32,000 bases of DNA. Source: Edaphobacter aggregans. GTDB taxonomy: Bacteria; Acidobacteriota; Terriglobia; Terriglobales; Acidobacteriaceae. The DNA lies in assembly GCF_003945235.1 (NCBI RefSeq), contig NZ_RSDW01000001.1, forward strand, positions 5,940,001 to 5,972,000, read 5' to 3'. The translations under genes and the position numbers were made by a program. The notes under the pieces were generated by a model, which saw only the letters and a program-made list of their open reading frames with translations, did no database searches and was not told where the DNA came from. This document shows positions 1-32,000 of the stretch, piece after piece; the stretch's first letter is position 1, and the number at the start of each line of letters is the position of its first letter.

Positions 1-751
1 TGGGCACCTGAAAGACGACACGCATAATGGTGAGAATGAGGCAGAGTTCTGCGAAGCCGAGAACGCCGTAGGGGATCATCTTGCCGACCATAAGGCCGAG
101 GGGAGCGACGGGAGTCATGGTGAGTTGCTCCAGTGTGCCGCGCTCGCGTTCGCGGACCAGGCTGAGGGCGATGAGCAGGATGATCATGACTTGCAGAAGA
201 ACGGCGATGAGGCCTGGCACGAAGAAGTTCGCCGAGCGAGTGGCGGGGTTGTAGAGGACGGATGGGCGCACCTCAATGGGCATCTGCGATGAACCGAGGA
301 TGCGGCGGAGGGATTGTTCGAGGGCGACTCCGGTAGAGGCATTGACGGCTTGTGCGGCGACGGTGGTGTCGGAGCCGTCGATGAGGACGAGGACGGTGGC
401 GGTTGCACCGCTTTGGAGTTGGCGGGCGTAGTCATAGGGAATTTTGATTGCGACGCGCGCTTTGCCTGCGCGCATGGCGGTGTACATGTCTGCGTTGGAT
501 TGAACGGTAACGGCGAGGCGGAAGGTGTCGGATGCCGCGAAGCTCTCGAGTAGCTGGCGGCTCTGCTGGGTGTGGGATTCATCAAGGACGACGGTTGGGA
601 TTTGCCTGATGTTGGTGTCGACTGCGAAGCCGAAGAGAAATAACTGGATGAGTGGGATGACGAGTGCGAAGAAGAGGGTACCGGGGTCGCGAACGATATG
701 GGTGAACTCTTTGCGGCAGACGGGCAGGAGACCGTAGAAAAGTGACTTCAT
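1..751 (-). CDS. ABC-2 type transporter permease, partial (3' end lies beyond the left window edge)
   Basis: Absent from the ORF track because it is open at the window edge. The reverse complement from 751 reads ATG AAG TCA... = [31 protein letters not shown]..., a typical N-terminus of ABC-2 membrane subunits. Its ATG overlaps the TGA of the upstream ATPase gene (ATGA, 748-751). The listed ORFs 184-585(-) and 314-553(+) are other-frame shadows. Confidence 0.8.
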
Positions 752-1677
752 TTCGCGGCCTCCATGATCTGGTAGGTCAGGGTGACGAAGACATCTTCGA
801 GCGAAGGCACAATGGGTTGGATCTTAGCTTGAGGGAACTGCGTGCGGAGGGAGTCCATCTTCGTGGTCTCAACGAGAGAGTGAATGGAGCGGCCGAAGAT
901 AGTGGCTTCGCGTACGCCGGGTTGTTTGCGCAATGCTGCCAGGATTGTGGAGGTGTCAGGCGTTTCGATCTCTACGCGTGATGTGCCGGCGGGATTGGCT
1001 TCGGGCAGATGCTGGAGTTCGCCGATGGTGCCGAGAGCGACCAGCTTTGACATGTAGATGTAGCCGACACGGCCGCAACGCTCGGCTTCGTCCATGTAGT
1101 GAGTGGTGACGAAGAAGGTGACGCCCTGTCCGGAGAGGAGGAAAAAAAGATCCCAGAGAGAGCGGCGTGCGACGGGGTCGATGCCGGCGGTGGGCTCGTC
1201 GAGGAAGACGACCTCAGGCGAATGGATGATGGCACAGCCGAGAGCGAGGCGCTGTTTCCAACCGCCGGAGAGAGCGTTGACTCGGCGGTGAAGGTAGGGC
1301 TGGAGGCCGGTGAGGGCGAGGATCTCCTGGATGCGCTGCGTCGCGCGGGGGCCGGTGATGCCGTAGACGCCGGAGTAGAAGCCGAGGTTCTCGGATACGG
1401 TGAGATCTTCGTAGAGGCCGAATTCTTGCGACATGTAGCCGACGTGCCGTTTGATTTCGGCGGCGTCTTTGCGGATGTCCATGCCGAGGATGGTGCCGGT
1501 ACCTTCGTTAGGTGGAATGAGTCCGCAGAGGGCTTTGATGATGGTGGTTTTGCCCGAGCCGTTGGGGCCGAGGAAGCCGAAGAGCTCTCCTTTGTTGATC
1601 TCGAAGGAGACGTCGCTGACTGCGGTGAAGTCTCCGAAGCGGATGGTGAGGTGGTCGGCGGTGATGACTGGAGTCAT
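748..1677 (-). CDS. ABC transporter ATP-binding protein
   Basis: 309-aa ORF with Walker [11 protein letters not shown]-loop GYMSQEF, ABC signature LSGGWKQRL, Walker [13 protein letters not shown] and H-loop TTHYM. ATGA start/stop overlaps with both neighbours (1674-1677 and 748-751). Confidence 0.95.
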
Positions 1678-2804
1678 TGCAGCCGCACCGTTGCGGACAT
1701 ACCGGATTTCAGGACGCCGTCTGGATTGTCAACGCGGACTTTGACACCAAAGACCTGATGCTGGCGGTCGTCGGGAGTCTGGACGTTTCGCGGAAGGAAC
1801 TCTGCCTGGGCGGCGATCTCCTGAATGTGGCCGGTGAAGGGACGTCCGTGAAGGGAGTCAACCTCGACGTGCGTGGATTGGCCAACACGGACCGCGGCGA
1901 GATCGGTTTCCGGAACGTAGACCTTGACCCAGAGCTGTGAGGATTCGAGCATGGTGACAACGATCCTTCCGGGGCCGACGAGGTCGCCGGTGCGCACGCT
2001 GACTGTCTGGACGATTCCGTCTGCAGGCGCGGAGAGCTCGGCTTCTTTCAACTGCACGTCGAGTTGATTGATGCGCGCCTGAGCCTCGTCCATCTTTGCA
2101 CGGCCAGAGTCGATATCCTCCTTGCGATAGCCGCGCTGCATAAGATCCGATGCAGCCTGTGCCTGGCGGTAGCGCTGCAGGGCCGCCTGGATATCTTCTT
2201 TGCGCGTGCCTGCCTGTAGAAGTGCGAGGCGCTGACGAAGCGATTCGGCCTTCTGGGCGGTTGCGTCGCGCGTTGCCTTTGCATTGTCGAATTGCTGGCG
2301 AGAGATGGTATCGCCACGAACGAGCGTCTGCATGCGTTCGAAGTTCGTTTGGGCGTTGATGGCGTCGGCGTTGGCGGCGGCGTATTCAGCTTGTGCCTGC
2401 TGGAGCTCCTGCGACCTTGGACCGTTTTGTGCAGCGTCGAGCATGGCGCGCTGCTCCTGTGCGGTAGCCTGTGCCTGGGCGATCTCTTCGGGGCGATAGC
2501 CGCGTTGCAGGCGATGGTAGTCAGCCTGGGCTTGTTCGAACTGCGCTTGCACCTGTGCGCGCTGGTCCTTGAGATCGTCGAACTCGAAGCGTACGAGAAT
2601 GGAGCCAGCTTTTACTGCCTGACCTTCTTCGACGAGAACGTCGGTCACGCGGCCGCCGATCTTCGAGCCGATCTGGATCTCGCGGGTTTCTATGGTGCCC
2701 GAGTAGACGAAGGAGTCTTTTGGATTTGTGCAGGAATGAATGAGCCATCCGGTGAGGACAAGTATTGCAAGGGCAGCGATTGCGAGAATGACTTTGCGTT
2801 TCAA
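1674..2804 (-). CDS. HlyD/YbhG-type membrane-fusion (periplasmic adaptor) protein
   Basis: N-terminal membrane anchor ([18 protein letters not shown]), a long Q/A/E/R-rich coiled-coil centre and a C-terminal beta-rich segment ([11 protein letters not shown]...[23 protein letters not shown]). I place the start at TTG 2804, which has GGAGGGG 5 nt upstream and a TTGA overlap with the TetR stop. The track's ATG at 2888 would overlap the TetR gene by 88 nt. Confidence 0.85.
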
Positions 2805-3400
2805 GCAATCCCCTCCATGCCGAGCTTCAAGCGGGCGCGCATGTTGGTAAGCAACCAGGCGCCGGGTTCCTCTTCGCGGATAAGCCACTCAAGAGTGGTT
2901 GCCATGTAGATGGCGAAGAGTGTCTCGGCAATGAGCTGAGGGGTGGCGGCGTTGCGGCGTGGAATGCGCTTGATGGCACTACTGAGTATGTTGATTGCTT
3001 CCTTGCGAGCCGCCATCATGGGGCCGTTAGTGACCTGCTGGAACCAGAGGCTGAGTAGCAGGCGTCGCGATTTGGCCGCGATCCGCGTGTTTTCGTCAGT
3101 TATGTCGAGAAAGAGTGCGATCACATCGTCGAATGTGAGCCTGTGACTGCCTTCACCGAATTGAGAGACGATTGTCTTCAGTTTTTCGACGCGGGTGCTG
3201 GCGATTTCACGAAGTATCAACTCCTTTTGCGGGAAGTAGTTGAAGAAGGTCGCTCGCGAGATGCCGACTGTGTCGCAGATCATCTCGACGGAGACGTCTT
3301 CGTATCCGTGAGCGGCGAAGAGTTCGAAGGCGACCCGGACGATCTCTGTTCGCGTGTAATGTTTCTGCTTTTCGCGCAACGAAAGTGTACTACGAACCAT
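2801..3400 (-). CDS. TetR/AcrR family transcriptional regulator
   Basis: 199-aa ORF with an N-terminal TetR-type HTH (GYEDVSVEMICDTVGISRATFFNYFPQKE). It is the first gene of the efflux operon, and a palindromic operator lies 3 nt upstream of its ATG. Confidence 0.9.
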   Translation of the reverse strand: MVRSTLSLREKQKHYTRTEIVRVAFELFAAHGYEDVSVEMICDTVGISRATFFNYFPQKELILREIASTRVEKLKTIVSQFGEGSHRLTFDDVIALFLDITDENTRIAAKSRRLLLSLWFQQVTNGPMMAARKEAINILSSAIKRIPRRNAATPQLIAETLFAIYMATTLEWLIREEEPGAWLLTNMRARLKLGMEGIA

Positions 3401-3749
3401 AACTTGGACTATAGTCCAACAATTCTCTATTCGTCAAAATTCTCTCTCCCTTCATCAAGAGATGCGGTAACCGAAGGGTAAACGTTTCTTGGCTCCATGC
3501 AATCCATATTGGTCGTGCAGCTATTCTCAGCTTCATCAGGTTACTAACGACATACTGATCCAGGTAGATGATTTTCTTGTGCAGCTTTGGCAGCGCGAAG
3601 CGATTCACCATGTCCCAGCAGTCCCGGCACAGTCTCGAATTGCTGTTACCGCTGATTGTGAGAACGCCAAGGGTTTCGTGCCCACACTTCGGGCAGGTCT
3701 TATACGGCGGCGAGATGAAGTCCCTGGGGTTGAACCTCGTTTCTGTCAT
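3390..3749 (-). CDS. Hypothetical zinc-ribbon protein, probably a 5' gene fragment (3'-truncated)
   Basis: From the internal ATG at 3749 the ORF reads MTETRFNPRDFISPPYKTCPKCGHETLGVL...LCRDCWDMV...KKIIYLDQYVVSNLMKL, with a CxxC...CxxC zinc ribbon. After about residue 70 the codons turn rare (aga, ata, cga). The reading frame then runs through the TetR operator and into the TetR start codon. The 69 residues upstream in the track ORF (start 3956) are not protein-like. Confidence 0.4.
   Translation of the reverse strand: MTETRFNPRDFISPPYKTCPKCGHETLGVLTISGNSNSRLCRDCWDMVNRFALPKLHKKIIYLDQYVVSNLMKLRIAARPIWIAWSQETFTLRLPHLLMKGERILTNRELLDYSPSYGS
3404..3419. promoter_or_regulatory. Perfect 16-bp palindrome TTGGACTATAGTCCAA, probable TetR operator
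   Basis: Read directly: the sequence at 3404-3419 equals its own reverse complement. It sits immediately upstream of the TetR start codon (3400), the usual place for an autoregulatory TetR operator. Confidence 0.6.
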
Positions 3750-3816
3750 TCTGGGGCTCTTTGGATAGCAGCTTGTCCGTAAAACTGTTTTCGATATTGG
3801 ACACTGTGAATTTATT

Positions 3817-3842
3817 TGTCCGATAATGTATGGTCCGCCGCT
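3817..3842 (+). repeat. IS end motif, copy A (TGTCCGATAATGTATGGTCCGCCGCT)
   Basis: Read directly. It shares TGTCCG, TAATG and the 13-nt core ATGGTCCGCCGCT with copy C in inverted orientation, and CCGATAAT / GGTCC / CCG / CGCT with copy B. Confidence 0.7.
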
Positions 3843-4072
3843 TGACTGCAAGGGTGAGTTTGGTCGAGAGACAAGTCTGCGGCAAGGTATTCGGCCTTTT
3901 GATGGAGCCGCGTGCTCCTGGCCAGGATGAGTTCCGCTGCGTATCCGTCCTAACAAGCCGAGCGGTCGGTGGGACCATTATCGGAAACAGGCTTCAGACA
4001 CGCCTTTTTGACTGTTCTTTCGTCTGTACTGTTCCTGTGCAGACTTCGTGGAAAGCTTATTTCTGCGATGTC
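3843..4072 (-). ncRNA. Candidate bridge/seek RNA region in the non-coding tail of the IS
   Basis: About 230 nt between the transposase stop and the terminal repeat has no credible ORF. It contains an internal copy of the end motif (3984-3961). It also has long-range complementarity (AAGTCTGC 4046-4039 with GCAGACTT 3880-3873) and a local hairpin GGAGC-ACGCG-GCTCC (3918-3904). The assignment rests on family knowledge; the extent and even the side of the gene are uncertain. Confidence 0.35.
3961..3984 (-). repeat. IS end motif, internal copy B (CCGATAATGGTCCCACCGACCGCT)
   Basis: Read directly on the minus strand. It is inverted relative to copy A, 118 nt away, so the transcript could pair B with the complement of A (blocks of 8+3+3+5 bp). 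Confidence 0.6.
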
Positions 4073-5104
4073 TTATGCCGCTGCTGTGTTGACAGCGGGT
4101 CTGTAATCTTCACCAGTCGACAGGACGGCCCATGCGATACGTGCGATCTTGTTGGCCATGGCCACGACCATCACGTTGCGTGGTGCTCTGGCTTCCAGTG
4201 CGTTCATCCATGCTCCGATCGGGAAGCGATCTCGCTTGATACGCATCGCCGCGGCGCGTGCGCCATGTATCAGGATCTTGCGCAGATAGATGTTGCCGCG
4301 CTTGCTGATGCCCAGCAGTCTGGCCCTGCCACCGGTCGAATACTGTCGCGGTACGAGGCCGAGCCATGCAGCAAAGTCTCGTCCCTTGCGGAAGGCTGCA
4401 CCGTTGCCGATGGCTGCCACGATAGCCGTCGCAACGATAGGCCCGATACCCGGTATCTGCCGAATACGGCGGCAAGCTGCGTCGCTATCGGCAATCTGTT
4501 CGAGCCTGTCGGTCAGTTCTTCAATCTGCTCTTCAACGGTCTTCCACTCGTCCCACAGGATACCAATGAGGTGGCGCATCATCGGAGTTAGCGCGTTGTC
4601 TGCGTTCTCGAGAACATCGGCCATAGCGGCCCTTAGCTTCGCCGGCTTCTGAGCAAACACCATACCGCGTTCTAGCAGGAAAGCTCTGATCTGGTTGATG
4701 ACTGCTGTTCGTCGCGATACCAGCCGATCACGAATCCGATGCATCGCCTGGAGATCGAGCTGGTCGTCCGTCTTGATCGGAACAAAGCGCATGTTCTTGC
4801 GCTCGACGGCTTCGGCTATGGCTTCCGCATCGACGAAGTCGTTCTTGTTGGACTTCACAAACGGCTTCACGAACTGCGCCGCGATCAGCCGCACGTCATG
4901 ACCCTGCTGCCGCAACGCTCGACCAAGAAAATGTGCACCGGAGCAGGCTTCCAGACCGATCAGAGAAGTCTGCAGGTTCGCCGTGAATGCCAGCAGCTGC
5001 TTCTGTGAAAACTTCTTCTTCACCAGCACCTTGCCCGATGCTCCCAGTGCGACAAAGTGAAACGTCGTCTTGCCCAGGTCAATGCCTACCGAACGTATCT
5101 GCAT
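4073..5104 (-). CDS. IS110 family transposase (DEDD recombinase)
   Basis: 343-aa ORF. The N-terminus MQIRSVGIDLGKTTFHFVALG...GLEACSGAHF...NDFVDAEAIAEA is RuvC-like DEDD. The C-terminus IPGIGPIVATAIVAAIGNGAAF...GLVPRQYSTGGRARLLGISKRGNIYLRKILIHGA is the helix-hairpin-helix / catalytic Ser region. RBS GAGGAGG lies 9 nt upstream of the ATG. Confidence 0.93.
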   Translation of the reverse strand: MQIRSVGIDLGKTTFHFVALGASGKVLVKKKFSQKQLLAFTANLQTSLIGLEACSGAHFLGRALRQQGHDVRLIAAQFVKPFVKSNKNDFVDAEAIAEAVERKNMRFVPIKTDDQLDLQAMHRIRDRLVSRRTAVINQIRAFLLERGMVFAQKPAKLRAAMADVLENADNALTPMMRHLIGILWDEWKTVEEQIEELTDRLEQIADSDAACRRIRQIPGIGPIVATAIVAAIGNGAAFRKGRDFAAWLGLVPRQYSTGGRARLLGISKRGNIYLRKILIHGARAAAMRIKRDRFPIGAWMNALEARAPRNVMVVAMANKIARIAWAVLSTGEDYRPAVNTAAA

Positions 5105-5161
5105 GTCGATGATCCTCCTCTGAAACCGCTGCTACTATCCTCCGCCTCAGCGGAGGGTTAC

Positions 5162-5197
5162 AGCGGCGGACCATCTCATTAGCCGACTATACGGACA
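5162..5197 (-). repeat. IS end motif, copy C (TGTCCGTATAGTCGGCTAATGAGATGGTCCGCCGCT)
   Basis: Read directly on the minus strand, 58-93 nt upstream of the transposase ATG. The 13-nt core is identical to copy A. Confidence 0.7.
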
Positions 5198-5417
5198 TAT
5201 GAACCTCCCGGCGGGCAACATCGTAAATACATCTGGCGCAACTATTCCTAGTCGGCACACCTGAATCGGAAACCCTCTCCCCCCTGATGTTGTGATACCC
5301 CCTGGTTCAAAACCGTCGGCAATTTCGGGGAAGCTACAACTTTTGGGGTACTGATCATTCATAGTGTGAGAAAACCGTTGGAATCACTTAAGTTTCAGTT
5401 AGAATCCGTTCGAACAT

Positions 5418-8400
5418 ATGAAGACCTGGTTACTGTCCCCCATTCGTCTTGGGCTCTATTGCGTTATTTTCTGCCTTGCAATTGTTGGATGTGGAGGCCC
5501 TGGCTCTTCACAGAACAGTTCGCCTCCGGTGGTTCCCCTCGCTATCCAGTCGATCACGCCGAGTAGCGTTCCGGTGGGAAGCGCGCCGCTTACAATTACG
5601 ATTTCAGGTACCGGCTTTACGACGTCGAGTCTCGTCACCGTGAACGGTACACAGGTGCCAACGGTGTACGTTAGCGCTGCGCAGTTGCAAGCAACGATCC
5701 CGGCCGGCCAGATTGCATCCGGTACCCAATTGCAGGTCGGAGTTGCCAATGGCGCTGGTAGCGCAACCGGGACGACCGTCACTCTGGTTGTCGATAATCC
5801 GGCGCCCGTGCTCCAAGGCGTTGCTCCTTCCACGATTGTTGCAGGCACATCGAGTGCGAGCCTGACGCTAACGGGCAGTGGCTTTGTTCCAACTTCTATC
5901 GCCAGCTTTAACGGGAGCACCAGGACGACCACGTTCACAAACGGGACACAGGTCACTGTATCTCTGACAGCCGCCGACCTGGCTGTCGCCGCAAACGCGA
6001 CCATTACGGTTACAAATTCTGCGCCTGGCGGTGGTACGTCGTCAGGGCAACAGTTGAACATCGTGAATCCGTTGCCGACGCTCAAGTTTGTCTCCCCCTC
6101 GAGCATTCCTGCGGGAAGTCAGGCAACCTCAATCGATATTGTAGGCACCAATTTTCTGCCGACGGCCATCGTATTCTGGAATAACACCACTCTGACGTCG
6201 ACATATATTAGTTCCACTGAGCTTAATGCGACGGTGCCAGCAACATCGCTCGCGACAGGAGCAACGGCTTCGGTTACTGTCGCGAACCCGGTGCCGGGAG
6301 GTGGCGTTTCTGCCCCGTTCAATCTTTCGGTCGTCAGTCCGAAGCCGGTACTCAACTCCATTCTGCCGGGGAACGTTTCTACCGGCAGCGCTTCAGCGAC
6401 GATTAATCTGACTGGATCTGGCTTCGAAACAAACTCAGTCGTTCAGTGGAATGGGTCTGCCCGGCCGACGACCTTCGTCAGCATGACGTCGCTGCAGGTG
6501 ACCCTTTCGTCGGCTGATCTGATGAACAGTGGCACGGGAAAGCTAACAGTCACGAATCCTGTACCCGGCGGAGGGTCAAGCTCCGCTAGCACACTGAACA
6601 TCACCTCTTTCCCGATACCTGCTATTCAAGCGATCACACTCTCGGCCCAAGCCGCGGCGGGATGCTCGACTATCCAGGCAACGATTACTGGGACTAACCT
6701 GGCGTCCGGGGACACCGTTCAGCTCAACGGTGTCTCTCTGAGGGCGAGCCAGATCTACGTCCCTACCGCTAACAATTATGGACTGCTCGTCTCGCTGCCT
6801 GCTTCGGCGATCCCCCAATCGGGGCCGCTCAACTTCACCGTGTCGAATAACTTCTTTTCGCCAGCCGTATCGGATCCATATACGCTTCCAGTTACTACCC
6901 CAGCAATCGTGGCGCTCTGCTCGTCGCCTGCGCCTGCAAACGTCTATGCAAACACAAGCTTCACGGTCTCTCTCACCGCGGCGGAGATCAATTCGACTAT
7001 AGTGCCGACCGTCTCGCTTGGCGCACTTCCCATTGGGATCACACTTACCTCTCCGGGGTGGATCTCCATCCCGACATCAGGGGTCGCGCTGACCTTCATG
7101 GCGTCGGCGAGTGTCGTACCTGGTACTTACTCGATTCCCATCACCGGCCAGGCCGGTTCACTCTCCCTCACTGGCTCTATTTCGTTGAACGTCCAGTCCG
7201 GCTTGCCGCCAAACTTTTTCTTCAGCCAACCCTTGTTCAGGGAACTCGGCGTGCCGATCGGAGGTTCGAATCAAATACAGTTCAATGCAATCGCTAATGG
7301 AGCTGATTACAACATCGTTCCGTCGATCAGCGGGCTTCCACCGGGAACGACTGCGACCGTTACACCATCGACCATCATTCCTGGCCAGTCGGTCACCGTG
7401 GTCATCACTGCCTCTTCAACGGCCCCTGCGAGTCGGAACGTTAGTGTAACGCTGACAGGCACACCGGTAGTGCCGGTTTCATCCTCACAGATCGCCTTCC
7501 TCGTTGATGTCACCCCCGCCCCCGGCTCGCTCCCAGGCAATCGTACCGACTTCGTCTCGATTGGTGGAACGCCGTACTCGGTGGTCTATGACCGGCCTAT
7601 GAACTTGATCTTCGCGAGCAATCCGTCATGGAACCGGATCGATATCATTTCGAACAAGACTCATCTACTCCAGCAGAGTATCGCCGTACGAGGACCGCAG
7701 GCGCTCGATGTCTCTCAAGATGGATCGACATTGTGGATCGGTACAAATTCACAGCAGGTCTTTGCGATGGACACGACGACTTTCGCCTTGACACGATACC
7801 AGCTGCCGCCTATTTCAGGGGGTAGCTGGGAGGATAATCAGTTACTGGCTCTGGCAGACGGTACGCTGCTGCTGGATGTATCTCCGGCAGCGGGGGATGG
7901 AATTTGGATCAATGCAGTCTGGACGCCGGGAACAAACCAAGTGACGGTGCTAGGGTCCACAGATTATTTCAATCTGCGAAGCGGGGACGGCACCAAGGCG
8001 TATGGCACTACCTATGCCTCCGGCTACACATCCGTCGTCTATAGTGTTGCGACCAAAGCATTGACGAACCTGCCTTTGATTGGCCAAGGGTACAACCTTG
8101 TTGCGGTGAACCAAGATGGTTCGCGACTCGTTGGCGGTGACAATGGCCTCTACGACGGCTCAGCGCAGCCGATAGGCAAGCTGCCGGCGTACTTGAGCAG
8201 TTTTTCCTTTCCGGAGTATGGCGCGACTGTGTTCAGTCCTGATGGAACGACGCTCTATCAGATCGCTTCCGGAGGAGGTTCATTTATCGCGACGATCGAT
8301 GTTGCGAGCCTCTCCTTGAAGGGGCTTGCTCCCGCTCTGGCGACGCTGCCGAATGGAGTGAGTGAAACTCCCGTCGAAACCAGCGGTGTGAGTGTGGACA

Positions 8401-10286
8401 ACACCGGCATGCTGATCGGAATACAGACTTACGGAGTCGGCTTTGACGACAGCACCTTCTTCCAAACCTTTGGTGCAAACACGTCTGAGCCCGGGCCTCC
8501 CGTATTATTGTCCCCGCGCGCTGGCCCGCTGAGCGGCGGAACTGTTTCGGGTCTTTATGGCGCATATGATCTCACTCCGGATGTTTGGTACGGACCGAAT
8601 CGCGGCACGGCGAGTTTAAGTGCGAGTAATACTTTGACAGTGACCTCGCCGCCAGGTAATGCAAATGGACCGGTGAATTTGAAGTACATCTACCCCAGTG
8701 GTGCGGAGGTCTTCACACCGCAGGCCTTCTCCTATTCGGCGTATCCGCAGTACTCCATTTTGTCGGGGGCATCGCCTGATGGCGGAGTAGCGGGACGCAT
8801 CTCTGGCTACGGCATGCCGGCCGATGCGAGTGGAGGGACAATCACCATTGGCGGTCGGGCGGCGACGATTACCACGACTGTTGGACAATATCCTCCGTAT
8901 ACGGGCGAGGCTTTCCCTTCGACCTATCTCGACTACACGATTCCCTCGGGCAACCCTGGCTTTGCCGATCTGGCCATCACCACGCCGATTGGTAACGGAG
9001 TTCTGCCCAAAGCAGTTTTCTACGCTAAGAGCGTTACGGACTACAACTCCGCCGATACATTCACCGACGTGTTATATGACTCTGTGCGACAACAGGTTTA
9101 TCTCTCGACAAATGATCATATCGATGTTTTTTCAATGATCTCAAACCAGTGGCTCACACCTTTGAAACCAGCAACGCTAGGGGCACAGTCGCAATTCAGG
9201 GGGTTGGCCCTCACTCCGGACGGAAGCCAGTTACTAGCGGCCAATATGCTGGATAACTCGCTAGGAGTGATTAGTCCAGACAATCCTTCGCAGACGTTTG
9301 CCATCGCGATCCCTGCTGCCCAGTCAGGGGGGACGGGCTGCGGGACCGGACCATTCTCGGTCTCTGCTCTGGCTGGTAATAGAGCATTTGTGACGAGCGG
9401 ACTTCCGACGGGGATCGGTGGGTGCCCTTACGAAAACACACTCTATGTTGCGAATCTTCAGACACGTACGATTGCGACAGCCGCTTCACTGTCGATTCCG
9501 CAGGAGCTTTACTGTGCGTCGTGGCCGCCAAACGCGGCAGGCACAACCGAGGCGTCGGCAGACGGAAGCCTCTCAATCGTAGGGACCTATCAAGGCGGGA
9601 CCTGCTTTTACTCCACAGTGAGCAATTCGTTCACCTACGGACATGCGGGTGCTCTGAACTACTATGGAGTCTCCATCGCGGGGGATGGCACTATCGCCGC
9701 AGTGGGGAACGCGTTTAGTGATGCATTAGGAAATATGGTGGGCAGTGTGGCTCGTCCAGCTGTGCTCTACAGCGGTATCACTGTAACTCCCTACCCGCTG
9801 AACAATTACCCTCCCAACACCTTGCAGAGGCCCAGGCTCAACGCGGCTGGAAGCCTTTATTACTGGGCCTACCCAAACTTCTTTGACATTATTGACGTTT
9901 CCACAGGCATCCTCCGTTTGCGATTTTCCCTTGCCGAGACAGTACAAAATGTCGAGACACCGATCGCAATCGACCAGGGCGGCCGGCAGATATTCCTGAT
10001 CACCGATAAAGGTCTCACTGTCGTCGATTTGGGATCTGCTCCTCTTTCGGTCGGTCATTTAAGCCTATCTACCGCCTCTGCCGGGACTCAGGTTCAGATT
10101 CGCGGAAGCGGCTTCCAATCGGGCATTACAGTCACTGTTGGAGGACAGGCCGCGACGGTTAGCTTTAACGATGAAAACACTCTGACGATCACGATTCCTG
10201 CCCAGTCTTCGGGAATCAAAGATTTAAAATTGACGAATAGTGATGGCTCGACTTACGTCTTGCAAAGCGCGATCGCGGTCCCGTGA
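5418..10286 (+). CDS. Giant surface lipoprotein with IPT/TIG (Ig-like) repeats and two beta-propeller regions
   Basis: 1622-aa ORF with a lipoprotein signal peptide (LGLYCVIFCLAIVGC, lipobox IVGC).
- About 5535-6893: five consecutive ~90-aa IPT/TIG-like repeats.
- To about 7530: two further Ig-like modules.
- About 7540-8470: a YVTN/YncE-like beta-propeller stretch (DGSTLWIGTNSQQVFAMD...).
- About 8497-9035: two IPT-like modules.
- About 9040-10040: a second propeller-like region.
- 10045-10283: a terminal IPT module (GTQVQIRGSGFQSGITVTVGGQAATV...). Confidence 0.88.
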   Translation: MKTWLLSPIRLGLYCVIFCLAIVGCGGPGSSQNSSPPVVPLAIQSITPSSVPVGSAPLTITISGTGFTTSSLVTVNGTQVPTVYVSAAQLQATIPAGQIASGTQLQVGVANGAGSATGTTVTLVVDNPAPVLQGVAPSTIVAGTSSASLTLTGSGFVPTSIASFNGSTRTTTFTNGTQVTVSLTAADLAVAANATITVTNSAPGGGTSSGQQLNIVNPLPTLKFVSPSSIPAGSQATSIDIVGTNFLPTAIVFWNNTTLTSTYISSTELNATVPATSLATGATASVTVANPVPGGGVSAPFNLSVVSPKPVLNSILPGNVSTGSASATINLTGSGFETNSVVQWNGSARPTTFVSMTSLQVTLSSADLMNSGTGKLTVTNPVPGGGSSSASTLNITSFPIPAIQAITLSAQAAAGCSTIQATITGTNLASGDTVQLNGVSLRASQIYVPTANNYGLLVSLPASAIPQSGPLNFTVSNNFFSPAVSDPYTLPVTTPAIVALCSSPAPANVYANTSFTVSLTAAEINSTIVPTVSLGALPIGITLTSPGWISIPTSGVALTFMASASVVPGTYSIPITGQAGSLSLTGSISLNVQSGLPPNFFFSQPLFRELGVPIGGSNQIQFNAIANGADYNIVPSISGLPPGTTATVTPSTIIPGQSVTVVITASSTAPASRNVSVTLTGTPVVPVSSSQIAFLVDVTPAPGSLPGNRTDFVSIGGTPYSVVYDRPMNLIFASNPSWNRIDIISNKTHLLQQSIAVRGPQALDVSQDGSTLWIGTNSQQVFAMDTTTFALTRYQLPPISGGSWEDNQLLALADGTLLLDVSPAAGDGIWINAVWTPGTNQVTVLGSTDYFNLRSGDGTKAYGTTYASGYTSVVYSVATKALTNLPLIGQGYNLVAVNQDGSRLVGGDNGLYDGSAQPIGKLPAYLSSFSFPEYGATVFSPDGTTLYQIASGGGSFIATIDVASLSLKGLAPALATLPNGVSETPVETSGVSVDNTGMLIGIQTYGVGFDDSTFFQTFGANTSEPGPPVLLSPRAGPLSGGTVSGLYGAYDLTPDVWYGPNRGTASLSASNTLTVTSPPGNANGPVNLKYIYPSGAEVFTPQAFSYSAYPQYSILSGASPDGGVAGRISGYGMPADASGGTITIGGRAATITTTVGQYPPYTGEAFPSTYLDYTIPSGNPGFADLAITTPIGNGVLPKAVFYAKSVTDYNSADTFTDVLYDSVRQQVYLSTNDHIDVFSMISNQWLTPLKPATLGAQSQFRGLALTPDGSQLLAANMLDNSLGVISPDNPSQTFAIAIPAAQSGGTGCGTGPFSVSALAGNRAFVTSGLPTGIGGCPYENTLYVANLQTRTIATAASLSIPQELYCASWPPNAAGTTEASADGSLSIVGTYQGGTCFYSTVSNSFTYGHAGALNYYGVSIAGDGTIAAVGNAFSDALGNMVGSVARPAVLYSGITVTPYPLNNYPPNTLQRPRLNAAGSLYYWAYPNFFDIIDVSTGILRLRFSLAETVQNVETPIAIDQGGRQIFLITDKGLTVVDLGSAPLSVGHLSLSTASAGTQVQIRGSGFQSGITVTVGGQAATVSFNDENTLTITIPAQSSGIKDLKLTNSDGSTYVLQSAIAVP
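5535..6893 (+). repeat. Protein-level tandem array of five ~90-aa IPT/TIG-like modules
   Basis: A recurrent pattern P.P.L..(I/V).P..(V/I).(A/T)GS....(L/I).(L/I).G.GF...S.V..NG......(F/Y)(V/I)S...L.(A/V)T(L/V)....L......(A/L).(V/I)TV.N(P/S).PGGG.S....L.(I/V). The repeats have diverged at DNA level, so this is not a nucleotide tandem repeat. Confidence 0.75.
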
Positions 10287-10601
10287 CTTCAGACCTTTTG
10301 CGAATTGACCCACCGATCGCCGTACGATTGCCAGTGACAGAGGCTGAGGCAGCGATGAAGTTGGCGAAACCGCGGACCGTGCGGTCGGCTTGCGGGAAAG
10401 TGATCTGGCTCCACTTGTCCGAGAAACGGTCATATCGGACGAGTGGATCGCAGAGCAGACACTTGTCCGATTTGCCGAGATATCGTCCAGTAGACTGGGT
10501 CAGCTCGGTCCTCATCATACGCATACCAGCGCCCAGCTTCTGGAACGAATAGCCTTCATTTCGTGTATTTGGGTCGTACCACCGTCGCCCATTTCCTTAT
10601 T

Positions 10602-13600
10602 TCAGAAGATGTATTTAGCCGCCAACTGCGCCCGCCGAGGCGAGCTGTTGATGACTCCATCCGTCGCTGGATTCAGCCGCATAAACACCGTCGATGTAAT
10701 CAATTGCGATCCCGTAGTGTCATAGGTCACATTATTGAAGACATTCTGTACCTCAAACCGCAGCTGCAACGACTGCTCTTTATAGGTCCGGAACGACTTC
10801 GAAAGATTCGCATCCATACTCCATATCGCATTCTGCCGAAGCCAATTTCGTCCGATATTCCCGAACTGACCAGCAGCCGGGATAGTGAACATAGCTCGTT
10901 GAGCAGCCGTCAGGAAGAACGTCTGTGACCCGGATGAAGTTGTCTCTGTGTGGACCTTACCCATATGAGCGTTGCAGGTACCCGTACACATAGCCGGCGT
11001 CTGCACGCTGCCCGAATACGTATTCGATCCCGAGAAGATCGTAAGTGGTCGTCCTGATTGCCAGACGCCATTCCCTGAGATCTGCCATCCACCGGCAAGA
11101 AGGTCTGCCGCCCGGTTCCACTGCGACCCGAAGTGCCTGCCGTGACCGAAGGGCAGATCAACCACGTAGTAGCCAGTGATGACATGCGTATTGTCGAAGT
11201 CCGCCGCAGCATAATTCAGCGCTGGCTTACGGTAATCAAACGGTGTAGCGGCAGCTGATTGCGAACTCCCCGTACCCACAAGGGTGAACGTCGGATCGAA
11301 CGAACGCGTATCCAGCGTCTTCGAGTACGTATAGTTTGCCGTCACTAAGAAGCCCGACGAGAAGCGCTTCTCAAACTGCAGTTGCAACCCGTTGTAGTTC
11401 GAGTAGTCCCGTGACTGCAAGACAAAGAGCCCTCCAAGATATTGCGAATATGGCTTGAAGAACCCAGCGGGCAATCCTGACGACACCACCAACGGCACGC
11501 CGTTCGGATTCGCCGTAGTCGAATTCTGCAAGCGTGTAGCCAGCGAGTTCGCCAGTCCCGCAACATTGTTCGTGCTCAGGTTCGAACTATAGTTGCGCTT
11601 GATGAACGCGGTGCCCGTCTCACCGGTCAACCTGCGTGTATCCGACGAGATGATCTGCGTCATCAGCGGACTATCCTGACCTGCTTGCACCTGTTGAAAC
11701 GCCGTCAGGAACCCGTTCGAGTTGATCTCCGACTGGTTCGAATCGTACCCCCCGTACAAATGCGTTCCATGATTCCCGATGTACGTGATCGTGAACGCTG
11801 CATTCTTGAAGAGCTCACGCTGAATGCTCAGCCCCCACATCGCAACCGTCGGTGTTTGCAAGTGAGGATCGGAGACGGTGAGTGAATTTGCGCTGTAAGC
11901 CAGAGGCGTGGTCAAAGCCAGTGGCGTCGCTGTCGGAGAAGGCGGAGCCCAGCCAGTCGCGCGCAGCCCCTGCGTCCCGGTCGTAAAATTGTCCTGGCCG
12001 ATGGTTGAGTTCGTAACCTGGTAGGTCAATCCCGGCATTCCCTGAAACACCGACGACGAGAACGAGAAGGAATTGATGCGGTCGAACGCCATGCGGAAGT
12101 TGCCCCGAATCGACATCTTTCCATCCTTGAACGGATCCAGCGCAAACCCAACCGAAGGACCAAAATTCGTCCATCGATTATTCATGAACGGCCCATGGAC
12201 AAACTGGAGCGTCTGCGTCAATGGCGTACCGTACAGCACCGACTGGTTCGGCACAAGCCCCGGGAAGCTGTGCAGATTCGGCGCCATTCGCGCGTCCAGT
12301 CGCAGGCCGTAGTCGACCACCAGATTTGGCAAAACCCTCCACGTGTCCTGCCCATAGAAGTCATACTCCGGCCAGCGATGGTCCATGTTGTTGATCGTCC
12401 CCGCCGGTTTGAATGCCGAGAGATCCGCCTGCGCAACATAGCCGGCCTGCAGCGAGCCCACCCTCCCCAGCAAATCATTGAGTGCACTGTTCAGATTAGG
12501 CAAGTCGTTGCTTGTATTGATTCCGCTCGTTGGCGTCTTGTACTGCGTCGTACTCGCAGGATTCGAGCTCGTGCTAAACGTCACCTGCGGAATCCCATTC
12601 AGCGACCCGATCGATCCGCGCTCATCAATCTGCCGCCCATAGCGGAAGTTGATGCCCGCCTTGATGACGTGCGCTCCCTTCACCTTCGTCACGTTGTCCA
12701 CCAGCTGAAACGTCGTCAAATACCGGTTGTTTCCCAGATAGGCGTTCAGCGGAGCCGTTACAAGATTCGGATTGAAAGGCGTCTTCTGATTGGCATCGAT
12801 CGCAGGATTCTCAAACCGGTACCCAAACCGATTCATGCCGACCACAAACTCGTTCGTCAATGTGGGCGTCGGACTCCAACGATAGTTCACCGCAAGGTTC
12901 CGCGGCAGGCGGAAAGTGTTCACCAAAGCAGGCAGCCCTGGAAACGCGGGTAGACCAGCATTCACAACGTCCGCATACGTGTTTTGATGACCCGAGACCC
13001 AGCGTACATACGCAGAATTTCGTTCGTTGAACGTGTAATCGATCTTAAAGGTGACGTCCACCTGTCTGTCTGTTGATGGAGCGACAAAGTTGTAGCCCGC
13101 ATAGTTCAACCCATCACCCGACTGAAACGTATTCGGCAGCGGAGCCAGCGCGAGAAAGCTCTTCATCGCCGGATCAAGCCCCTTATGGAACGGGTCGTTC
13201 GCGACCATGTCATAGGTGGTGTAAGGAACAATGGCATTGCCGCTCCCATCCACGGAGGCGCCGGAGACTCCAGCCGGCTGATTGCGCCCGCTCGAGGCAT
13301 ACCGGAAGAGACCCTGCCGCGCCTGCGCCGTATACACCGTGCGCGAGGCCAACGTACTCGTCAGCGCGTGCAGCAGTTCTACGTTGACGAAGAAGAATGC
13401 CTTGTCCTTGAAGATTGGGCCGCCCAGCGATCCGCCGCCAAGATTCTGCACATACTGCGACCTGCCAAGACCTGCGGCCTTGTTCTGCGGAGTGTTCGCC
13501 CGCAAAAACGGAGACTGATAAAACCAGAACAGGTTGCCGTGCCACTGGTTCGTCCCCGACTTCGTGACCATGATCACCTGCCCGCCCGAGTTGCGTCCAA

Positions 13601-14291
13601 ACTCAGCCGTAGGTGCCGACGTGATCACGCGAAACTCCGAGAGCATATCCGGATTCTGGTGCGGTGGAGACGTGTTCGAGCCGCCCGACGAGCTCTCGTT
13701 TGCGTCGATGCCGTCCATCACATAGTTCCACGCGCGGTCCCGCGATCCATTGACGCTTATGCCGCCGCCCGTGGCGTTCGCGCCATTCACCACAACGCCC
13801 GGAATAAACTGCACCAGTCCCAGAGGATTGCGCCCCCGGGTCCCGACGATTGGCAGTTGGGTCATCGTGATGCTGTCAATCGCCCCCCCAAAGTTGCCCG
13901 ATGACGCCGTCTGCACCAGGTCGAATCCGCCTTCAACCTGAACCATCTCAGTCGAGGTTCCAATCTGGAGCTTGGGATCCACGCTGGTAGGAACTCCGAT
14001 CGCCAGCACATTGCCCGTGGAGATGAATTGCTTGAATCCTGGAGCCTCCACCTTGATCGTGTACGTACCCACCTGCAGCAGATCGAACGTGTAGGTTCCG
14101 GAACTAGAAGTTTTTGTCACGAAAACCCCACTCGTACCCTCATTCGTAGCGGTCACAGAGGCGTTCGCCACTACGGCGCCCGAGGAATCCGTTACCTGGC
14201 CAGAGATACGGCTGGTTGTTCCCTGTGCGATGGCAAGAGCGGTAGACAAAAACGAGACCGTGAAAAATACGAATAGCTTTCTGTATGACAT
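10602..14291 (-). CDS. TonB-dependent outer-membrane receptor with N-terminal carboxypeptidase-regulatory-like domain (TBDR1)
   Basis: - Signal peptide: MSYRKLFVFFTVSFLSTALAIAQG.
- CarboxypepD_reg-like beta-sandwich: ISGQVTDSSGAVVANASVTATN...GTYTIKVEAPGFKQF.
- Plug-like motifs: QLPIVGTRGRNPLGLVQFIPGV and SVNGSRDRAWNYVMDGIDANE.
- Long beta-barrel ending in an aromatic residue (AAKYIF).
- Start moved to ATG 14291 (GAGGAGG 5 nt upstream) rather than 14312. Confidence 0.9.
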   Translation of the reverse strand: MSYRKLFVFFTVSFLSTALAIAQGTTSRISGQVTDSSGAVVANASVTATNEGTSGVFVTKTSSSGTYTFDLLQVGTYTIKVEAPGFKQFISTGNVLAIGVPTSVDPKLQIGTSTEMVQVEGGFDLVQTASSGNFGGAIDSITMTQLPIVGTRGRNPLGLVQFIPGVVVNGANATGGGISVNGSRDRAWNYVMDGIDANESSSGGSNTSPPHQNPDMLSEFRVITSAPTAEFGRNSGGQVIMVTKSGTNQWHGNLFWFYQSPFLRANTPQNKAAGLGRSQYVQNLGGGSLGGPIFKDKAFFFVNVELLHALTSTLASRTVYTAQARQGLFRYASSGRNQPAGVSGASVDGSGNAIVPYTTYDMVANDPFHKGLDPAMKSFLALAPLPNTFQSGDGLNYAGYNFVAPSTDRQVDVTFKIDYTFNERNSAYVRWVSGHQNTYADVVNAGLPAFPGLPALVNTFRLPRNLAVNYRWSPTPTLTNEFVVGMNRFGYRFENPAIDANQKTPFNPNLVTAPLNAYLGNNRYLTTFQLVDNVTKVKGAHVIKAGINFRYGRQIDERGSIGSLNGIPQVTFSTSSNPASTTQYKTPTSGINTSNDLPNLNSALNDLLGRVGSLQAGYVAQADLSAFKPAGTINNMDHRWPEYDFYGQDTWRVLPNLVVDYGLRLDARMAPNLHSFPGLVPNQSVLYGTPLTQTLQFVHGPFMNNRWTNFGPSVGFALDPFKDGKMSIRGNFRMAFDRINSFSFSSSVFQGMPGLTYQVTNSTIGQDNFTTGTQGLRATGWAPPSPTATPLALTTPLAYSANSLTVSDPHLQTPTVAMWGLSIQRELFKNAAFTITYIGNHGTHLYGGYDSNQSEINSNGFLTAFQQVQAGQDSPLMTQIISSDTRRLTGETGTAFIKRNYSSNLSTNNVAGLANSLATRLQNSTTANPNGVPLVVSSGLPAGFFKPYSQYLGGLFVLQSRDYSNYNGLQLQFEKRFSSGFLVTANYTYSKTLDTRSFDPTFTLVGTGSSQSAAATPFDYRKPALNYAAADFDNTHVITGYYVVDLPFGHGRHFGSQWNRAADLLAGGWQISGNGVWQSGRPLTIFSGSNTYSGSVQTPAMCTGTCNAHMGKVHTETTSSGSQTFFLTAAQRAMFTIPAAGQFGNIGRNWLRQNAIWSMDANLSKSFRTYKEQSLQLRFEVQNVFNNVTYDTTGSQLITSTVFMRLNPATDGVINSSPRRAQLAAKYIF

Positions 14292-14708
14292 AAAGCCTCC
14301 TCGGACGTTCATGCCCCAACGGGGCGCAGTTGAAAAAGATCGATCTACACGCGCTATGGAAGAACAACAAAATACAGCAATCGAATCGGATTGGCGAATT
14401 TTGCTAAAAAAGACTCAGCTACCGCCGCCCTCCTGTCACTCGACTGTGCCGCAGCTAGTGGCCCAAACAGACTGGCGCTCCCGCTGTGGGGTTATGGATT
14501 TCGGATTGGCGGGTGAAGATCGCGGATCTGTTTCATAGCATCTAGTGGTGAGGGTGAGAATCTAATCCTTCCCCTACCTGTAACTCCAAGCTAGGATGCA
14601 CTCTATGGCCCGAAGGAATGTCACATGTCAGATCGCTGGGGTTTGGCCGTTGGACGCAAATGATGGTCACCAGGCTTTAGGCCGGAAGGCCCCCGGGCTA
14701 CCGCTAGT

Positions 14709-16649
14709 TCAGGGATGCGGTGGCAGCTGCTTGTCTTGCTCCATTAGACCGCTCGCTGCTGTTTGTTTACGCTGCGACAAAGCCTTCGACTTCTCAAAGG
14801 CGTCGGCTGCCAACTTCCCCTCGCCGGATTTCTGATAAAGTCTTCCAAGCTGAAAATGCGCGGACCCATCGTCGTCGCTCGACAAGCCTGCCTTGAACTC
14901 TTCGATAGCGCGGGCTGTATCGCCCTGACCTGCATAGACCTGTCCCAGTAGTACGTGGACACGCGGGACCAACTCTGCCTTGGCTACGAGGGCTGCCTTC
15001 AAATAAGGCTCCGCTTCGGGATAACTATGCTTCGCAATCATGACCTCGCCCATCACGTAATTCGCCTCCGAGTCAGAAGGGTTTTCCGCCAGCGCTCTCT
15101 GGATCATCTCCGCAGCAGGATCGATTCTCTGTTCCTGCAAATAGTTCGCCGCAGCCCCGATCAACGCAGCAAACTCCCTCGGATTGATATCCAGCGCGAC
15201 CTTGTATTCGGCTTCGGCATCGCTGAACTTGCCCCGGTCGCGATAGCTCTCCGCTAGCAACTCATGCAGTCGAATGGAGTCTGGTTCCACCTCGCCTGCA
15301 TAGATTAAATACAGAACTGCCAAGCGCTGCTCCGCCCGAATCGACCAGTAAAGGCCGACCTCCTCGGCGTGATAGGCCTGACGAAGCCTCTTCGCGGCCG
15401 CAAGAGTCGTTTGAAATTCACCCGTATAGAAAGAGCACGCTGCGAGCAGCGAAAGCTTATCTCGCGAAAGTGTAGTCAGCGCAGGTAGAAGGCTCTTCGT
15501 GCATCTCCAATACTCACGACGCGTGTAATAGTCCTGTGCGCGCTGCGAAGGAGTGACGTCCACTACGGAACCGTCCGACTCATAGCCATCGACTGCCAGG
15601 GTTCTTCCGCCCTGAAGCGACAATCGCAACATGGAAACAGCTCCAGCGGGGAGATCGGCCGAGCTTGCCTGCGCAAGAGCCTGGTCGAAGTTGCTTATCT
15701 GCTCTGCCGGCATCTCGATCGTCAGGACAGAGGCATGTGCTCTCAGAAATCCCGGGTCCAGCTCCCAAAGAGCGCCAAGCGATTGAATCGCAAGCTGTGT
15801 CTCGCCTCGTGCAAGAGCAAGACGTATCAATCCAAGCTCAGCCAGCGAGCACCCTCCGGACTTCTGATCCTTCTCTAATTCATTCTGCGCCTCCGAGACC
15901 TCTCCGCGCCGAATTAAAACCAGGCCCAGCGAAGCTCGGCTGCAAGGGGGAGCATCAGGAACAGCGAGCAGCTTGCGATACGTCTCTGTCGCTTCCACCA
16001 GCTTTCCCTGATCGTTGAGCGACTCTGCATTGAGTTCCTGAAAGTACGGCGACTGGCGATTCAGTGCAGCAAACTCGCCCGATGTAGCTTCGGCAATCTC
16101 CAGATGTGTCACACCGCGCCTATACCAAGCCTCACCACTTTTCTTGTTAAGTTCCGTCGCCCGCCGATAGGCGAGCGATGCGTTCTCGAATTGCTTCAAT
16201 CCGAAATACGCTCGCCCAAGACCCATGTAGACCTCGGGATCGTTCGGATGGAGTTGCCGTGCCGTAGATAGATAGCGGACCGCCTCCGCTCGATTTCCTA
16301 GTTGAAGATTTTCCAAGCCAAGGAAGAGAACCGGCACAAACAACTTTGGCTGCAATTTGTTCGCGGTTCTAAAACTCACCATCGCTCCGGAAGAATCTCC
16401 CGCTTGATGCTGCATCAGACCAAGATTCGCCCACACTTCCGGAACATCCTGTCGAATCGCCACCGCCCCTTGATACGCCGCGATGGCAGCAGGTATGTCA
16501 CCCGCAGACTGCGCCTTCACTGCATCTTGTAAATGCGATTCAAAGTCACCTTGGCCGAAGACGCTGCCCACCGACAACAGAAGAAAGAAAAAACAGTCTC
16601 TTAGTTTTCCGAACAAGCCTCTTCGAGGTGGGTGCTCGCAGCGATTCAT
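14709..16649 (-). CDS. Secreted tetratricopeptide-repeat (TPR) protein
   Basis: Signal-peptide-like N-terminus (FFFLLLSVGSVFGQG) followed by many TPR-type repeats (e.g. AIAAYQGAVAIRQDVPEVWANLGLMQHQAGD, AVRYLSTARQLHPNDPEVYMGLGRAYFGLKQ). The start is placed at ATG 16649 (GGAAGG RBS), 7 nt after the GH31 stop, so it is probably co-transcribed with it. Confidence 0.8.
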   Translation of the reverse strand: MNRCEHPPRRGLFGKLRDCFFFLLLSVGSVFGQGDFESHLQDAVKAQSAGDIPAAIAAYQGAVAIRQDVPEVWANLGLMQHQAGDSSGAMVSFRTANKLQPKLFVPVLFLGLENLQLGNRAEAVRYLSTARQLHPNDPEVYMGLGRAYFGLKQFENASLAYRRATELNKKSGEAWYRRGVTHLEIAEATSGEFAALNRQSPYFQELNAESLNDQGKLVEATETYRKLLAVPDAPPCSRASLGLVLIRRGEVSEAQNELEKDQKSGGCSLAELGLIRLALARGETQLAIQSLGALWELDPGFLRAHASVLTIEMPAEQISNFDQALAQASSADLPAGAVSMLRLSLQGGRTLAVDGYESDGSVVDVTPSQRAQDYYTRREYWRCTKSLLPALTTLSRDKLSLLAACSFYTGEFQTTLAAAKRLRQAYHAEEVGLYWSIRAEQRLAVLYLIYAGEVEPDSIRLHELLAESYRDRGKFSDAEAEYKVALDINPREFAALIGAAANYLQEQRIDPAAEMIQRALAENPSDSEANYVMGEVMIAKHSYPEAEPYLKAALVAKAELVPRVHVLLGQVYAGQGDTARAIEEFKAGLSSDDDGSAHFQLGRLYQKSGEGKLAADAFEKSKALSQRKQTAASGLMEQDKQLPPHP

Positions 16650-16656
16650 AACCTTC

Positions 16657-19230
16657 CTACCGGATCCATTCAATCTGCAGATCTTCACCTTGGCCACTAT
16701 CAGGCAGTGTAAACGCCGCTACATGATGAGGAGCATCGAAGGAAGTCTGGACTGTCTGTGCACTGCCTGCAACAACAGCTTTTCCTGCGGTCGTGCTTCC
16801 GTAGACCTCTACTCGCAAACTCGTCCACCACGGAACATAACTCCCCTGATGCGGTCCGACATGCACCGTAATGCCCTTCGGCGTCTCTACGCAACTAAAC
16901 GCCATCCGGAGAAAATCTCCATTCTTATAAGCAAACGACAGCCCATCGTCCAGATAGATCGACCCTGTGCAGTTCTTGCCCGGATACACACGCAGCGTGA
17001 GCGGTCCCTTTGGTGTCTCGATCGTGCTTTGCGTAAGAGGCTGCATAGGCAAAATGGATCCTTCGCGTACAAACACGGGAAGAACATCCAGTTGTGGCTT
17101 GATCGTAATCTGTCGTCCAACAAGCCCTGATGGATTTCCGGTTGAAGAATCGGCCGTTAGCATGTTTTCGCCTATCTTTTCGCCTGTCCAATAGTTGTAC
17201 CAATCCACAGATGGAAGCCGCACGGGATACGTGTCAGGCTTTTCGGGATAGATACCGGGAGCAATCAGCATGTTCGCGCCAAACAGAAATTCGTTGGGCG
17301 CGTCCAGATCAATGGGATGCTTATCTGCGGTCGCATCGGGAAACTCTAGAAAGAGCGGTCGAACAATTGGAAGGCCCGTACGCGACATCTCTTCAGCCGT
17401 CGTATATAGATACGGCAGGAGTTTATAGCGCTCTTCGATATAGCGTCTTCGGATATCCTCTTGTTCCGCACCGTCAACCCAGACCTCTTGATTGGCCGAG
17501 GTATCACTCGCGTGATCACGGTCGATAGGCTGAAACGTTCCCAGTTCGATCCACTTGGTTAACAGTTCAGCCCCTGGGCTGCCGACGAAACCGCCCACAT
17601 CGGCACCGCTCATCCCAAACCCACTCAGACCAAGGTTCAGCAGCATTGGCGTCGTAAGCCGTAGATGGTTCCAAGTGCTGCTGTTATCGCCAGTCCATGT
17701 AGCGGCATATCGCTGCCCCCCTGCGTAGCTCGCGCGCGTCAGAACAAATGGTCGCTGATTCGGCGTAAGCGCAAGCAGTCCATCATAGGTAGCCCGCGAG
17801 TTCTCCATTCCATAAACATCGTGTATTTCGAGATGGGTCGTCGTACGTGGTCTGAAGCCGGGCTCATCAATCCGGTGCTGCACATTATCGGGCATCGTCT
17901 TGTTCGGAGTATCAAAGATGGATGGCTCGTTCATGTCATTCCAGAAACCGGCGATACCATCATGAACAAAGTCCGCATACAGAGAGCCCCACCATTTACG
18001 GGTGCTTTCCCGGGTGAAATCCGGAAACACGGATGGTCCGGGCCAAACCTTGCCAATGTAGACACTGCTGTCGGGCTTCTTCACAAAATGATCGCCCGTC
18101 ATCCCGCTGTCATACGGTGTGTAATTTGCATCCGGGAGGTGCGCGATGTGCAGATCGGTAATGGCCACTACTCTAAGATTCTGTTTCCGCAGATCCTCAA
18201 TCATCTGTGCGAAATGCGGGAATTGCACCTGATCGACGGTGAACGGTCGATAGTGATCCTGATAATCAATGTCCAGGTAGAGCGCATCCGCCGGAATCCT
18301 GTCTGCACGCAAGCGGTCTGCAATCTTTCTCACTTCGGACTCCGGATGGTAGCTGTAGCGCGACTGCTGAAATCCAAACGACCAAAGCGGTGGCAACGGC
18401 GTTGGTCCAGTCAGCCATGCATATGTAGAAAGCACATGCTTGGCATCGGGCCCATAAAGGATGTAATAGTCGAGCGGCCCGCCTTCCGAACCGAAAGAGT
18501 ATGCATCCGAATACTCTCGGCCAAAATCAAAACTGGTTCGCCACGTGTTGTCGAGCAAAACCCCTGCAGCTGTTCCCCCGCGAGACGTCAGAAAGAACGG
18601 AATGCTCTTATAGATCGGGTCAGTCGATTCCTGAAAACCGAAGCTGTCCGTATTCCAAAGGCTGTAAGAGTGATCTCTTCGATCCAGCGACCCCGGCTTG
18701 TCGCCCAATCCGAAAAAATGTTCGTCCACGGCCATCGTCTTGTAAACGCGAAAGGCCGAACCGTGAAATTCGACCGGGTGGCCAATCGCATCTTCCTGGA
18801 TCAACGTTCCTTTCAGATCGGTAATGCGTAGCCGCATTGTAGACCGATCCACCTTTATTCTCAGCGCTCCCGTGCGAAACCCTACGCTCGCACTATCTTC
18901 CTCTGCAAAGACACGCACGCTCGCCGTTCGAGCCGTCGGCAGTACCGCCCACGAGGCATCCTCCGGCAGCTGTCCCTGAATGCCTACCCTCACCCGCAAG
19001 ACATCATCACGAAGAGCAGTAACCTGCATCACGGCATTTTCGCTTCGGATTTCAACACCATTCCCGATCTGCTTGCTGCCGGTCACAGCCCTGAGCACAA
19101 TGAGCTCCGGAACTGTGGAGATCTTCGCAGCAGACGGTGCCGACGTTGCCACTTCGCAGGGAGCCTCAACACCAAAGAAGCCTGTCGCTAAAAAGACGAG
19201 AGCGAAAAAAAGAGTGTATTGCTTCTTCAT
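16657..19230 (-). CDS. Glycoside hydrolase family 31 alpha-glucosidase/alpha-xylosidase-like enzyme
   Basis: GH31 hallmark segments KVWPGPSVFPDFT, GIAGFWNDMNEPS (nucleophile region), ATWTGDNSSTWNHL and GMSGADVGGF. Signal peptide MKKQYTLFFALVFLATGFFG. The start is placed at ATG 19230 rather than the track's 19311. Confidence 0.9.
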   Translation of the reverse strand: MKKQYTLFFALVFLATGFFGVEAPCEVATSAPSAAKISTVPELIVLRAVTGSKQIGNGVEIRSENAVMQVTALRDDVLRVRVGIQGQLPEDASWAVLPTARTASVRVFAEEDSASVGFRTGALRIKVDRSTMRLRITDLKGTLIQEDAIGHPVEFHGSAFRVYKTMAVDEHFFGLGDKPGSLDRRDHSYSLWNTDSFGFQESTDPIYKSIPFFLTSRGGTAAGVLLDNTWRTSFDFGREYSDAYSFGSEGGPLDYYILYGPDAKHVLSTYAWLTGPTPLPPLWSFGFQQSRYSYHPESEVRKIADRLRADRIPADALYLDIDYQDHYRPFTVDQVQFPHFAQMIEDLRKQNLRVVAITDLHIAHLPDANYTPYDSGMTGDHFVKKPDSSVYIGKVWPGPSVFPDFTRESTRKWWGSLYADFVHDGIAGFWNDMNEPSIFDTPNKTMPDNVQHRIDEPGFRPRTTTHLEIHDVYGMENSRATYDGLLALTPNQRPFVLTRASYAGGQRYAATWTGDNSSTWNHLRLTTPMLLNLGLSGFGMSGADVGGFVGSPGAELLTKWIELGTFQPIDRDHASDTSANQEVWVDGAEQEDIRRRYIEERYKLLPYLYTTAEEMSRTGLPIVRPLFLEFPDATADKHPIDLDAPNEFLFGANMLIAPGIYPEKPDTYPVRLPSVDWYNYWTGEKIGENMLTADSSTGNPSGLVGRQITIKPQLDVLPVFVREGSILPMQPLTQSTIETPKGPLTLRVYPGKNCTGSIYLDDGLSFAYKNGDFLRMAFSCVETPKGITVHVGPHQGSYVPWWTSLRVEVYGSTTAGKAVVAGSAQTVQTSFDAPHHVAAFTLPDSGQGEDLQIEWIR

Positions 19231-19549
19231 CGGATGTTCGATTTCCTGACACGGGTAAATTGAGGCGCATGAGACTGTTGAGCGATCAAAATCGTAGCAG
19301 TCGGCCTCCAAGAAAAGCGTTTTCTAAGGCCGAGGTTTTGCCGAAGTTTTGTCTAGGAACCAACGATGAACGAGGTATTCCCCGCGAGCTCCGCTCCTAA
19401 CGGCCGGAGGTAACAAAATCGTGGTATGCCGTAGGTTACGGCGGGTATAATCAATCCGCTTTCCCGTCTTTTTGAATTGTGACTAGGTTGATATAAAGGC
19501 CCGTGGGGCTTGCGGGAGAGAAGTCGAACTTTTTGGTGAGGTAGCACTG

Positions 19550-20935
19550 GTGCAAGGGGATTTCCGTATTAACGATTGGTTGGTCCAGCCCCAGATCAAC
19601 TCTGTGGAGAGAGAGGGCAAGACCTGGCATCTCGAACCCAAGGTAATGCAGGTACTGGTTCATTTGGCCTTACACCCCAATGAGGTGCTTTCCAAAGATC
19701 GCCTACTACAAGCTGTATGGCACGACACCTTCGTGGGCGATGACGTGCTCGTGCGATGCATATCTGAAATCAGATACGTCTTCGGCGACGACCCCAAGTC
19801 TTCCCGGATAATCCAGACCATCCCCAAGGGGGGGTATCGTCTCATTGCAGCCGTTACAACAGACAGCAGTCCGGAGGCTGAACCGCAACCTGTTTCCGCT
19901 ATTCAATCTTCCGCCAGCGAGGTGCACCACCAAACGGGACATGAGCTAGTCCTTCGCTACGACTACGACCTCAGCCATCCGAAAGAGTCTCATGGCCCAA
20001 TCGCTGACGAGCCTCATTTCCGTTCACCCAATGGACTACCGCATTCGGATGAAACGAATTCAGCCCATCCATTAATAGAGACCGCCGAACCGAATCACAC
20101 TCAGGCTACCAACGCGGAGCACAATACTGGGCGCGGCCGTGGCTCATCCCGTCATCGCTCCTGGTTCATCTCCGCCAGCGTTTCTCTCGTAATCGTGTTC
20201 GCGGCGCTTGGCGGAGCGTATGCCTGGAATTCCATGCATCGTTCCGCGGTCGATTTTTTCTGGGGACCGGTCCTTAATTCGAACGATCCTGTCCTCTTCT
20301 GCATTGCCGATCAAGGGCAGTATGCTGCACTCACCCTCCGCGACGCCGCCGATCCTGCCCGTCAGGTCATCCTAAAAGACAATCTGACTGCCGTAGTCAT
20401 TGACGACTTAAACGCCGTGGTTCAAATCACCGGCATCCTCAAGTCGAACGACAAGAAATATAGCCTTAAGGGCGAAGGTTCCACCAACCTCACAGACCTG
20501 AGGGCTGGTCCCACGATCTTCGTAGGCGCCTTCGATAACGCCTGGACTCTTCGTCTAACGAAATCGCTGCGGTATCACTTCGACAACAATCCTGAGATGA
20601 CCCGATTTCGAATCGTCGACAGCAATTCTCCAGCCCACACACCGTGGGTCGTCGACCGTCTCGAACAGATGGCGACAAATAACTACCGTGACTACGCGAT
20701 CATCGCCCGCTTCATCGATAGCAATACTGGAAAGCCGGCCATTATCGTCGCCGGTGTAGGTCGAGGGGGAACGATAGCGGCCGGGGAACTTATCACGGAC
20801 CCGACTTACCTCGCCCAACTTGCCGGCGCCGCGCGAGCATCTGGAAACAAGAAGAACATGGAGATCGTTCTGAGTACGCCAATCATCGACGGCGAACCAG
20901 GATCTCCGAAAGTGGAAGCTACCTATTTCTGGTAG
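19550..20935 (+). CDS. Membrane-anchored winged-helix (OmpR/CadC/ToxR-type) transcriptional regulator
   Basis: GTG start with GGTGAGG upstream.
- N-terminal trans_reg_C-like wHTH: FRINDWLVQPQINSVEREGKTWHLEPKVMQVLVHLALHPNEVLSKDRLLQAVW...IQTIPKGGYRLIA.
- About 100 aa of low-complexity linker.
- One transmembrane helix: WFISASVSLVIVFAALGGAYAW, residues ~205-226.
- A ~235-aa extracytoplasmic domain of unknown type. Confidence 0.85.
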   Translation: MQGDFRINDWLVQPQINSVEREGKTWHLEPKVMQVLVHLALHPNEVLSKDRLLQAVWHDTFVGDDVLVRCISEIRYVFGDDPKSSRIIQTIPKGGYRLIAAVTTDSSPEAEPQPVSAIQSSASEVHHQTGHELVLRYDYDLSHPKESHGPIADEPHFRSPNGLPHSDETNSAHPLIETAEPNHTQATNAEHNTGRGRGSSRHRSWFISASVSLVIVFAALGGAYAWNSMHRSAVDFFWGPVLNSNDPVLFCIADQGQYAALTLRDAADPARQVILKDNLTAVVIDDLNAVVQITGILKSNDKKYSLKGEGSTNLTDLRAGPTIFVGAFDNAWTLRLTKSLRYHFDNNPEMTRFRIVDSNSPAHTPWVVDRLEQMATNNYRDYAIIARFIDSNTGKPAIIVAGVGRGGTIAAGELITDPTYLAQLAGAARASGNKKNMEIVLSTPIIDGEPGSPKVEATYFW

Positions 20936-21191
20936 AACTCTGCGAACACCAGCGAGAGTTTTTCGACTTTGAAGCAAGAGCCGACAAGCGGCTTGCGTGA
21001 TTTCCCTGTGTCAGAAATTTGAGGGGATATCGCGAAAATCCTCCCGAAGAAATCCCGATCATCTCCGTTAAGGCATTGAAACTAAATAATTTATTGCATC
21101 ACCGAAACCTAGGAATTCGGGTCACAAAACATCAGTAAAGAATCTGTGATTCTCCACGACATCTATGCCCCTGCAAACCTAGGGTGGTCGT

Positions 21192-21228
21192 CGCTTTCAA
21201 AAACAAACTATTCCTGAGCTTGAAAGCG
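21192..21228. promoter_or_regulatory. 9-bp inverted repeat CGCTTTCAA-N19-TTGAAAGCG upstream of TBDR2
   Basis: Read directly (21192-21200 and 21220-21228). It ends 44 nt upstream of the TBDR2 start codon. It could be a regulator binding site or a leader hairpin. Confidence 0.3.
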
Positions 21229-21272
21229 TTTCCGTTTTGGAGAGGCAAATCATTTTGAGAGAGGCACATCAG

Positions 21273-24200
21273 ATGCAATTCAATCGAGGCACAAGATCGC
21301 AATTACTTGCGACGATAGTGATGCTCGCCCTGGGCATCGCCGGGATAACCCGGTTACAAGCCCAGTCCCAGGCGTTCACTGCGACAATCAGCGGCACAGT
21401 CACAGACACCTCAGGTGGAGTTCTCCCCGGCGCAAAAATCACACTCATCAGCGCTGAGCGCGGCATCACAAGAACCTTCACAACCTCTGAGACGGGTAGT
21501 TACACCTTTACCTTGCTACCCCCCGCCGACTATGTCCTTAAGGTCGAGCAGCCCGGCTTCCAGACCTATGAGCAACGGGGAGTCTCCCTGGCCGCCGGTG
21601 TCAGCGTCCACCAGGACATTACTCTGTCAGTCGGCGCCGTCAGCCAGGAAGTTGTTGTCTCAGCCTCGGCGCCCCTTCTGAACGCCGACAACGCCAACAT
21701 CTCCGCCGACATTTCTCAAAGGCAGGTCGTCGAGCTCCCATTGAATCTTCGCAACGTCTTCGGTCTCGCCTCGCTCAACTCCTCCGTCAACAACTCGACG
21801 CAAGCCCAGATGGTTAACTCCAACGGTATCTCCGGCAGCGCCGACCAGGACATCTCCTTCCTGAACTTCGGTGGAACACACTTCGGCACCGCTGCCTATC
21901 TCCTCGATGGCACCTGGAACACCGCGCAGGACTGGGGCGGCGTTGTCTATGTTCCCTCCGTCGAAAACGTCCAGGAGTTCAAGATCCAGACCAATGCTTT
22001 CACCGCGCAATATGGCTGGAGCAGCGGTAACGTCGTCAACGTCGTCTCCAAGTCTGGCACCAACCGCCTCCATGGAGACGTGTTCGAGTTCTATCGCAAC
22101 AGCGCACTCGATGCTAACAACTACTTCAACAACCGCAATGGCTTGGCGCGCCCCAGCTTCAACCGTAACCAGTTTGGAGGCTCTGTCGGCGGCCCCGTAT
22201 ACATTCCCGGTATCTATAAGCAGACCGAAAAAACCTTTTTCTTCTTCGTCTACGAAGGTCTCCGCCAATCGACGCCCGCTACCCTCAGCGCCACAGTGCC
22301 CACTCAAGCCTTCATTGGCGGAGACTTCAGTAGTCTGCTCACCAGCACCGTCGTAGGCCATGACGCGCTAGGTCGCCCCATCTACCAGGGTGCAATCTAC
22401 GATCCATACAGCGTGCGCGCAATCACCCAGGGCCAGGTCGATCCACGAACTGGCCTGGTCGCCACGTCGACTGGATTCATCCGTGATGCTATCCCCGGCA
22501 ACAATGTCGCTGGCCGCATCGATCCGGTTGCCGCAAAGATCGCCGCCGGAAAATACTGGCCTTCACCCACCAACAGCTCGCTCTTCAACAATTTCTTTGC
22601 CACGGCCCCTGCGAGTGCACACTCCGACGAGTATTCGATTCGCGTCGACCACAACATCAGCGACCTCTCACGTATCTATGCTCGCTACTCTCACAAGGCA
22701 GAAGTAAAAACCAACTCGCCAGCCTTCTTCGGCTCCTCGAATCCGGGAGGTCCCGGAGTCACCAATCCCAATAATCGCTGGAGCTTCGATCTTGGTTACA
22801 GCCATATCTTCAGCCAGTCACTCATTCTCAGCGCTAACGCGGGCATGAACCGTTGGATCGAGCAGTCGGCGACCCAGGGAGATGGTTTCAAGCCCTCCAC
22901 TCTTGGCCTGCCCGCTGGTCTTGACCCCATCGCTAACCAGTTCCCGCAAATCAAAATCGATAGCTTCTCCGGCCTCGGGCCCGGCGCTATTAACGGCCAG
23001 GACTCCTACGCTGTCCCACGGAACTACATCACCTACTCGGCCGACCTTACCAAGAGCCTCAGCAAACACACGCTGAACTTCGGCTTCATGGGTGTCGTCA
23101 ACCAGATTCTCGGTGGCCACGTCTACGGGACGAAGTTCAACTTCATCACCTCAACCACAGCTGGGCCCGATCCTTCCAACCCAACCCAGGGAACCGGCTT
23201 CGGCTTCGCTTCTTACCTCCTGGGCGTTCCCGACAATACCGGATCGACCGGTATCAATGCTCAGCTAGCTACCCAGAAGAACTATTTCGGCGGGTATGTT
23301 CAGGACGACTGGAAGCTCGATCCTCGTCTCACCGTCAACCTTGGCCTGCGTTATGAAGTTCAGACGCCACTCACTGAGCGGCATGACAAGCAGCAGTACT
23401 TTGACTTCACTGCAATCAACCCAGTCGGAGCAGGAACTGGCATCAATACTCCCGGTCAACTGGTCTTCAACGGGGGAGGCCACACCAGAAGCCTCTACGA
23501 TACCCAAACCACAAACTTTGGACCGCGCATTGGAATCAGTTACCTCCTCAAACCGAACATGGTACTTCGCAGCGGCTATGGACTCTTCTTCATCCCAACC
23601 TTCACTGGCAATGGTCCTGCAGACGGCTACACCCAGACCACGCCGATTCGCGGTACAAACGGCGATAACTCAGTCTTCAACACACTTAGCAATCCAGTGC
23701 CTAACGGAGTTCTTCTGCCGCAGGGCAGCGCGCTCGGTTCGCAGCAAGATGTCGGACAGGGCGTACCTGCTGTAAGGCGTGCCCGTGCTTCTTCTTACCT
23801 TCAACAGTGGATGTTGGGCATTCAATATTCCTTCCACACAAACGACATGCTTGACATTACTTACGTCGGAAACCGTGGTCTCAAACTGTCTGCCGGCACC
23901 TACGAGAGAGACATGCTAAACCCACAGTATTTCTCTCTCGGACTAGCTGCACTCACCGCACAGGTTCCCAATCCTTTCAATGGAAAGATCACGGGTACAG
24001 GATGCAGTCTGCAAGGTGCAACAGTTCCACGTTGGCAGCTCCTCCGTCCCTATCCGCAATATTGCAGTGTTGCAGAACAGGAAGCCCCACTCGGCGACTC
24101 CTACTACAACGCTCTTCAGATGACCTACACCCACCGGTTCAGCCATGGCTTCTCCGTGCTGGCCTCTTACACGTTCTCGAAGTTCATCGACGACGTCGAA

Positions 24201-24860
24201 GGCAACAATGGCTGGGCAAACTCTGGCCCAACCAGCATCCGCAACTATTACAACCTCGCTGCCGAGAAGTCCGTCGATGGCGCCGACATCCCTCACAGCC
24301 TCGTAGTCAGTTACATCTATGAGCTTCCCATCGGAAAGGGTAAATCCCTCGGCTCCAACCTCAGCACACCCGTCAACGCCGTCGTTGGAGGCTGGCAGGT
24401 GTCCGGAATATCAACATTCAAGCAGGGATTCCCGCTATCCATCGCACCGGCGAATAATACTCTCGGTCAATTTGGCGGCAACCGGCGTCCCGACATCGTC
24501 GCAAATATGCACGTCGCTAATCCTACGATCGACCGATGGTTCAATGTAGGTGCCTTCCAGGACCCCAGTGATCCCTTCGATTTCGGGTCCGCGCCACGCT
24601 ACATCTCAACTCTGCGTGCTCCTGGCTACCAGAACTGGGATTTGTCTGCTCAGAAGTACTGGCACTTCGGCGAGGTTACTCGCTTGCAGTTCCGGGCGGA
24701 GTGGTTCAATGCCTTCAACCGCGCAAACTTCTATGCCCCGAATCAATTTCTGGGTAATAGAGTCACGAATACGGATGGAAGCTACGGGGGATCGTTCGGT
24801 CAAATCAGCAACGCTTTCGCAGCAAGAGACGTTCAATTTGCGGCCAAGTTTTACTGGTAA
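21273..24860 (+). CDS. TonB-dependent outer-membrane receptor with N-terminal carboxypeptidase-regulatory-like domain (TBDR2)
   Basis: - Signal peptide: MQFNRGTRSQLLATIVMLALGIAGITRLQAQS.
- CarboxypepD_reg-like domain: ISGTVTDTSGGVLPGAKITLIS...DYVLKVEQPGFQTY.
- Plug-like motifs: VVELPLNLRNVFGLASL and LNFGGTHFGTAAYLLDGTWN.
- Barrel ending in AAKFYW.
- Start placed at ATG 21273 (GAGAGG upstream) rather than 21237. Confidence 0.9.
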   Translation: MQFNRGTRSQLLATIVMLALGIAGITRLQAQSQAFTATISGTVTDTSGGVLPGAKITLISAERGITRTFTTSETGSYTFTLLPPADYVLKVEQPGFQTYEQRGVSLAAGVSVHQDITLSVGAVSQEVVVSASAPLLNADNANISADISQRQVVELPLNLRNVFGLASLNSSVNNSTQAQMVNSNGISGSADQDISFLNFGGTHFGTAAYLLDGTWNTAQDWGGVVYVPSVENVQEFKIQTNAFTAQYGWSSGNVVNVVSKSGTNRLHGDVFEFYRNSALDANNYFNNRNGLARPSFNRNQFGGSVGGPVYIPGIYKQTEKTFFFFVYEGLRQSTPATLSATVPTQAFIGGDFSSLLTSTVVGHDALGRPIYQGAIYDPYSVRAITQGQVDPRTGLVATSTGFIRDAIPGNNVAGRIDPVAAKIAAGKYWPSPTNSSLFNNFFATAPASAHSDEYSIRVDHNISDLSRIYARYSHKAEVKTNSPAFFGSSNPGGPGVTNPNNRWSFDLGYSHIFSQSLILSANAGMNRWIEQSATQGDGFKPSTLGLPAGLDPIANQFPQIKIDSFSGLGPGAINGQDSYAVPRNYITYSADLTKSLSKHTLNFGFMGVVNQILGGHVYGTKFNFITSTTAGPDPSNPTQGTGFGFASYLLGVPDNTGSTGINAQLATQKNYFGGYVQDDWKLDPRLTVNLGLRYEVQTPLTERHDKQQYFDFTAINPVGAGTGINTPGQLVFNGGGHTRSLYDTQTTNFGPRIGISYLLKPNMVLRSGYGLFFIPTFTGNGPADGYTQTTPIRGTNGDNSVFNTLSNPVPNGVLLPQGSALGSQQDVGQGVPAVRRARASSYLQQWMLGIQYSFHTNDMLDITYVGNRGLKLSAGTYERDMLNPQYFSLGLAALTAQVPNPFNGKITGTGCSLQGATVPRWQLLRPYPQYCSVAEQEAPLGDSYYNALQMTYTHRFSHGFSVLASYTFSKFIDDVEGNNGWANSGPTSIRNYYNLAAEKSVDGADIPHSLVVSYIYELPIGKGKSLGSNLSTPVNAVVGGWQVSGISTFKQGFPLSIAPANNTLGQFGGNRRPDIVANMHVANPTIDRWFNVGAFQDPSDPFDFGSAPRYISTLRAPGYQNWDLSAQKYWHFGEVTRLQFRAEWFNAFNRANFYAPNQFLGNRVTNTDGSYGGSFGQISNAFAARDVQFAAKFYW

Positions 24861-24899
24861 ACAGCCGAAGGAAACTGGATCCATAACCTAACTAACTCG

Positions 24900-24953
24900 A
24901 TTCGACAGGCTCTTGTGCGCTGACACAAACGCGCAAGGGTCTGTCGAATTTTT
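24900..24953 (+). terminator. Rho-independent terminator after TBDR2
   Basis: ATTCGACAG (24900-24908) pairs with CTGTCGAAT (24941-24949). An inner CTTG(TG)CGC / GCGCAAG helix extends the stem, and a run of five T residues (24949-24953) overlaps the last stem base and continues past it. Confidence 0.8.
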
Positions 24954-25496
24954 GCGTGGCTGCTGTTCTGAGTTGGTTGGCGGTTCACAGCGGGCTTGAT
25001 ACGGGGCGCGAAGTAGAGCCCCACTTTGAATTAGTTTGCGTGGGGAAGGGAAGTGACAAACCGTCTACGCTCCGGGCACCAACCCTCCGTTTCGATCGGC
25101 GTTGCCGGACCAGCGGCCCTGAGCTAAGCCTCCTCTTCAGTACAAAGGCAATCCAAAATGGTAGACGCCTGCTACATCGTTCGAAGGCGACGTTTGAACC
25201 CGGCACTCCTGCTCTGAGAATCTGGCCTATAGGCACAAAAAGGATGCTGGGGGGCTGATCCGAGACTGTTACGCGGATATATACGGGCAATAAGTGCGAG
25301 AGGGATGACGCCTCCGCAGGCGATCCGGCCGAAGGCGATGATCCACTTGTTACGAACCGGATCGAGGAAGAGGGTCGAGGAATGAAACTGCAAATAACGA
25401 GATTAGCAAACGCAAGCCAATCAGCAGACGATTTTCTGCTTCATTGGTATTGTGCAAATAGAAGGCATCGTATCAGCGGAAAGGGAAGATATTAAA

Positions 25497-26201
25497 GTGC
25501 CGCAACGTCTAACCTCCTCGGGAGCTTCCGTCTTCACCTTGTTACAGAACCGGCTCATAGTCTCCTGCCAGGCTGCTCAGGACGACCCTCTCGATCATAT
25601 CGACACGCTCACCAGAATGGCGGCCTCCGTCATCCGTGGTGGAGCAGGTGGCCTCAGGGCTGAAGGCGCCGAGCGCATAGCTGCCTTTCGGGCGATGACC
25701 GATCTCCCGATTATAGGAATCATTAAAGCTTACGATGCGAACGGTGACGTTTACATCACACCTGACTTCAAATCTGCACAGGCTGTCAATAACGCCGGCG
25801 CGGATCTCATCGCTCTCGATTGCACTAGTCGGCGCCTCCTTGAAGCGGAGCCATGGCCCGAACTGATCAGCCGTATTCACAGCGATCTGCGTCGCCCTGT
25901 CTGCGCGGACATCGCGACCATAGAAGACGCAATTGCAGCAGAAAGTGCCGGAGCCGATGCAGTCGCGACCACTCTTTATGGATATACCTCGGAAACTCGA
26001 GGTAATAGGACTGTCTGCTGGTCGTTGTTGGAACAACTCGTGGTCCGCCTGGAGATTCCTGTCATCCTCGAAGGACACGTAACGCATCCGCAAGAGGTGC
26101 GCAGAGCCTTAGACATGGGAGCTAACTCCGTGGTGGTTGGTTCGGCAATTACACGTCCTGAAACCATTACTTCCCGATTCGTGGAGGCAACACAGCGCTG
26201 A
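25497..26201 (+). CDS. nanE: N-acylglucosamine/N-acetylmannosamine-6-phosphate 2-epimerase (NanE family)
   Basis: Matches the NanE pattern along its length: LIVSCQA..DDPL, GGLRAEG, LPIIGIIK, VYITP, GADLIALDCT, ADIATIEDAIAAESAGADAVATTLYGYT, PVILEGHV, VVVGSAITRPETIT. The start is placed at GTG 25497 (AAGGGAAG 8 nt upstream), giving 234 aa. The track's in-frame GTG at 25452 is the alternative. Confidence 0.85.
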   Translation: MPQRLTSSGASVFTLLQNRLIVSCQAAQDDPLDHIDTLTRMAASVIRGGAGGLRAEGAERIAAFRAMTDLPIIGIIKAYDANGDVYITPDFKSAQAVNNAGADLIALDCTSRRLLEAEPWPELISRIHSDLRRPVCADIATIEDAIAAESAGADAVATTLYGYTSETRGNRTVCWSLLEQLVVRLEIPVILEGHVTHPQEVRRALDMGANSVVVGSAITRPETITSRFVEATQR

Positions 26202-26237
26202 CGAGTCAGCCCACCATGACTACTTGGTGACGCGTGC

Positions 26238-27014
26238 TTACGCAATCGTAGTAGTTGGGATGCGGATGGAAGCACGATAGCGGTCGCCGCGGTAACGGGA
26301 GCAGGCGGCCTCAATCGGAGTCTCCTCTGTTGTTACGATGATTCGCGAAATAGACAGAACTGGGGACTTTCGCGGTATAGTCAGCAACTCGGACTCTTCG
26401 CGGGTCGAAGGAAGTGCCTCGATGACCTCATCGGCCCAGGCCACCCGAACTCCGTAATTTTCACGAAGAATGAAATAAAGTGACTGTTTTGCAAAATCGA
26501 TTCTCTCCAACCCAGGGAAGAGCTTCAACGGTATATGGGACTCTTCGAGTGCCATCGGGATACCGTCGGCTAGCCGTAAACGGCGCAGTAGCATGACAGG
26601 TTCTTCCGGCTCAACTTTCAGCTTTGCAGCCACATCATCTGTCGCATGTACTACAGATTGTTCCATCAGCTTTGAGCTAGGGACCATGCCCCGCTGCTTC
26701 ATATCTTGGGTGAATCCCATCAGATGCATAATGCTCTTCTCGAGCTTCGGCCGAGTAACAAATGTGCCCCGTCCCTTCTGACTGATGGCGTAGCCACTGG
26801 TCTTCAGGCCGTGGAGGGCTTGCCGCGCAGTCATTCTGCTTACACGATAAGACCGCGCCAGTTCCTCCTCGGAGGCAAGCGGGTCTCCCTCAGATAGCTC
26901 GCGAGAGTGGATCCTCTCCATCAGCGCGCGCTGAATCTGGTAGTACAGCGGGATGAATCCGTTCTTGTCTAAGGGCTGAACGGTTGATGTAGGCACAGTC
27001 TGTAATTTCGGCAC
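26238..27014 (-). CDS. GntR family transcriptional regulator, HutC/NagR-like subfamily (wHTH + UTRA)
   Basis: N-terminal GntR wHTH (IPLYYQIQRALMERI...PLASEEELARSYRVSRMTARQALHGLKTSGYAISQKGRGTFV) followed by a UTRA-like effector domain. The start is placed at GTG 27014 (AGGAG 5 nt upstream; 258 aa, typical length). The track's ATG at 27107 adds about 31 non-conserved residues. Confidence 0.85.
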   Translation of the reverse strand: MPKLQTVPTSTVQPLDKNGFIPLYYQIQRALMERIHSRELSEGDPLASEEELARSYRVSRMTARQALHGLKTSGYAISQKGRGTFVTRPKLEKSIMHLMGFTQDMKQRGMVPSSKLMEQSVVHATDDVAAKLKVEPEEPVMLLRRLRLADGIPMALEESHIPLKLFPGLERIDFAKQSLYFILRENYGVRVAWADEVIEALPSTREESELLTIPRKSPVLSISRIIVTTEETPIEAACSRYRGDRYRASIRIPTTTIA

Positions 27015-27175
27015 TCTATCTCCTAAAACGTTTGAAGCCAGCTGCAAAAGTAAACCAACAAATATGCTTTCTGCCATGTTTATTCGCAATGCCTTTACGT
27101 GAGGCATTATGCGACGGGCTGCTTTCGACAGACACGTCTTTCTGAAGGCAATTTGTTTCTAATCGTGAAGCAGTG

Positions 27176-27189
27176 CAGTTGTCTATACA
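27176..27189. promoter_or_regulatory. Candidate HutC-type operator, copy 1 (CAGTTGTCTATACA)
   Basis: An identical 14-mer occurs again at 27331-27344. Its core TGTCTATACA fits the GT-N-TA-N-AC half-palindrome reported for HutC-subfamily GntR operators. It lies in the intergenic region between the GntR gene and TBDR3. Confidence 0.45.
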
Positions 27190-27330
27190 TTTCTTTCCGC
27201 GGTGGCCTAGGACTGTACTACAACGTAAACCACCTGTGCACCTTGCTTTACAGGAATTTGCATGCTGGCACGACCTGCTTTTGACAGCTTTTTTCGCCCT
27301 TCACGGATCTTTTATCTTGTCATCGACGTA

Positions 27331-27344
27331 CAGTTGTCTATACA
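27331..27344. promoter_or_regulatory. Candidate HutC-type operator, copy 2 (CAGTTGTCTATACA), overlapping a possible TBDR3 promoter
   Basis: Identical to copy 1. Its TATACA (27339-27344) could serve as a -10 box 16 nt downstream of TTGTCA (27317-27322), about 135 nt upstream of the TBDR3 ATG. Confidence 0.45.
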
Positions 27345-27479
27345 GTAGGTGAACCTGAATATCCGAGACATGCAACATCGGAAAACGCACGGCATTCCAT
27401 CACTTGAAACACGATGCGAAGCGAAAGACGTTACTCAGTTTCACTCAGGCCCTAAGACAAATTTGAACGGAGGTCCACA

Positions 27480-30400
27480 ATGAGAGCACGCCTAGCCCTA
27501 TGCACTTTCATAGCACTTCTTCTCAGTTGTTCGATTACAAGGGGACAGACAATTACCGGGTCCATCACAGGCACAATCACTGACCCCAGCGGAGCCGCAG
27601 TTGGTGGTGCCGCAGTAACGGCCATCAACGTCGATACCGGCGTCCAGACTCCCACAACAACCAACCGAGATGGCGTCTATATTCTCCGCTTCCTTCAGCC
27701 GGGGCACTATAAGCTTTCGGTCAAATCCACCGGTTTCAATCCGACGACGGCCGGCCCATTCACTCTTGAAGTCGGTCAGGAAGCCAGGGTCGATGCGAAG
27801 TTGAACCTTGGTTCTGTCACCGAAAATGTCGTCGTTACTGCAGCGGCCCCAATCCTAAACACCGAGAACCCGACCACGGGCGACACCATTACCTCAAGCC
27901 AGGCCACGGAACTCCCGCTGCAGGCGCGTAACTTCTCCTCACTCACTACCCTTGTTGCTGGTGCTCTTACCGTCAATCCCATGGCGCAAAACAGCATCCA
28001 GCGTAGCGCGTACAACGGCGGCTTCAACATCAACGGCAATCGCGAGCAGTCCAACAACTACACCCTCGACGGTATGGACATCAACGAGGCGATCGACAAC
28101 TACATCGGCTATAGCCCCAACGTCGATGCTCTCGGCGAAATCCACATCATCTCCGGTAACGCGACCGCCGAGTACGGCAATGCCAACGGCGGCCAAGTTG
28201 TCATGATCACCAAAAGCGGTACCAATCAGTTCCACGGTAACGCTTTCTGGTTTATCGAAAACACCAATCTCAACGCCAATAGCTGGACCAACAAAAACAC
28301 CCCCAACCCTGCTGACTTCGGTCCTGTGCCGACCATCAACCGCGGCATCTTCGGTGGCACCTTCGGTGGACCTCTCATCCACGACCGGCTATTCTTCTTC
28401 GTTGACTATCAGGGCGCACGCCAACATGGGAGCACCAACGAGTTTCGCTCAGTAGCCACCAACGCCATGCGCGCCGGTTTTGCGCCAAACCTCGGTCATA
28501 ACGTCCCCATCACCAATCCTGTAGCACAATTCTTGCTTGCTCACCCCGAGCTATACCCTGCTCCCAACGTTCCCAGTAACAACGCCAATGGCATCACGAA
28601 TAACTACAGCGGCAGTTACGGCACTGCAACCCATAACGACCAGGGTGACGTTAAGATCGATAGCAAGCTAACCTCCAGAGACAACCTCTCGGGACGTTTC
28701 ACAATAGGTCGTGAAAACGACGGCTATACCAAGGTCACGCTGCCGACCGATATCCCATCCAATAACTCCAACCCCTATACCGGCTTCGTTCTCAACTGGA
28801 CTCACACCTTCTCGTCAAGCATCGTCAACGAAGCGCGAGCCGGCTATGGACGCACCCGCTACAGAACCACTCCCGTGGATATCAGTGGCAAGTTCGGTCT
28901 CACAGGCAACCAACAACTTGGTATCCCCGGCACGCAGATCGTGCCTGGTATTCCCACCTTCGACTTGACTACCGCCGTATCACAACTTGATCCGATTGGT
29001 ACCACTCTCCAGAATCCCAACAACGGTTCCTATGCTGGTATCGATTCCGACAGCATCGTCAATGCCTATACCTATGGAGACAACCTGAGCTGGCAGTTTC
29101 ACCGCCACACACTTAAGTTTGGTGCGCAGGCGCTCCGTTACCAGCAAAACCGCTACTACTCTGGCAACGACGGTGCCCTGGGTTGGTTCATCTACAAAGG
29201 TACCTTTAGCGGCACTTCCACCATTAGCGATCCATGGGCCGACTTCCTTGAGAATAAAGCCTTCAGTTTCGGACAGGGCGCCGTCACCGGGCGTTGGGGA
29301 CAGCGTCAGTGGCGCGATGCTCTCTTCATCCAAGACGACTACAAGATAACCCCCAACCTCACCATCAATCTCGGTATGCGCTGGGAGTGGGACCAGCCTA
29401 TGTATGAGGTCAATAACAAGCAAGTCAACTTCAACCTCACCACAGGCGCAATCGAGTATGCCGGTCAGAATGGCAACAGTCGGGCTCTCTATAGCAGCTT
29501 CTGGGGTGGCTTCATGCCGCGTGTTGGCTTTGCTTACTCTCCGGATCGATTCAATGGAAGATTCGTCGTTCGCGGCGGATACGGCATCACCAACTTTCTT
29601 GAAGGCACCGGGGCAAATCTGCGCCTGACTCTAAATCCGCCCTTCTTCGTAGATTCATCTTCTGTGTCGAATGGAACGAGTTTCTTCCAGACGCAAAATG
29701 GATTCCCGCGTCCGCCGAATGCGGGCGATCCTTACGCAACGATCGCAAATGCCAATCTTCGGGCCTGGGATCCCAAGCTCAAGCCCGCTCTAATTCAGCA
29801 GTTCAACCTGACGACCGAGACACAGATCAACAACGCTACCTCTCTGGTAGTTGCTTACCTCGGCCAAAGCGGTAGCCATCTCGTCGACCCACGCGAAGGT
29901 AATCAAAGGTTATGCCCAACCTGCGCGTATCCCGTTTCGTTGCTCCCTGGATTTGCAGGTAGAATCCCGGACCCCTCAAACATCATCATCAGTCTCACCG
30001 AATCTGCAGCAATGATGAACTACAACGCGCTCCAAGTGACACTCCGGCAGCGTGTAACCAGAGGTCTTGAATTTTTCACCAACTACACTTGGAGCAAGTC
30101 CCTCACCAATAACCTCGGCTACTATGGCGCGGGCGGCGGAGCCGCAGCCTCGCAGAGTGCCTACTGGCAGAACTCCTACGACGGCGGAGCAGATTATGGC
30201 CCGGCGTACTTTGACGTTACCCACAACTTTTCTTTCGCTGGCTACTACGATCTGCCCTTTGGACGTGGCAGGCAGTTCGGATCCGATATGAATCGCTTCG
30301 TTGATCTGGCAGTCGGCGGCTGGAAGGTGGGCGCAATTGCCACTCTTCATTCCGGCTTGCCAATCACCATGTTTTCCAACCAGTTTTACCCGGTCAATCA

Positions 30401-30791
30401 GCGTACCGACCGTGCTAACCACTATCGCAAACTCGTCATTCGCAACCGTTCTGTAACCAACTGGTTCGGTACGGATCCGTCCGCAACTCCATGTACTTCG
30501 GATCACGACAACGGAATCTGCGCGTATGGCGAAGAATCGTCTACTGGACTCGGTACTGCTGCAGTTGGTAGTGAACGCGCACCGGATTACCACGATTTAG
30601 ATGCCGCACTCAGCAAAGCCTTCAACATCACCGAGAGCAAGCATCTGGACTTCCGGGCTGACTTCTTCAACGTCCTTAACACCACCAGCCTGGCGCCCCC
30701 GACCAACAACGTCTCGGGCGGTATCGGTCTGATCAACTCAACCGTCTCAACTGAACGCCAAATCCAGCTCGCGCTGAAATTTGTCTTCTAA
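27480..30791 (+). CDS. TonB-dependent outer-membrane receptor with N-terminal carboxypeptidase-regulatory-like domain (TBDR3)
   Basis: - GGAGG RBS 6 nt upstream of the ATG.
- Signal peptide: MRARLALCTFIALLLSCSITRGQ.
- CarboxypepD_reg-like domain: ITGSITGTITDPSGAAVGGAAVTAIN...GHYKLSVKSTGFNP.
- Plug-like motifs: ATELPLQARNFSSLTTLVAG and FNINGNREQSNNYTLDGMDINE.
- Barrel ending in LALKFVF. Confidence 0.92.
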   Translation: MRARLALCTFIALLLSCSITRGQTITGSITGTITDPSGAAVGGAAVTAINVDTGVQTPTTTNRDGVYILRFLQPGHYKLSVKSTGFNPTTAGPFTLEVGQEARVDAKLNLGSVTENVVVTAAAPILNTENPTTGDTITSSQATELPLQARNFSSLTTLVAGALTVNPMAQNSIQRSAYNGGFNINGNREQSNNYTLDGMDINEAIDNYIGYSPNVDALGEIHIISGNATAEYGNANGGQVVMITKSGTNQFHGNAFWFIENTNLNANSWTNKNTPNPADFGPVPTINRGIFGGTFGGPLIHDRLFFFVDYQGARQHGSTNEFRSVATNAMRAGFAPNLGHNVPITNPVAQFLLAHPELYPAPNVPSNNANGITNNYSGSYGTATHNDQGDVKIDSKLTSRDNLSGRFTIGRENDGYTKVTLPTDIPSNNSNPYTGFVLNWTHTFSSSIVNEARAGYGRTRYRTTPVDISGKFGLTGNQQLGIPGTQIVPGIPTFDLTTAVSQLDPIGTTLQNPNNGSYAGIDSDSIVNAYTYGDNLSWQFHRHTLKFGAQALRYQQNRYYSGNDGALGWFIYKGTFSGTSTISDPWADFLENKAFSFGQGAVTGRWGQRQWRDALFIQDDYKITPNLTINLGMRWEWDQPMYEVNNKQVNFNLTTGAIEYAGQNGNSRALYSSFWGGFMPRVGFAYSPDRFNGRFVVRGGYGITNFLEGTGANLRLTLNPPFFVDSSSVSNGTSFFQTQNGFPRPPNAGDPYATIANANLRAWDPKLKPALIQQFNLTTETQINNATSLVVAYLGQSGSHLVDPREGNQRLCPTCAYPVSLLPGFAGRIPDPSNIIISLTESAAMMNYNALQVTLRQRVTRGLEFFTNYTWSKSLTNNLGYYGAGGGAAASQSAYWQNSYDGGADYGPAYFDVTHNFSFAGYYDLPFGRGRQFGSDMNRFVDLAVGGWKVGAIATLHSGLPITMFSNQFYPVNQRTDRANHYRKLVIRNRSVTNWFGTDPSATPCTSDHDNGICAYGEESSTGLGTAAVGSERAPDYHDLDAALSKAFNITESKHLDFRADFFNVLNTTSLAPPTNNVSGGIGLINSTVSTERQIQLALKFVF

Positions 30792-31008
30792 CCTTCAACC
30801 GCCAACCAGTAGGAACACCACGCAATCTCGACAAAGCAAGGGAGCGGGTAGGCTAGATGCCATCTGCTCCTTTGGCATTTAAGAAGTTGTCTGATTTCCA
30901 AAAGCAACCTCTACCGGAGTGTTATGCGCTTTTGCCCAAAGCCGCACCATCGCGGCCAAGTCTGCATACTAACCCATCAGCTCGGATTCCAGCTGCCAAG
31001 CGAAGTGA

Positions 31009-31359
31009 ACTAAGGCGGCACAGAACTGAGAAAAGCTATGGAAAGAGCTGGGATTGCTCTATGATCCATTGCGGCCAATTCCGAAAATCAACAATGCACA
31101 CGACCGAGCAGTAAAGGCGAGCGGTGTCGCTCCACTGCGTCTGTACGACCTCCGGCACACGTTTGCTACCAGGGCAGCAATGTCTGGAATTTACCTCGTC
31201 ACGCTAGCCGCAATGTTGGGCCACTCCAGAATTCAAATGGTGCTCCGTTATGCACACCCTACCCAGGCGCATCAGGCTCTCGCAATGGACAAACTCGAAT
31301 CTTTCAATGCGACTCAACTGATCAGCGAATTCGAAAGAGAACTCATCGCTATCCAGTGA
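31009..31359 (+). pseudogene. Tyrosine recombinase (phage-type integrase) C-terminal fragment
   Basis: The frame opens after a TGA at 31006 and has no ATG; the track uses TTG 31054. It encodes only the box II region ...PLRLYDLRHTFATRAAMSGIYLVTLAAMLGHSRIQMVLRYAHP... (catalytic R, H and Y region). The N-terminal ~250 aa, including the first catalytic Arg, are missing. It lies 95 nt from the 3' end of tRNA-Cys. Confidence 0.8.
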
Positions 31360-31391
31360 ATGGAAATAGACAGTCGTGTAATGGGTCCCAC

Positions 31392-31426
31392 AAAAGTCCC
31401 CACAGTCTGATACGGGGGAACTTTTT
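31392..31426. terminator. Bidirectional hairpin terminator between the integrase fragment and the tRNA operon
   Basis: AAAAGTCCCC (31392-31401) and GGGGGAACTTTTT (31414-31426) form a GC-cored stem. It is flanked by an A-tract on one side and a T-tract on the other, so a U-run follows the hairpin on either strand. Confidence 0.55.
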
Positions 31427-31453
31427 GTTATTGAGTTATGTTATTGAAAATTT

Positions 31454-31528
31454 TGGAGGCGCGGGTCGGGATCGAACCGACGCATAAAGGTTTTGCAGAC
31501 CTCTCCCTTACCACTTGGGTACCGCGCC
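31454..31528 (-). tRNA. tRNA-Cys (anticodon GCA)
   Basis: The minus-strand sequence GGCGCGGTACCCAAGTGGTAAGGGAGAGGTCTGCAAAACCTTTATGCGTCGGTTCGATCCCGACCCGCGCCTCCA folds as a cloverleaf. Acceptor stem GGCGCGG/CCGCGCC, anticodon loop CU-GCA-AA, T arm GTCGG-TTCGATC-CCGAC, discriminator U, encoded CCA. Confidence 0.93.
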
Positions 31529-31596
31529 TCGGGTGGGCTATTCACTTTGAAGCCCCTCTGAATTGTAGGTGAAGTGTACCGCAGGCAGGGGGTTTT

Positions 31597-31671
31597 TGGA
31601 GCGGGAGACCGGGGTCGAACCGGCGACATCTTCCTTGGCAAGGAAGCACTCTACCACTGAGCTACTCCCGC
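31597..31671 (-). tRNA. tRNA-Gly (anticodon GCC)
   Basis: The minus-strand sequence GCGGGAGTAGCTCAGTGGTAGAGTGCTTCCTTGCCAAGGAAGATGTCGCCGGTTCGACCCCGGTCTCCCGCTCCA folds as a cloverleaf. Acceptor stem GCGGGAG/CTCCCGC, anticodon stem CTTCC/GGAAG with loop TT-GCC-AA, T arm GCCGG-TTCGACC-CCGGT, encoded CCA. Confidence 0.93.
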
Positions 31672-31684
31672 GCTCACATGTACA

Positions 31685-31713
31685 AGTATAACGGCCAAGC
31701 CCCGTATGGTCAA
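31685..31713 (-). promoter_or_regulatory. Sigma-70-type promoter of the tRNA-Gly/tRNA-Cys operon
   Basis: On the minus strand: -35 TTGACC (31713-31708), a 17-nt spacer, and -10 TATACT (31690-31685). The -10 box ends 13 nt before the first tRNA-Gly nucleotide. Confidence 0.65.
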
Positions 31714-31808
31714 CGCGCGGAGACCTGCGTCTTTACAAGTGCAAACGATAGGCACAATTTCTGCATCTCACTTCATCAAGTGACGGTCTGGGGGAATTTA
31801 TAACCGGC

Positions 31809-32000
31809 ATGGCAGTTACAGCAACAGCGACGCAGGGGCAAAGGGAAATGCAGCATTGGCAAGCGCTGCTGGACTCCGCCGGCGAAGGAATCTGGGGGCT
31901 GGATCCAGAGGGGAGATGTACGTTCGTCAATCGAATGGCGTTGAACACCTTTGGTTTCTCCAGCGACGAGCTACTGGGAAACACCATCCACGACTTGGTG
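31809..32000 (+). CDS. PAS-domain sensor protein, partial (continues beyond the right window edge)
   Basis: From ATG 31809 the open frame reads MAVTATATQGQREMQHWQALLDSAGEGIWGLDPEGRCTFVNRMALNTFGFSSDELLGNTIHDLV, a typical start of a PAS (S-box) domain. It is not in the ORF track because it is open at the edge. The track's 31733-31987(-) ORF is its antisense shadow. Confidence 0.75.
   Translation, partial: MAVTATATQGQREMQHWQALLDSAGEGIWGLDPEGRCTFVNRMALNTFGFSSDELLGNTIHDLV

What the first reader, a model, noticed from the sequence alone, without database searches (positions are those of the whole stretch)
3817..5197. IS110/IS1111-type element whose two flanks and internal non-coding tail carry the same guide-like motif (candidate bridge/seek-RNA system)
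The ORF at 4073-5104(-) has the hallmarks of an IS110-family DEDD recombinase. Reading the flanks, I find one motif three times:
- Copy A, + strand, 3817-3842: TGTCCGATAATGTATGGTCCGCCGCT.
- Copy C, - strand, 5197-5162: TGTCCG / TATAGTCGGC / TAATGAG / ATGGTCCGCCGCT. Its 13-nt core is identical to A.
- Copy B, - strand, 3984-3961: CCGATAAT / GGTCC / CA / CCG / AC / CGCT.

A and C are inverted and bracket the gene, 58 nt upstream of the ATG and about 230 nt downstream of the stop. This resembles the sub-terminal inverted repeats described for the IS1111 branch. B lies inside the long non-coding tail.

IS110-family elements are known to encode a bridge/seek RNA in a non-coding end. Its loops pair with the element ends (donor) and with the target. 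An internal copy of the end motif within a structured non-coding tail is what a donor-binding loop would look like. This particular element, its RNA and its target specificity cannot be identified with any named IS from sequence alone. Exact termini are not determinable from one copy.
Basis: partly seen in the sequence, partly recalled or inferred. Interest (0 to 1): 0.7.

Follow-up and report, generated by a model that had tools for sequence, protein, structure and literature searches.

The report
IS1111-type insertion sequence with guide RNA
This is an intact 1,355-bp mobile element of the already described IS110/IS1111 kind, which carries its own small guide ("bridge" or "seek") RNA to choose where it inserts; it is a clean new example, not a new type of system.

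Summary
The three motif copies are in the sequence exactly as written. Comparison with 66 complete related elements, mostly from Acidobacteriaceae, plus one 99.6% identical metagenome copy, fixes the element at window 3826-5180 on the minus strand.

Its parts are:
- a 76-nt left end with a 13-bp subterminal inverted repeat;
- a 343-aa IS110-family DEDD transposase;
- a 247-nt 3' non-coding region holding a conserved RNA with two internal loops;
- the right inverted repeat followed by ACAT.

The details are not:
- The TGTCCG parts of copies A and C lie outside the element. They are the two arms of the REP-like palindrome that was hit.
- Copy B is not the donor loop. It sits in the target-binding loop and is complementary to the right flank plus the last bases of the element.
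- The segment that reads the left flank lies 15 nt further on (3955-3961).
- The donor-binding loop lies at 3884-3933.

Guide segments track the flanks across 37 distinct guide pairs (0 of 5000 permutations do as well). Fourteen base pairs show compensatory changes.

Transcription, circle formation and activity are inferred, not shown. Verdict: new member of a known kind, of moderate to low interest.

The parts
3826..5180 (-). The whole insertion sequence, 1355 bp. The last two bases, AT (3827-3826), are the right-junction counterpart of the CT at 5182-5181.
   Evidence: BLASTN homology to 60+ loci stops at about 5188 and about 3820. The end motifs were found, with at most 3 mismatches, at element-length spacing in 66 elements. 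A 99.6% identical copy at another site (L081) diverges from the window right after the shared target bases. The element occurs once in the window.
5181..5187 (-). Left target half-site GTCGG + CT, outside the element. It is read by the left-target guide.
   Evidence: Identical in L081, L005, L006 and L019, which carry the same guide. Guide positions 3-9 match the reconstructed target at 91-100% per position.
5192..5197 (+). CGGACA, the outer arm of the target palindrome. This is the 'TGTCCG' of copy C and is not part of the element.
   Evidence: It differs in L081 (CCCGCA) although the elements are 99.6% identical. It forms the 6-bp stem TGTCCG/CGGACA in the reconstructed target.
5175..5180 (-). 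Left terminal extension AATGAG. Its AAT would form the second half of a -10 box in the circle.
   Evidence: Conserved at the start of all 66 elements (AATGAG, or AATGGA in one clade). It is matched by the right-donor guide.
5162..5174 (-). Left subterminal inverted repeat ATGGTCCGCCGCT.
   Evidence: I2, 13 nt, 100% complementary. Conserved across loci.
5126..5169 (-). Stem-loop in the 5' untranslated leader. Its outer arm overlaps the left inverted repeat.
   Evidence: I1, 20-nt arms, 75% complementary. A hairpin at the same place with different sequence is visible in other lineages. Not tested formally.
5113..5118 (-). Ribosome-binding site GGAGGA, 8 nt before the ATG.
   Evidence: Read from the sequence. 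GGAGGATCATCG is conserved upstream of the ATG in all loci shown.
4073..5104 (-). Transposase/recombinase gene, 343 aa. Candidate catalytic residues are D9, E52, D89, D92 and T257, the last in GLVPRQYSTG.
   Evidence: PF01548 + PF02371. NF033542 'IS110 family RNA-guided transposase', 339.9 bits against a cut-off of 140, covering profile positions 2-342 of 343. The alignment to IS621 (8wt6) places T257 opposite the IS621 serine of YESG. The GL-P----S/TG motif is described in PMC11187229.
3873..4046 (-). Conserved non-coding RNA domain. The outer stem pairs AAGTCT (4046-4041) with AGACTT (3878-3873).
   Evidence: Alignment A1. Of 37 proposed pairs, 96.7% of cells are paired and 14 pairs show changes on both sides, against 2-5 in slid controls. 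MFE -60.2 kcal/mol, z = -2.2.
3872..4006 (-). Two-loop core of the RNA: the target-binding loop followed by the donor-binding loop.
   Evidence: It is the only hit of covariance model R1 in the window (128.5 bits). The model also finds full-length hits in relatives left out of the model, including Bradyrhizobium at 66-71 bits.
3976..3985 (-). Right-target guide plus junction bases, TCCGATAATG. This is the meaningful part of copy B. [quoted passage not shown]
   Evidence: I4, 10 nt, 100%. The segment changes with the right flank across 41 distinct guides: longest run 5.85 against 3.61 when permuted, 0 of 3000. The order 'top-strand match 5' of bottom-strand match' is as reported for IS1111 seekRNAs (PMC11187229).
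3964..3976 (-). Hairpin inside the target loop, GGTC-CCACC-GACC. This is the 'GGTCC ... CCG' part of copy B.
   Evidence: Helix 5; two of its pairs show compensatory changes (GGTT/AACC, GGCC/GGCC).
3955..3961 (-). Left-target guide TCGGCTT. It is identical to the top strand of the target, TCGG-CT-T, and so would pair with the bottom strand.
   Evidence: 4.6 of 5 variable positions match the element's own left flank against 2.3-2.5 when permuted (0 of 5000). Position 9 matches the first base of the right flank in 94% of cases.
3927..3931 (-). Right-donor guide CTCAT, complementary to ATGAG of the left end. It extends to 8 nt in relatives.
   Evidence: L020 has CATCTCAT against ATGAGATG. The L060 clade has CATTCCAT against its own left end ATGGAATG, changed on both sides.
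3904..3918 (-). Hairpin inside the donor loop, GGAGC-ACGCG-GCTCC. It is flanked by the stem GGCC 3920-3923 / 3893-3896.
   Evidence: Helices 7 and 8; the closing pair of helix 8 has 18 sequences changed on both sides.
3884..3890 (-). Left-donor guide ATACCTT. Relatives have ATACATT, identical to the right end ATACAT plus the next base. The C at 3886 is a change private to this lineage.
   Evidence: 46 of the 47 other aligned sequences have ATACAT; L045 has ATATAT. Bradyrhizobium relatives have the right end CCATAGAT and the guide GATAGATT. L081 shares the C.
3846..3851 (-). TTGCAG, a candidate -35 box. It would be completed by CAT|AAT after 17 nt only when the ends are joined in a circle.
   Evidence: TTGCNN-17-CATAAT in 62 of 66 elements, with a spacing of 17 in all 66. 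TTGC is invariant in A1. Junction promoters are reported for IS1111-type elements (PMC11187229) and ISPpu10 (PMC12288879). Function inferred.
3830..3842 (-). Right subterminal inverted repeat AGCGGCGGACCAT.
3826..3829 (-). Right terminal extension ACAT.
   Evidence: ACAT in 63 elements, ACAA in 3.
3819..3825 (-). Right target half-site TATCGGA, outside the element. It is read by the right-target guide.
   Evidence: Shared as TATCGG by L081 at a different locus. Unoccupied sites elsewhere read GCCGACT immediately followed by T(A/C/T)TCGG-like sequence.
3817..3822 (+). TGTCCG, the other arm of the target palindrome. This is the start of copy A and is not part of the element.

Best explanation
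Window 3826-5180 (minus strand) is a complete IS110-family insertion sequence of the IS1111 type. It sits in a REP-like palindrome, TGTCCGATA|AGCCGACTATACGGACA on the plus strand, between two divergently transcribed genes.

It encodes a DEDD-type recombinase. Downstream of the gene lies a guide RNA of about 135-175 nt with two internal loops.

The first loop reads the target:
- Its 3' segment (3955-3961) is identical to the top strand of the left half-site, so it pairs with the bottom strand.

The second loop reads the element's own ends once they are joined:
- CTCAT (3927-3931) pairs with the left end.
- ATACCTT (3884-3890) corresponds to the right end.

By analogy with IS621 and with ISEc11/ISPa11, the likely cycle is as follows. 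The element excises as a circle. Joining the ends creates a promoter, TTGCAG-17-CATAAT, that drives the recombinase gene and the RNA behind it. The recombinase-RNA complex brings the circle junction and a matching target together and exchanges strands at or next to a shared T. No target duplication longer than 1-2 nt results.

Shown here:
- the boundaries of the element;
- protein family membership;
- conservation and covariation of the RNA structure;
- covariation of the guide segments with the flanks, and more limited covariation with the ends.

Inferred:
- that the RNA is transcribed and bound by the recombinase;
- the circle and its promoter;
- the chemistry of strand exchange and the exact crossover position.
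For: Protein:
- PF01548 + PF02371.
- NF033542 at 339.9 bits against a cut-off of 140.
- 42-43% identity over 96% of the length to IS4321/IS5075 transposases.
- The C-terminal domain aligns to IS621 (8wt6), with T257 opposite the IS621 serine of YESG.

Boundaries:
- 66 complete elements share AATGAG... and ...CATACAT, with unrelated sequence beyond.
- A 99.6% identical copy in another locus shares only AGTCGGCT| and |TATCGG outside the element.
- Unoccupied palindromes read ...GCCGACT directly followed by T(A/C/T)TCGG-like sequence.

RNA structure:
- 37 pairs, 96.7% of cells paired.
- 14 pairs changed on both sides, against 2-5 in slid controls.
- A covariance model finds one hit in the window and full-length hits in held-out relatives as far as Bradyrhizobium.

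Target guides:
- Left guide: 4.6 of 5 variable positions match the element's own flank, against about 2.4 when permuted (0 of 5000).
- Right guide: longest run 5.85 against 3.61 when permuted (0 of 3000).
- The order and strandedness agree with published IS1111 seekRNAs (PMC11187229) and with the LTG/RTG definition for bridge RNAs (PMC11208160).

Donor guides:
- The L060 clade changes both its left end (ATGGAATG) and its guide (CATTCCAT).
- Bradyrhizobium changes both its right end (ATAGAT) and its guide (ATAGATT).

Junction promoter:
- The 17-nt spacing is kept in 66 of 66 elements.
Against: - There are no expression data, and Rfam 15 has no matching family.
- No sigma-70-like promoter for the RNA was found on the minus strand in the integrated copy.
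- Covariation for the donor loop rests on only two clade-level changes, because the ends are almost invariant.
- In the window the right-donor guide pairs with only 5 nt.
- The left-donor guide of this lineage differs from its own right end at one position (ATACCT against ATACAT).
- The two junctions always differ at the first 'core' position: C or T at the left, A at the right. This does not fit a simple identical-dinucleotide core as in IS621.
- The predicted -35 box matches the consensus at only 3 of 6 positions.
Confidence: 0.85

Rival explanations
1. The element is of this kind but this copy is a dead relic that can no longer move.
For: - There is only one copy in the 32-kb window.
- The left-donor guide carries a change at 3886 that none of the other 47 aligned sequences has.
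- In the window the right-donor guide matches the left end over only 5 nt.
Against: - The ORF is full length and matches the NCBIfam profile from end to end.
- Both ends and all eight helices are intact.
- A copy differing at 6 positions, which shares the same guide change, sits at a different site in a metagenome contig. The lineage therefore moved recently with this guide.
Confidence: 0.12
2. One reading: copy B is the donor-binding loop, an internal copy of the end motif that pairs with the element ends. A and C are then the sub-terminal repeats, including TGTCCG.
For: B shares CCGATAATG and GGTCC with A. The last four of those nine bases (AATG) do correspond to the last bases of the element.
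Against: - CCGAT in A is flank, not element. In L081 and in the 65 other loci the flank differs beyond the target half-site.
- Across lineages the B-equivalent segment changes with the right flank while the ends stay constant.
- GGTC/GACC is a hairpin stem with compensatory changes.
- A separate loop at 3884-3933 carries the matches to both ends, and these covary with the ends in two diverged clades.
Confidence: 0.03
3. The conserved 3' region works as DNA, for example as protein-binding sites or a transposition enhancer, and not as an RNA guide. On this view the resemblance to the flanks arises because the target resembles the ends.
For: - No transcript has been shown.
- The donor junction CATACAT|AATGAG and the subterminal repeats are themselves palindromic.
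Against: - Compensatory changes in 14 pairs, including G-U intermediates, point to a folded single strand.
- The guide segments follow lineage-specific targets such as GGCGTT, GGCGAT, GAACTT, ACGTCC and ACCGAAA, which bear no resemblance to the constant ends.
- Closely analogous regions in ISEc11, ISPa11 and ISKpn4 yield RNAs that co-purify with the transposase (PMC11187229).
Confidence: 0.03

Closest known systems
IS1111-family elements with seekRNA (ISEc11, ISPa11, ISKpn4, ISPst6; Siddiquee et al. 2024, PMC11187229)
   Same: - A transposase of 330-350 aa with the GL-P----S/TG motif (here TG).
- Subterminal inverted repeats with short terminal extensions.
- The long non-coding region lies downstream of the gene.
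- The RNA segment complementary to the top strand lies 5' of the one complementary to the bottom strand.
- Insertion at a fixed position in a folded or palindromic target (ISPa11 inserts in REP).
- A promoter expected only at the circle junction.
   Different: - No sequence-level comparison with those elements could be run here.
- The host clade differs (Acidobacteriaceae).
- The published short seekRNA (82-96 nt) was described by its target matches only. Here a second loop matching both element ends is also evident, as in the bridge-RNA description.
IS621 bridge RNA system (Durrant et al. 2024, PMC11208160; Hiraizumi et al. 2024, PMC11208158)
   Same: - One RNA with two internal loops.
[quoted passage not shown]
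- The bases next to the right-target guide match the last bases of the donor's left half, like the handshake guides.
- The natural target is a REP element.
- DEDD residues plus a hydroxyl nucleophile in the C-terminal domain.
   Different: - The RNA lies 3' of the gene instead of 5'.
- The order of segments within each loop is reversed.
- The inverted repeats are long (13 bp).
- The protein is only distantly related: only the C-terminal half aligns, E = 8.6e-15.
- The nucleophile position holds Thr, not Ser.
- The two junctions do not carry an identical dinucleotide (CT at the left, AT at the right).
IS4321 / IS5075 (Partridge & Hall 2003, cited in PMC11208160)
   Same: These are the closest named relatives found: 42-43% amino-acid identity over 96% of the protein. 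They have subterminal inverted repeats and insert site-specifically into an inverted-repeat target.
   Different: Their target is different (the terminal repeats of Tn21-family transposons). They are carried on enterobacterial plasmids. Their RNA was not compared here.
ISPpu10 / ISPpu9 of Pseudomonas putida (PMC12288879)
   Same: They insert in REP sequences and form circular intermediates. ISPpu10 forms a strong hybrid promoter at the circle junction.
   Different: ISPpu9 does not need its downstream small RNA and has a native promoter. No orphan RNA copies were found here.

Membership tests
IS110 family, IS1111 group (insertion sequence) | N-terminal DEDD (RuvC-like) transposase domain | tested here: met
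   PF01548, E = 2.6e-22, residues 6-144. D9, E52, D89 and D92 sit in the expected motifs GIDLGK, GLEA and NDFVDA (read from the sequence; D89/D92 align to the IS621 TDTVDA motif).
IS110 family, IS1111 group (insertion sequence) | C-terminal PF02371 domain with the GL-P----S/TG motif | tested here: met
   PF02371, E = 1.1e-24. The sequence is GLVPRQYSTG, with T257 aligned to the IS621 serine of YESG. The motif is defined in PMC11187229.
IS110 family, IS1111 group (insertion sequence) | Curated family score (NCBIfam NF033542, IS110 family RNA-guided transposase) | tested here: met
   339.9 bits against a cut-off of 140, covering profile positions 2-342 of 343.
IS110 family, IS1111 group (insertion sequence) | Subterminal inverted repeats of 7-17 bp, set in from the termini | tested here: met
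   A 13-bp perfect repeat lies 6 nt from the left end and 4 nt from the right end.
IS110 family, IS1111 group (insertion sequence) | The longer non-coding region lies downstream of the transposase gene | tested here: met
   247 nt downstream (4072-3826) against 76 nt upstream (5180-5105).
IS110 family, IS1111 group (insertion sequence) | Transposase related over its full length to IS1111-group transposases | tested here: met
   42-43% identity over residues 6-334 to IS4321/IS5075. IS621, from the IS110 group, aligns only over residues 178-334.
IS110 family, IS1111 group (insertion sequence) | Site-specific insertion without a conventional target duplication | tested here: met
   Independent insertions share the half-sites. 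Unoccupied sites equal the left flank joined directly to the right flank, and only a single T is ambiguous.
IS110 family, IS1111 group (insertion sequence) | Circular intermediate with a promoter formed at the junction | not testable with these tools
   Only a prediction is possible: TTGCAG-17-CAT|AAT, with the spacing kept in 66 of 66 elements.
Bridge RNA / seekRNA | Conserved folded non-coding RNA in the long non-coding end, with internal loops | tested here: met
   Eight helices, 96.7% of cells paired, 14 pairs with compensatory changes against 2-5 in controls. The covariance model is specific.
Bridge RNA / seekRNA | One loop carries two segments matching opposite strands of the two target half-sites, and they change with the target | tested here: met
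   (0 of 5000 and 0 of 3000 permutations) and the second insertion L081.
Bridge RNA / seekRNA | A second loop carries two segments matching the joined element ends (donor) | tested here: met
   The consensus guide ATACAT(T) corresponds to the right end ATACAT; this lineage reads ATACCTT. CTCAT (up to CATCTCAT) is complementary to the left end ATGAG(ATG). Both change together with the ends in the L060 clade and in Bradyrhizobium. The support is thinner than for the target loop because the ends hardly vary.
Bridge RNA / seekRNA | The RNA is transcribed, binds the recombinase and is required for transposition | not testable with these tools
   No expression or biochemical data. No minus-strand promoter was found by consensus scan in the integrated copy.
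Bridge RNA / seekRNA | An identical core dinucleotide in target and donor, covered by all four guides (IS621 definition) | tested here: not met
   The left junction is YT and the right junction is AT (AA in 3) in all 66 elements. In the window the right-donor guide does not reach the junction. This separates the element from IS621-type bridge RNAs in detail, but not from the IS1111 seekRNA class.
Any Rfam family | Match to a curated covariance model | tested here: not met
   No match with E up to 10 in 3300-5800.

The most novel reading that the evidence does not exclude
In this clade the crossover does not use an identical core dinucleotide in donor and target.

- All 66 elements keep C or T at the left junction and A at the right junction, next to one shared T.
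- The window's lineage has moved while its left-donor guide reads CT and its right end reads AT.

This could mean either a one-base overlap or a first core position that tolerates a mismatch and is always resolved in favour of the top strand. That would be a looser rule than the one described for IS621.

In addition, sister lineages seem to reach the same palindrome on opposite strands through two changes in the left-target guide.
Probability: 0.25. Interest if true: 0.45.

Novelty: new member of a known kind. Interest (0 to 1): 0.3.

Why it matters
RNA-guided IS110/IS1111 recombinases are being developed as programmable DNA-insertion tools, so well-resolved natural examples help to define the rules.

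This clade offers 37 naturally different guide pairs on one conserved scaffold. It shows clear target and donor loops in the less studied 3'-RNA (IS1111) arrangement. It also shows a consistent difference between the two junctions that bears on how strict the core rule is.

For annotation of this genome it simply marks a mobile element, not a host gene or regulator, inserted in a REP-like palindrome between a small Cys-rich ORF and a large IPT/TIG surface protein gene. Nothing here would surprise a specialist.

Tried and rejected
- Rfam 15 scan of 3300-5800 at E up to 10: no hit. No published bridge or seekRNA model was available to scan with, so I built my own (R1).
- RNAalifold on the full 3' region paired the 5' GTCTGC with GCGGAC inside the right inverted repeat instead of with GCAGAC. 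I kept the GCAGAC pairing because the neighbouring pair covaries (A-U / G-U / G-C). The alternative is not excluded.
- The single-sequence MFE fold pairs CAGG with CCUU inside the left-donor guide. I rejected this because it is not conserved.
- A search for a second, unoccupied copy of this lineage's exact target in the window found none. A search for further TGTCC...GGACA palindromes found only the neighbour at 3774-3803 and one probably chance match.
- A consensus promoter scan found no minus-strand promoter for the RNA. It found only a plus-strand site across the right junction.
- A fixed-register comparison of the right-target guide gave a weaker signal (4.7 of 8 against 3.3), because the guide length varies. 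Allowing the register to shift in the observed and permuted sets alike gave the cleaner test.
- I considered a TA or a CT/AT dinucleotide as the duplicated core. Neither fits all loci, so the crossover is left as 'at or next to the shared T'.
The one metagenome scan went to finding a second copy of this lineage, and it succeeded.
Full report
**Observation**

The three copies are present exactly as written.
- The repeat finder reports the 13-nt perfect inverted repeat ATGGTCCGCCGCT at 3830-3842 / 5162-5174.
- It also reports a 10-nt perfect inverted repeat at 3819-3828 / 3976-3985, which is copy A against copy B.
- On this sequence alone the first is uncommon (20 of 1000 shuffles). The second is not (217 of 1000).
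- The ORF 4073-5104(-) carries PF01548 and PF02371. It scores 339.9 bits on NCBIfam NF033542, 'IS110 family RNA-guided transposase', against a cut-off of 140.

**Boundaries**

A scan of one genome per species returned 80 loci encoding relatives. Most are from Acidobacteriaceae, with a few from Bryobacteraceae and Bradyrhizobium.
- BLASTN homology to the window stops near 5188 on the gene-upstream side and near 3820 on the downstream side.
- 66 elements are complete: the window copy and 65 loci. In gene orientation they begin AATGAG-ATGGTCCGCCG and end CGGCGGACCAT-ACAT, with unrelated DNA outside.
- One metagenome contig (L081, Ga0210388_10058275) holds a copy that differs from the window's element at 6 positions and sits at a different locus.
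- Outside the element the two copies share only AGTCGGCT on the left and TATCGG on the right.
- Unoccupied palindromes in the flanks of other loci read ...AAGCCGACT directly followed by T(A/C/T)TCGG-like sequence. That equals the left flank joined to the right flank with nothing in between.

The element is therefore window 3826-5180, 1355 bp. One T is ambiguous, because the left flank and the element both end in T.

It follows that the TGTCCG of copy A (3817-3822) and of copy C (5192-5197), and the TATAGTCGGCT of copy C, are flank. Rejoined, the flanks give TGTCCGATA|AGCCGACTATACGGACA on the plus strand. This is a small palindrome with a 6-bp outer stem. A second palindrome of the same style lies at 3774-3803. 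Insertion into REP-like palindromes is typical of this family (ISPa11, IS621, ISPpu9/10; PMC11187229, PMC12288879).

**Family**

- The 13-bp repeats lie 6 and 4 nt inside the ends.
- The long non-coding region (247 nt) is downstream of the gene.
- The protein is 343 aa with GLVPRQYSTG, the GL-P----TG form.
- It is 42-43% identical over 96% of its length to the IS4321/IS5075 transposases.
- IS621 aligns only over the C-terminal half.

These are the features that PMC11187229 and PMC11208160 use to define the IS1111 group.

**The RNA**

The last ~225 nt are conserved across all lineages. I propose eight helices:
- an outer stem, 4046-4041 with 3878-3873;
- a small hairpin;
- a basal stem and a CCU/AGG stem enclosing loop 1, which contains a hairpin (3976-3964);
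- a basal stem and a GGCC/GGCC stem enclosing loop 2, which contains a hairpin (3918-3904).

On 48 distinct sequences, 96.7% of cells form standard pairs. Fourteen of the 37 pairs have changes on both sides, against 2-5 when partners are slid by 1-3 columns. No shuffle out of 500 reaches the observed values.

A covariance model of the 135-nt two-loop core finds exactly one hit in the window (3872-4006, 128.5 bits). It also finds full-length hits in relatives that were not used to build it, including five Bradyrhizobium loci at 66-71 bits. Rfam has no matching family.

**Loop 1 reads the target**

The 3' side of loop 1 (window TCGGCTT, 3961-3955) is identical to the last six bases of the left flank plus the first base of the right flank.
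- Per-position agreement is 91-100% across 65 insertions.
- Position 9 agrees with the right flank in 94% of cases but with the element's first base in only 32%.
- This independently supports the reconstruction in which the target is the left flank joined to the right flank.
- Over the five variable positions, the element's own flank matches 4.6 of 5, against 2.3-2.5 after permutation. None of 5000 permutations reaches this, also when one representative per guide pair is used (37 pairs).

- Across 41 distinct guides the longest run against the element's own junction averages 5.85, against 3.61 permuted (0 of 3000).
- Against flank sequence only it averages 5.24, against 3.21.
- Examples: CGAG goes with flank CTCG (L028), ACGT with ACGT (L012), CCGAAA with TTTCGG (L060).

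The order (top-strand match first, bottom-strand match second) is the one reported for IS1111 seekRNAs (PMC11187229). The strand assignment is that of RTG and LTG in PMC11208160.

The extra AUG after the flank-complementary part matches the last bases of the element. This corresponds to the handshake guide next to the RTG in IS621, which pairs with the donor top strand after exchange (PMC11208158).

Copy B therefore consists of the right-target guide, these junction bases and the 5' arm of the loop hairpin. Its resemblance to copy A exists because A is the right junction.

**Loop 2 reads the ends**

- On the 3' side, 46 of the 47 other aligned sequences have ATACAT(T), identical to the right end ATACAT plus the next base (L045 has ATATAT).
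- On the 5' side they have (CAT)CTCAT, complementary to ATGAG(ATG) of the left end.
- The ends barely vary, so covariation is limited, but it is present.
  - The L060 clade has the left end AATGGAATGG and the guide CATTCCAT.
  - Bradyrhizobium elements have the right end CCATAGAT and the guide GATAGATT.
- In the window the left-end match is only CTCAT (3931-3927).
- The right-end guide reads ATACCTT, a change at 3886 that L081 shares. The lineage has therefore moved with it.

**Junction promoter (inferred)**

Joining the ends gives TTGCAG-N17-CAT|AAT.
- The 17-nt spacing holds in 66 of 66 elements, and TTGCNN/CATAAT in 62.
- TTGC is invariant.
- No minus-strand promoter is seen in the integrated copy.
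- This agrees with the statement in PMC11187229 that the only promoter seen in these elements is the one formed in the circle.

**What does not fit neatly**

- In all 66 elements the left junction reads C/T-T|AATG and the right junction A-T| (A-A in three). There is no identical dinucleotide at both junctions, unlike the CT core of IS621.
- The crossover may involve only the shared T. Alternatively, a mismatch at the first position may be tolerated and resolved one way. Sequence alone cannot decide this.

**Verdict**

This is a complete, probably active IS1111-type element with a bridge/seek RNA.
- The reading of the three 'copies' is not: two of them are half flank, and B belongs to the target loop.
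- The kind of system has been known since 2024, and bridge RNAs were predicted in 93% of the IS1111 elements listed in ISfinder (PMC11208160).
- This is therefore a new member, with some useful natural variation.

Noticed in passing
window 5126-5169 (-): A stem-loop lies in the leader between the left inverted repeat and the ribosome-binding site. Its outer arm overlaps the repeat. Other lineages have a hairpin at the same place with different sequence, for example CACCTGC-GCGG-GCAGGTTG.
   Followed up: partly
window 3774-3803 (+): A second REP-like palindrome, TGTCCGTAAAACTGTTTTCGATATTGGACA, lies 13 nt from the occupied one. The intergenic region holds a small cluster of such units.
   Followed up: partly
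window 3798-3827 (+): A promoter-like site, TGGACA-18-GATAAT (10 of 12), spans the right junction and points into the element, antisense to the guide RNA. About one such site is expected by chance in this region.
   Followed up: no
window 3886 (-); L081: There is a lineage-private A-to-C change in the left-donor guide (ATACCTT; 46 of the 47 other aligned sequences have ATACATT, L045 has ATATATT). It makes the guide read CT like the left junction, while the right end still reads AT. The near-identical metagenome copy at another site shares it.
   Followed up: partly
window 3817-3825 + 5181-5197; L004, L008, L010 flanks: The window's lineage (left-target guide TCGGCT) and the majority lineage (CCGACT) seem to insert into the same palindrome, CGATAA-GCCGAC-TTATCG, on opposite strands. 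The two guides differ at two positions.
   Followed up: partly
all 66 elements: The base before the shared T is always C or T at the left junction and A at the right junction. The two junctions never carry the same dinucleotide.
   Followed up: partly
L041 (4148-4282 + and 5595-5729 -), L044, L026: Some loci hold two copies of the element in opposite orientation within a few kb. Both have intact RNAs by the covariance model.
   Followed up: no
L074, L077-L080 (Bradyrhizobium): Relatives at 52-53% protein identity in Alphaproteobacteria keep the same architecture: ends AATGGCATGGACCACGCCCGC ... GCGGGCGTGGTCCATAGAT, a junction TTGCAA-17-GATAAT, and the same RNA fold. In L077 and L078 the flanks look like the two halves of another transposase-like gene.
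   Followed up: partly
window 3390-3749 (-): A 119-aa ORF with CPKC...CRDC cysteine pairs starts 76 nt from the right end of the element. It has no Pfam or NCBIfam match.
   Followed up: partly
window 748-3400 (-) and 5418-10286 (+): The neighbours are a TetR-family regulator, a HlyD-type membrane-fusion protein and an ABC ATPase on the minus strand, and a 1622-aa protein with repeated IPT/TIG domains on the plus strand. The element sits in the divergent intergenic region, 237 nt upstream of the latter's start codon.
   Followed up: partly

What the first reader, a model, noticed from the sequence alone, without database searches (positions are those of the whole stretch)
3843..4072. 230-nt ORF-free tail downstream of the transposase with long-range pairing potential
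In the minus-strand transcript I see three kinds of pairing:
- Copy B (3984-3961) can pair with the complement of copy A (3842-3817) in blocks of 8+3+3+5 bp: CCGAUAAU/AUUAUCGG, GGU/ACC, CCG/CGG, CCGCU/AGCGG.
- AAGUCUGC (4046-4039) can pair with GCAGACUU (3880-3873), enclosing about 160 nt.
- There are local hairpins at GGAGC-ACGCG-GCUCC (3918-3904) and an alternative CCUGG/CCAGG palindrome (3926-3917), plus a direct repeat GAACAGU at 4033-4027 and 4017-4011.

No protein-like ORF covers the region. This is much more structure than a plain 3' UTR needs. It is the location where IS1111-type elements are reported to carry their guide RNA.
Basis: partly seen in the sequence, partly recalled or inferred. 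Interest (0 to 1): 0.6.

Follow-up and report, generated by a model that had tools for sequence, protein, structure and literature searches.

The report
Insertion sequence's own guide RNA gene
The non-coding stretch behind the transposase gene is the guide ("bridge" or "seek") RNA gene of an IS1111-type insertion sequence, a kind of RNA-guided mobile element described in 2024, so it is a clear but ordinary new example from a soil Acidobacterium.

Summary
The tail (window 3843-4072, minus strand) lies inside a 1355-bp IS110-family element of the IS1111 group (about 5181-3827). The element has an intact 343-aa DEDD transposase, perfect 13-bp subterminal inverted repeats and a 246-nt 3' non-coding region.

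In 61 distinct homologous tails, a 174-nt RNA (4046-3873) folds into an outer stem, a small 5' hairpin and two stem-loops that each carry an internal loop. 97% of cells are paired, 14 pairs show compensatory changes, and slid controls give 31-37%.

The four loop strands behave as guides:
- 3987-3977 is complementary to the right flank.
- 3963-3952 copies the left flank.
- 3933-3924 is complementary to the left IS end.
- 3892-3883 copies the right IS end.

Guide and flank covary across loci (0 of 10,000 permutations reach the observed match). A covariance model built from these tails finds the same RNA behind the transposase of IS4321, where the loops read out the known Tn21-IR target.

Its long-range "copy B/copy A" helix is really guide-target complementarity, and the CCUGG/CCAGG palindrome is not conserved. 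The insertion site is a REP-like palindrome. This is a new member of a known kind, of modest interest. Expression was not tested.

The parts
3827..5181 (-). Whole insertion sequence (1355 bp), IS110 family, IS1111 group. It is single-copy in this genome.
   Evidence: Homology to paralogues and relatives runs from about 5188 to 3825. The ends were set by the family rule of 7 bp left and 3 bp right of the subterminal repeats (PMC11187229, introduction). The left extension TAATGAG is identical to that of IS4321.
4073..5104 (-). Transposase gene, 343 aa, intact.
   Evidence: Pfam DEDD_Tnp_IS110 and Transposase_20. NCBIfam NF033542 'IS110 family RNA-guided transposase', 340 bits over the full length. 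GLVPRQYSTG motif. 42-46% identity to IS4321/IS5075 transposases.
5162..5174 (-). Left subterminal inverted repeat (ATGGTCCGCCGCT), preceded by the 7-bp extension TAATGAG (5181-5175).
   Evidence: Perfect 13-nt inverted repeat with 3830-3842 (I3). Conserved in more than 60 loci.
3830..3842 (-). Right subterminal inverted repeat (AGCGGCGGACCAT), followed by the 3-bp extension ACA (3829-3827).
3873..4046 (-). Core of the bridge/seekRNA gene, enclosed by the outer stem 4046-4041 / 3878-3873.
   Evidence: RNAalifold consensus. Pair counts of 97.2% paired and 14 compensatory pairs. MFE of the core recovers the same helices.
3939..4003 (-). Target-binding stem-loop: outer stem 4003-3996/3946-3939 and 3991-3989/3951-3949, an internal loop, and the terminal hairpin 3976-3973/3967-3964.
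   Evidence: Helices 3, 4 and 5. Seven of the eight outer-stem pairs have compensatory changes.
3977..3987 (-). Right target guide (5' strand of the target loop, UUUCCGAUAAU). [quoted passage not shown]
   Evidence: It varies between paralogues in step with their flanks.
3952..3963 (-). Left target guide (3' strand of the target loop, GCUCGGCUUGUU). It has the same sense as the left flank GTCGGC plus TT, so it pairs with the bottom strand.
3879..3937 (-). Donor-binding stem-loop: outer stem 3937-3934/3882-3879, an internal loop, GGCC/GGCC 3923-3920/3896-3893, and the terminal hairpin 3918-3915/3907-3904.
   Evidence: Helices 6, 7 and 8. Pair 3934/3882 is C-G in 38 sequences, G-C in 16 and U-A in 1.
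3924..3933 (-). Right donor guide (AACUCAUCCU). CUCAU is complementary to ATGAG of the left IS end.
   Evidence: Where the left end reads ATGGA, the guide reads UCCAU (the L075 group, and L103)..
3883..3892 (-). Left donor guide (GAAUACCUUG). It has the same sense as the right IS end CATACA plus TT. This copy carries a unique C at 3886.
   Evidence: The guide reads AUACA, AUAGA or AUCUA where the right-end extension is ACA, AGA or CTA.
5182..5188 (-). Left half of the insertion target (AGTCGGC).
3817..3826 (-). Right half of the insertion target (TTATCGGACA). Together with the left half it gives GTCGGC^TTATCGGACA inside a REP-like palindrome.
3846..3851 (-). TTGCAG, a likely -35 box of a promoter completed only in the circular form. 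After a 17-nt spacer, CA|TAAT forms across the right-end/left-end junction.
   Evidence: Read from the sequence. The motif is conserved in all tails, and IS4321 has the same geometry. The promoter function is inferred. PMC11187229 (section 8) mentions such a junction promoter.

Best explanation
The tail is the gene for the guide RNA (bridge RNA, or seekRNA) of an IS1111-group insertion sequence.

The RNA is read in the same sense as the transposase. An outer stem encloses two stem-loops, each with an internal loop.

[quoted passage not shown] The two matches overlap at a TT next to the insertion point. This loop picks the target: GTCGGC^TTATCGGACA, in the loop of a REP-like palindrome.

[quoted passage not shown] This loop recognises the element's own joined ends in the excised circle.

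The DEDD transposase bound to this RNA then recombines circle and target.

What is shown here: the IS anatomy, the RNA secondary structure by covariation, guide/flank and guide/end covariation, and homology of the RNA to the 3' region of IS4321.

What is inferred from the published systems (ISEc11, ISKpn4, ISPa11, IS621): transcription and processing of the RNA, its binding to the transposase, the circular intermediate with a junction promoter, and the strand-exchange chemistry.
For: - **Transposase family and motif:**
- **Repeats and tail:** 13-bp perfect subterminal repeats, and a 246-nt region 3' of the transposase gene that lies inside the IS.
- **Structure:** across 61 distinct tails from Acidobacteriaceae, 36 pairs are 97.2% paired and 14 have compensatory change. 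The covariation score is 0.200 against 0.105 in shuffles (0 of 500 reach it). With partners slid by 1-3 columns, only 31-37% are paired.
- **Strand:** about 73 G-U cells lie on the transposase-sense strand, against about 17 C-A cells counted at three pairs. This favours an RNA of that sense.
- **Guide versus flank:** over 48 distinct guide pairs, the mean longest match of a guide to its own flank is 5.6 nt (left) and 5.7 nt (right), against 3.8 and 3.45 for other loci's flanks. No permutation out of 10,000 reaches this.
- **Paralogues in this genome** change guide and flank together: CCGAUAAUG/CATTATCGG against CUGAUAAUG/CATTACCAG, and UCGGCU/TCGGCT against CCGACU/CCGACT and CCCGUU/CCCGTT.
- **Donor loop:** CUCAU goes with a left end ATGAG and UCCAU with ATGGA. 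AUACA, AUAGA and AUCUA go with right-end extensions ACA, AGA and CTA.
- **IS4321:** model R1 hits directly behind the transposase of IS4321 (73.9 bits), of three other enterobacterial IS1111-type elements and of Bradyrhizobium elements. In IS4321 the two target-loop strands spell TTTCCGTTTT and TATTTTC. Both match the two flanks abutted around the insertion point, CTTTATT^TTCCGTTTTCTGAG. I recognise this as the Tn21-family terminal repeat.
- **Order of guides:** the top-strand match comes 5' of the bottom-strand match, and the two overlap. This is the IS1111 order reported in PMC11187229 (section 9). PMC11208160 (section 12) places IS1111 bridge RNAs in the right end.
Against: - No expression data: nothing here shows that the RNA is made, processed or bound by the transposase.
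- Rfam has no matching family.
- No orthologous empty site was found in 40 relatives. The exact ends rest on the family rule and on the REP-like family's spacing, and the position of the crossover within the TT/TA is not resolved.
- The register of the right target guide relative to the insertion point shifts by about 1 nt between subgroups.
- This copy is single in the genome. It has a unique A-to-C change in the left donor guide (3886) and one mismatch in the left target guide, so it may be weakly active or inactive.
- The loci are related, so the permutation and shuffle figures overstate independence.
Confidence: 0.9

Rival explanations
1. The RNA gene is genuine by descent, but this copy is a decaying, immobile relic whose guide RNA no longer works.
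For: It is single-copy, and the nearest paralogue is only 80-88% identical. It has a unique C at 3886 in the left donor guide, where all 60 other tails have A or T. One mismatch separates the left target guide (CUCGGC) from the flank (GTCGGC).
Against: The transposase ORF is intact and 94% identical to its best relative. The inverted repeats are perfect. All helices are intact in this copy. The right target guide matches its flank over 8-9 nt.
Confidence: 0.25
2. The reader's long-range helix (3984-3961 with 3842-3817) forms in read-through transcripts of the integrated copy and has a role of its own, for example masking the guide or marking the right junction for excision.
For: The whole-tail MFE uses this pairing. 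Complementarity between the guide and the right junction is inherent to any integrated copy. The title of a 2026 preprint (10.64898/2026.08.31.748434, listed) speaks of half-match recombination in excision. I did not read it.
Against: Outside the guide-target block, the variable positions pair in only 2/67, 10/67 and 20/67 homologues, and the competing local stem covaries. The partner strand lies outside the element, so selection on the IS cannot maintain it except through target choice.
Confidence: 0.08
3. The tail is conserved only as DNA (transposase-binding right end), or is a plain 3' UTR/terminator with no RNA function.
For: The last roughly 45 bp (the TTGCAG box and the inverted repeat) are DNA signals. 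No terminator or promoter call stands out.
Against: Fourteen base pairs have compensatory changes and there is a G-U excess on one strand. The loop strands track flanking DNA that differs between loci. A DNA-binding site or a UTR does not predict either.
Confidence: 0.03

Closest known systems
seekRNA of IS1111-family insertion sequences (ISEc11, ISKpn4, ISPa11, ISPst6; Siddiquee et al. 2024, PMC11187229)
   Same: Both are encoded in the long non-coding region downstream of the transposase gene. Both belong to elements with 11-13 bp subterminal repeats and a transposase of 330-350 aa. In both, the top-strand match lies 5' of the bottom-strand match, the two matches overlap at the insertion point, and the targets are often palindromic repeats (REP, attC).
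   Different: The host is an Acidobacterium, and the target is a different, REP-like palindrome. No biochemical data exist for this element. Both a target loop and a donor loop are resolved here by comparison. The sections of the seekRNA paper that I read (8 and 9) describe only the target matches.
IS4321 / IS5075 (IS1111 group; they insert in Tn21-family terminal repeats)
   Same: The left extension TAATGAG is identical, the sTIR-plus-3-bp layout is the same, and TTGCA-N17 precedes the junction in both. The transposases are 42-43% identical. The RNA model R1 hits the IS4321 3' region at 73.9 bits, with the same helices and loop positions.
   Different: The guides, the right-end extension (AGA against ACA) and the target differ. 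The IS4321 outer stem and donor stem fit the model less well.
IS621 bridge RNA (IS110 group; Durrant et al. 2024, PMC11208160; structures 8WT6-8WT9)
   Same: Both have two internal loops, one for the target and one for the donor. Each loop pairs with staggered stretches of both DNA strands, and the matches overlap at the core. The recombinase is homologous (E = 8.6e-15 to the IS621 transposase chain, C-terminal part).
   Different: In IS621 the RNA lies 5' of the recombinase, in the left end, and the 5' strand of each loop pairs with the bottom strand. Here the RNA lies 3', in the right end, and the strand order is reversed. IS621 has only 2-3-bp subterminal repeats.

Membership tests
IS110 family, IS1111 group (element) | DEDD (RuvC-like) transposase with Pfam PF01548 and PF02371, 330-350 aa | tested here: met
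   343 aa. PF01548 E = 2.6e-22 and PF02371 E = 1.1e-24. NF033542 at 340 bits against a cut-off of 140.
IS110 family, IS1111 group (element) | C-terminal GL-P----S/TG motif | tested here: met
   GLVPRQYSTG in the translation. The motif is as given in PMC11187229, section 6.
IS110 family, IS1111 group (element) | Subterminal inverted repeats of about 11-13 bp, with asymmetric extensions (7 bp left, 3 bp right) | tested here: met
   Perfect 13-bp repeat at 5174-5162 and 3842-3830. Conservation across loci stops about 7 bp and 3-4 bp outside the repeats. The left extension is identical to that of IS4321.
IS110 family, IS1111 group (element) | Longer non-coding region downstream of the transposase gene | tested here: met
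   246 nt 3' of the gene (4072-3827) against 77 nt 5' of it (5181-5105).
IS110 family, IS1111 group (element) | Site-specific insertion: copies of one IS lie in the same short sequence, with no long target duplication | tested here: inconclusive
   This IS is single-copy. In relatives, copies of one IS share a site (L043/L047/L048; L020/L021; L062-L064). There are exceptions (L046). No orthologous empty site was found.
Bridge RNA / seekRNA | Conserved structured RNA with internal loops in the non-coding end | tested here: met
   97.2% of cells paired, 14 compensatory pairs, controls at 31-37%. RNAalifold finds 11 covarying pairs independently.
Bridge RNA / seekRNA | [quoted passage not shown] | tested here: met
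   3987-3977 against the right flank, and 3963-3952 against the left flank. The permutation test gives 0 of 10,000. The order is as in PMC11187229, section 9.
Bridge RNA / seekRNA | Second loop complementary to the element's own joined ends (donor) | tested here: met
   The CUCAU/ATGAG to UCCAU/ATGGA switch, and AUACA, AUAGA or AUCUA with right-end extensions ACA, AGA or CTA. There are few independent changes, because the ends are strongly conserved.
Bridge RNA / seekRNA | The RNA is transcribed, co-purifies with the transposase and is required for transposition | not testable with these tools
   No transcript or biochemical data are available here.
Bridge RNA / seekRNA | Homology of the RNA to that of named IS1111 elements | tested here: met
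   Model R1 hits IS4321 at 73.9 bits (E about 1e-19), L104 at 71.8, L103 at 53.4, L105 at 33.5 and Bradyrhizobium elements at 83-86 bits. All hits lie directly 3' of the transposase gene. None of these hits is confirmed to be one of the experimentally studied seekRNAs.
Rfam families | Match to any curated covariance model | tested here: not met
   No hit at E <= 10 in window 3300-5600.

The most novel reading that the evidence does not exclude
One genome holds at least six diverged lineages of this IS. Their target loops may have been re-tuned to different sequence variants of a single REP-like palindrome family (GTCGGC-TT-ATCGGA, GCCGAC-TT-ACCAGG, GCCGAC-TA-TTCGKCC, CCCCGT-TT-TCAGGG). That would be natural guide diversification partitioning a repeat family among competing elements. 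The window copy's unique donor-guide change might mark a step towards immobilisation.
Probability: 0.3. Interest if true: 0.4.

Novelty: new member of a known kind. Interest (0 to 1): 0.25.

Why it matters
It adds a cleanly resolved IS1111-type bridge/seekRNA from Acidobacteriaceae, with both the target loop and the donor loop assigned by comparison. It also shows that one covariance model spans IS1111 elements from Acidobacteria to IS4321/IS5075 on enterobacterial plasmids. Rfam returned no match for this region. In practice, the roughly 175 nt after the transposase gene of such elements should be annotated as an RNA gene, and the element's target can be read from two loop strands. It does not change the understanding of the mechanism.

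Tried and rejected
- **Rfam scan** of 3300-5600 at E <= 10: nothing.
It is dominated by pairing between the guide and the flank.
- **Search for an orthologous empty site** in 40 relatives with 3.2 kb around the IS. Only the TetR side is conserved, so the ends could not be fixed by an empty site.
- **A fixed 2-nt 'TA' or 'TT' core duplicated at both junctions:** no single register fits all subgroups. I therefore state only that the crossover lies at the T(T/A) next to the ends.
- **RNAalifold** missed the target-loop inner hairpin and the donor-loop outer stem. I added them by hand and tested them with pair counts.
- **Promoter/terminator scan** of the tail: nothing above shuffled expectation.

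Full report
**What is there.** The minus-strand ORF 5104-4073 encodes a 343-aa protein. It carries both Pfam domains of IS110-family transposases. It matches NCBIfam NF033542, "IS110 family RNA-guided transposase", over its full length at 340 bits, and it contains GLVPRQYSTG, the GL-P----S/TG motif of IS1111-type enzymes (motif as in PMC11187229). A perfect 13-nt inverted repeat sits at 5174-5162 and 3842-3830.

Diverged paralogues in the same genome, and relatives elsewhere, are homologous from about 5188 to about 3825. With the family rule of 7 bp left and 3 bp right of the subterminal repeats (PMC11187229 introduction), the IS is 5181-3827, or 1355 bp. Its left extension, TAATGAG, is identical to that of IS4321. 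The element is single-copy here, and the closest paralogue is 80-88% identical. By the titles of the nearest records, the host is an Acidobacteriaceae of the Edaphobacter/Tunturiibacter/Granulicella kind.

**Comparative material.** A scan of genome contigs with the transposase returned 80 loci. Together with six paralogous tails from the window's own genome, these gave 67 distinct tails including the right end and 61 distinct 192-nt cores (alignment A1). The first roughly 25 nt after the stop codon are not conserved. Conservation starts near 4050.

**RNA structure.** RNAalifold on A1 finds five helices:
- the outer stem;
- a small 5' hairpin;
- a long stem with many compensatory changes;
- the GGCC/GGCC stem;
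- the GGAG hairpin.

I added two helices seen by eye: the GGUC/GACC hairpin, and the GCGS/SCGC stem that closes the second loop. I then counted all 36 pairs. 97.2% of cells are standard pairs. Fourteen pairs have a change on both sides, covering 126 cells. The covariation score is 0.200 against 0.105 for shuffles, and none of 500 shuffles reaches it. When the 3' partners are slid by 1-3 columns, only 31-37% pair.

G-U cells (about 73) outnumber the C-A cells counted at three pairs (about 17). This favours an RNA in the sense of the transposase. The single-sequence MFE of the 181-nt core recovers the same helices (z = -2.45).

In window coordinates (minus strand), the helices are:

| Helix | 5' side | 3' side |
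|---|---|---|
| Outer stem | 4046-4041 | 3878-3873 |
| 5' hairpin | 4024-4022 | 4012-4010 |
| Target stem-loop, outer stem (first part) | 4003-3996 | 3946-3939 |
| Target stem-loop, outer stem (second part) | 3991-3989 | 3951-3949 |
| Target stem-loop, tip | 3976-3973 | 3967-3964 |
| Donor stem-loop, outer stem | 3937-3934 | 3882-3879 |
| Donor stem-loop, GGCC/GGCC | 3923-3920 | 3896-3893 |
| Donor stem-loop, tip | 3918-3915 | 3907-3904 |

**The loops are guides.** Each stem-loop has an internal loop whose two strands are the variable parts of the alignment.

In the first loop, the 5' strand (3987-3977, UUUCCGAUAAU) is the reverse complement of the right junction ...TTATCGGA (3826-3819). The 3' strand (3963-3952, GCUCGGCUUGUU) repeats the left flank GTCGGC followed by TT. 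The paralogues change guide and flank together:
- B has CUGAUAAUG with CATTACCAG, and CCGACU with GCCGACT.
- C has CCCGUU with CCCCGTT.
- F has the guide sense AATTCGTCC with ATTCGTCC.

Over 48 distinct guide pairs, the mean longest exact match of a guide to its own flank is 5.6 nt (left) and 5.7 nt (right). Against other loci's flanks it is 3.8 and 3.45 nt. No permutation out of 10,000 reaches the observed values. The loci are related, so this is an association and not 48 independent events. Within one left-guide class, the right guide still matches its own flank better (5.50 against 4.75, and 4.71 against 3.55).

The top-strand match lies 5' of the bottom-strand match, and the two overlap at TT. 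This is the order reported for IS1111 seekRNAs (PMC11187229 section 9). [quoted passage not shown]

In the second loop, the 5' strand (3933-3924, AACUCAUCCU) contains CUCAU, the complement of ATGAG in the left end. The 3' strand (3892-3883) repeats the right end. These ends hardly vary, but where they do, the guides follow:
- The L075 group and L103 have a left end ATGGAATGG and the guide ...UUCCAU...
- The right-end extension ACA goes with the guide AUACA (this family), AGA with AUAGA (IS4321, L104, L105, Bradyrhizobium), and CTA with AUCUA (L103).

This is the donor-binding loop of the bridge-RNA model.

**Link to named elements.** A covariance model built from A1 with this structure (R1) finds full-length matches immediately 3' of the transposase gene in several elements:

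| Element | Score (bits) |
|---|---|
| IS4321 (L102) | 73.9 |
| Enterobacterial IS1111-type, L104 | 71.8 |
| Enterobacterial IS1111-type, L103 | 53.4 |
| Enterobacterial IS1111-type, L105 | 33.5 |
| Bradyrhizobium elements | 83-86 |

In IS4321 the first-loop strands read UAAAACGGAAA, whose complement is TTTCCGTTTT, and UAUAUUUUCUG, which contains TATTTTC. Both match the sequence around the insertion point CTTTATT^TTCCGTTTTCTGAG in that plasmid. I recognise this from memory as the Tn21-family terminal repeat, the long-known IS4321 target. The match shows that the loop assignment made on the acidobacterial family holds in a well-studied member.

**Target.** Abutting the flanks gives ...TGTCCGTATAGTCGGC^TTATCGGACA... 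The arms TGTCCG and CGGACA are complementary, so the IS sits in the loop of a palindrome. The genome holds a family of similar elements, with consensus near CCGAATAGTCGGCTTTCCGGACAAGTG. There are 25 copies within 6 mismatches. They have the same 4-nt spacing between GTCGGC and CGGACA, and several lie next to other copies of this IS family. Insertion into REP-like palindromes is typical of IS110/IS1111 elements (references in PMC11208160). No orthologous empty site exists among 40 relatives. I also could not fit one fixed 2-nt core to all subgroups. The exact crossover within T(T/A) therefore stays open.

- The long-range stem AAGUCUGC/GCAGACUU and the GGAGC hairpin are confirmed and covary.
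- The CCUGG/CCAGG palindrome is not maintained.
- In the 'copy B / copy A' helix, the 8-bp block is the right target guide meeting its own target in the flank. The GGU and CCG(C) blocks involve invariant columns of the inverted repeat. The variable positions pair in 2, 10 and 20 of 67 sequences, while GGUC pairs locally with GACC with compensatory changes.

**Other signals.** TTGCAG (3851-3846) is conserved in all tails. A 17-nt spacer follows, and then CA|TAAT across the joined ends. IS4321 has TTGCAA-N17-GA|TAAT. This fits the promoter that forms only in the circular intermediate, as mentioned in PMC11187229 section 8. Its function here is inferred.

**Caveats.** Nothing here shows expression or activity. 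This copy has a unique C at 3886 in the left donor guide, where all 60 other tails have A or T. It also has a mismatch at the outer end of the left target guide, and it is single-copy, so it may be sluggish or dead. Rfam has no family for it.

**Verdict.** The tail is the bridge/seekRNA gene of a previously unnamed IS1111-group element, so it is a new member of a known kind.

Noticed in passing
window 3886 (minus strand, in the left donor guide 3892-3883): This copy reads GAAUACCUUG, where the other 60 distinct tails have A (59) or T (1) at this position. The base faces the last base of the right-end extension (ACA), so it may weaken self-recognition.
   Followed up: partly
own genome G000:C1, e.g. 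5298538, 5298659, 5302529, 5306800, 5345607, 5348023, 4763139, 5829013; window about 5249-5275: There is a family of REP-like palindromes (about CACTTGG-CCGAATAGTCGGCTTTCCGGACAAGTG), with 25 copies within 6 mismatches of a 27-mer. Several cluster around other copies of this IS family. A further inverted GCCGACTA-containing copy lies about 60 nt upstream of the IS left end in the window.
   Followed up: partly
own genome: 5304186-5305609, 156530-157851, 5341740-5342895, 5696083-5777, 5625899-5626124, 4836131-4836246, and left-end fragments at 5554845, 5852545, 5622259, 191646: The genome holds at least six diverged tails and several left-end-only fragments of the same IS family (68-88% identity). 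They are concentrated between 5.30 and 5.85 Mb, and each has different target-loop sequences.
   Followed up: partly
L046 compared with L043/L047/L048 (same MAG, identical tails): Three copies sit in CACTTGGRCGGCTTGCCRAC^TTCTCGTCCAAGTG, as the guides predict. The fourth (L046) has a matching left half but a different right half (TTATCGTTACGG). This may be a half-matched or off-target insertion.
   Followed up: no
window 3390-3956 (-) and 3700-3978 (-): Two mechanical ORFs start inside the IS tail and run out across the right end into the flank. The first has no Pfam hit. Any real gene on this side would begin only beyond the IS end.
   Followed up: no
window 3846-3851 plus the joined ends 3828-3827 | 5181-5178: TTGCAG-N17-CA|TAAT would form a sigma-70-like promoter only when the two ends are joined in a circle. 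IS4321 has the same geometry (L102 1818-1843 and 516-519).
   Followed up: partly
window 2900-3419: The TetR-regulator side of the insertion has a 90% identical counterpart in one relative (G021) and an 84% identical paralogue in the own genome (5093962-5094488). The 400 bp between it and the IS, and the left-flank side, were not found in the 40 relatives searched.
   Followed up: no
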